A stretch of DNA of 64,000 nucleotides, from contig OZ076409.1 in NCBI GenBank assembly GCA_964187785.1, positions 71,116,001 through 71,180,000 on the forward strand. The letters run 5' to 3'. A program made the translations under genes and the position numbers. Below the pieces are notes generated by a model. It searched no databases, was not told the DNA's origin, and was given only the letters and a program-made list of their open reading frames with translations. Positions 1 through 64,000 of this stretch are shown one piece after another (the stretch's first letter is position 1; each line of letters begins with the position of its first letter). The DNA is from Amphiscolops sp. MND2022 (Eukaryota).

Positions 1-34
1 TCCGAAACCTCAACCAACATAATCGTTACCTTAT

Positions 35-78
35 GATAGCCTTTCAAGTTGGCCTGGTGTCAACTTGGAAGGGCTATC
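35..78. other. Class A subterminal hairpin GATAGCCTTTCAAGTTG-N9-CAACTTGGAAGGGCTATC (one copy per A unit)
   Basis: 17-bp stem with one G.T pair and one bulged base, ~325 bp upstream of the core in each A unit. Confidence 0.85.
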
Positions 79-401
79 CTTCAAAAATCGTTAATCAAGT
101 GTGTTTTTGGGTATGTTTTTATCATTTTAGAATCAATTAGAGCTCCAAGAAAAGTTTGCCAACGACAAAAACTATGTCGTGATGATTCCGTTATTAGAAT
201 GATGGTTAACAAAATGTTGATAAAGTTGATTTTTTACATTTCAAATGTGTCCTAAAAGCCAGAAAACCTCTTTACCAAAAAAAATGGTATTGATTGAATT
301 GTATATAACAGGTAATAAAAGTTCAAATTGATTATTACGTTTCATTATTCAAGCTAAAACTTCATAACATAGTTTAATTAACGTCAACGCCACACACTTT
401 A

Positions 402-498
402 CATCAACGCCCACCGTCTGTGGGCATGCCGAGGCATGCCCTTCGACGACGTATGACAAATCCATATCAAACGACGCCCGTACATCCCGGGCTAGGTG
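402..498 (+). other. Representative unit terminus: conserved core with hairpin GGGCATGCC-GA-GGCATGCCC (422-441), variable tail (455-491) and CTAGGTG junction; putative recombination or termination site
   Basis: The same architecture closes all 31 junction-bearing units. The functional role is inferred. Confidence 0.8.
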
Positions 499-2693
499 GA
501 GGTTATTTTATAATAATTAATGTGTTTTTTTCCGGAGTTTGTGGCTTTGGAAAAAACAAAAGGCGAGAAATTGGGCACTCCGGGCTGAACCGTATACACT
601 CAAAATTCGCCCAATATTTATACGATCTCGAAACCCAGCCGTACGATTTGGCTGAAAATTTGCATGCGGCTAAAAAAGCAGATTCTAAGAACTATTTCCT
701 GCTGACATTTTTTTGAAATTTTTGTGTACGTTTCCCCCCCGCCCCCTAAAGGGGTCAATTTTCCCCAATTTTGCACTTATGAGTCAAATTCTCAAAACTG
801 GTGGATCTGAGCGTGTTCCCGGCGGGGACAACTTTTAACAAGCGCTCTTCAGTAGACCTGTTTGACTTTTTACTTTGGTGGTACGTTCACCCCCCAAGGA
901 GGAAATGATGTTTTTGTGACTTCCGGTCGAGACTTTTTTCACCCAAAAAATCGAAATTAGCCAGTTTTGAGCAGGAAGGAGTGGATTTAAAGTGTCTGTA
1001 CCCTGCTAAAAATTTGTTGGGCGTGTGGCGGCACATCTAATACCAAAACCGGTTTTCACCCCCAAACCCCCCTTGTGACCAAAATTCACCCAACTTTTTT
1101 TTACCTCTGTTTGTAGTTTTTTTTACGAATTTTCGTCTTTTCAATCGGTGAAGAGTTGAATTAGGGGCTGCTGATAGGTTACCAAAGTTCAAGTACACTT
1201 GGAGTGCAACTGAGTGACCCTTTTTGGGCCTCTCGTGTGTTCGGCAATGACCGGAAGTGCTATAAACCCCCCTTTTTTGACGTTTGTTGACCTTCATACT
1301 CGCGCTTAGATGAAGTTTATATCGCGCAAATCCTACAAACCAGTATTAGGATGACATGCTAGCCAACTAGAGAGCAATAAGGAAAACTATACTATACCGG
1401 AAGTAACCCCCCTTGACCGGAAGTTGTCATTTTTGACCGGAAATTGTCCAAAACCTAGCGTGAGAGCAGTTTTTCATTGCTTATAAAGTCAACTTTTTAC
1501 TTTTTTCAATCTGCGCGAGCTTGGCTTCAGGTTCGTTAGTGTTGCCCGTGCACACTGCAACAAATATACATCTGTAAAATTTTCGCTATAATATTGTCGG
1601 AGAGAGAAATAACGGGTTTTTGGGATTTTTTTTTTCAAAAATATTAGTCTATGTCTGTCATTTTTACCCAACGTTATTGAACAGTAGAACCACAGGGGTT
1701 AGTCTTTGCCCAAATATATGCCTAACAAAACCACTTGTCCCAGTGGTTGCAGTTTGAGCGTTCTAGCTTTGCCTGGTCACAAGTTAGGGGACTTGAAAAA
1801 GTTTCCAAATTATTTCCGAAGTTTTTTTCTAAACGTCACGTCTCCCAAAGTTAGGAAACTTCCTCACAACTACGACTACAAGTGAATGCATGTGGTAAGA
1901 CCTATAAATGGAGATAAAAACTCCGTTTAAAACGTCTCTTTATCGTAACGTGACGTTAAGAGGTGTTGCTTTGAATATGAGTTTGTTAAAGCGTCGAGAA
2001 AAAAAAGTGTGTAAATGGAATCTTTGTCTCGATAAATAATCATCACAATACATGCGATGAACCCCAATTACCCTCAGTTTCAGTTGCTTAGTACATCAAC
2101 GTCTTTTAAGGACCTTTTATCTATTTTGAAAAGTGTCGAAATCATCATTAATATCAGTTATCAAGAAACACTTGAGTACATTCTCATCTCTCCCCATCGG
2201 GTGAGATGAGAATGTTCTTGCTAAAAGCCAGGTACTACGGCTCCCTTTTGTTTTAATGCGATGCATTCTCTGCTTTAGCACATAGATATTTTATTTCACC
2301 TGATTGTTTGTATACTCTCTGACTTGCTGTTACAAATCTCTCGTCATTACTTTACATAAATATACAACCAAAAATCATTATCGTCAACGCCACATACATT
2401 TAGACGCCCACCATTCCGTAGGTAAGTCGAGGCATACCATTCGATTACGTATGTCAAAACGCAAACGCGATAAAAAGTGGTGAAAATCTGAAACAGAGAC
2501 AAACAATTTTGACTATTTGACATATGGTAGGTTTTAATATGGGAGTTACACATCACTGACATTTCACAACATTCCAGCTGACGCCCACATACCAACATCA
2601 ACGCCCACCGTCCGTGGGCATGCCGAGGCATGCCCTTCGACGACGTATGCCAATTTCTGTATATCTACACCCAATTGCGGTAGCGGCTAGGTG
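499..2693 (+). repeat. Class B unit (2195 bp, single copy), containing an extra degenerate core at ~2381-2453
   Basis: Unique body. Hairpin GAGTACATTCTCATCTC...GAGATGAGAATGTTCTT at ~2174-2219, intact core from 2596, junction ends 2693. Confidence 0.9.
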
Positions 2694-3966
2694 GCCGGAA
2701 ATTTTTTTTTTCAGCAAAATCTTTGCCATTGGGGGAGGGGCCCCGGATGGCCAGTAGTACGGGATAGCTTCCTACCAAATCCAGATGGAAAAAACGTGAT
2801 TTCGGAAACTAGCCGTCAGAATTTGCTCAAATTTTGCATACGGCTTCCTATGACAATCCTAAGAACTAATCCCTACTGGCATTTTGCCCAAAAAACGCAA
2901 AAAGTTGGTCAAAATCTTAGTTTTTTGGTCAAAAAATGACGTTTTTTCGAAAAAATTTTTTTTCAGAGACAATTACTCGTAACTGGTTCACCCAGCGCAA
3001 AAACGCCTAGCTGATTTATTGTTGGGCACTTCATGAGGAGTGCGTATACAAATTTTCGTCCAAATCGGATAAAAGTTGATTGAGAAATAACTGAAAATTT
3101 GAGGCATTTTTTTGGAAATTTTTGAAATCCCAGTCTATCTCTGCCGTTTTTTGCCCAGATTTTTTTCCAGACACTCTCCTAAAGACCTCCCCTGGCCGGT
3201 TTACCTCCCAGCAAAACCATTTGGCCCTAAATACGGAGTTTCAGCATTCCTGCAAACCCCGGGTAAAAGATAAATGACTTAGAATTTTTTCGAAAAATTT
3301 TCAAAAATTTTTTTTTTCAAATTCAGGCCTCCTAAAGTCAAGAAACTTCCACACAACTAGGATTGCAAGTGATAGCATGTGGAAAGTGCTTGAATAGACG
3401 AGAAAAATGAGCTATCATACGACTCAGTAGCTTAACCTGACGTTGACTTATGATAGTTTTAGTGTGAGCTTCGTATGTGCTGAAAAAATCAAAGAAACCT
3501 AAAAGTCTTTTAAAAGTAATCAGAATACGTCCAATGAACCACAGAGCTGTTAAATTGCCGTTGTGCAGTGGAGCAACACCATTTAGAGTGTTTTGACCCA
3601 TTTTGATAAGTTTTGATACGGTCTTGTTCATCTGATAGCACAAAACAGTTGAGTACATTCCATCTCTCCCCTTGTGGGGGAGATGAGAATGTACTCGCTA
3701 AAAGTCAGGTACTATAGCACCCATTTTGTTTTGTTCGACGCTAGTGATGCTATTGCACACGAATACAATAGTTTTGTCAAATCATGTTTATCATGATGAA
3801 TCTTACTATACCTTTAGTGTACGTTAAGCTACTACTACAACATCGCATCCGTAACGTCAACGCCACATACTCGCATCAACGCCCACCGTCCGTGGGCATG
3901 CCGAGGCATGCCCTTCGACGACGTATGCCAAATAGCGCCACAGGGCGCAAACATTCCCGCTAGGTG
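2694..3966 (+). repeat. Class C unit, copy 1 (1273 bp)
   Basis: Closely similar to 11769-13038. Hairpin 3651-3696; tail GCCAAATAGCGCCACAGGGCGC. Confidence 0.92.
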
Positions 3967-5940
3967 CGGGGGGGAAACCCCATCCCTTATCTTGGAGGAT
4001 TCGGGTAGGGTCCTGAATCCGAGTTCAGTGCCGCCAGCTCTCAGTAGAAATCTGGGAAATTTTTTGCGATCTCGTGATCTAACCATAGGATTTTAAAGTT
4101 GGAGCGGCCCCCACCAGATTTTCCAAAGTTATTCGCCCCCCACCGGGTTCCAGCGTGATTGAAATATTCTGACGGGGTACACGGGCGACCGTTAGGGGTC
4201 ATTTTGGGGGTAAAATTTATATCCGGTCGCATAATTTTTTTCCTGTTGGTTTAAAACTTTGGGACCCTGCTAAAAGTTTCTTGACCGTGTTGCGGGGGCT
4301 CCGGAGGTCCAAACCAAATTTTTCTATCTTGAAGCTATCTCCAAGTACCCCCCCGCCCAAACCGTTATTTTTCCGGAAACGCAGGTTTTTGACCCGGAAG
4401 GAGTCGTCTGAGCGCGGGGTCGTTAGGTGATGTATTGGGGACGGCCTTGAGACGAAGCGGGGGATATATAGTTTGCCGACCCCAGTTTACCCCCCGGACG
4501 GGAAATGACCGTTATATGAGCGGGAAAAATGCCCCCCTCCACGTTTTACCGCTATTTCCGGTGTGAAGGAGTGGGAGTAGCGCGTCGGGTGTTATATAAC
4601 AAAAGTAGGTTTAGACAAGGACCTATCGGAAACATGTAGTTTGGGACCCCCTGGACCAACCCGTTAGCGGGAAATGGGGCTTCCGCCTCCTTTTTTTACT
4701 GCTAAAACCGTAAAATGGGCATTGAGGGGTAAATATCTCGTGAACGCGTGGAGCAATCGTGTCCATCACTACTACAAGGTTTCATACCCATGATATGGTG
4801 CCTTCAGGGGGGCAAACAGATTTCCGCTATCTATCACCGTTACCGACTTGGCCCCCCAGCCTAACCGCTATGTGACCGGAAATGTCCATTTTTGAGCCCA
4901 AAGGGTCGGTCCCAGCCGGGGAACGTTAGGTAACTTATTGTAGTACTCAATGAGACGAGTTTGGGGATATAGTTTCAGTCACCCCCCGTTACCCCTTGGG
5001 ACCGGAAATGACCGTTATGTGGGTAAAATTACGATTTTTGTACTTTTTGAAGGGCAATTAGGTGCGGAAGGAGTGGTAATAGGTGCTTGTACACTATATG
5101 AGGTAAGGGAGGACGTGAGGCGAGCATTCGGAAATAACCGTTATGTTGACCCTAAAGTCCCCCTGGTACCGGAAGTGACCGGAAATGGTCAAATTTTGTG
5201 TCTATTGAGTACAAATGTTTGGTGTTTTATGAATAAAAGTACCTATTAGGTGTTTCGACGGTCTGCAGTAGTGAACATAGTCATGAAACCTTACGGGGGG
5301 TAACGGTATATAGCACCGGAAGTCCAAACCGTTGGAGACAGGATAGGTTTTTTGGTTTTAAAATGTCTTTCGGCGTACTTTTGTTGACTATTATGGACTA
5401 TTTTTAAAAATTAAAGTTTTTCCATATAGTTTCAGAGACTCCGAAACCTCAACCAACATAACCGTTACCTTATGATAGCCTTTCAAGTTGGCCTGGTGTC
5501 AACTTGGAAGGGCTATTCTTCAAAAATCATTAATCAAGTGTGTTTTTGAGTATGTTTGTATTACTTTAGAATCAATTAGAGCTTCAAGAAAAGTTTGCCA
5601 ACGATAAAAACTATGTCGTGATGATTCCGTTATTAGAATAATAGTTAACAAAATATTGATAAAGTTGATTTTTTACATTTTAAATGTGTCCTAAAAGCCA
5701 GAAAACCTCTTTAACAAACAAATGGTATTGATTGAATAGTATATATCAGGTAATAAAAGTTCAAATTGGTTTTTACGTTTCATTATGCAAGCTGAAACGT
5801 CATATTATAGTTTCATTAACGTCAACGCCACATACTTTACATCAACGCCCACCGTCTGTGGGCATGCCGAGGCATGCCCTTCGACGACGTATACCAAATT
5901 CCTCCAACACAACACCCCCGAGCGCGGTAGCAGCTAGGTG
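3967..5940 (+). repeat. Class A unit (1974 bp)
   Basis: Starts CGGGGGGGAAACCCC after GGTG; aligns by eye with all other A units. Confidence 0.95.
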
Positions 5941-7217
5941 GCCGTGTCTTTTCGACGTGCTTTTGCATTGAGGAGTGGGTAGGGCCCCGCGACGACCTAG
6001 AAGAATTGGATGCTCACCGAAACGTGCAGAATTCTACGAGATCTCATAGTTTGAGCCATACGATTTTTCTGAAATTTGGCATGTGGCCTGGAATTGGTGA
6101 GTAGGTAAAACGTGTAGAAGGTAATTTTTCCCAAATTCCACTGTGAGAGGAGATATGGGCAAATAACGGACCCAAAAATGGGGAAAATGCACTTTTTTCA
6201 AGTTTGTCAGCCAAAATCTCATTTCCAGGTGCCCGTAGCGTCCCGCACGTGGACGTCAATATTGCTCAACGCTGTTAGAGGAGTGCGTGGACAAATTTTG
6301 GTTGAAATCGGACGAAAACGTGAGGAGAAATTAACGGTTTTCCGGGTGTTTCCGGGTTAAAATTTTTAACGGTCCAGCTTATCTTTGCCATTTTTTCGAA
6401 AATGTACTTGCCTAAAGGCCTCCCCCTGGCCGAATTTCCTCCCAGCAAACCCATTTGGCCCTAAATACGGAGTTTCAGCGTTCCAGCATTTCCGGGCGAA
6501 AAGTTGTGGGACTTAGAAAAATTTCAAAATTTTTCAAAAATTTTTTTTTCGTTTTCCGGGCCCCCAATGAAGGGGAACGACCCCCCAACCAGTATTTTGA
6601 GTGATTGCATATCGAAAGCCCTTGTTTTGACGAGAAAAATACCGTTTCGAACATCTTTTTATTTTAACTTGGCGTTGACTTATGACGTTTTGAATGTGAT
6701 GTTAGGATGTGTGAGGCATGTGAAAAGTTGATGTTTTGAGTCTTTATCTCATGTGAAAGCGATTGAGATACAAGCTGTTTCGCTCAAAACGGGTTTCATC
6801 GTAATTTCGCAGTGCATCATTGACCTTTGTTGTCTTTTGAAGAATTTTTTCTTCATATAACAACAATTTTGGTGTGTTTCTTCCAATTTTTCTCATCTTC
6901 TAATTTGAAACAGTTGAGTACATTTCATCTCCCTTTCGGGGGAGATGAGAATGTACTCGCTAAAAACCTAGTGCTTTTGCGCCGCAATGTTTGCAAAAGT
7001 TGTTATTATTGCTGTTCCATCAGCATTTTCTAACTGACTTTTTTAAAACTATCAATTAACTTGAAGTACATTACTTGAACTTACTACTAATACCATACAT
7101 CTCTAACGACAACGCACCCTGCTTGCATCAACGCCCACCGTCCGTGGGCATGCCGAGGCATGCCCTTCGACGACGTATGCCAAATACCAAATGCCACGCT
7201 GTCATTCTCGCTAGGTG
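5941..7217 (+). repeat. Class D unit (1277 bp, single copy; related to C and E)
   Basis: Shares the block CCCAGCAAA(A/C)CCATTTGGCCCTAAATACGGAGTTTCAGC and the GAGTACATT...AATGTACTC hairpin (6916-6958) with C and E. Its head and tail are unique. Confidence 0.9.
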
Positions 7218-9192
7218 CGGGGGGGTAACCCCTACAAAGATATTGGAGGATTCGGGTAGGGTCCTGAATCCGAGTTCAGTGCTGCCAGCTATCGTTAAGG
7301 GATTTTAGAAAATTTTGCCGATCTCGTGATCTAACCGTAGGATTTTAAAGTTGGAGCGGCCCCCACCAGATTTTCCAAAGTTATTCGCCCCCCACCGGGT
7401 TCCAGCGTGATTGAAATATTTTGACGGGGTACACGGGCGACCGTTAGGGGTCATTTTGGGGGTAAAATTTATATCCGGTCGCATAACTTTTTTCCTGTTG
7501 GTTTAAAACTTTGGGACCCTGCTAAAAGTTTCTTGACCGTGTTGCAGTGGCTCCGGATGTCCAAACCAAATTTTTCTATCTTGAAGCTATCTCCAAGTAC
7601 CCCCCCGCCCAAACCGTTATTTTTCCGGAAACGCAGGTTTTTGACCCGGAAGGAGTCGTCTGAGCGCGGGGTCGTTAGGTGATGTATTGGGGACGGCCTT
7701 GAGACGAAGCGGGGGACATGTAGTTTGCCGACCCCAGTTTAACCCCCGGACGGGAAATGACCGTTATTTGAGCGGGAAAAATGCCCCCCTCCACGTTTTA
7801 CCGCTATTTCCGGTGTGAAGGAGTGGGAGTAGCGCGTCGGGTGCCATATATCAAAAGTAGGTTTAGACAAGGACCTGTCGGAAACATGTGGTTTGGGACC
7901 CCCTGGTCCAACCCGTTAGCAGGAAATGGGGCTTCCGCCTCCTTTTTTTACTGCTAAAACCGTAAAATGGACATTGAGGGGTAAATATCTCGTGAACGCG
8001 TGGAGCTACAGTGTCCATCACTACTACAAGGTTTCATACCCATGATATGGTGCCTTCAGGGGGGCAAACAGATTTCCGCTATCTATCACCGTTACCAACT
8101 TGGCCCCCCAGCCTAACCGCTATGTGACCGGAAATGTCATTTTTTGAGCCCAAAGGGTCGGTCCCACCCGGGGAACGTTAGGTAACTTATTGTAGTACTC
8201 AATGAGACGAGTTGGGGGACATAGTTTCAGTCACCCTCCGTTACCCCTTGGGACCGGAAATGACCGTTATGTGGGTAAATTTGCAAGTTTTATACTTTTT
8301 CAAGTGTATTTAGGTGCGGAAGGAGTGGTAATAGGTGCTTGGACACTATATGAAGGAAGGGAGGACGTGAGGCGAGCTTTCGAAAATAACCGTTATGTTG
8401 ACCCCGAAGTCCCCCTGGTACCGGAAGTGACCCGTAATGGTCAAATGTCGTGTTTTTAGGGTACAAATGTTTGGTGTTTTATGGATAACAGTGCCTATTA
8501 GGTGTTTCGACGGTCTGCAGTCGTGAACATAGTCATGAAACCTTGTGGGGGGTAACGGTATATAGCACCGGAAGTCCAAACCGTTGGAGACTGGATAAGT
8601 TTTTTGGTTTTAAAATGTCTTTCGGCCTACTTTTGTCGACTATTGTGGACTATTTTTCGAAAATAAAGTTTTTCCATATAGTTTCAGAGACTCCGAAACC
8701 TCAACCAACATAACCGTTACTTTATGATAGCCTTTCAAGTTGGCCTGGTGTCAACTTGGAAGGGCTATCCTTCAAAAATCATTAATCCAGTGTGTTTTTG
8801 AGTATGCTTGTTTTACTTTAGAATCAATTAGAGCTTCAAGAAAAGATTGCCAACGACAAAAACTATGTCGTGATGATTCCGTTATTAGAATAATAGTTGC
8901 CAAAATGTTGATAAAGTTGATTTTTTACATTTCAAATATGTCCTAAATGCCAGAAAACCTCTTTACCAAACAAATGGTATTGACTGAATTGTATATAGCA
9001 GCTAATAAAAGTTCAAATTGAATATTACGTTTCATTATGCAAGCTGAAATGTCATATTATAGTTTAATTACCGTCAACGCCACATACTTTACATCAACGC
9101 CCACCGTCTGTAGGCATGCCGAGGCATGCCTTTCGACGACGTATACCAGATTCCACCCACACAACACCCCCGAGCGCGGTAGCAGCTAGGTG
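7218..9192 (+). repeat. Class A unit (1975 bp)
   Basis: A-type body; the core carries the AGG...CCT hairpin variant at 9112-9131. Confidence 0.95.
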
Positions 9193-11768
9193 CCGGTGTA
9201 TTTTTACACAATGGGGGATGTTGCGCGTGTGGGGAGGGTCCCTGACGCGCTCCCGGGATTTCGGGTCTTCTAACCTATGATAGCGTGACACCTGACTTCG
9301 ATCTCGTAAACTAGCCGTACGATTTGGCTGAAATTTGGCACACGTACCCCCCTCGGCACGGTGAAGATGATTTCCTACTGACGTTTTTCCCGCTAAACAT
9401 TTTTTGTTGACCAAAATAACGGTTTTTGGGGTAAAATTTTCAACTTTTTTTAAATTTCATCTTATATCTCGCCACGGGTACACGCTAGCGCTTCCAAACC
9501 TTGCTGACGAAAGTTTGCAAACTGTCTCAGGAATGCTGTGTGAAATTTTCAGCTCAATCGGACTCAAACTTGAGGAGATATAGCGTTTTTCCGGAGCGGG
9601 GGGGTTTCATTTTTCTAACGGTCCAGCTTATCTTTGCCATTTTTTCGAAAATGCACTCGCCTAAAGGCCTCCCCTGGCCGGTTTTATTCCCAGCAAAACC
9701 ATTTGGCCCTAAATACGGAGTTTCAGCGTTCCAGCATTCCTGGGCGAAAAGTTGTGGGACTTAGAAAAGTTCAAAAAATTTCAAAAATTTTTTTTCCGTT
9801 ATTTGGGCCCCCAAAGTGGGGGAAAAGACCCCCCAACCAGTAAAGCAAGTGAATGCATGTGCAAAGCCCTTGTTTAGAGGAGAAAAATGCCGTTTAGAAC
9901 GTCTTTTTATCTTGGCTCAACGTTGACTTATGACGTTTTGAAGGTGATGTTTGGATGTGTAAAGCACGTGAATAGTAAACGTTATGAGTATTTATCTGAT
10001 CTGAAAGCCATTGAGATGCAATATGGTTTGCTCAAAACGTAATTCATGGCAGTTTGGCAATCAATCAACACCCGTTGTCGTTTGACATACTTTTTTGTTG
10101 TTATAAAAAAAATTTTGTGTAATTATTCATTTTTTTCTCATCAAATAACTTGAAACAGTTGAGTACATTCCATCCCCCCTTCCGGGGGAGATGAGAATGT
10201 ACTCGCAAAAAGCTCCGAATTACGGCCCTTACCTTCCCGAGCTACGCAGTATAAGGATTGCATATTGGTTCCGACATTTTCATAGAGTTAAATCTTGGTA
10301 ATCTGTCTGGATATGCAGAAAAATCAGCACGTGCCTTTTAATACCAAGTTGCTTACAACGACAATTATTTTATATCAACGCCCCCATATTTATCAACGCC
10401 CCCCGTCCGTGGGCATGCCGAGGCATGCCCTTCGACGACGTATACCAAGATATGCGTTAACGCGTTAGCCTAGGTGCCGGTGTTTTTTTACACAATGGGG
10501 GAAGTTGCGCGGTTGGGGAGGGTCCCTGACGCGCTCCCGGGATTTCGGATTTTTTAACCTTTACGTACCCATGAAAAATTTTGGGATCTCGAAAACTAGC
10601 CGTACGATTTGGCTGAAATTTGGCACACGTACCCCCCTCGGCACGGTGGAGATGATTCCCTACTGACGTTTTTCCCGCTAAACATTTTTTGTTGACCAAA
10701 ATAACGGTTTTTGGGGTAAAATTTTCAACTTTTTTTAAATTTCATCTTATTTCTCGCCACGGGTTTACGCTACCGCTTCCAAACCTTGCTGACGAAACCT
10801 TGCAAACTGTCTCAGGAATGCGGTGTGAAATTTTCAGCTCAATCGGACTTAAACTCGGGGAGATATAGCGTTTTTCCGGAGCGGGGGGGTTTCATTTTTC
10901 TAACGGTCCAGCTTATCTTTGCCATTTTTTCGAAAATGTACTCGCCTAAAGGCCGCCCCTGGCCGGTTTTATTCCCAGCAAAACCATTTGGCCCTAAATA
11001 CGGAGTTTCAGCGTTCCAGCATTCCCGGGCAAAAAGTTGTGGGACTTAGAAAATTTCAAAAATTTTCAAAAAAATTTTTTTCCGTTATTTGGGCCCCCAA
11101 AGTGGGGGAAAAGACCCCCCAACCAGTAAAGCAAGTGAATGCATGTGCAAAGCCCTTGTTTAGAGGAGAAAAATGCCGTTTAGAACGTCTTTTTATCTTG
11201 GCTCAACGTTGACTTATGACGTTTTGAAGGTGATGTTTGGAGGTGTAAAGCACGTGAATAGTAAACGTTATGAGTATTTATCTGATCTGAAAGCCATTGA
11301 GATGCAATATGGTTTGCTCAAAACGTAATTCAATGCAGTTTGGCAGTCAATCAACACCCTTTGTTGTCGTTTGACATACTTTTTTGTTGTTATAATAAAA
11401 AATTTTGTGTATTTATTCATTTTTTTCTCATCAAATAACTTGAAACAGTTGAGTACATTCCATCCCCCCCTTCCGGGGGAGATGAGAATGTACTCGCAAA
11501 AAGCACCGAACTACGGCCCTTACCTTCCCGAGCTACGCAGTATAAGGATTACATATTGGTTCCGACATTTTCATAGAGTTAAATCTTGGTAATCTGTCTG
11601 GATATGCAGAAAAACCAGCACGTGCTTTTTTATACCAAGTTGCTTACAACGACAATTATTTTTTATCAACGCCCCCATATTTATCAACGCCCCCCGTCCG
11701 TGGGCATGCCGAGGCATGCCCTTCGACGACGTATACCAAGATATACATCGAGCGCGTTAGCCTAGGTG
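9193..11768 (+). repeat. Two tandem class E units (9193-10476, 10477-11768)
   Basis: Near-identical ~1.29-kb bodies. Hairpin at 10161-10204 in copy 1; tails ACCAAGATAT...GTTAGCCTAGGTG. Confidence 0.93.
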
Positions 11769-13038
11769 GCCGGAAATTTTTTTTTTCATCAAAATCTTTG
11801 CCATTGGGGGAGGGGCCCCGGATGGCCAGTAGTACGGCATAGCTCCCTACGGAATCCAGGCAGAAAAAACGTGATTTTGGAAACTAGCCGTCAGAATTTG
11901 CTCAAATTTTGCATACGGCTTCCTATAACAATCCTAAGAACTAATCCCTACTGGCATTTTGCCCAAAAAACGCAAAAAGTTGGTCAAAATCTTAGTTTTT
12001 TGGTCAAAAAATGGCAATTTTTCGAAAAAAAATTTTTTCAGAGACAATTACTCGTAGCTGGTTCCCCCAGCGCAAAAACGCCTAGCTGATTTATTGTTGG
12101 GCACTTCATGAGGAGTGCGTATACAAATTTTCGTCCAAATCGGATAAAAGTTGATTGAGAAATAACTGAAAATTTGAGGCATTTTTTTTGGAAATTTTCG
12201 AAATCCCAGTCTATCTCTGCCGTTTTTTGCCCAGATTTTTTTCCAGACACTCTCCTAAAGACCTCCCCTGGCCGGTTTACCTCCCAGCAAAACCATTTGG
12301 CCCTAAATACGAAGTTTCAGCGTTCTAGCATTCCCGGGCGAAAAGTTGTGGGACTTAGAATAAATTTTTTGAAACGCAAAATGTGTAAAGTCAACTTCAG
12401 GCCTCCTAAAGTCAAGGAACTTTCACACAACTAGGATTGCAAGTGGATGCATGTGGAAAGTGCTTGAATAGACGAGAAAAATTAGCTATTATACGACTCT
12501 GTAGCTAAACCTGACGTTGACTTATGATAATTTTAGTGTGAGCTTCGTATGTGCTTAAAAATGAACAAAACCTAAAAGTCTTTTTAAGGTAATCAGGATA
12601 CGTCCAATCAACCCCGGAGCTGTTATATTGCCGTTGTGTAGTAGAACAACACCATTTAGAGTGTTTTGACCCGTTTTGACAAGTTTTGATACAGTCTTGT
12701 TCATCCAATAGCACAAAAAAGTTGAGTACATTCCGTCTCCCCCCTTGTGGGGGAGATGAGAATGTACTCGCTAAAAGTCAGGTACTATAGCGCCCATTTT
12801 GTTTTTTTTTCGACGCTAGTGATGCTTTTGCACACGAATACAATAGTTTTGTCGAATCATGTTTGACATGATGAATCTTACTTTACCTTTAGTTTACGTT
12901 TACTTTACTACTACATCGCAGCCCTAACGTCAACGCCACATACCCGCATCAACGCCCACCGTCTGTGGGCATGCCGAGGCATGCCCTTCGACGACGTATG
13001 CCAAATAGCGCCACAGGGCGCCCAATTTTGTCTAGGTG
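11769..13038 (+). repeat. Class C unit, copy 2 (1270 bp)
   Basis: Same head (GCCGGAAATTTTTTTTT) and tail type as 2694-3966, but a different upstream neighbour. Confidence 0.92.
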
Positions 13039-16000
13039 CGGGGGGGTAACCCCAACAAATATATTGGAGGATTCGGGTAGGGTCCTGAATCCGATTTTAA
13101 CTCTAATAGCTATCGATAGGAAATCTTGCAAAAATTTCGGGATCTCGTGATCTAACCATAGGATTTTAAAGTTGGAGCGGCCCCCACCAGATTTTCCGAA
13201 AATTAGCGCCCCCCACCGGGTTCCAGCGTGATTGAAATATTTTGACGGGGTACACGGGCGACCGTTAGGGGTCATTTTGGGGGTAAAGTTTATATCCGGT
13301 CGCATAACTTTTTTTCTGTTGATTTAAAACTTTGGAACCCTGCTAAAAGTTTCTTGACCGTGTTGCAGGGGCCCCGAAGGTCCAAACCAAATTTTTCTAT
13401 CTTGAAGCTATCTCCAAGTACCCCCCCCGCTCAAACCGTTATTTTTCCGGAAACGCAGGTTTTTGACCCGGAAGGAGTCGTCTGAGCGCGGGGTCGTTAG
13501 GTGATGTATTGGGGACGGCCTTGAGACGAAGTGGGGGACAAGTAGTTTGCCAACCTCAATCTACCCCCCGGACGGGAAATGACCGTTATATGAGCGTGAA
13601 AAATGCCCCCCTCCACGTTTTACCGCTATTTCCGGTGTGAAGGAGTGGGAGTAGCGCGTCGGGTGTTATATAACAAAAGTAGGTTTAGACAAGGACCTAT
13701 CGGAAACATGTAGTTTGAGACCCCCTGGACCAACCCGTTAGCGGGAAATGGGGCTTCCGCCTCCTTTTTTTAGTGCTAAAACCGTAAAATGGGCATTGAG
13801 GGGTAAATATCTCGTGAACGCGTGGAGCAATCGTGTCCATCACTACTACAAGGTTTCATACCCATGATATGGTGCCTTCAGGGGGGCAAACAGATTTCCG
13901 CTATCTATCACCGTTACCGACTTGGCCCCCCAGCCTAACCGCTATGTGACCGGAAATGTCACTTTTTGAGCCCAAAGGGTCGGTCCCAGCCGGGGAACGT
14001 CAGGTAACTTATTGTAGTACTCAATGAGACGAGTTGGGGGATATAGTTTCAGTCACCCCCCGTTACCCCTTGGGACCGGAAATGACCGTTATGTGGGTAA
14101 AATTGCAATTTTTATACTTTTTCAAGTGTATTTAGGTGCGGAAGGAGTGGTAATAGGTGCTTGGACACTATATGAGGTAAGGGAGGACGTGAGGCGAGCA
14201 TTCAGACATAACCGTTATGTTGACCCTAAAGTCCCCCTGGTACCGTAAACGACCGGAAATGGTCAAATTTTGTGTCTATTGGGTACAAATGTTTGGTATT
14301 TTGTAAATGAAAGTATCTATTAGGTGTTTCGACGGTTTGCAGTAGTGAACATAGTCATGAAACCTTGTGGGGGTAACGGTATATAGCACCGGAAATCCGA
14401 ACCGTTGGAGACAGGATAGGTTTTTTGGTTTTAAAATGTCTTTCGGCGTACTTTTGTCGACTATTATGGACTATTTTTGAAAATTAAAGTTTTTCCATAT
14501 AGTTTCAGAGACTCCGAAACCTCAACCAACATAACCGTTACCTTATGATAGCCTTTCAAGTTGGCCTGGTGTCAACTTGGAAGGGCTATCCTTCAAAAAT
14601 CATTAATCAAGTGTGTTTTTAGGTATGTTTTTATCATTTTAGAATCAATTAGAGCTCCAAGAAAAGTTTGCCAACGACAAAAACTATGTCGTGATGATTC
14701 CGTTATTAGAATGATGGTTAACAAAATGTTGATAAAGTTGATTTTTTACAATTCAAATGTGTCCTAAAAGCCAGAAATCCTCTTTACCAAAAAATGGTAT
14801 TGATTGAATTGTATATAACAAGTAATAAAAGTTCAAATTGATTATTACGTTTCATTATTCAAGCTAAAACTTCATAACATAGTTTAATTAACGTCAACGC
14901 CACACACTTTACATCAACGCCCACCGTCTGTGGGCATGCCGAGGCATGCCCTTCGACGACATATACCAAATACATACCCAAACGACGCCCGTACATCCCG
15001 GGCTAGGTGCGGGGGGGAAACCCCAACAAAATTTTTGGAGGATTCGGGTAGGGTCCTGAATCCGAGTTCAGTGCTGCCAGCTTTCGTTAAGAAAATTTGG
15101 ATAGGATTCGGGATCTCGTGATCTAACCATAGGATTTTAAAGTTGGAGCGGCCCCCACCAGATTTTCCGAAAATTAGCGCCCCCCACCGGGTTCCATACC
15201 CCGGAAAATTTTTTTCTGGCCACACGGGCGACCGTTAGGGGGTCATTTTAGGGGTAAAATTCATATTGGGCCACATAACTTTTTTTCTGTTGATTTAAAA
15301 CTTTGGGACCCTGCTAAAAGTTTCTTGGCCGTGTTGCAGGGGCCCCGGAGGTCCAAACCAAATTTTTCTATCTTGAAGCTATCTCCAAGTACCCCCCCGC
15401 CCAAAACGTTATTTTTCCGGAAACGCAGGTTTTTGACCCGGAAGGAGTCGTCTGAGCGCGGGGTCGTTAGGTGATGTTTTGGGGACGGCCTTGAGACGAA
15501 GTGGGGGACATGTAGTTTGCCGACCCCAGTTTACCCCCCGGACAGGAAATGACCGTTATTTGAGCGGGAAAAATGCCCCCTTCCACGTTTTACCGCTATT
15601 TCCGGTGTGAAGGAGTGGGAGTAGCGCGTCGGGTGCCATATATCAAAAGTAGGTTCAGACAAGGACCTATCGGAAACATGTAGTTTGGGACCCCCTGGAC
15701 CAACCCGTTAGCGAGAAATGGGGCTTCCGGCCCGTTTTTTTACGGTTAAAAACGGAAAATGTGCATTGAGGGGTAAATATCTCGTGAACGCGTGGAGCTA
15801 CGGTGTCCATCACTACTACAAAGTTTCATACCCATGATATGGTGCCTTCAGGGGGGCAAACAGATTTCCGCTATCTATCACCGTTACGGACTTGGCCCCC
15901 CAGCCTAACCGCTATGTGACCGGAAATGTCACTTTTTGAGCCCAAAGGGTCGGTCTCAGCCAGGGAACGTTAGGTAACTTATTGTAGTACTCATTGAGAC

Positions 16001-19000
16001 GAGTTGGGGGATACAGTTTCAGTCACCCCCCGTTACCCCTTGGGACCGGAAATGACCGTTATGTGGGTAAAATTGCAATTTTTGTGCTTTTTCGAGGGCA
16101 TATAGGTGCGGAAGGAGTGGTAATAGGTGCTTGGACACTATATGAAGGAAGGGAGGACGTGAGGCGAGCATTCGAAAATAACCGTTATGTTGACCCCAAA
16201 GTCCCCCTGGTACCGGAAGTGACCCGTAACGGTCAAATTTTGTGTTTTTAGGGTACAAATGATTAGAATTTTATGGAAAAAAGTACCTGGTCGGTGTTTC
16301 AACGGCTTGCAGTAGTGAACATAGTCATGAAACCTTGTGGGGGGTAACGGTATATAGCACCGGAAGTCCAAACCGTTGGAGACAGGATAGGTATTTTGGT
16401 TTTAAAATGCCTATAAGCGTACTTTTGTGGGTTGAATCTTTTCAATATCGACTAATTTGGATAGTTTTTTGACATTGAAGGTTTTTTCAATAGTTTCAGG
16501 GACCTCCAATGCTTCAATCAACATAACCGTTACCTTATGATAGCCTTTCAAGTTGGCCTGGTGTCAACTTGGAAGGGCTATCCTTCGAAAATCGTAATTC
16601 AAGTGTGTTTTTGAGTACGTTTTTATTACTTTAATATCAATTAGAGCCTAATCATTAGTTTGCCAACGACAAAAACTATGACGTGATGATACCGTTAGTA
16701 GAAGAATAGTTAACAATTTGTTGACAAAATTGATTTTTTGCATTTTAAATGTTTCCTAATTGCCAGGAAAACAATTTATCTAATGAATGGTACTGATTGA
16801 ACCCAAGTATCATTTGAAAAAAAGTTAAACATTGTTTTTTCGTTTCATTATGGAAGCTGAAACCTCACGTTTTAACTTAATTAACGTCAACGCCACATAC
16901 TTTACATCAACGCCCACCGTCTGTGGGCATGCCGAGGCATGCCCTTCGACGACGTATACCAATTACATATATATCTACACCCACCCGCGGTAGCAGCTAG
17001 GTGCGGGGGGGTAACCCCAACAAATATATTGGAGGATTCGGGTAGGGTCCTGAATCCGATTTTAACTCTAATAGCTATCGATAGGAAATCTTGCAAAAAT
17101 TTCGGGATCTCGTGATCTAACCATAGGATTTTAAAGTTGGAGCGGCCCCCACCAGATTTTCCGAAAATTAGCGCCCCCCACCGGGTTCCAGCGTGATTGA
17201 AATATTTTGACGGGGTACACGGGCGACCGTTAGGGGTCATTTTGGGGGTAAAATTTATATCCGGTCGCATAACTTTTTTTCTGTTGATTTAAAACTTTGG
17301 AACCCTGCTAAAAGTTTCTTGACCGTGTTGCAGGGGCCCCGAAGGTCCAAACCAAATTTTTCTATCTTGAAGCTATCTCCAAGTACCCCCCCGCTCAAAC
17401 CGTTATTTTTCCGGAAACGCAGGTTTTTGACCCGGAAGGAGTCGTCTGAGCGCGGGGTCGTTCGGTGATGTATTGGGGACGGCCTTGAGACGAAGTGGGG
17501 GACAAGTAGTTTGCCAACCTCAATTTACCCCCCGGACGGGAAATGACCGTTATATGAGCGTGAAAAATGCCCCCCTCCACGTTTTACCGCTATTTCCGGT
17601 GTGAAGGAGTGGGAGTAGCGCGTCGGGTGTTATATAACAAAAGTAGGTTTAGACAAGGACCTATCGGAAACATGTAGTTTGGGACCCCCTGGACCAACCC
17701 GTTAGCGGGAAATGGGGCTTCCGCCTCCTTTTTTTAGTGCTAAAACCGTAAAATGGGCATTGAGGGGTAAATATCTCGTGAACGCGTGGAGCAATCGTGT
17801 CCATCACTACTACAAGGTTTCATACCCATGATATGGTGCCTTCAGGGGGGCAAACAGATTTCCGCTATCTATCACCGTTACCGACTTGGCCCCCCAGCCT
17901 AACCGCTATGTGACCGGAAATGTCACTTTTTGAGCCCAAAGGGTCGGTCCCAGCCGGGGAACGTCAGGTAACTTATTGTAGTACTCAATGAGACGAGTTG
18001 GGGGATGTAGTTTCAGTCACCCCCCGTTACCCCTTGGGACCGGAAATGACCGTTATGTGGGTAAAATTGCAATTTTTATACTTTTTCAAGTGTATTTAGG
18101 TGCGGAAGGAGTGGTAATAGGTGCTTGGACACTATATGAGGTAAGGGAGGACGTGAGGCGAGCATTCGGAAATAACCGTTATGTTGACCCTAAAGTCCCC
18201 CTGGTACCGTAAACGACCGGAAATGGTCAAATTTTGTGTCTATTGGGTACAAATGTTTTGTATTTTGTAGATAAAAGTATCTATTAGGTGTTTCGACGGT
18301 CTACAGTAGTGAACATAGTCATGAAACCTTGTGGGGGGTAACGGTATATAGCACCGGAAGTCAAACCGTTGGAGACAGGATAGGTTTTTTGGTTTTAAAA
18401 TGTCTTTCGGCGTAATTTTTTCGACTCTTGTGGACTATTTTTAAAAATTAAAGTTTTTCCATATAGTTTCAGAGACTCCGAAACCTCAACCAACATAACC
18501 GTTACCTTATGATAGCCTTTCAAGTTGGCCTGGTGTCAACTTGGAAGCGCTATCCTTCTGAAATCGTTAATCAAGAGTGTTTTTGGGTAGGTATATATTG
18601 CATTAGTACCAATTAGAGCTTCATCAACAGTGTATCAACGACAAAAACTATGCCGTCATGATTCCATTATTAGAATCATAGTGAGCAAATTGTTGAAAAA
18701 AATGGTTTTTTCCATACAAAATGTGTCCTAAATGCCAGGAAACCTATTTACCTAACAAATGGTATTAATTGGAATGTTTGTAACAGATTTATAAAAGTTC
18801 AAATTGAATATTACATTTCATTATGGAAGCTGAAACGTCATATTTTAGTTTAATTAACGTCAACGCCACACACTTTACATCAACGCACACCGTCTGTGGG
18901 CATGCCGAGGCATGCCCTTCGACGACGTATGACAAATCCTTATCAAACGACGCCCGTACATCCCGGGCTAGGTGCGGGGGGGAAACCCCATCCCTTATCT

Positions 19001-22000
19001 TGGAGGATTCGGGTAGGGTCCTGAATCCGAGTTCAGTGCCGCCAGCTCTCAGTAGAAATCTGGGCATTTTTTTGCGATCTCGTGATCTAACCATAGGATT
19101 TTAAAGTTGGAGCGGCCCCCACCAGATTTTCCAAAGTTATTCGCCCCCCACCGGGTTCCAGCGTGATTGAAATATTTTGACGGGGTACACGGGCGACCGT
19201 TAGGGGTCATTTTGGGGGTAAAATTTATATCCGGTCGCATAACTTTTTTCCTGTTGGATTAAAACTTTGGGACCCTGCTAAAAGTTTCTTGACCGTGTTG
19301 CGGGGGCTCCGGAGGTCCAAACCAAATTTTTCTATCTTGAAGCTATCTCCAAGTACCCCCCCGCCCAAACCGTTATTTTTCCGGAAACGCAGGTTTTTGA
19401 CCCGGAAGGAGTCGTCTGAGCGCGGGGTCGTTAGGTGATGTATTGGGGACGGCCTTGAGACGAAGCGGGGGATATATAGTTTGCCGACCCCAGTTTACCC
19501 CCCGGACGGGAAATGACCGTTATATGAGCGGGAAAAATGCCCCCCTCCACGTTTTACCGCTATTTCCGGTGTGAAGGAGTGGGAGTAGCGCTTCGGGTGC
19601 CATATATCAAAAATAAGTTTAGACAAGGACCTATCGGAAACATGTAGTTTGGGACCCCCTGGACCAACCCGTTAGCGGGAAATGGGGCTTCCGCCTCCTT
19701 TTTTTACTGCTAAAACCGTAAAATGGGCATTGAGGGGTAAATATCTCGTGAACGCGTGGAGCAATCGTGTCCATCACTACTACAAGGTTTCATACCCATG
19801 ATATGGTGCCTTCAGGGGGGCAAACAGATTTCCGCTATCTATCACCGTTACCGACTTGGCCCCCAGCCTAACCGCTATGTGACCGGAAATGTCACTTTTT
19901 GAGCCCAAAGGGTCGGTCCCAGCCGGGGAACGTTAGGTAACTTATTGTAGTACTCAATGAGACGAGTTGGGGGATATAGTTTCAGTCAACCCCCGTTACC
20001 CCTTGGGACCGGAAATGACCGTTATGTGGGTAAATTTGCAATTTTTATACTCTTTGAAGTGTATTTAGGTGCGGAAGGAGTGGTAATAGGTGCTTGGACA
20101 CTATATGATGTAATGGAGGTCGTGAGGAGAGCATTCGGAAATAACCGTTATATTGACCCCAAAGTCCCCCTCGTACCGTTAACGACCGGAAATGGCCAAA
20201 TTTTGTGTCTATTGGGTACAAATGTTTGGTATTTTATGGATAAAAGTACCTGGAAGGTGTTTTAAAGGCCTCCAGAAGTGAACATAGTCATGAAACCTTG
20301 TGGGGGGTAACGTTATATAGCACCGGAAGTCCAAACCGTTGGTCACAGAATAGGTTTTTTGGTTTCAAAATGTCTTTAGGCATAGTTTTGTGGGTTGAAT
20401 CGTCATAATATCAACTAATACGGACTTTTTTCGGAAATAAAATTTTTTCACATTAGTTTCAGGGACCTCCAATGCTTCAGTCAACATAACCGTTACATTT
20501 TGATAGCCTTTCAAGTTGACCTGGTGTCAACTTGGAAGGGCTATCCTTCTAAAATCGTTAATCAAGAGTGTTTTTGGGTAGGTATATGTTGCATTAGTAC
20601 CAATTAGAGCTTCATCAACAGTTTGCCAACGGCAAAAACGATGTCGTGATAATTCCGTTATAAAAATATTAGTTAACAAATTGTTTTCAAAGTTGATTTT
20701 TTCCATTAAAAATGTGTCCTAATGCCACCAAATTGAATAAAATAATAAATGGTATTGACTAAAACTAAATAACAATGAAAAAGAAGATCAACATTTTTAT
20801 TAGGTCTCATTATGGAAGCTGAAACCTCACGTTTTAGTTTAATTAACGTCAACGCCACATACTTTACATCAACGCCCACCGTCTGTGGGCATGCCGAGGC
20901 ATGCCCTTCGACGACGTATACCAAACAACCTCCATATCTACACCCACCCGCGGTAGCAGCTAGGTGCGGGGGGGTAACCCCAACAAATATATTGGAGGAT
21001 TCGGGTAGGGTCCTGAATCCGATTTTAACTCTAATAGCTATCGATAGGAAATCTTGCAAAAATTTCGGGATCTCGTGATCTAACCATAGGATTTTAAAGT
21101 TGGAGCGGCCCCCACCAGATTTTCCAAAATTATTCGCCCCCCACCGGGTTCCAGCGTGATTGAAATATTTTGTCGGGGTACACGGGCGACCGTTAGGGGT
21201 CATTTTGGGGGTAAAATTTATATAATGTCCCATAACTTTTTTCCTGTTGGATTAAAACTTTGGGACCCTGCTAAAAGTTTCTTGACCGTGTTGCGGGGGC
21301 TCCGGAGGTCCAAACCAAATTTTTCTATCTTGAAGCTATCTCCAAGTACCCCCCCGCCCAAACCGTTATTTTTCCGGAAACGCAGGTTTTTGACCCGGAA
21401 GGAGTCGTCTGAGCGCGGGGTCGTTAGGTGATGTATTGGGGACGGCTTCGAGACGAAGCGGGGGACGTGTAGTTTGCCGACCCCAGTTTACCCCCCGGAC
21501 GGGAAATGACCGTTATTTGAGCGGGAAAAATGTCCCCCTCCACGTTTTACCGCTATTTCCGGTGTGAAGGAGTGGGAGTAGCGCGTCGGGTGTTATATAA
21601 CAAAAGTAGGTTTAGACAAGGACCTATCGGAAACATGTAGTTTGGGACCCTCTGGACCAACCCGTTAGCGGGAAATGGCGCTTCCGCTTCCTTTTTTTAC
21701 TGCTAAAACCGTAAAATGGGCATTGAGGGGTAAATATCTCGTGAACGCGTGGAGCAATCGTGTCCATCACTACTACAAGGTTTCATACCCATGATATGGT
21801 GCCTTCAGGGGGGCAAACAGATTTCCGCTATCTATCACCGTTACCGACTTGGCCCCCCAGCCTAACCGCTATGTGACCGGAAATGTCACTTTTTGAGCCC
21901 AAAGGGTCGGTCCCAGCCGGGGAACGTTAGGTAACTTATTGTAGTACTCAATGAGACGAGTTGGGGGATATAGTTTCAGTCACCCCCCGTTACCCCTTGG

Positions 22001-25000
22001 GACCGGAAATGACCGTTATGTGGGTAAAATTGCAATTTTTATACTTTTTCAAGTGTATTTAGGTGCGGAAGGAGTGGTAATAGGTGCTTGGACACTATAT
22101 GAGGTAAGGGAGGACGTGAGGCGAGCATTCGGAAATAACCGCTATGTTGACCCTAAAGTCCCCCTGGTACCGTAAACGACCGGAAATGGTCAAATTTTGT
22201 GTCTATTGGGTACAAATGTTTAGTATTTTGTAGATAAAAGTATCTATTAGGTGTTTCGACGGCCTGCAATAGTGAACATAGTCATGAAACCTTGTGGGGG
22301 GTAACGGGGTATATAGCACCGGAAGTCCAAACCGTTGGACACAGGATAGGTTTTTGGTTTGAAAATGTCTTTCGGCGTACTTTTGTCGACTATTATGGAC
22401 TATTATTAAAAATTAAAGTTTTTCCATATAGTTTCAGAGACTCCGAAATCTCAACCAACATAACCGTTACACTTTGATAGCCTTTCAAGTTGGCCTGGTG
22501 TCAACTTGGAAGCGCTATCCTTCTGAAATCGTTAATCAATAGTGTTTTTGGGTAGGTATATATTGCATTAGTACCAATTAGAGCTTCATCAACAGTGTAT
22601 CAACGACAAAAACTATGCCGTCATGATTCCGTTATTAGAATCATAGTGAGCAAATAGTTGAAAAAAATGGTTTTTTCCATACAAAATGTGTCCTAAATGC
22701 CAGGAAACCTATTTACCTAACAAATGGTATTAATTGGAATGTATGTAACAGATTTATAAAAGTTCAAATTGAATATTACATTTCATTATGGAAGCTGAAA
22801 CGTTATATTTTAGTTTGATTAACGTCCACGCCACATACTTTACATCAACGCCCACCGTCTGTGGGCATGCCGAGGCATGCCCTTCGACGACATATACCAA
22901 ATACATACCTAACGACGCCCGTACATCCCGGGCTAGGTGCGGGGGGGAAACCCCAACAAAATTTTTGGAGGATTCGGGTAGGGTCCTGAATCCGAGTTCA
23001 GTGCTGCCAGCTTTCGTTAAGAAAATTTGGATAGGATTCGGGATCTCGTGATCTAACCATAGGATTTTAAAGTTGGAGCGGCCCCCACCAGATTTTCCGA
23101 AAATTAGCGCCCCCCACCGGGTTCCATACCCCGGAAAATTTTTTTCTGGCCACACGGGCGACCGTTAGGGGGTCATTTTAGGGGTAAAATTCATATTGGG
23201 CCACATAACTTTTTTTCTGTTGATTTAAAACTTTGGGACCCTGCTAAAAGTTTCTTGACCGTGTTGCAGGGGCCCCGGAGGTCCAAACTAAATTTTTCTA
23301 TCTTGAAGCTATCTCCAAGTACCCCCCCGCCCAAAACGTTATTTTTCCGGAAACGCAGGTTTTTGACCCGGAAGGAGTCGTCGGAGCGCGGGGTCGTTAG
23401 GTGATGTATTGGGGACGGCCTTGAGACGAAGCGGGGGACATGCAGTTTGCCAACCCCAGTTTACCCCCCGGACGGGAAATGACCGTTATATGAGCGGGAA
23501 AAATGCCCCCTTCCACGTTTTACCGCTATTTCCGGTGTGAAGGAGTGGGAGTAGCGCGTCGGGTGCCATATATCAAAAGTAGGTTTAGACAAGGACCTAT
23601 CGGAAACATGTGGTTTGGGACCCCCTGGACCAACCCGTTAGCGGGAAATGGGGCTTCCGCCTCCTTTTTTTACTGCTAAAACCGTAAAATGGGCATTGAG
23701 GGGTAAATATCTCGTGAACGCGTGGAGCAATCATGTCCATCACTACTACAAGGTTTCATACCCATGATATGGTGCCTTCAGGGGGGCAAACAGATTTCCG
23801 CTATCTATCACCGTTACCGACTTGGCCCCCCAGCCTAACCGCTATGTGACCGGAAATGTCACTTTTTGAGCCCAAAGGGTCGGTCCCAGCCGGGGAACGT
23901 TAGGTAACTTATTGTAGTACTCAATGAGACGAGTTGGGGGATATAGTTTCAGTCAACCCCCGTTACCCCTTGGGACCGGAAATGACCGTTATGTGGGTAA
24001 AATTGCAATTTTTATACTCTTTGAAGTGTATTTAGGTGCGGAAGGAGTGGTAATAGGTGCTTGGACACTATATGATGTAATGGAGGTCGTGAGGGGAGCA
24101 TTCGGAAATAACCGTTATGTTGACCCCAAAGTCCCCCTGGTACCGTTAACGACCGGAAATGGCCAAATTTTGTGTCTATTGGGTACAAATGTTTGGTATT
24201 TTATGGATAAAAGTACCTGGAAGGTGTTTTAAAGGCCTCCAGAAGTGAACATAGTCATGAAACCTTGTGGGGGGTAACGGTATATAGCACCGGAAGTCCA
24301 AACCGTTGGTCACAGAATAGGTTTTTTGGTTTCAAAATGTCTTTAGGCATAGTTTTGTGGGTTGAATCGTCATAATATCAACTAATACGGACTTTTTTCG
24401 GAAATAAAATTTTTTCGCATTAGTTTCAGGGACCTCCAATGCTTCAGTCAACATAACCGTTACATTTTGATAGCCTTTCAAGTTGACCTGGTGTCAACTT
24501 GGAAGGGCTATCCTTCTAAAATCGTTAATCAAGAGTGTTTTTGGGTAGGTATATGTTGCATTAGTACCAATTAGAGCTTCATCAACAGTTTGCCAACGGC
24601 AAAAACGATGTCGTGATAATTCCGTTATAAAAATATTAGTTAACAAATTGTTTTCAAAGTTGATTTTTTCCATTAAAAATGTGTCCTAATGCCACCAAAT
24701 TGAATAAAATAATAAATGGTATTGACTAAAACTAAATAACAATGAAAAAGAAGATCAACATTTTTATTAGGTCTCATTATGGAAGCTGAAACCTCACGTT
24801 TTAGTTTAATTAACGTCAACGCCACATACTTTACATCAACGCCCACCGTCTGTGGGCATGCCGAGGCATGCCCTTCGACGACGTATACCAAACAACCTCC
24901 ATATCTACACCCACCCGCGGTAGCAGCTAGGTGCGGGGGGGAAACCCCTTCCTTTATCTTGGAGGATTCGGGTAGGGTCCTGAATCCGAGTTCAGTGCCG

Positions 25001-28000
25001 CCAGCTCTCAGTAGAAATCTGGGAAATTTTTTGCGATCTCGTGATCTAACCATAGGATTTTAAAGTTGGAGCGGCCCCCACCAGATTTTCCAAAGTTATT
25101 CGCCCCCCACCGGGTTCCAGCGTGATTGAAATATTTTGTCGGGGTACACGGGCGACCGTTAGGGGTCATTTTAGGGGTAAAATTCATATTGGGCAACATA
25201 ACTTTTTTTCTGTTGATTTAAAACTTTAGGACCCTGCTAAAAGTTTCTTGACCATGTTGCAGGGGCCCCGGAGGTCCAAACCAAATTTTTCTATCTTGAA
25301 GCTATCTCCAAGTACCCCCCCGCCCAAACCGTTATTTTTCCGGAAACGCCGGTTTTTGACCCGGAAGGAGTCGTCTGAGCGCGGGGTCGTTAGGTGATGT
25401 ATTGGGGACGGCCTTGAGACGAAGCGGGGGACATGTAGTTTGCCGACCCCAGTTTACCCCCCGCACGGGAAATGACCGTTATATGAGCGGGAAAAATGCC
25501 CCCTCCACGTTTTACCGCTATTTCCGGTGTGAAGGAGTGGGAGTAGCGCGTCGGGTGTTATATAACAAAAGTAGGTTTAGACAAGGACCTATCGGAAAAA
25601 TGTAGTTTGGGACCCCCTGGACCAACCCGTTAGCGGGAAATGGGGCTTCCGCCTCCTTTTTTTACTGCTAAAACCGTAAAATGGGCATTGAGGGGTAAAT
25701 ATCTCGTGAACGCGTGGAGCTACAGTGTCCATCACTACTACAAGGTTTCATACCCATGATATGGTGCCTTCAGGGGGGCAAACAGATTTCCGCTATCTAT
25801 CACCGTTACCGACTTGGCCCCCCAGCCTAACCGCTATGTGACCGGAAATGTCACTTTTTGAGCCCAAAGGGTCGGTCCCAGCCGGGGAACGTTAGGTAAC
25901 TTATTGTAGTACTCAATGAGACGAGTTGGGGGATATAGTTTCAGTCACCCCCCGTTACCCCTTGGGACCGGAAATGACCGTTATGTGGGTAAAATTGCAA
26001 TTTTTATACTTTTTCAAGTGTATTTAGGTGCGGAAGGAGTGGTAATAGGTGCTTGGACACTATATGAGGTATGGGAGGACGTAAGGCGAGCATTCGGAAA
26101 TAACCGTTATGTTGACCCTAAAGTCCCCCTGGTACCGTAAACTACCGGAAATGGTCAAATTTTGTGTCTATTGGGTACAAATGTTTAGTATTTTGTAGAT
26201 AAAAGTATCTATTAGGTGTTTCGACGGTCTGCAATAGTGAACATAGTCATGAAACCTTGTGGGGGGTAACGGGGTATATAGCACCGGAAGTCCAAACCGT
26301 TGGACACAGGATAGGTTTTTGGTTTGAAAATGTCTTTCGGCGTACTTTTGTCGACTATTATGGACTATTATTAAAAATTAAAGTTTTTCCATATAGTTTC
26401 AGAGACTCCGAAACCTCAACCAACATAACCGTTACATTTTGATAGCCTTTCAAGTTGGCCTGGTGTCAACTTGGAAGCGCTATCCTTCTGAAATCGTTAA
26501 TCAAGAGTGTTTTTGGGTAGGTATATATTGCATTAGTACCAATTAGAGCTTCATCAACAGTGTATCAACGACAAAAACTATGCCGTCAGGATTCCGTTAT
26601 TAGAATCATAGTGAGCAAATTGTTGAAAAAAATGGTTTTTTCCATACAAAATGTGTCCTAAATGCCAGGAAACCTATTTACTTAAAAAATGGTATTGATT
26701 GGAATGTATGTAACATATTTATAAAAGTTCAAATTGATTATTACGTTTCATTATGGAAACTGAAACGTAATATTTTAGTTCAATTACCGTCAACGCCACA
26801 CACTTTACATCAACGCCCACCGTCTGTGGGCATGCCGAGGCATGCCCTTCGACGACGTATACCAAATACATACCCAAACGACGCCCGTACATCCCGGGCT
26901 AGGTGCGGGGGGGAAACCCCATCCCTTATCTTGGAGGATTCGGGTAGGGTCCTGAATCCGAGTTCAGTGCCGCCAGCTCTCAGTAGAAATCTGGGAATTT
27001 TTTTGCGATCTCGTGATCTAACCATAGGATTTTAAAGTTGGAGCGGCCCCCACCAGATTTTCCAAAGTTATTCGCCCCCCACCGGGTTCCAGCGTGATTG
27101 AAATATTCTGACGGGGTACACGGGCGACCGTTAGGGGTCATTTTAGGGGTAAAATTTATATAATGTCGCTTAACTTTTTTCCTGTTGGATTAAAACTTTG
27201 GGACCCTGCTAAAAGTTTCTTGACCGTGTTGCAGGGGCCCCGGAGGTCCAAACCAAATTTTTCTATCTTGAAGCTATCTCCAAGTACCCCCCCGCCCAAA
27301 CCGTTATTTTTCCGGAAATGCCGGTTTTTGACCCGGAAGGAGTCGTCTGAGCGCGGGATCGTTAGGTGATGTTTTGGGGACGGCCTCGAGACGAAGCGGG
27401 GGATATATAGTTTGCCGACCCCAGTTTACCCCCCGCACGGGAAATGACCGTTATATGAGCGGGAAAAATGCCCCCCTCCACGTTTTACCGCTATTTCCGG
27501 TGTGAAGGCGTGGGAGTAGCGCGTCGGGTGTTATATAACAAAAGTAGGTTTAGACAAGGACCTATCGGAAACATGTAGTTTGGGACCCCCTGGTCCAACC
27601 CGTTAGCGGGAAATGGGGCTTCCGCCTCCTTTTTTTACTGCTAAAACCGTAAAATGGGCATTGAGGGGTAAATATCTCGTGAACGCGTGGAGCAATCGTG
27701 TCCATCACTACTACAAGGTTTCATACCCATGATATGGTGCCTTCAGGGGGGCACACAGATTTCCGCTATCTATCACCGTTACCGACTTGGCCCCCCAGCC
27801 TAACCGCTATGTGACCGGAAATGTCACTTTTTGAGCCCAAAGGGTCGGTCCCAGCCGGGGAACGTTAGGTAACTTATTGTAGTGCTAATTGAGACGAGTT
27901 GGGGGATATAGTTTCAGTCACCCCCCGTTACCCCTTGGGACCGGAAATGACCGTTATGTGGGTAAAATTGCAATTTTTAAACTTTTTCAAGTGTATTTAG

Positions 28001-31000
28001 GTGCGGAAGGAGTGGTAATAGGTGCTTGGACACCATATGATGTAATGGAGGTCGAGAGGAGAGCATTCGGAAGTAACCGTTACGTTGACCCCAAAGTCCT
28101 CCTGGTACCGTTAACGAACGGAAATGGCCAAATTTTGTGTTTATAGGGTACAAATGTTTGGTATTTTATGGATAAAAGTACCTGGAAGGTGTTTTAAAGG
28201 CCTTCAGAAGTGAACATAGTCATGAAACCTTGTGGGGGGTAACGGTATATAGCACCGGAAGTCCAAACCGTTGGTTACAGAATAGGTTTTTTGGTTTCAA
28301 AATGTCTTTAGGCGTAGTTTTGTGGGTTGAATCGTCATAATATCAACTAATACGGACTTTTTTCGGAAATAAAATTTTTTCACATTAGTTTCAGGGACCT
28401 CCAATGCTTCAGTCAACATAACCGTTACATTTTGATAGCCTTTCAAGTTGGCCTGGTGTCAACTTGGAAGAGCTATCCTTCTAAAATCGTTAATCAAGAG
28501 TGTTTTCGGGTAGGTATATGTTGCATTAGTACCAATTAGAGCTTCATCAACAGTTTGCCAACGGCAAAAACGATGTCGTGATAATTCCGTTATAAGAATA
28601 TTAGTTAACAAATTGTTTACAAAGTTGATTTTTTCAATGTAAAATGTGTCCTGATTCCACCAAATTGAATAAAATAATAAATGGTATTGACTAAAACTAA
28701 ATAACAATGAAAAAGAAGATCAACATTTTAATAGGTCTCGTTATGGAAGCTGAAACCTCATATTATAGATTCATTAACGTCAACGCCACATACTTTACAT
28801 CAACGCCCACCGTCCGTAGGCATGCCGAGGCATGCCTTTCGACGACGTATACCAAATTCCACCCACACAACACCCTCGAGCGCGGTAGCAGCTAGGTGCG
28901 GGGGGGTAACCCCTACAAAGATATTGGAGGATTCGGGTAGGGTCCTGAATCCGAGTTCAGTGCTGCCAGCTATCGTTAAGGGATTTTAGAAAATTTTGCC
29001 GATCTCGTGATCTAACCGTAGGATTTTAAAGTTGGAGCGGCCCCCACCAGATTTTCCAAAGTTATTCGCCCCCCACCGGGTTCCAGCGTGATTGAAATAT
29101 TTTGACGGGGTACACGGGCGACCGTTAGGGGTCATTTTGGGGGTAAAATTTATATCCGGTCGCATAACTTTTTTCCTGTTGGTTTAAAACTTTGGGACCC
29201 TGCTAAAAGTTTCTTGACCGTGTTGCAGGGGCCCCGGAGGTCCAAACCAAATTTTTCTATCTTGAAGCTATCTCCAAGTACCCCCCCGCCCAAAACGTTA
29301 TTTTTCCGGAAACGCAGGTTTTTGACCCGGAAGGAGTCGTCGGAGCGCGGGGTCGTTAGGTGATGTATTGGGGACGGCCTTGAGACGAAGTGGGGGACAT
29401 GCAGTTTGCCAACCCCAGTTTACCCCCCGGACGGGAAATGACCGTTATATGAGCGGGAAAAATGCCCCCCTCCACGTTTTACCGCTATTTCCGGTGTGAA
29501 GGAGTGGGAGTAGCGCGTCGGGTGCCATATATCAAAAGTAGGTTTAGACAAGGACCTGTCGGAAACATGTGGTTTGGGACCCCCTGGTCCAACCCGTTAG
29601 CGGGAAATGGGGCTTCCGCCTCCTTTTTTTACTGCTAAAACCGTAAAATGGGCATTGAGGGGTAAATATCTCGTGAACGCGTGGAGCAATCGTGTCCATC
29701 ACTACTACAAGGTTTCATACCCATGATATGGTGCCTTCAGGGGGGCAAACAGATTTCCGCTATCTATCACCGTTACCGACTTGGCCCCCCAGCCTAACCG
29801 CTATGTGACCGGAAATGTCACTTTTTGAGCCCAAAGGGTCGGTCCCAGCAGGGGAACGTTAGATAACTTATTGTAGTACTCAATGAGACGAGTTGGGGTA
29901 TATAGTTTCAGTCACCCCCCGTTACCCCTTGGGACCGGAAATGACCGTTATGTGGGTTAAATTGCAATTTTTGTACTTTTTGAAGGGCATTTAGGTGCGG
30001 AAGGAGTGGTAATAGGTGCTTGGACACTATATGATGTAAGGCAGTTCGTGAGGCGAGCATTCGAAATTAACCGTTATGTTACCCTAAACTCCCCCTGGCA
30101 CCGTAAATGACCGGAAATGGACTAATTTTGTATTTTTAGGGTACAAATGTTTGGTATTTTATGGAATAAAGTACATGGAAGGTGTTTCAAAGGCATCCAG
30201 AAATGAACATAGTCATGAAACCTTGAGGGGGGTAACGGTATATAACACCGGAAGTCCAAGCCGTTGGACACAGTATAGGTTTTTTGGTTTTAAAATGCTT
30301 ATGAACGTACACTTGTGGGTTGAATTGTTCTAATATTGACTATTTTCGATATTTTTTGACATTAAAGGTTTTTCCAATAGTTTCAGGGACCTCCAAAGCT
30401 TCAATCAACATAACCTTTACATTATGATAGCCTTTCAAGTTGGCCTGGTGTCAACTTGGAAGGGCTATCCTTCACAAATCGTATATCAAGTGTGTTTTTG
30501 AGTAGGTTTTTATCACTTTAGTATCAATTAGAGCTTAATCATTAGTTTGCCAACGACAAAAACCATGTCGTGATGATTCCGTCAGTAGAAGAATAGTTAA
30601 CAACTTGTTGACAAAGTTGATTTTTTGCATTTAAAATGTTTCCTAAATGCCAGGAAAACGATTTACGTTATAAATGGTACTGATTGACCCAAATAACAGT
30701 TAAAAAAAGTAAAACATTATTTTTTCGTTTCATTATAGAAGCTGAAACCTCACGTTTTAACTTAATTAACGTCAACGCCACATACTTTACATCAACGCCC
30801 ACCGTCTGTGGGCATGCCGAGGCATGCCCTTCGACGACGTATACCAAAATCCAATATATCTACACCCAATTGCGGTAGCGGCTAGGTGCGGGGGGGTAAC
30901 CCCTACAAAGATATTGGAGGATTCGGGTAGGGTCCTGAATCCGATTTTAACTCTAATAGCTATCGATAGGAAATCTTGCAAAAATTTCGGGATCTCGTGA

Positions 31001-32859
31001 TCTAACCATAGGATTTTAAAGTTGGAGCGGCCCCCACCAGATTTTCCAAAGTTATTCGCCCCCCACCGGGTTCCAGCGTGATTGAAATATTTTGACGGGG
31101 TACACGGGCGACCGTTAGGGGTCATTTTGGGGGTAAAATTTATATCCGGTCGCATAACTTTTTTCCTGTTGGTTTAAAACTTTGGGACCCTGCTAAAAGT
31201 TTCTTGACCGTGTTGCAGTGGCTCCGGAGGTCCAAACCAAATTTTTCTATCTTGAAGCTATCTCCAAGTACCCCCCCGCCCAAACCGTTATTTTTCCGGA
31301 AACGCAGGTTTTTGACCCGGAAGGAGTCGTCTGAGCGCGGGGTCGTTAGGTGATGTATTGGGGACGGCCTTGAGACGAAGCGGGGGACATGTAGTTTGCC
31401 GACCCCTGTTTACCCCCCGGACGGGAAATGACCGTTATTTGAGCGGGAAAAATGCCCCCCTCCACGTTTTACCGCTATTTCCGGTGTGAAGGAGTAGGCG
31501 TAGCGCGTCGGGTGTTATATAACAAAAGTAGGTTTAGACAAGGACCTATCGGAAACATGTAGTTTGGGACCCCCTGGACCAACCCGTTAGCGGGAAATGG
31601 GGCTTCCGCCTCCTTTTTTTACTGCTAAAACCGTAAAATGGGCATTGAGGTGTAAATATCTCGTGAACGCGTGGAGCTACGGTGTCCATCACTACTACAA
31701 GGTTTCATACCCATGATATGGTGCCTTCAGGGGGGCAAACAGATTTCCGCTATCTATCACCGTTACCGACTTGGCCCCCCAGCCTAACCGCTATGTGACC
31801 GGAATTGTCACTTTTTGAGCCCAAAGGGTCGGTCCCAGCCGGGGAACGTTAGGTAACTTATTGTAGTACTCAATGAGACGAGTTGGGGGATATAGTTTCA
31901 GTCACCCCCCGTTACCCCTTGGGACCGGAAATGACCGTTATGTGGGTAAAATTGCAATTTTTATACTTTTAAGTGTATTTAGGTGCGGAAGGAGTGGTAA
32001 TAGGTGCTTGGACACTATATGAGGTAAGGGAGGACGTGAGGCGAGCATTCGGAAATAACCGTTATATTGACCCTAAAGTCCCCCTGGTACCGTAAACGAC
32101 CGGAAATGGTCAAATTTTGTGTCTATTGGGTACAAATGTTTAGTATTTTGTAGATAAAAGTATCTATTAGGTGTTTCGACGGTCTGCAATAGTGAACATA
32201 GTCATGAAACCTTGTGGGGGGTAACGGGGTATATAGCACCGGAAGTCCAAACCGTTGGACACAGGATAGGTTTTTGGTTTGAAAATGTCTTTCGGCGTAC
32301 TTTTGTCGACTATTATGGACTATTATTAAAAATTAAAGTTTTTCCATATAGTTTCAGAGACTCCGAAACCTCAACCAACATAACCGTTACATTTTGATAG
32401 CCTTTCAAGTTGGCCTGGTGTCAACTTGGAAGCGCTATCCTTCTGAAATCGTTAATCAAGAGTGTTTTTGGGTAGGTATATATTGCATTAGTACCAATTA
32501 GAGCTTCATCAATAGTGTATCAACGACAAAAACTATGCCGTCATGATTCCGTTATTAGAATCATAGTGAGCAAATTGTTGAAAAAAATGGTTTTTTCCAT
32601 ACAAAATGTGTCCTAAATGCCAGGAAACCTATTTACCTAACAAATGGTATTAATTGGAATGTATGTAACAGATTTATAAAAGTTCAAATTGAATATTACA
32701 TTTCATTATGGAAGCTGAAACGTCATATTTTAGTTTAATTAACGTCAACGCCACACACTTTACATCAACGCACACCGTCTGTGGGCATGCCGAGGCATGC
32801 CCTTCGACGACGTATGACAAATCCATATCAAACGACGCCCGTACATCCCGGGCTAGGTG
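13039..32859 (+). repeat. Run of 10 class A units, mostly alternating short (~1972 bp) and long (~1993 bp) subtypes
   Basis: Unit lengths from the junctions: 1971, 1994, 1971, 1992, 1973, 1994, 1972, 1993, 1990, 1971. Confidence 0.95.
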
Positions 32860-35800
32860 GTCAGTGCTGTTGCGTTCATTTTTTTCCGGCCGTGGGGGAG
32901 GGCCCCTCTGAGGCCGGTCATTTTTCAGGTAACAGCTTTCTTATACAAAAAAGCGGGAAAAAACCTCAGTGCTCAAATCCCAACCGTCAGAATGAGCTGA
33001 AATTTGACATGTAGCTAGTGCATTGCAAATGATTAGGATGGGTTATAACGCTATGTTTGGCAAAATTGGTTTTGTTGCGTTTTTTTGTCATATAGGGCTA
33101 AAAATGGCCTTTTTTGCGTATTTTTTGCTTGACAAGCTAATAACTCGCGTTGGGTTGATACTAGCGATACAGGTGTGGGGTATGGAATTGTAAGATTACC
33201 AAGTACCTTGCTGATGACGTTATTTGATTTCCGCTCACATCACCCCACACGCCGGAAATGCCCAATTTGTCACTTCCGGTCGCAATTTTTGACTTTTTTG
33301 GATGGAGTCAAAGCCCATTTCCGATGTGAAGGAGTGGGTTGAGCGCTCTGACCACGATATACTAAAAGTAGGTTTAGACAAAGTCCTTTCAAGAAAAAAG
33401 TAATGTGAGCCCGCACCTATCACCCCCTCACCGGAAATAGGGGTCACGCCTCCTTTTTCTGTGTTGCAAAAGTGACATGTGCACATTTGTCCAACTCCGA
33501 AGCCCCGGAGCACCGTGGGACCCTTATACTTTCTAAACACCAATCCCACACGCTACCGGAAGTGACCGGAAGTTTCACCGGAAATGACATCCTTGGACCG
33601 GAAATGGTCAAAAAATGACTTTTCAATGCAAAATAGACACATTTGGTGCGATTTTTAGGCAAAAAGCATAGTTCGTGAAACGCTTGTTGCAGTTGGAAGG
33701 GCCATTGTTCAGCAAGAATGCGTACAGCATTACGTAGCACATCAAGTAGTTGATACTTTTTCGTCCATAATATCCTTAGGACCGGAAATGGCCATTTTTG
33801 AATCGGAAACTTCTTCAGCTTGATTTTTAACAGGTTTTTCCGCAATATTAGCGTAGGAATTGCTCGTCGGATGCTGTAGGTCTATTTTAAAACTAGCTAA
33901 CTGCTTCTTAGAAATGTATTTCAGAAGTCCCAACCAATTCCAGAATACCGGAAATAAGAGTAATTGCCTCCTTTATGACCTTTGAATAATAAATTGTTAA
34001 AATCCGCAAATTATTTCATTCCACAACTGTTGCTCAGGTTATATCTAAGCAATAACATGTGCTTGTCATGAAGTGCTGTAATGTGGGAGTTACGAATATT
34101 GCTATTTAAGAGTATTACATACGTGAATATCCGCCGTAATAAAGATTTTTAAAACAACCACTTTTGAAGTCCTATAGATTGTCCGCACACCCGAAACAAT
34201 TCAAGTTTCTAGTTTCGATTTTAAGGCTTCCGCGACTATTTAGTTGAGATGATAGTTTTCACGTTCTCTGCAAAACGTGCATTTCATTGTGTTTTTGACA
34301 TTTATTGGGCTGTTTCACATTGTAATTCAAAACTAATTGATCATACAATTTGGAACAATTGAAAATTTTCAATTGAACATTAAATGTTTTAATAGTTTCT
34401 CTTTCGTTGAAGATACTATTTTGTGGCCATTAGAACAGGTTGAATTAGTTGAATAAGTAGCCAGTGCGATACATCGTTTAATACATAGCGTTTGACATCG
34501 GTTTTTTTGCGAACAAAGACAAGCATGATTTGTTGGAAGTTTTTACCATATCGCTTCAAATCGATCGTGACAAACAATGAATTTCTCGTTTTAATTGCTA
34601 CTTCGAAAGCAGCCTGAAAACGCAAATCGATCTATTGAGTTATGGAGATGCAACTAAGCATTTCAAGTCTGGGTTTCAATTTAATTCTATCACTCCGGAC
34701 TATTTTTATGTCGCAAAAGTGATAAAGGGTGTTAGCAAGGTTAAAAACATCGAACAATTTTAAAAATAATGCCTCCGGAAAGGGAAGAAAAATGAGTTTT
34801 CCTGTCAAAACAATGATAACCACGTACGAAACATCAAGTATTTGTATTGTTCAATAGTCCAAAACATGAATGAAGTTTTTAAATATCCAAGAGTTTCTAA
34901 TCAAGCATGCGTTTCAAATGTCTGACAGGGCAGCATCGTTCTCAAAAAACATTGCTTTCAATGTGGTTTGATACCAGCAAAACGAACGTAGGCACAACCA
35001 GATTCTCAAATTTCTTGCAAAACAGCCGATTTCTTTGAAAATCCTAATTGATTTCACAGGGTATATGGTGAAACCCTGTTGGATTCCAAAAATGAAAAGC
35101 TGATTTCTTGGGTTTGCGAGATAAAAGACAACGGGAATCTGAAAGCAAGTCATCTCAATAAAATACCTGTTGCTCTTTAAACAAATGGACTTTAGTAGTC
35201 GAAATTTTTTCTCAGACACTTTCGATCAGAGAATGTTTGAGTCCTAACGTTCGAATCAGGTTGGTTTCAGGTGGCTCGAAGTGCCAGCTGAACCAACCTT
35301 TCAAATAAAGAAAAACCCCACATCTCCCTTCATGCCACGCTACCCCGTATAGCGTTTCAACTTGACAGAAGTTGGAACGTTTGATTTTGGCGTCGCTTGG
35401 GATTGACACACCAGTGTTGATACTAAATTTGGCAAAGAGAAATCGCAGAAATGATTGTTTCTTTTTTTCCCTTTGATTTAGTCTGTCGAGCGTACAAAGC
35501 AGTTTGGGAAACTAACTTGCATTTCCACTGAACGAAAAAAAGTAGTAGCCTTGCAAACTCCTGGAAGAAATTGAATCAGGTTTTCCTATTTGTGAGATCA
35601 GCTGTCACTCAATTATCAATTACTTTTTTAAAAATTTTTAGGAACAACTAACCTAACTCTGCTCGACTCTCTTGAATAATGCAACAATCGTTTACTGATC
35701 TGTACTCGTGAGAAAAAAATCAACTGCAGGTCCAAAAACAATCTATATATCTTTGGTTTATTCCGTGCAAAGCTTTTTTTCACACCATGTGACTCAACTA

Positions 35801-38800
35801 TAACATGTATGTAATGAAACCAATAACACCTTCAACTATCAACGCCCACCGTCCGTAGGCATGCCGAGGCATGCCTTTCGACGACGCGCGCCGGAAACAA
35901 TCTAACGGCGCCACCCGCTTCTGGGTGGTCAGTGCTGTTGCGTTCATTTTTTTCCGGCCGTGGGGGAGGGCCCCTCTGAGGCCGGTCATTTTTCAGGTAA
36001 CAGCTTTCTTATACAAAAAAGCGGGAAAAAACCTCAGTGCTCAAATCCCAACCGTCAGAATGAGCTGAAATTTGGCATGTAGCTAGTGCATTGCAAATGA
36101 TTAGGATGGGTTATAACGCTATGTTTGGCAAAATTGGTTTTGTTGCATTTTTTTTGTCATATAGGGCCAAAAATGGCCTTTTTTGCGTAATTTTTGCTTG
36201 ACTAGCTAATAACTCGCGTTGGGTTGGTACTAGCGATACGGGTGTGGGGTATGGAATTGTAAGAATACCAAGTACCTTGCTGATCACGTTATTTGATTTC
36301 CGCCCACATCACCCCCCACGCCGGAATGCCCAATTTGTCACTTCCGGTCGCAATTTTTGACTTTTTTGGATGGAGTTAAAACCCATTTCCGGTGTGAATG
36401 AGTGGGTTGAGCGCTCTGACCACGATATACTAAAAGTAGGTTTAGACAAAGTCCTATTAGGAAAAAAGTAATGTAAGCCCGTACCTATCACCCCCTCACC
36501 GGAAATAGGGGTCACGCCTCCTTTTTCTGTGTTGCAAAAGTGACATGTGCACATTTGTCCAACTCCGAAGCCCCGGAGCACCGTGGGACATTTATACTTT
36601 CTAAACACCTATCCCACACGCTACCGGAAGTGACCGGAAGTTTCACCGGAAATGACATCCTTGGACCGGAAATGCTCAAAAAATGACTTTTCAATGCAAA
36701 ATAGACACATTTGGTGCGATTTTTAGGCAAAAAGCATAGTTCGTGAAACGCTTGTTGCAGTTGGAAGGGCCATTGTTCAGCAAGAATGCGTACAGCATTA
36801 CGTAGCACATCAAGTAGTTGATACTTTTTCGTCCATAATATCCTTAGGACCGGAAATGGCCATTTTTGAATCGGAAACTTCTTCAGCTTGATTTTTAACA
36901 GGTTTTTCCGCAATATTAGCGTAGGAATTGCTCGTCGGATGCTGTAGGTCTATTTTAAAACTAGCTAACTGCTTCTTAGAAATGTATTTCAGAAGTCCCA
37001 ACCAATTCCAGAATACCGGAAATAAGAGTAATTGCCTCCTTTATGACCTTTGAATAATAAATTGTTAAAATCCGCATATTATTTTTTTCCACACTTGTTG
37101 CTGAGATTATATCTAAGCATTAACATGTGCTTGTCATGAAGTGCTGTAATGTGGGAGTTACGAATATTGCTATTTAAGAGTATTACATACGTGAATATCC
37201 GCCGTAATAAAGATTTTTTAAAACAACCACTTTTGAAGTCCTATAGATTGTCCGCACACCCGAAACAATTCAAGTTTCTAGTTTCGATTTTAAGGCTTCC
37301 GCGACTATTTAGTTGAGATGATAGTTTTCACGTTCTCTGCAAAACGTGCATTTCATTGTGTTTTTGACATTTATTGGGCTGTTTCACATTGTAATTCAAA
37401 ACTAATTGATCATACAATTTGGAACAATTGAAAATTTTCAATTGAACATTAAATGTTTTAATAGTTTCTCTTTCGTTGAAGATACTATTTTGTGGCCATT
37501 AGAACAGGTTGAATTAGTTGAATAAGTAGCCAGTGCGATACATCGTTTAATACATAGCGTTTGACATCGGTTTTTTTGCGAACAAAGACAAGCATGATTT
37601 GTTGAAAGTTTTTACCATATCGCTTCAAATCGGGTGTGACAAACAAGGAATTTCTCGTTTTATGTGCTACTCCGAAAGCAACCTGAAAACGCAAATCGAT
37701 CTATTGAATTATCGAGATGAAACTAAGCATTTCAAGTCTGGATTTCAATTTAATTCTATCACTCCGGTCTATTTTTATGTCGCAAGAGTGATAAAGCGTG
37801 TTAGCAAGGTTAAACACATCGAACAATTTTAATAATAAAGCCTCCGGAAAGGGAAGAAAAAATGAGTTTTCCTGTCAAAACTATGATAACCACGTACGAA
37901 ACATCAAGTTTTTGTATTGTTCAATAGTCCAAAACGTGAATGAAGTTTTTAAATATCCAAGCGTTTCTAATCAAGCATGCGTTTCAAATGTCTGACAGGG
38001 CAGCATCGTTCTCAAAAAACATTGCTTTCAATGTGGTTTGATACCAGCAAAACGAACGTAGGCACAACCAGATTCTCAAATTTCTTGCAAAACAGCCGAT
38101 TTCTTTGAAAATCCTAATTGATTTCACAGGGTATATGGTGAAACCCTGTTGGATTCCAAAAATGAAAAGCTGATTTCTTGGGTTTGCGAGATAAAAGACA
38201 ACGGGAATCTGAAAGCAAGTCATCTCAATAAAATACCTGTTGCTCTTTAAACAAATGGACTTTAGTAGTCGAAATTTTTTCTCAGACACTTTCGATCAGA
38301 GAATGTTTGAGTCCTAACGTTCGAATCAGGTTGGTTTCAGGTGGCTCGAAGTGCCAGCTGAACCAACCTTTCAAATAAAGAAAAACCCCACATCTCCCTT
38401 CATGCCACGCTACCCCGTATAGCGTTTCAACTTGACAGAAGTTGGAACGTTTGATTTTGGCGTCGCTTGGGATTGACACACCAGTGTTGATACTAAATTT
38501 GGCAAAGAGAAATCGCAGAAATGATTGTTTCTTTTTTTTCCCTTTGATTTAGTCTGTCGAGCGTACAAAGCAGTTTGGGAAACTAAATTGCATTTCCACT
38601 GAACGAAAAAAAGTAGTAGCCTTGCAAACTCCTGGAAGAAATTGAATCAGGTTTTCCTATTTGTGAGATCAGCTGTCACTCAATTATCAATTACTTTTTT
38701 AAAAATTTTTAGGAACAACTAACCTAACTCTGCTCGACTCTCTTGAATAATGCAACAATCGTTTACTGATCTGTACTCGTGAGAAAAAAATCAACTGCAG

Positions 38801-38998
38801 GTCCAAAAACAATCTATATATCTTTGGTTTATTCCGTGCAAAGCTTTTTTTCACACCATGTGACTCAACTATAACATGTATGTAATGAAACCAATAACAC
38901 CTTCAACTATCAACGCCCACCGTCCGTAGGCATGCCGAGGCATGCCTTTCGACGACGCGCGCCGGAAACAATCTAACGGCGCCACCCGCTTCTGGGTG
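32860..38998 (+). repeat. Two tandem class F units (32860-35927, 35928-38998; ~3.07 kb) ending in CTGGGTG
   Basis: Near-identical copies with a long AT-rich distal part. Same core (AGG...CCT variant), F-specific tail CGCGCCGGAAACAATCTAACGGCGCCACCCGCTT. Confidence 0.94.
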
Positions 38999-41900
38999 CG
39001 GGGGGGAAACCCCATCCCTTATCTTGGAGGATTCGGGTAGGGTCCTGAATCCGAGTTCAGTGCCGCCAGCTCTCAGTAGAAATCTGGGAAATTTTTTGCG
39101 ATCTCGTGATCTAACCATAGGATTTTAAAGTTGGAGCGGCCCCCACCAGATTTTCCAAAGTTATTCGCCCCCCACCGGGTTCCAGCGTGATTGAAATATT
39201 TTGTCGGGGTACACGGGCGACCGTTAGGGGTCATTTTAGGGGTAAAATTTATATCCGGTCGCATAACTTTTTTCCTGTTGGTTTAAAACTTTGGGACCCT
39301 GCTAAAAGTTTCTTGACCGTGTTGCGGTGGCTCCGGAGGTCCAAACCAAATTTTTCTATCTTGAAGCTATCTCCAAGTACCCCCCCGCCCAAACCGTTAT
39401 TTTTCCGGAAACGCCGGTTTTTGACCCGGAAGGAGTCGTCTGAGCGCGGGGTCGTTAGGTGATGTTTTGGGGACGGCCTCGAGACGAAGCGGGGGATATA
39501 TAGTTTGCCGACCCCAGTTTACCCCCCGCACGGGAAATGACCGTTATATGAGCGGGAAAAATGCCCCCCTCCACGTTTTACCGCTATTTCCGGTGTGAAG
39601 GAGTGGGAGTAGCGCGTCGGGTGCCATATATCAAAAGTAGGTTTAGACAAGGATCTATCGGAAACATGTGGTTTGGGACCCCCTGGACCAACCCGTTAGC
39701 AGGAAATGGGGCTTCCGGCCCGTTTTTTTACGGTTAAAAACGGAAAATGGGCATTGAGGGGTAAATATCTCGTGAACGCGTGGAGCTACGGTGTCCTTCA
39801 CTACTACAAGGTTTCATACCCATGATATGGTGCCTTCAGGGGGGCAAACAGATTTCCGCTATCTATCACCGTTACGGACTTGGCCCCCCAGCCTAACCGC
39901 TAAGTGACCGGAAATGTCACTTTTTGAGCCCAAAGGGTCGGTCCCAGCCAGGGAACGTTAGGTAACTTATTGTAGTACTCATTGAGACGAGTTGGGGGAC
40001 ATAGTTTCAGTCACCCCCCGTTACCCCTTGGGACCGGAAATGACCGTTATGTGAGTAAATTTGCCATTTTTGTCCTATTTGAAGGGCATTTAGATGCGGA
40101 AGGAGTGGTAATAGGTGCTTGGACACTATATGAGGTAAGGGAGGACGTGAGGCGAGCATTCGGACATAACCGTTATGTTGACCCTAAAGTCCCCCTGGTA
40201 CCGTAAACGACCGGAAATGGTCAAATTTTGTGGCTATTGGGTACAAATGTTTGGTATTTTGTAAATAAAAGTATCTATTAGGTGTTTCGACGGTTTGCAG
40301 TAGTGAACATAGTCATGAAACCTTGTGGGGGGTAACGGTATATAGCACCGGAATTCCGAACCGTTGGAGACAGGATAGGTTTTTTGGTTTTAAAATGTCT
40401 TTCGGCGTACTTTTGTCGACTATTATGGACTATTTTTAAAAATTAAAGTTTTTCCATATAGTTTCAGAGACTCCGAAACCTCAACCAACATAACCGTTAC
40501 CTTATGATAGCCTTTCAAGTTGGCCTGGTGTCAACTTGGAAGGGCTATCCTTCAAAAATCGTTAATCAAGTCTGTTTTTGGGTATGTTTTTATCATTTTA
40601 GAATCAATTAAAGCTCCAAGAAAAGTTTGCCAACGACAAAAACTATGTCGTGATGATTCCGTTATTAGAATGATGGTTAACAAAATGTTGATAAAGTTGA
40701 TTTTTTACATTTCAAATGTGTCCTAAAAGCCAGAAAACCTCTTTACCAAAAAAATGGTATTGATTGAATTGTATATAACAGGTAATAAAAGTTCAAATTG
40801 ATTATTACGTTTCATTATTCAAGCTAAAACTTCATAACAAAGTTTAATTAACGTCAACGCCACACACTTTACATCAACGCCCACCGTCTGTGGGCATGCC
40901 GAGGCATGCCCTTCGACAACGTATACCAAATACATACCCAAACGACGCCCGTACATCCCGGGCTAGGTGCGGGGGGGTAACCCCAACAAATATATTGGAG
41001 GATTCGGGTAGGGTCCTGAATCCGATTTTAACTCTAATAGCTATCGATAGGAAATCGTGCAAAAATTTCGGGATCTCGTGATCTAACCATAGGATTTTAA
41101 AGTTGGAGCGGCCCCCACCAGATTTTCCAAAGTTATTCGCCCCCCACCGGGTTCCAGCGTGATTGAAATATTCTGACGGGGTACACGGGCGACCGTTAGG
41201 GGTCATTTTGGGGGTAAAATTTATATCCGGTCGCATAACTTTTTTCCTGTTGGTTTAAAACTTTGGGACCCTGCTAAAAGTTTCTTGACCTTGTTGCAGT
41301 GGCTCCGGATGTCCAAACCAAATTTTTCTATCTTGAAGCTATCTCCAAGTACCCCCCCCCGCTCAAACCGTTATTTTTCCGGAAACGCAGGTTTTTGACC
41401 CGGAAGGAGTCGTCTGAGCGCGGGGTCGTTAGGTGATGTATTGGGGACGGCCTTGAGACGAAGCGGGGGACATGTAGTTTGCCGACCCCAATTTACCCCC
41501 CGGACGGGAAATGACCGTTATATGAGCGGGAAAATTGCCCCACTCCACGTTTAACCGCTATTTCCGGTGTGAAGGAGTGGGAGTAGCGCGTCGGGTGTTA
41601 TATAACAAAAGTAGGTTTAGACAAGGACCTATCGGAAACATGTAGTTTGGGACCCCCTGGACCAACCCGTTAGCGGGAAATGGCGCTTCCGCCTCCTTTT
41701 TTTACTGCTAAAACCGTAAAATGGGCATTGAGGGGTAAATATCTCGTGAACGCGTGGAGCAATCGTGTCCTTCACTACTACAAGGTTTCATGCCCATCAT
41801 ATGGTGCCTTCAGGGGGGCAAACAGATTTCCGCTATCTATCACCGTTACCAACTTAGCCCCCCAGCCTAACCGCTATGTTACCGGAAATGTCACTTTTTG

Positions 41901-44900
41901 AGCCCAAAGGGTCAGTCCGAGCGCGGCATCGTTGGGTAACTTATTGTAGTACTCAATGAGACGAGTTGGGGGATATAGTTTCAGTCACCCCCCGTTACCC
42001 CTTGTGACCGGAAATGACCGTTATGTGGGTAAAAATGCAATTTTTGTACTTTTTGAAGGGCAATTAGGTGCGGAAGGAGTGGTGATAGGTTCTTGGACAC
42101 TATATGAGGTAAGGGAGGACGTGAGGCGAGCATTCGGAAATAACCGTTATGTTGACCCCAAAGTCCCCCTGGTACCGTAAACGACCGGAAATGGTCAAAT
42201 TTTGTGTCTATTGAGTACAAATGTTTGGTGTTTTATGAATAAAAGTACCTATTAGGTGTTTCGACGGTCTGCAGTTGTGAACATAGTCATGAAACCTTAC
42301 GGGGGGTACCGGTATATAGCACCGGGAGTCCAAACCGTTGGAGACAGGATAGGTTTTTTGGTTTTAAAATGTCTTTCGGCGTACTTTTGTTGACTATTAT
42401 GGACTATTTTTAAAAATTAAAGTTTTTCCATATAGTTTCAGAGACTCCGAAACCTCAACCAACATAACCGTTACCTTATGATAGCCTTTCAAGTTGGCCT
42501 GGTGTCAACTTGGAGGGGCTATCCTTCAAAAATCGTTAATCAAGTGTGTTTTTGGGTATGTTTGTATCAATTTAGAATCAATTAGAGCTTCAAGAAAAGT
42601 TTGCCAACGACAAAAACTATGTCGTGATGATTCCGTTATTAGAATAGTAGTTAACAAACTGTTGATAAAATTGATTTTTTACATTTCGAATGTGTCCTAA
42701 AAGCCAGAAAACCTCTTTAACAAACAAATGGTATTGATTGAATAGTATATAACAGGTAATAAAAGTTCAAATTGGTTATTACGTTTCATTATTGAAGCTA
42801 AAACTTCATAACAAAGTTTAATTAACGTCCACGCCACATACTTTACATCAACGCCCACCGTCTGTGGGCATGCCGAGGCATGCCCTTCGACGACGTATAC
42901 CAAATACATACCTAACGACGCCCGTACATCCCGGGCTAGGTGCGGGGGGGGTAACCCCAACTTTTTTCTTGGAGGAATCGGGTAGGGTCCTGATTCCGAG
43001 TTCAGTGCCGCCAGCTATCGTTAAAAACCCATACCTTTTAAACCCGATCTCGGGAACTAACCACGCCCCTTCTTTAATTTTTTGGCCCCCACTCACTTTT
43101 TGAGAGTAGATCGCCCCCCATTGGGTTCGATGTTGGGCAAAAATGGAGATCATGGGTAACGGGGACCGTTAAGGGGTAACTCAGGGGGTAAAATTTATTT
43201 TTTGCGTCATATCTTTTCCCCCCGTGGATTTAGCGCTTCCGGTCAGCAGACAAAACCTCATGTACGTGATACGGGGCCTCCATAGGTCCAAACAAAATTT
43301 TTCTATCATGCACCGTTACGGACTTGCCCCCCCGGCCCAACCGTTATTTTACCGGAAATTGCACTTTTTGACCGGGAAGGAGTCGTCTGAGCACGGAGTC
43401 GTTTGCTAATGTTTTGTAGTGCATCTGGAGACGTGTTGGGGGACATGTAGTTTGCCGGCCCCAGTTTACCCCTCGGACGGGAAATGACCGTTATGTCAGT
43501 TTTAAAATTACCCCCCTTCAATTTTCCCCGTTATTTCCGGTGTGAAGGAGTGGGAGTAGCGCGTCGGGTGCCATATATCAAAAGTAGGTTTAGACAAGGA
43601 CCAACCGGAAACTTGTGGTTTGGGACCCCCTGACCCAACCCGTTAGCCGTTATAAGGGTGATCGCCTCCTTTTTTTACTCTCAAAACCGGAAAATGGGCA
43701 TTGAGGGGTAAATATCTCGTGAACGCGTGGAGCAATCGTGTCCATCACTACTACAAGGTTTCATACCCATGATATGGTGCCTTCAGGGGGGCAAACAGAT
43801 TACCGCTATCTATCACCGTTACCGACTTGGCCCCCCAGCCTAACCGCTATGTGACCGGAAATTGCACTTTTTGAGCCCAAAGGGTCGATCCTAGCCGGGC
43901 AACGTTAGGTAACTTATTGTAGTACTCATTGAAACGAGTTGGGGGACATAGTTTCAGTCACCCCCCGTTACCTCTTAGGACCGGAAATGACCGTTATGAG
44001 GGTAAAATTGCAATTTTTATACATTTTGAAGGGCATTTAGGTGCGGAAGGAATGGTAATAGGTGCTTGGACACTATATGATGTAATGGAGGTCGTGAGGA
44101 GAGCATTCGGAAGTAACCGTTACGTTGACCCCAAAGTCCCCCTGGTACCGTTAACAACCGGAAATGGCCAAATTTTGTGTTTATAGGGTACAAATGTTTG
44201 GTATTTTATGGATAAAAGTACCTGGAAGGTGTTTTAAAGGCCTCCAGAAGTGAACATAGTCATGAAACTTTGTGGGGGGTAACGGTATATAGCACCGGAA
44301 GTCCAAACCGTTGGTCACAGAATAGGTTTTTTGGTTTCAAAATGTCTTTAGGCGTAGTTTTGTGGGTTGAATCGTCATAATATCAACTAATACGGACTTT
44401 TTTCGAAAATAAAATTTTTTCACATTAGTTTCAGGGACCTCCAATGTTTCAGTCAACATAACCGTTACATTTTGATAGCCTTTCAAGTTGGCCTGGTGTC
44501 AACTTGGAAGGGCTATCCTTCTAAAATCGTTAATCAAGAGTGTTTTTGGATAGATATATGTTGCATTAGTACCAATTAGAGCTTCATCAACAGTTTGCCA
44601 ACGGCAAAAACGATGTCGTGATAATTCCGTTATAAGAATATTAATTAACAAATTGTTTACAAAGTTGATTTTTTTCATTTAAAATGTGTCCTAATGCCAC
44701 CAAATTGAATAAAATAATAAATGGTATTGACTAAAACTAAATAACATTGAAAAAGAAGCTCAACATTTTTAATAGGTCTCATTATGGAAGCTGAAACCTC
44801 ACGTTTTAACTTAATTAACGTCAACGCCACATACTTTACATCAACGCCCACCGTCTGTGGGCATGCCGAGGCATGCCCTTCGACGACGTATACCAATTAC

Positions 44901-47900
44901 ATATATATCTACACCCACCCGCGGTAGCAGCTAGGTGCGGGGGGGAAACCCCAACAAAAATTTTGGAGGATTCGGGTAGGGTCCTGAATCCGAGTTCAGT
45001 GCTGCCAGCTTTCGTTAAGAAAATTTGGATAGGATTCGGGATCTCGTGATCTAACCATAGGATTTTAAAGTTGGAGCGGCCCCCACCAGATTTTCCGAAA
45101 ATTAGCGCCCCCCACCGGGTTCCATACCCCGGAAAATTTTTTTCTGGCCACACGGGCGACCGTTAGGGGGTCATTTTAGGGGTAAAATTCATATTGGGCC
45201 ACATAACTTTTTTTCTGTTGATTTAAAACTTTGGGACCCTGCTAAAAGTTTCTTGACCGTGTTGCAAGGGCTCCGGAGGTCCAAACCAAATTTTTCTAGC
45301 TCGAAGCTATCTCCAAGTACCCCCCCGCCCAAAACGTTATTTTTCCGGAAACGCAGGTTTTTGACCCGGAAGGAGTCGTCGGAGCGCGGGGTCGTTAGGT
45401 GATGTATTGGGGACGGCCTTGAGACGAAGTGGGGGACATGCAGTTTGCCAACCCCAGTTTACCCCCCGGACGGGAAGTGACCGTTATATGAGCGGGAAAA
45501 ATGCCCCCCTCCACGTTTTACCGCTATTTCCGGTGTGAAGGAGTGGGAGTAGCGCGTCGGGTGCCATATATCAAAAGTAGGTTTAGACAAGGATCTATCG
45601 GAAACATGTGGTTTGGGACCCCCTGGACCAACCCGTTAGCGGGAAATGGGGCTTCCGCCTCCTTTTTTTACGGTTAAAAACGGAAAATGGGCATTGAGGG
45701 GTAAATATCTCGTGAACGCGTGGAGCTACGGTGTCCTTCACTACTACAAGGTTTCATACCCATGATATGGTGCCTTCAGGGGGGCAAACAGATTTCCGCT
45801 ATCTATCACCGTTACGGACTTGGCCCCCCAGCCTAACCGTTAAGTGACCGGAAATGTCATATTTTGAGCCCAAAGGGTCGGTCCCAGCCAGGGAACGTTA
45901 GGTAACTTATTGCAGTACTCATTGAGACGAGTTGGGGGACATAGTTTCAGTCACCCCCCGTTACCCCTTAGGACCGGAAATGACCGTTACGTGAGTAAAA
46001 TTGCCATTTTTGTCCTATTTGAAGGGCATTTAGATGCGGAAGGAGTGGTAATAGGTGCTTGGACACTATATGAGGTAAGGGAGGACGTGAGGCGAGCATT
46101 CAGACATAACCGTTATGTTGACCCTAAAGTCCCCCTGGTACCGTAAACGACCGGAAATGGTCAAATTTTGTGTCTATTGGGTACAAATGTTTGGTATTTT
46201 GTAAATAAAAGTATCTATTAGGTGTTTCGACGGTTTGCAGTAGTGAACATAGTCATGAAACCTTGTGGGGGGTAACGGTATATAGCACCGGAAATCCGAA
46301 CCGTTGGAGACAGGATAGGTTTTTTGGTTTTAAAATGTCTTTCGGCGTACTTTTGTCGACTATTATGGACTATTTTTAAAAATTAAAGTTTTTCCATATA
46401 GTTTCAGAGACTCCGAAACTTCAACGAACATAACTGTTACCTTATGATAGCCTTTCAAGTTGGCCTGGTGTCAACTTGGAAGGGCTATCCTTCAAAAATC
46501 GTTAATCAAGTGTGTTTTTGGGTATGTTTATATCATTTTAGAATCAATTAGAGCTCCAAGAAAAGTTTGCCAACGACAAAAACTATGTCGTGATGATTCC
46601 GCTATTAGAATGATGGTTAACAAAATGTTGATAAAGTTGATTTTTTACATTTCAAATGTGTCCTAAAAGCCAGAAAACCTCTTTACCAAAAAAATGGTAT
46701 TGATTGAATTGTATATAACAGGTAATAAAAGTTCAAATTGAATATTACGTTTCATTATTCAAGCTAAAACTTCATAACATAGTTTAATTAACGTCAACGC
46801 CACACACTTTACATCAACGCCCACCGTCTGTGGGCATGCCGAGGCATGCCCTTCGACGACGTATACCAAATACATACCCAAACGACGCCCGTACATCCCG
46901 GGCTAGGTGCGGGGGGGTAACCCCAACAAAAATTTTGGAGGATTCGGGTAGGGTCCTGAATCCGAGTTCAGTGCTGCCAGCTTTCGTTAAGAAAATTTGG
47001 ATAGGATTCGGGATCTCGTGATCTAACCATAGGATTTTAAAGTTGGAGCGGCCCCCACCAGATTTTCCGAAAATTAGCGCCCCCCACCGGGTTCCATACC
47101 CCGGAAAATTTTTTTCTGGCCACACGGGCGACCGTTAGGGGGTCATTTTAGGGGTAAAATTCATATTGGGCCACATAACTTTTTTTCTGTTGATTTAAAA
47201 CTTTGGGACCCTGCTAAAAGTTTCTTGACCGTGTTGCAGGGGCCCCGGAGGTCCAAACCAAATTTTTCTATCTTGAAGCTATCTCCAAGTACCCCCCCGC
47301 CCAAAACGTTATTTTTCCGGAAACGCAGGTTTTTGACCCGGAAGGAGTCGTCGGAGCGCGGGGTCGTTAGGTGATGTATTGGGGACGGCCTTGAGACGAA
47401 GTGGGGGACATGCAGTTTGCCAACCCCAGTTTACCCCCCGGACGGGAAATGACCGTTATATGAGCGGGAAAAATGCCCCCCTCCACGTTTTACCGCTATT
47501 TCCGGTGTGAAGGAGTGGGAGTAGCGCGTCGGGTGCCATATATCAAAAGTAGGTTTAAACAAGGACCTATCGGAAACATGTGGTTTGGGACCCCCTGGAC
47601 CAACCCGTTAGCGGGAAATGGGGCTTCCGCCTCCTTTTTTTACGGTTAAAAACGTAAAATGGGCATTGAGGGGTAAATATCTCGTGAACGCGTGGAGCTA
47701 CGGTGTCCATCACTACTACAAGGTTTCATGCCCATCATATGGTGCCTTCAGGGGGGCAAACAGATTTCCGCTATCTATCACCGTTACGGACTTGGCCCCC
47801 CAGCCTAACCGTTAAGTGACCGGAAATGTCATATTTTGAGCCCAAAGGGTCGGTCTCAGCCGGGGAACGTTAGGTAACTTATTGTAGTACTCATTGAGAC

Positions 47901-50900
47901 GAGTTGGGGGACATAGTTTCAGTCACCCCCCGTTACCCCTTAGGACCGGAAATGACCGTTATGTGGGTAAATTTGCATTTTTTATACTCTTTGAAGTGCA
48001 TTTATGTGCGGAAGGAGTGGTAATAGGTGCTTGGACACTATATGAAGGAAGGGAGGACGTGAGGCGAGCATTTGGAAATAACCGTTATGTTGACCCTAAA
48101 GTCCCCCTGGTACCGGAAGTGACCCGTAATGGTCAATCTTTGTGTTCAAAGGGTACAAATGTTTGGTGTTCAATGAATAACAGTACCTATTAGGTGTTTC
48201 GACGGTCTGCAGTCGTGAACATAGTCATGAAACCTTGTGAGGGGTAACGGTATATAGCACCGGAAGTCCAAACCGTTGAAGTCAGGATAAGTTTTTTGGT
48301 TTTAAAATGTCTTTTGGCCTTTTTTTGTCGACTATTATGGACTATTTTTGAAAAATAAAGTTTTTCGATATAGTTTCAGAGACTCCGAAACCTCAACCAA
48401 CATAACCGTTACCTTATGATAGCCTTTCAAGTTGGCCTGGTGTCAACTTGGAAGGGCTATCCTTCAAAAATCATTATTCAAGTGTGTTTTTGAGTATGTT
48501 TGTATTACTTTAGAATCAATTAGAGCTTCAAGAAAAGTTTGCCAACGACAAAAACTATGTCGTGATGATTCCGTTATTAGAATGATAGTTAACAAAAGGT
48601 TGATAAAGTTGATTTTTTTACATTTCAAATGTGTCCCAAATGCCAGCAAACCTCTTTACCAAACAAATGGTATTGATTGGATTGTATATAACAGCTAATA
48701 AAAGTTCAAATTGAATATTACGTTTCATTATGGAAGCTGAAACGTCAAATTATAGTTTAATTAGCGTCAACGCCACATACTTTACATCAACGCCCACCGT
48801 CCGTAGGCATGCCGAGGCATGCCTTTCGACGACGTATACCAAATTCCTTTAACACAACACCCTCGAGCGCGGTAGCAGCTAGGTGCGGGGGGGAAACCCC
48901 AACAAAATTTTTGGAGGATTCGGGTAGGGTCCTGAATCCGAGTTCAGTGCTGCCAGCTTTCGTTAAGAAAATTTGGATAGGATTCGGGATCTCGTGATCT
49001 AACCATAGGATTTTAAAGTTGGAGCGGCCCCCACCAGATTTTCCGAAAATTAGCGCCCCCCACCGGGTTCCATACCCCGGAAAATTTTTTTCTGGCCACA
49101 CGGGCGACCGTTAGGGGGTCATTTTAGGGGTAAATTTCATATTGGGCCACATAACTTTTTTTCTGTTGATTTAAAACTTTGGGACCCTGCTAAAAGTTTC
49201 TTGGCCGTGTTGCAGGGGCCCCGGAGGTCCAAACCAAATTTTTCTATCTTGAAGCTATCTCCAAGTACCCCCCCGCCCAAAACGTTATTTTTCCGGAAAC
49301 GCAGGTTTTAGACCCGGAAGGAGTCGTCGGAGCGCGGGGTCGTTAGGTGATGTATTGGGGACGGCCTTGAGACGAAGCGGGGGACATGTAGTTTACCGAC
49401 CTCGGTTTACCCCTCGGACAGGAAATGACCGTTATATGAGCGGGAAAAATGCCCCCCTCCACGTTTTACCGCTATTTCCGGTGTGAAGGAGTGGGAGTAG
49501 CGCGTCGGGTGCCATATATCAAAAGTAGGTTTAAACAAGGACCTATCGGAAACATGTAGTTTGGGACCCTCTGGACCAACCCGTTAGCGGGAAATGGCGC
49601 TTCCGCTTCCTTTTTTTACTGCTAAAACCGTAAAATGGGCATTGAGGGGTAAATATCTCGTGAACGCGTGGAGCAATCGTGTCCATCACTACTACAAGGT
49701 TTCATACCCATGATATGGTGCCTTCAGGGGGGCAAACAGATTTCCGCTATCTATCACCGTTACTGACTTGGCCCCCCAGCCTAACCGCTATGTGACCGGA
49801 AATGTCACTTTTTGAGCCCAAAGGGTCGGTCCCAGCCGGGGAACGTTAGGTAACTTATTGTAGCACTCAATGAGACGAGTTGGGGGACATAGTTTCAGTC
49901 ACCCCCCGTTACCCCTTGAGACCGGAAATGACCGTTATGTGGGTAAATTTGCATTTTTTATACTCTTTGAAGTGCATTTATGTGCGGAAGGAGTGGTAAT
50001 AGGTGCTTGGACACTATATGAGGTAAGGGAGGACATGAGGCGAGCATTCGGAAATAACCGTTATGTTGACCCTAAAGTCCCCCTGGTACCGGAAGTGACC
50101 CGTAATGGTCAAATTTTGTGTTCAAAGGGTACAAATGTTTGGTGTTTTATGGATAACAGTGCCTATTAGGTGTTTCGACGGTCTGCAGTCGTGAACATAG
50201 TCATGAAACCTTGTGGGGGGTAACGGTATATAGCACCGGAAGTCCAAAACTTTGGAGAAAGGATAAGTGTTTTGGTTTTAAAATGTCTTTCGGCCTACTT
50301 TTGTCGACTATTATGGTCTATTTTTGAAAAATAAAGTTTTTCCATATAGTTTCAGAGACTCCGAAACCTCAACCAACATAACCGTTACGTTATGATAGCC
50401 TTTCAAGTTGGCCTGGTGTCAACTTGGAAGGGCTATCCTTCAAAAATCATTAATCAAGTGTGTTTTTGAGTATGTTTGTATTACTTTAGAATCAATTAGA
50501 GCTTCAAGAAAAGTTTGCCAACGACAAAAACTATGTCGTGATGATTCCGTTATTAGAATAATGGTTAAGAAAATGTTGATAAATTTGATTTTTTACATTT
50601 CAAATGTGTCCTAAATGCCAGAAAACCTCTTTACCAAACAAATGGTTTTGAGTGAATTGTATATAACAGCTAATAAAAGTTCAAATTGAATCTTACGTTT
50701 CATTATTCAAGCTAAAACTTCATAACATAGTTTAATTAACGTCAACGCCACACACTTTACATCAACGCCCACCGTCCGTAGGCATGCCGAGGCATGCCTT
50801 TCGACGACGTATACCAAATTCCACCCACACAACACCCCGAGCGCGGTAGCAGCTAGGTGCGGGGGGGAAACCCCAACAAAATTTTTGGAGGATTCGGGTA

Positions 50901-53900
50901 GGGTCCTGAATCCGAGTTCAGTGCTGCCAGCTTTCGTTAAGAAAATTTGGATAGGATTCGGGATCTCGTGATCTAACCATAGGATTTTAAAGTTGGAGCG
51001 GCCCCCACCAGATTTTCCGAAAATTAGCGCCCCCCACCGGGTTACATACCCCGGAAAATTTTTTTCTGGCCACACGGGCGACCGTTAGGGGGTCATTTTA
51101 GGGGTAAAATTCATATTGGGCCACATAACTTTTTTTCTGTTGATTTAAAAGTTTGGGAACCCTACTAAAGGTTTTTTGACCGTGTTGCAGGGGCCCCGGA
51201 GGTCCAAACCAAATTTTTCTATCTTGAAGCTATCTCCAAGTACCCCCCCGCCCAAAACGTTATTTTTCCGGAAACGCAGGTTTTTGACCCGGAAGGAGTC
51301 GTCGGAGCGCGGGGTCGTTAGGTGATGTATTGGGGACGGCCTTGAGACGAAGTGGGGGACATGCAGTTTGCCAACCCCAGTTTACCCCCCGGACGGGAAA
51401 TGACCGTTATATGAGCGGGAAAAATGCCCCCCTCCACGTTTTACCGCTATTTCCGGTGTGAAGGAGTGGGAGTAGCGCGTCGGGTGCCATATACCAAAAG
51501 TAGGTTTAAACAAGGACGTATCGGAAACATGTGGTTTGGGACCCCCTGGACCAACCCGTTAGCGGGAAATGGGGCTTCCGCCTCCTTTTTTTACGGTTAA
51601 AAACGGAAAATGGGCATTGAGGGGTAAATATCTCGTGAACGCGTGGAGCAATCGTGTCCATCACTACTACAAGGTTTCATACCCATGATATGGTGCCTTC
51701 AGGGGGGCAAACAGATTTCCGCTATCTATCACCGTTACGGACTTGGCCCCCCAGCCTAACCGTTAAGTGACCGGAAATGTCATATTTTGAGCCCAAAGGG
51801 TCGGTCCCAGCCGGGGAACGTTAGGTAACTTATTGTAGTACTCATTGAGACGAGTTGGGGGATATAGTTTCAGTCACCCCCCGTTACCCCTCGAGACCGG
51901 AAATGACCGTTATGTGAGTAAAATTGCCATTTTTGTACTTTTTGAAGGGCATTTAGATGCGGAAGGAGTGGTAATAGGTGCTTGGACACTATATGAGGTA
52001 AGGGAGGACGTGAGGCGAGCAGTCAGACATAACCGTTATGTTGACCCTAAAGTCCCCCTGGTACCGTAAACGACCGGAAATGGTCAAATTTTGTGTCTAT
52101 TGGGTACAAATGTTTGGTATTTTGTAAATAAAAGTATCTATTGGGTGTTTCGACGGTTTGCAGTAGTGAACATAGTCATGAAACCTTGTGGGGGTAACGG
52201 TATATAGCACGGGAAATCCGAACCGTTGGAGACAGGATAGGTTTTTTGGTTTTAAAATGTCTTTCGGCGTACTTTTGTCGACTATTATGGACTATTTTTA
52301 GAAATTAAAGTTTTTCCATATAGTTTCAGAGACTCCGAAACCTCAACCAACATAACCGTTACCTTATGATAGCCTTTCAAGTTGGCCTGGTGTCAACTTG
52401 GAAGGGCTATCCTTCAAAAATCGTTAATCAAGTGTGTTTTTGGGTATGTTTTTATCATTTTAGAATCAATTAGAGCTCCAAGAAAAGTTTGCCAACGACA
52501 AAAACTATGTCGTGATGATTCCGTTATTAGAATGATGGTTAACAAAATGTTGATAAAGTTGATTTTTTTTCTATTTCAAATGTGTCCTAAAAGCCAGAAA
52601 ACCTGTTTACCAAAAAATGGTATTGATTGAATTGTATATAACAGGTAATAAAAGTTCAAATTGATTATTACGTTTCATTATTCAAGCTAAAACTTCATAA
52701 CATAGTTTAATTAACGTCCACGCCACACACTTTACATCAACGCCCACCGTCTGTGGGCATGCCGAGGCATGCCCTTCGACGACGTATACCAAATACATAC
52801 CCAAACGACGCCCGTACATCCCGGGCTAGGTGCGGGGGGGAAACCCCAACAAAATTTTTGGAGGATTCGGGTAGGGTCCTGAATCCGAGTTCAGTGCTGC
52901 CAGCTTTCGTTAAGAAAATTTGGATAGGATTCGGGATCTCGTGATCTAACCATAGGATTTTAAAGTTGGAGCGGCCCCCACCAGATTTTCCGAAAATTAG
53001 CGCCCCCCACCGGGTTCCATACCCCGGAAAATTTTTTTCTGGCCACACGGGCGACCGTTAGGGGGTCATTTTAGGGGTAAAATTCATATTGGGCCACATA
53101 ACTTTTTTCCTGTTGGTTTAAAACTTTGGGACCCTGCTAAAAGTTTCTTGACCGTGTTGCAGGGGCCCCGGAGGTCCAAACCAAAATTTTCTATCTTGAA
53201 GCTATCTCCAAGTACCCCCCCGCCCAAAACGTTATTTTTCCGGAAACGCAGGTTTTTGACCCGGAAGGAGTCGTCGGAGCGCGGGGTCGTTAGGTGATGT
53301 ATTGGGGACGGCCTTGAGACGAAGCGGGGGACATGCAGTTTGCCAACCCCAGTTTACCCCCCGGACGGGAAATGACCGTTATATGAGCGGGAAAAATGCC
53401 CCCTTCCACGTTTTACCGCTATTTTCGGTGTGAAGGAGTGGAAGTAGCGCGTCGGGTGCCATATATCAAAAGTAGGTTTAGACAAGGACCTATCGGAAAC
53501 ATGTGGTTTGGGACCCCCTGGACCAACCCGTTAGCGGGAAATGGGGCTTCCGCCTCCTTTTTTTACTGCTAAAACAGTAAAATGGGCATTGAGGGGTAAA
53601 TATCTCGTGAACGCGTGGAGCTACGGTGTCCATCACTACTACAAGGTTTCATACCCATGATATGGTGCCTTCAGGGGGGCAAACAGATTTCCGCTATCTA
53701 TCACCGTTACTGACTTGGCCCCCCAGCCTAACCGCTATGTGACCGGAAATGTCACTTTTTGAGCCCAAAGGGTCGGTCCCAGCCAGGGAACGTTAGGTAA
53801 CTTATTGTAGTACTCATTGAGATGAGTTGGGGGACATAGTTTCAGTCACCCCCCGTTACCCCTTAAGACCGGAAATGACCGTTATGTGAGTGAATTTGCC

Positions 53901-56900
53901 GTTTTTGTCCTATTTGAAGGGCATTTAGATGCGGAAGGAGTGGTAATAGGTGCTTAGACACTATATGAGGTAAGGGAGGATATGAGGCGAGCATTCGGAA
54001 ATAACCGTTATGTTGACCCCAAAGTCCCCCTGGTACCGTAAGCGACCGGAAATGGTCAAATTTTCTGTTTATAGGGTACAAATGTTTGGTATTTTGTAGA
54101 TAAAAGTATCTATTAGGTGTTTCGACGGTCTGCAGTAGTGAACATAGTCATGAAACCTTGTGGGGGGTAACGGTATATAGCACCGGAAGTCCAAACCGTT
54201 GGAGACAGGATAGGTTTTTTGGTTTTAAAATGTCTTTCGGCGTACTTTTGTCGACTATTAAGGACTACTTTTAAAAATTAAAGTTTTTCCATATAGTTTT
54301 AGAGACTCCGAAACCTCAACCAACATAACCGTTACCTCATGATAGCCTTTCAAGTTGGCCTGGTGTCAACTTGGAAGGGCTATCCTTCAAAAATCGTCAA
54401 TCAAGTGTGTTTTCGGGTATGTTTGTATCATTTTAGAATCAAATAGAGCTTCAAGAAAAGTTTGCCAACGACAAAAACTATGTCGTGATGATTCCGTTAT
54501 TAGAATAATAGTTAGCAAATTGTTGAGAAAATTGATTTTTTCCATATAAAATGTGTCCTAATTGCCAGGAAACCTATTTAACTAACAAATGGTATTGATT
54601 GGAATGTATGTAACAGAGTTATAAAAGTTCAAATTGATTATTACGTTTCATTATGGAAGCTGAAACGTAATATTTTAGTTTAATTAACGTCAACGCCACA
54701 CACTTTACATCAACGCCCACCGTCTGTGGGCATGCCGAGGCATGCCCTTCGACGACGTATGGCAGATCCCTTCTAACGACGCCCGTACATCCCGGGCTAG
54801 GTGCGGGGGGGAAACCCCAACAAAATTTTTGGAGGATTCGGGTAGGGTCCTGAATCCGAGTTCAGTGCTGCCAGCTTTCGTTAAGAAAATTTGGATAGGA
54901 TTCGGGATCTCGTGATCTAACCATAGGATTTTAAAGTTGGAGCGGCCCCCACCAGATTTTCCGAAAATTAGCGCCCCCCACCGGGTTCCATACCCCGGAA
55001 AATTTTTTTCTGGCCACACGGGCGACCGTTAGGGGGTCATTTTAGGGGTAAAATTCATATTGGGCCACATAACTTTTTTTCTGTTGATTTAAAACTTTGG
55101 GACCCTGCTAAAAGTTTCTTGACCGTGTTGCAAGGGCTCCGGAGGTCCAAACCAAATTTTTCTATCTTGAAGCTATCTCCAAGTACCCCCCCGCCCAAAA
55201 CGTTATTTTTCCGGAAACGCAGGTTTTTGACCCGGAAGGAGTCGTCTGAGCGCGGGGTCGTTAGGTGATGTTTTGGGGACGGCCTTGAGACGAAGTGGGG
55301 GACATGTAGTTTGTCAACCTCAGTTTACCCCCCGGAAAGGAAATGACCGTTATATGAGCGGGAAAAATGCCCCCCTCCACGTTTTACCTCTATTTCCGGT
55401 GTGAAGGAGTGGGAGTAGCGCGTCGGGTGCCATATATCAAAAGTAGGTTTAAACAAGGACCTATCGGAAACAAGTGGTTTGGGACCCCCTGGACTAACCC
55501 GTTAGCGGGAAATGGGGCTTCCGGCCCGTTTTTTTACGGTTAAAAACGGAAAATGGGCATTGAGGGGTAAATATCTCGTGAACGCGTGGAGCAATCGTGT
55601 CCATCACTACTACAAGGTTTCATACCCATGATATGGTGCCTTCAGGGGGGCAAACAGATTACCGCTATCTATCACCGTTACCGACTTGGCCCCCCAGCAT
55701 AACCGCTATGTGACCGGAAATTGCACTTTTTGAGCCCAAAGGGTCGATCCTAGCCGGGCAACGTTAGGTAACTTATTGTAGTACTCATTGAGACGAGTTG
55801 GGGGACATAGTTTCAGTCACCCCCCGTTACCCCTTAGAACCGGAAATGACCGTTATGTGAGTAAAATTGCTATTTTTGTCCTATTTGAAGGGCATTTATA
55901 TGCGGAAGGAGTGGTAATAGGTGCTTGGACACTATATGAGGTAAGGGAGGACGTGAGGCGAGCATTCAGACATAACCGTTATGTTGACCCTAAAGTCCCC
56001 CTGGTACCGTAAACGACCGGAAATGGTCAAATTTTGTGTCTATTGGGTACAAATGTTTGGTATTTTGTTAATAAAAGTATCTATTAGGTGTTTCGACGGT
56101 TTGCAGTAGTGAACATAGTCATGAAACCTTGTGGGGGGTAACGGTATATAGCACCGGAAATCCGAACCGTTGGAGACAGGATAGGTTTTTTGGTTTTAAA
56201 TTGTCTTTCGGCGTACTTTTGTCGACTTTTATGGACTATTTTCAAAAATTAAAGTTTTTCCATATAGTTTCAGCGACTCCGAAACCTCAACCAACATAAC
56301 CGTTACCTTATGATAGCCTTTCAAGTTGGCCTGGTGTCAACTTGGAAGGGCTATCCTTCAAAAATCGTTAATCAAGTGTGTTTTTGGGTATGTTTATATC
56401 ATTTTAGAATCAATTAGAGCTCCAAGAAAAGTTTGCCAACGACAAAAACTATGTCGTCATGATTCCGCTATTAGAATGATGGTTAACAAAATGTTGATAA
56501 AGTTGATTTTTTACATTTCAAATGTGTCCTAAAAGCCAGAAAACCTCTTTACCAAAAAAATGGTATTGATTGAAGTGTATATAACAGGTAATAAAAGTTC
56601 AAATTGATTATTACGTTTAATTTATCAAGCTAAAACTTCATAACATAGTTTAATTAACGTCAACGCCACACACTTTACATCAACGCCCACCGTCTGTGGG
56701 CATGCCGAGGCATGCCCTTCGACGACGTATACCAAATACATACCCAAACGACGCCCGTACATCCCGGGCTAGGTGCGGGGGGGAAACCCCAACAAAATTT
56801 TTGGAGGATTCGGGTAGGGTCCTGAATCCGAGTTCAGTGCTGCCAGCTTTCGTTAAGAAAATTTGGATAGGATTCGGGATCTCGTGATCTAACCATAGGA

Positions 56901-58750
56901 TTTTAAAGTTGGAGCGGCCCCCACCAGATTTTCCGAAAATTAGCGCCCCCCACCGGGTTCCATACCCCGGAAAATTTTTTTCTGGCCACACGGGCGACCG
57001 TTAGGGGGTCATTTTAGGGGTAAAATTCATATTGGGCCACATAACTTTTTTTCTGTTGATTTAAAACTTTGGGACCCTGCTAAAAGTTTCTTGACCGTGT
57101 TGCAGGGGCCCCAGAGGTCCAAACCAAATTTTTCTATCTTGAAGCTATCTCCAAGTACCCCCCCGCCCAAAACGTTATTTTTCCGGAAACGCAGGTTTTA
57201 GACCCGGAAGGAGTCGTCGGAGCGCGGGGTCGTTAGGTGATGTATTGGGGACGGCCTTGAGACGAAGTGGGGGACATGCAGTTTGCCGACCTCAGTTTAC
57301 CCCCCAGACAGGAAATGACCGTTATATGAGCGGGAAAATTGCCCCCCTCCACGTTTTACCGCTATTTCCGGTGTGAAGGAGTGGGAGTAGCGCGTCGGGT
57401 GCCATATATCAAAAGTAGGTTTAAACAAGGACCTATCGGAAACATGTAGTTTGGGACCCTCTGGACCAACCCGTTAGCGGGAAATGGCGCTTCCGCTTCC
57501 TTTTTTTACTGCTAAAACCGTAAAATGGGCATTGAGGGGTAAATATCTCGTGAACGCGTGGAGCAATCGTGTCCATCACTACTACAAGGTTTCATACCCA
57601 TGATATGGTGCCTTCAGGGGGGCAAACAGATTTCCGCTATCTATCACCGTTACCGACTTGGCCCCCCAGCCTAACCGTTAAGTGACCGGAAATGTCACTT
57701 TTTGAGCCCAAAGGGTCGGTCCCAGCCGGGGAACGTTAGGTAACTTATTGTAGCACTCAATGAGACGAGTTGGGGGACATAGTTTCAGTCACCCTCCGTT
57801 ACCCCTTGTGACCGGAAATGACCGTTATGTGGGTAAAATTGCATTTTTTATACTCTTTGAAGTGCATTTATGTGCGGAAGGAGTGGTAATAGGTGCTTGG
57901 ACACTATATGAGGTAAGGGAGGACGTGAGGCGAGCATTCGGAAATAACCGTTATGTTGACCCTAAAGTCCCCCTGGTACCGGAAGTGACCCGTAATGGTC
58001 AAATTTTGTGTTCAAAGGGTACAAATGGTTGGTGTTTTATGGATAACAGTGCCTATTAGGTGTTTCGACGGTCTGCAGTCGTGAACATAGTCATGAAACC
58101 TTGTGGGGGGTAACGGTATATAGCACCGGAAGTCCAAACCTTTGGAGAAAGGATAAGTTTTTTGGTTTTAAAATGTCTTTCGGCCTACTTTTGTCGACTA
58201 TTATGGTCTATTTTTGAAAAATAAAGTTTTTCCATATAGTTTCAGAGACTCCGAAACCTCAACCAACATAACCGTTACGTTATGATAGCCTTTCAAGTTG
58301 GCCTGGTGTCAACTTGGAAGGGCTATCCTTCAAAAATCATTAATCAAGTGTGTTTTTGAGTATGTTTGTATTACTTTAGAATCAATTAGAGCTTCAAGAA
58401 AAGTTTGCCAACGACAAAAACTATGTCGTGATGATTCCGTTATTAGAATAATGGTTAAGAAAATGTTGATAAATTTGATTTTTTACATTTCAAATGTGTC
58501 CTAAATGCCAGAAAACCTCTTTACCAAACAAATGGTTTTGAGTGAATTGTATATAACAGCTAATGAAAGTTCAAATTGAATATTACGTTTCATTTTGGAA
58601 GCTGAAACGTCATATTGTAGTTTAATTAACGTCAACGCCACATACTTTACATCAACGCCCACCGTCCGTAGGCATGCCGAGGCATGCCTTTCGACGACGT
58701 ATACCAGATTCCACCCACACAACACCCCCGAGCGCGGTAGCAGCTAGGTG
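38999..58750 (+). repeat. Run of 10 class A units (1971-1995 bp), including a chimeric divergent unit at 42943-44937
   Basis: Junctions at 40969, 42942, 44937, 46909, 48885, 50859, 52832, 54803, 56775 and 58750. Confidence 0.95.
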
Positions 58751-59019
58751 CGGGGGGGGTAACCCCAACAAAATTTTTGGAGGATTCGGGTAGGGTCCTG
58801 AATCCGAGTTCAGTGCTGCCAGCTTTCGTTAAGAAAATTTGGATAGGATTCGGGATCTCGTGATCTAACCATAGGATTTTAAAGTTGGAGCGGCCCCCAC
58901 CAGATTTTCCGAAAATTAGCGCCCCCCACCGGGTTCCATACCCCGGAAAATTTTTTTCTGGCCACACGGGCGACCGTTAGGGGGTAATTTTAGGGGTAAA
59001 ATTCATATTGGGCCACATA
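58751..59019 (+). repeat. Truncated final class A unit (first ~270 bp only); right edge of the array
   Basis: Follows the A consensus up to ...TATTGGGCCACATA, then unrelated sequence begins (CATTACGATAC...). Confidence 0.9.
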
Positions 59020-59041
59020 CATTACGATACACATGCCGGTA

Positions 59042-59067
59042 CGAACTAGCAGGATCCTGCTAGTTCG
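59042..59067. other. Perfect 26-bp palindrome CGAACTAGCAGGATCCTGCTAGTTCG
   Basis: Self-reverse-complementary, ~22 bp from the array breakpoint; followed by CCAATCAGAGCGCG. Confidence 0.95.
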
Positions 59068-59171
59068 ATTTTTGTCCAATCAGAGCGCGAATATTTTTTT
59101 TGGAAGTTTTACACTTTTCTCACATTACGCGCATTGATAGGCCGTTACACTCGTTGATTTTGCTACGTACG

Positions 59172-59255
59172 TTGACTAGTTTACACCATTGGATAGTACA
59201 GTAATTGACTAGCTTACACCATATGACTAGTTTAAGCAATTTGACTAACTACACT
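59172..59255 (+). repeat. Four short imperfect direct repeats, TTGACTAG(T/C)TTACAC-like
   Basis: Copies near 59173, 59205, 59223 and 59241. Confidence 0.7.
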
Positions 59256-59834
59256 GTGCATCTCATATTTACACATAGTTCTGGCAATTACGGGTTTTTA
59301 CTGGTGAGCTACACACGCCGACTCGTAACTACACTGCTTGATTCGCCTACACAGTATCAAATCGCATAAACAGTAAATCTGACTACAGGAAGTGCTCACG
59401 ACAGGGACCAAAATTACCAAGTTCAATGAAGCAACCGCCCCTTCATTATGAGACCTACTTTCATTTGTTTGGGAAGTCTTGGATGGGGGGGGTGTTGTTG
59501 GATAAGAAACAGTATTTATCTGAGGGAGGATAAGGCACATGGTCCAAACTTCGTTTTTAGTTCAATAATTCAAGATCGGTGTTCCATAAACTACTGTTTT
59601 CGGTTTGATAAAGTTTCAACTTCGTATAGACTATTTGTTACAACTTTTCTTGATGTTGCTCACGACAGGGATCAAAACCACATATGTACGTTATCAATTT
59701 TTTATTTTGAATAATATCAATAAATATCAATTAATTTTTTATTGAATAAAAGAATAATATCATGAATTGACAATATATTGTTCAGAAATAATAAATTCGA
59801 TTGTGAGGATTACTCTTTCTTGAAGATGTTGTAA

Positions 59835-60330
59835 AAACAAACCGGGTCCGGCCCAAGTCGGCGCCATATCCAAGGCTCAAAAATAGCAAAAGGACTTCCC
59901 AGTGTCAAGTATTCTCTTCTACAGTACCCGCATGAAAAAAGGAAAAAAATCGGAAAATTTTCGATTTTTTTTGAAGAACCAAAAAAATGGACTGAGTGGC
60001 GCGCCGGGCTGATTTGGGATTTTCCAACATCCATTCTGTCGCAAAACAGCAGAAAAATTGAAGGGGGACCCTTTGGGGGAAAAATTTCCGAAAAAAGTCT
60101 CGCAGTGCCGAAAAAAATTGAAGGGGTACCCTTTGGTCTCGCCCGGTACGGTATGTTACGCGGGAAAACAGGAAAAACCTTTTTGGTTCAGTTCGCTAGG
60201 CCAAATGGTGCAATTTGGTGCAATAATATTTTGTAGAACTTTTAAGAACTACTTTGGTCAGTTCGTGGTGATAGAAAAAAAGAGCCACTATAATAGTCGC
60301 GTTTCACTTCATGAAGCACCGACTAAAAAA
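59835..60330 (-). mobile_element. Non-autonomous HINE/Helentron-like element (~500 bp)
   Basis: Subterminal inverted repeats AAGTCGGCGC (59855-59864) and GCACCGACTA (~60316-60325). One end has a stem TAGTCG...CGACTA next to an A/T run, the other a small GC hairpin. Related ends recur at 60698 and 63961. The family call is by structural analogy only. Confidence 0.6.
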
Positions 60331-60697
60331 TTGCAGCTGTTGAAAACTTAAAATTCGCTAAGCCAATGTTTTCTTCCAGAAAGCGCCTCTTGAGCGTAAA
60401 CCAGCCAGTCATAAGCGCAGCAACCAATAAGCGTTTTTTGTGGAACCTAATTCACTGCTGACAATCAATTGTCGATTTAACAGGTTCCTCGGTTGTGGGC
60501 AAAGTTATTTTGCCTCTAGTTTCTTCATCTTGACTTTTAATTTCCTGTCCAATTTTGGACGTTTTAAACATCCCGAGCTATGAGATCATTTGCTGATATA
60601 CTTATCGTGCTGGTTTCGGATACTGGATAGCCAACTCTGCATGAAAACCGGATTAAACTTGCTATCAGGTACACCGCTAGTGTGAGCAATGCTCCAG

Positions 60698-60950
60698 TTT
60701 TTTAGTCGGCGCTTTTTGAAATAAAACGCAACTATTTTAGCGGTTTTCTGTCGCTTTTTTTCCAATCCAATCGAAATGACCCAAAAAGTTCTACAATAGG
60801 CTTAAGATAAGGAAGTTCTCTCTTATGGTTTTTTATTTCGTCAAGGTGCTTGAAGTTTTCATCTCAAAATAACTCAACTTTTTCAAAATTTTTTGAGCTT
60901 GAAGGAGCCCCCTCTGGATAATTTTCGCACTGCGGGTGTTTCTGGGATTT
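60698..60950 (+). mobile_element. Degenerate fragment of the same element family, opposite orientation
   Basis: Begins TTTTTTAGTCGGCGCTTTTTGAAATAAAACGCAACTA, the reverse complement of the 60294-60330 end. AAAAGTTCTACAA and TTTTCGCACTGCG match internal blocks. The right limit is approximate. Confidence 0.55.
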
Positions 60951-61053
60951 TCCACGGTACCACGATAGAGTCTATTAAAAACTAGAGATAGAGTCTATTG
61001 AGCCTCGAGCCTTCCGAGTTGAGGAATTCCTGTTGAGGTATTCGAATATTTAG

Positions 61054-61345
61054 TCAAAGTTTCGTGTAATGACAAACTGAATATCTAGTGAAATCCGACG
61101 GAATATCGTTCAGTCCTGTTTCCGAGACCTCTGCCACATTTCCATCTCCGTCGGGATTTGGATACTTCCATAGGAGTTTACTAGCATCCACGACTTTTCC
61201 GTCGTTGTTCGTCCAGTTACCATTATCATCAATTCGTATTCCGACATGAAATCTCCTGCGCGGGTCTTCTGATAACGCAGTTGTATTTAGGAGTTTTGTA
61301 AATTCTTGCATACATTTTTTCATAAGTTCCCAATTTTCAGCTATT
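61054..61345 (-). CDS. C-type lectin-like domain, C-terminal part (probable terminal exon or gene fragment)
   Basis: Translation ...AENWELMKKC...FHVGIRIDDNGNWTNNDG...LLWKYPNPDGDGNVAEVSETGLNDIPSDFTRYSVCHY* follows the CTLD pattern (WIGL-like, W-x-W/DG, W..P.PD, LND.PC-like, final VC), but lacks two canonical Cys. There is an in-frame stop just upstream. Confidence 0.55.
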
Positions 61346-63129
61346 CTTTTTCAAAAGATTTTGAACCTGTGTGGGATCAAATGCATCTTTCTGCTCCCAA
61401 ACGTCTGGACTAGAACAAGTGAACAACCACTAGAACAAGAAAATGGCCGCCGCTCAACTCACTGTTTTCGTCTCATTGAGTTCTTTTAAAATAAAGGTTT
61501 ATCGGGCATTTATTTAATCAAAAACGCAAATTAAAAAGACCCTCGCTGACTTGTTAAGCCCAGATTTAGAGATAAGAAAGTCTATCTGTGACTGTGATCC
61601 ATCGAAGTCGTCGAAAAGTGTTGCGCCCAGTTTTTCGCAATTAGCTTTAGCTGCATTCCAGCTCTTTGCTTTTTTGATGCCTCTTCACGCAGGTTTGCAA
61701 TAGCATTAGGTGCTTGTTTAGAATATGCCTTTAAAAATCGCATTGTAATGCAAGCATTCCTAGGATTAGATTCGTTTGTGTTTATGTACAATGATGTGAT
61801 GGGTTAGAACTTGGCGTCTCATTAAGCATGTTTTCATCACTGACCTCCTAAAAGTTTTTATCTCTGAAATGCCCATCTTTGGGCGTTTTTTCAGTGTATT
61901 GGTACTAGTGGTTCGTATCTTGTTTCGAATTATCAAGCGCATGTCCATCATTAATATCTCCACAACTACACGTACCATAGAAACGAACTATAGCGCATTT
62001 GAAAGGTCTGGTACTGGGCTTTCATTTTGGTCAGGTGAGCCCCTGTCGTCGCGCGCCCTCTCTTTCAGAATTTCAGTTTCTTTTTCGGTACTGCCGCCAC
62101 GCGGCCATTCAGCAGTTCGGGGCTTGCAGTAATAACAAACAGGACATTATTGAGGTTTGTTGCACACGGACGTGTTGTGGAAGCGTATGTGGTATAATGC
62201 TTAGGCCTTTCAAATCAATCTAAGTACCAATTAATTGTTGAAAAAAAAACTGTGCTAGAGAATATGGGCTACTGGCAGAAGGAATCCGAAAGTGAAAAAT
62301 AGGTAGGCTGCTTCAAAGTACCACTAGGGTCATTAGGGTTAATGACTATCAACTTGTTTCTTGAAACCTTTCTTATTATAGGTTTTTATGAAATGCTGAA
62401 AAAGATATAAACTGCAATGGTGAACAAAAGGAGTAGCATATTCAACGATAGCCCAAGACGACACCTTTCAGTGCCAATTTCATTGCGGTCCTTAGTCATG
62501 AAAATTGAATGTTTTGAAAGACATTTGATGTTACTTTTATTCATTTTAGAGGCAAAAATAGAAAAGGTGTAATTACCCCTGTGACGGTTTGCTCTTCTGG
62601 TATTCTGATTGCTTGGATTTGTCTGTTCAAGTGAGCTTCGAAAGTGATATTTTTAACATGGAAGGGTCCAGTGATATACACTGGGAAACCACAAATATTT
62701 TATAGCTCCTTTTTTCTTAGCTCCTTCGTACCTTGATCCCTTCGACTAGAGGTATTCAATTCTTACAAGGAGCTACGTGGAGTTATTTATTAACAGTTGA
62801 AGATATCAAGTAAGCTATTGTCTAGTATAAGTAGTAGGAAGCGTTTGCTATCGTGACTTGTCATTCAGTTCATTTGTGTAACTTGCAATTTATCATTAGG
62901 TTATAATTCTTGGCCTAAAAAACTAGGCTTTGCACTACAATAGGGTAGAAAGTTTTTTTTTAATTTTTGGAAAATTTACTTGGAATGTTTCATGAATTGA
63001 CAGTTGTAGAATATTAGCGAGCGGCGAAAGACCCATGGGTCTGCTGCCATGTGTCACTTGTCTAATCAAATTCAAGTTAGAAACTTTTCCCTTCCAACGG
63101 TATGATCCCTCTTGTACTTTTGATACTTT

Positions 63130-63480
63130 TTAAACGCTTCTCAAGCACTCTTGGCTCTGAAATTTGCAACCATGCCTTATCCATTCAACTACCATCACGT
63201 CTCCAGAACCACTGCATGTTTTCCCACCGTGGAACCCCTCAAAACATTTCGGGGGCAAATGTCGTTGCCAGTAATTTAGCCTCTGAAGCTCCTCGAAAGG
63301 TTCCTCATTTATCCATTGACCGTCAACCCTCTTCCCGTTTATGCGACATAAGTTGAGAAATTCACCGTCGTCTTGTATACTTTTGGAAGTTCCTTGTTGA
63401 TTTAGCATACATTTCGTTCGATATTATCTCGATAGACTCTACCAGTCCATCTCGCCTAGTTGGGCCTCTAGAATTTTCTG
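63130..63480 (-). pseudogene. Possible degenerate C-type lectin-like fragment
   Basis: CRINGKRVDGQWINEE...LNYWQ...GSGD resembles the CTLD core. Upstream KILEAQLGE lies in another frame and stop codons intervene. Confidence 0.3.
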
Positions 63481-63960
63481 ATCTCATTTTCTTGAGATGA
63501 ATTGCTTCTATTTATCAGCCACTCTGAGTCCCATAGCCTGGGCCATTTATAACAACCTCTTACTCTCTCTCTCTCTCTAGAGTTTGAAATTCCTTCTCCC
63601 AACAATATATCCATGTTACCGTAATCAGACATGTTATCCATTTCTCTAGACTTCTTTCTCTAGACCTCTAATTGAAGCCATAGAAAAGGTTAAAATGACC
63701 TGACCGACTAACAGCCCCGTTAGGCTTTTCAATGGACAAGGACAGGGGTTGGTATTGAATGTAAAATATCAGTTAAGGTATATAGTTAGGTCACTAGCTA
63801 GCACAGTCACTCCAAAGGGGCATCATTTTAATGTATAATTCCAAGTACATGTTATTTTTCATCAACAAATTATAGTAGACTAAATACCAACACCGACTAA
63901 TTGAATATTTGGACTAGACCATTCCAGCTTTTTATCTATGTAGCATCGCAACAATGAATA

Positions 63961-64000
63961 AACAAGACGGGAACGTCCAAAGTCGGCGCCATATATAAGG
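63961..64000 (-). mobile_element. End of another HINE-like copy, running out of the window
   Basis: AACAAGACGGGAACGTCCAAAGTCGGCGCCATAT resembles 59836-59869; small hairpin GACG-GGAA-CGTC next to the AAGTCGGCGC repeat. Confidence 0.55.

Follow-up and report, generated by a model that had tools for sequence, protein, structure and literature searches.

Helitrons have been described in two groups, each of which targets a dinucleotide, A^T in one and T^T in the other, and the HELIANO paper also reports unclassified Helitron clusters (PMC11417382). For Helraiser, copying is terminated by the 3′ hairpin, whose loop matters and whose stem is exchangeable; the element requires its left end, and the transposase cuts the junction of the plus-strand circle (PMC4778049, PMC5876387). 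A GIY-YIG domain has been reported once, in a Sphagnum HLE2 (PMC11417382, PMC8788227). IS91 integrates at CTTG or GTTC and leaves no duplication (PMC13181058).

The window analyzed here is a 64,000-nt stretch of Amphiscolops sp. (bases 71,116,001–71,180,000 of a 104-Mb contig; genome, 1.07 Gb). Junctions define 30 complete head-to-tail elements of six families in it (496–58747, plus strand; 1.27–3.07 kb), 21 of which are class A. These units are non-autonomous Helitron-like transposons, a context absent from an earlier note on this DNA, and their ends and target differ from those published for HLE1 and HLE2.

Element anatomy and core copies

Sorting of the sequences that follow each core revealed a sharp switch at CTAG|GTG, 38–58 nt past the stem; in the first case, it lies at 492–498 (plus strand), with the 3′ end at 495 and the next start at 496. 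Elements start with GTG[C/G], carry a 5′ hairpin about 35–60 nt in, and end with CTAG or CTGG in 218 of 219 complete elements sampled; ends were defined with a CTNG filter and confirmed without it. CT[AGT]G-GTG precedes 199 of 201 5′-hairpin matches, and the other two are internal false matches. In a class A element, the 5′ hairpin (3997–4020, plus strand) has a conserved GGGTAGGGTCCT centre and a family-specific, covarying stem. The core is assigned to the upstream element and not to the next one; it is no boundary between units, as its position is upstream of the element 3′ end.

The core itself is a nearly invariant 35-nt 3′-subterminal sequence (416–450 in the first of 31 copies, plus strand). 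Within it is a 9+2+9 inverted repeat (422–441, plus strand), both arms of which contain the palindrome GGCATGCC. All 31 exact GGCATGCC-GA-GGCATGCC cores in the window are on the plus strand. The pair at positions 422 and 441 of the first copy (plus strand) is G..C in 24 of them and A..T in seven (A at 9112, 28818, 35857, 38928, 48805, 50780, and 58670), and mixed pairs are absent (0/31). All seven places named in the earlier note were recovered, and its statement that G>A on the left always comes with C>T on the right stands, with rare exceptions genome-wide: a 34-mer core pattern gave 4,008 matches (0 for the reversed control), comprising 3,443 G..C (by subtraction), 554 A..T, 10 G..T and 1 A..C, hence 11 mixed pairs. 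A shorter, 30-mer pattern matched 4,906 times. About 0.97 Mb was sampled around listed matches, RepHel matches and spaced windows, a non-random sample that is biased in that four loci and some windows were chosen for mixed pairs; it contained 264 cores, and counts are based on the 256 that differ at no more than 8 positions. Its 219 complete short elements fall into 32 families, and the core is present in 197 of them, across 24 families; the other 22 are core-less. Solo copies outside arrays have the exact core; for two solo copies (L011, L122) the 5′ end was sought and not found. Among sequencing runs, one contained the sequence, at a small share, and none of those listed was an RNA run; contigs from this run span the core and one junction, with no variant listed at either. 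At one locus (L109, C9:3423806) the hairpin part of the core is cleanly deleted, and that element is not amplified in the sample.

Around the core, CGCCCAC (408–414, plus strand) is a loose inverted copy of the 5′-terminal GTGNNCG, and a similar motif recurs at 385–393. Among 219 5′ ends, 90 fit the loose 7-nt match GTGNNCG/CGNNCAC, as do 138 of the 197 cores, and CGCCCAC may be a transposase site. A second hairpin, variable between families and predicted by folding in some tails only, occupies 476–492 (plus strand). Within the element at 496–2690, a degenerate internal core copy (2403–2452, at 2421, plus strand) shows other decay and a further paired change, C>T with G>A, and among sampled cores this change is confined to the decaying internal-copy family. 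This element belongs to a 2.2-kb family with another 5′ end, without a GGGTAGGG-type centre, and has two cores, the decayed one lying 196 nt upstream of its intact counterpart, a layout that suggests read-through with gain of a new 3′ end.

At the end of the window, the start of a class A element (58748–59018, plus strand) is interrupted; the element (58748–64000, and locus L029) is broken about 270 nt in by an unrelated insertion of about 12.2 kb that has an internal inverted repeat of about 420 bp and lacks open frames of ≥140 aa. The window has no long open reading frame (longest, 181 aa), and Tandem Repeats Finder reported four short arrays in it, none of them relevant.

Autonomous partners, target site and arrays

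Helitron_like_N has 152 matches in the genome, of which 10 weak-scoring ones with frames above 2,300 aa were fetched; all 10 of these RepHel loci lie among the elements described here, on the same strand, and form four lineages that are about 30% identical. These autonomous partners are 12–17 kb long, sit in the same arrays, and have RepHel open frames of 2,350–2,603 aa. The window contains two class F elements (32857–38995, plus strand), the second of which matches a 14,083-bp lineage-2 RepHel element at C1:71.60 Mb at both ends (first 905 bp, 96%; last 86 bp, 98%). Lineages 2, 3, and 4 end with the core in its A..T, G..C and A..T forms, respectively, and lineage 1 ends without it (3′ end in view for five of six fetched loci). 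A tyrosine-recombinase (Crypton) origin was dropped once RepHel elements sharing both ends had been found, and so was a Replitron origin; the partner proteins have a helicase, unlike the Y1 Rep of Replitrons.

The Rep part is an HUH protein with two tyrosines, fused to a PIF1 helicase. Pfam recognized Helitron_like_N and PIF1 in three of three proteins and a C-terminal GIY-YIG in two of three scanned (one below cut-off), and matched neither DUF6570 nor AP endonuclease at E ≤ 0.01 in three own and five related RepHels. Motif 2 of the Rep reads EFQxxx[GA][NA]L[PQ]HxH, whereas the other RepHels of this genome have an RG-bearing motif, and the tree, unrooted with 27 rows and long branches, separates the group at 100/100 from seven own-genome RepHels with the canonical motif. 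An N-terminal OTU-like protease motif was seen by eye in the 2,603-aa frame of a 17-kb lineage-3 element (L043–L044, C5:22.67–22.69 Mb), and OTU is a Pfam match in database relatives. Downstream of the RepHel, ORF2 has no Pfam match; Atlas fold recognition stayed below threshold (model pLDDT 60), structure matches to RPA were obtained at E 2e-4 with a TM of about 0.23, and ORF2 is weakly predicted to be an OB-fold ssDNA-binding protein.

A Perkinsus olseni protein is 39% identical to the RepHel; many of the database matches may come from Amphiscolops itself. Relatives were also found at 20 loci on marine metagenome contigs, most of which end before the element 3′ end; in these loci neither core nor p53-like site was seen, and the 5′ hairpin was found only in L086, where the same centre on another stem precedes a 40%-identical RepHel. 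Further marine metagenome loci (L088–L101) contain distant RepHels with an EYQxxxGNLxHxH motif, some of them with a downstream ORF and a terminal hairpin. Viral contigs yielded no relative, and a phmmer comparison of the Rep region with solved structures gave no match better than E = 1.

Flanks and an empty site define where the elements insert. Apparent host left flanks end with CTDG in seven of seven cases (CTTG, CTGG or CTAG; background, 0.009 per site), and apparent host right flanks begin with GT (six) or TT (two) in eight of eight. The empty site, CTTG^GT, is present in four of five uninterrupted copies of the host LTR retrotransposon that was hit by a solo copy. This solo copy itself ends with CTTG, and a 6-bp duplication is compatible with the data there; two solo class F copies (L012, L013) have CTTG on the left and the family-type CTGG on the right, i.e., no duplication. 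The insertion target, for which one empty site was seen, is CT[A/G/T]G^[G/T]T, which is IS91-like. It equals the elements' own junction and is remade at each junction, which likely helps to stack mixed arrays.

The core was found in 14 of 14 sampled windows across 70.45–75.51 Mb and in none of six windows outside this span, so that the mixed array extends over at least 5 Mb; smaller arrays are present on other chromosomes. Plant Helitron arrays, reportedly described by Xiong in 2016, are said to be centromere-associated. Elements are arranged head-to-tail on one strand in mixed order, and 101 of 160 adjacent pairs, in 71 combinations, join different families, leaving 59 same-family pairs; in contigs, tandem junctions look identical to circles. 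At locus L015 (C1:23.97–23.98 Mb), on the edge of an array, a pair of cores on opposite strands point towards each other, a rare break in polarity. Other sequence contains the 6-bp target about every 880 nt, so the target by itself is insufficient to account for the arrays; we infer that they additionally require either preferential insertion at resident ends or amplification in place.

Origin of the A..T pair and probable function of the core

The paired changes in the core form one haplotype. A third, unpaired site is C in 57 of 58 sampled A..T cores, whereas sampled G..C cores have T in 99 and C in 91. The A..T form occurs in eight of the 24 core-bearing families, four of which also hold G..C, and mapping the A..T label onto a tree built from 41 class A bodies takes three changes (a clade of eight and two strays). 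The A..T double change therefore likely represents about one event that has spread across eight families as a haplotype of three sites; the simplest reading is a single origin with later exchange of the block between families, at or close to the core they have in common. A near-palindrome might also acquire such a double change in a single step, through template switching. The reservation in the earlier note that the seven copies may descend from one double change is thus well founded, and its use of covariation as a sign of structure falls with it, whereas its proposal of selection on the core is retained.

Real covariation sits in the 5′ hairpin, not in the core. Its 41 types share the fixed centre, and cognate arms fold at −8.4 kcal/mol compared with −6.1 kcal/mol when arms are swapped, a difference that none of 10,000 permutations equalled, with types that are not independent of one another.

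Constraint on the core is evident from diversity. With the three haplotype sites removed, core diversity in six junction-defined families is 0–0.007, compared with 0.09–0.24 for bodies and 0.09–0.37 for the adjoining tails, in agreement with the earlier claim that the core is near-invariant between classes with diverged bodies. Transition variants are equally rare genome-wide at all site classes (19 over eight stem and loop sites, 16 over four other stem sites, and 12 over five lower-stem and internal-loop sites). The 35-mer is likely read as sequence because its unpaired bases are as invariant as its paired ones, and pairing by itself is insufficient for the conservation pattern, which favours a symmetric protein-binding site together with an ssDNA hairpin. 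Among the forms of selection proposed earlier, this one is favoured over RNA structure. That the core acts as a structured RNA made by transcription of the units, either a ribozyme or a small-RNA precursor, is very improbable: the region does fold better than shuffles with DNA parameters (z = −3.7 on the plus strand and −2.9 on the minus strand; −2.6 for an A..T copy), but an Rfam search of the core region matched no family at gathering scores, the position of the core is fixed relative to the DNA nick site, the partners are HUH helicase transposases and not reverse transcriptases, and the covariation amounts to about one event.

The preferred reading is that the core, a near-invariant 3′-subterminal motif, probably serves as an end signal read by the rolling-circle machinery as sequence plus hairpin. 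By analogy with Helraiser, RepHel would bind the 5′ hairpin, nick at CTDG^GTG, and peel off the plus strand; copying would stop after the core, at the CTAG 38–58 nt downstream, and the circle would close and integrate at CTDG^KT. Each insertion would recreate the target on both sides, with resident junctions likely preferred, and arrays would grow by self-stacking at these junctions. Several findings count against the end-signal reading. The core is not universal, being absent from RepHel lineage 1 and the 22 core-less short elements; it lies 38–58 nt from the end compared with 11 nt in Helraiser, and some tails have a closer hairpin; and its stem, unlike the exchangeable one of Helraiser, is fixed across RepHels that are about 30% identical, a pattern not expected of a private transposase signal. 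Identity of the core across such transposases would need either 3′-end swapping or a shared reading factor.

A rival reading involves a host p53-family protein. On this account, what forms the 20-bp centre is a p53-family response element of the host, acting as dsDNA or a cruciform, that was captured by a 3′ end and spread across lineages since p53/p63 binding aids propagation, for instance through activation of the next element, or since the arrays serve the host; we regard it as unlikely. Positions 422–441 match two RRRCWWGYYY half-sites (PMC6888028) at 19 of 20 bases with spacer 0 (allowed, 0–13 nt), in the G..C and A..T forms alike, and random 9+2+9 hairpins match equally well at a rate of 1.5–4e-4. 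A response element would account for the self-palindromic arms, the 2-nt centre and the identity across the 30%-identical lineages. The main p53-family gene of the host, on C4, has intact-looking motifs for what we take to be its DNA-contact residues. In addition, some 19 partial matches to the p53 domain, several of them containing stops, lie in tandem at C2:2.33–2.36 Mb and C26. The match was, however, noticed after the fact, and the mutation spectrum is unsupportive, at low power: transitions at the p53-critical C/G positions (16 over four sites) are not rarer than at tolerant ones (19 over eight). Moreover, invariance is just as strong beyond the 20-mer (12 over five sites), the single non-consensus base is itself fixed (255/256), lineage-1 elements have no comparable site (four of five none, one with three mismatches), and the 10-to-1 excess of G..T over A..C genome-wide weakly fits a plus-strand hairpin instead. 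A precedent is the zebrafish EnSpm-N6_DR (PMC3485254), likewise a non-autonomous DNA transposon with a near-perfect two-half-site motif in an inverted repeat, in which p53 sites have been reported; the site in the core is by comparison a candidate known from sequence. A literature search for a Helitron with a p53 response element returned only one unrelated review.

It is also improbable, to a greater degree, that the core is now functionless, its identity being due to gene conversion and unequal exchange and the arrays to rolling-circle concatemers or recombination rather than junction targeting. Exchange of haplotypes and tails between families is evident, same-family neighbours make up 59 of 160 pairs, core-less families coexist in the arrays, and Helitron tandem arrays have been ascribed to rolling-circle amplification (PMC5876387, PMC13404089). 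Against this, conservation is confined sharply to about 35 nt next to tails with diversity of 0.09–0.37, solo copies outside arrays hold the exact core, the heterologous neighbours come in 71 different pairs, and the hairpin deletion is a single copy among 219.

Comparison with known systems

Literature searches (sources including PMC12001565, PMC6431247, PMC12910113, bioRxiv 10.64898/2026.09.17.752431) revealed no Helitron with this target, these ends or self-stacking mixed arrays; Repbase, subscription papers, supplements or the unclassified HELIANO clusters may hold one. The broadest proposal is that the elements belong to a third main group of Helitrons, characterized by RepHel-GIY-YIG and ranging from Amphiscolops to Perkinsus, which has an IS91-like target and homes into its own junctions to build multi-megabase mixed arrays, and that several lineages here share a captured p53-family response element as end signal, stacking about 4,900 p53 sites and coupling transposition to a host DNA-damage or germline factor; taken as a whole, this is doubtful. 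If a RepHel group has a six-base target equal to its own junction, this would tie Helitrons to IS91 in mechanism and offer a simple way for a transposon to become a satellite-like array of many megabases. With many intact frames of 2,350–2,600 aa and defined short ends, target choice and termination are directly testable in a Helraiser-type assay, and the 35-nt p53-like end signal common to 30%-identical transposases raises the question of whether a host factor acts in Helitron termination or activation.

By their proteins the elements fall within the Helitron superfamily as defined in PMC11417382, but their ends and target depart from those given there for HLE1 and HLE2. They resemble canonical Helitrons (HLE1; Helraiser) in a RepHel with PIF1 and two tyrosines in motif 3 (PMC11417382, PMC4778049, PMC5876387), and also in a 3′ CTRR end preceded by a hairpin, in head-to-tail junctions, apparent lack of target duplication, a probable OB-fold gene downstream of RepHel, and many non-autonomous derivatives. 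HLE1 has 5′ TC and the target A^T, whereas the present elements have GTG and CTDG^KT; they further differ in a 5′ hairpin with a fixed centre, a core 38–58 nt from the end, a longer Rep motif 2 without RG, and a C-terminal GIY-YIG in most. Arrays of HLE1 interleaved with satellites are associated with Meloidogyne centromeres (PMC13404089); here, the array consists of the elements themselves.

With HLE2 (Helentron, Helitron2, proto-Helentron, HLE2-reverse) the elements share a long RepHel, with OTU in some relatives (PMC11417382, PMC8788227), possibly a short inverted repeat just before the 3′ stem-loop, and the 5′ stem-loops of some variants. They differ from HLE2 in having no T^T target and no match to DUF6570 or AP endonuclease, and in RepHels that group apart from the RG-motif long RepHels of this genome in the unrooted tree. 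Where HLE2 has terminal inverted repeats of 12–16 nt, a loose 7-nt match was seen here in part of the elements.

Replitrons are likewise eukaryotic HUH transposons with an orientation-specific target (RG) and short terminal direct repeats (PMC10288648, PMC9977147), but their Rep is a Y1 protein that lacks a helicase, their duplications vary, and their right ends are fuzzy. IS91 is similar in HUH rolling-circle transposition, in a tetranucleotide target (CTTG, GTTC) that resembles its own cleavage site CTCG, in subterminal palindromes at both ends and in its lack of target duplication, which is also apparent here (PMC13181058); it differs in being prokaryotic, without helicase and without multi-family arrays, whereas the elements described here are eukaryotic and have RepHel partners.
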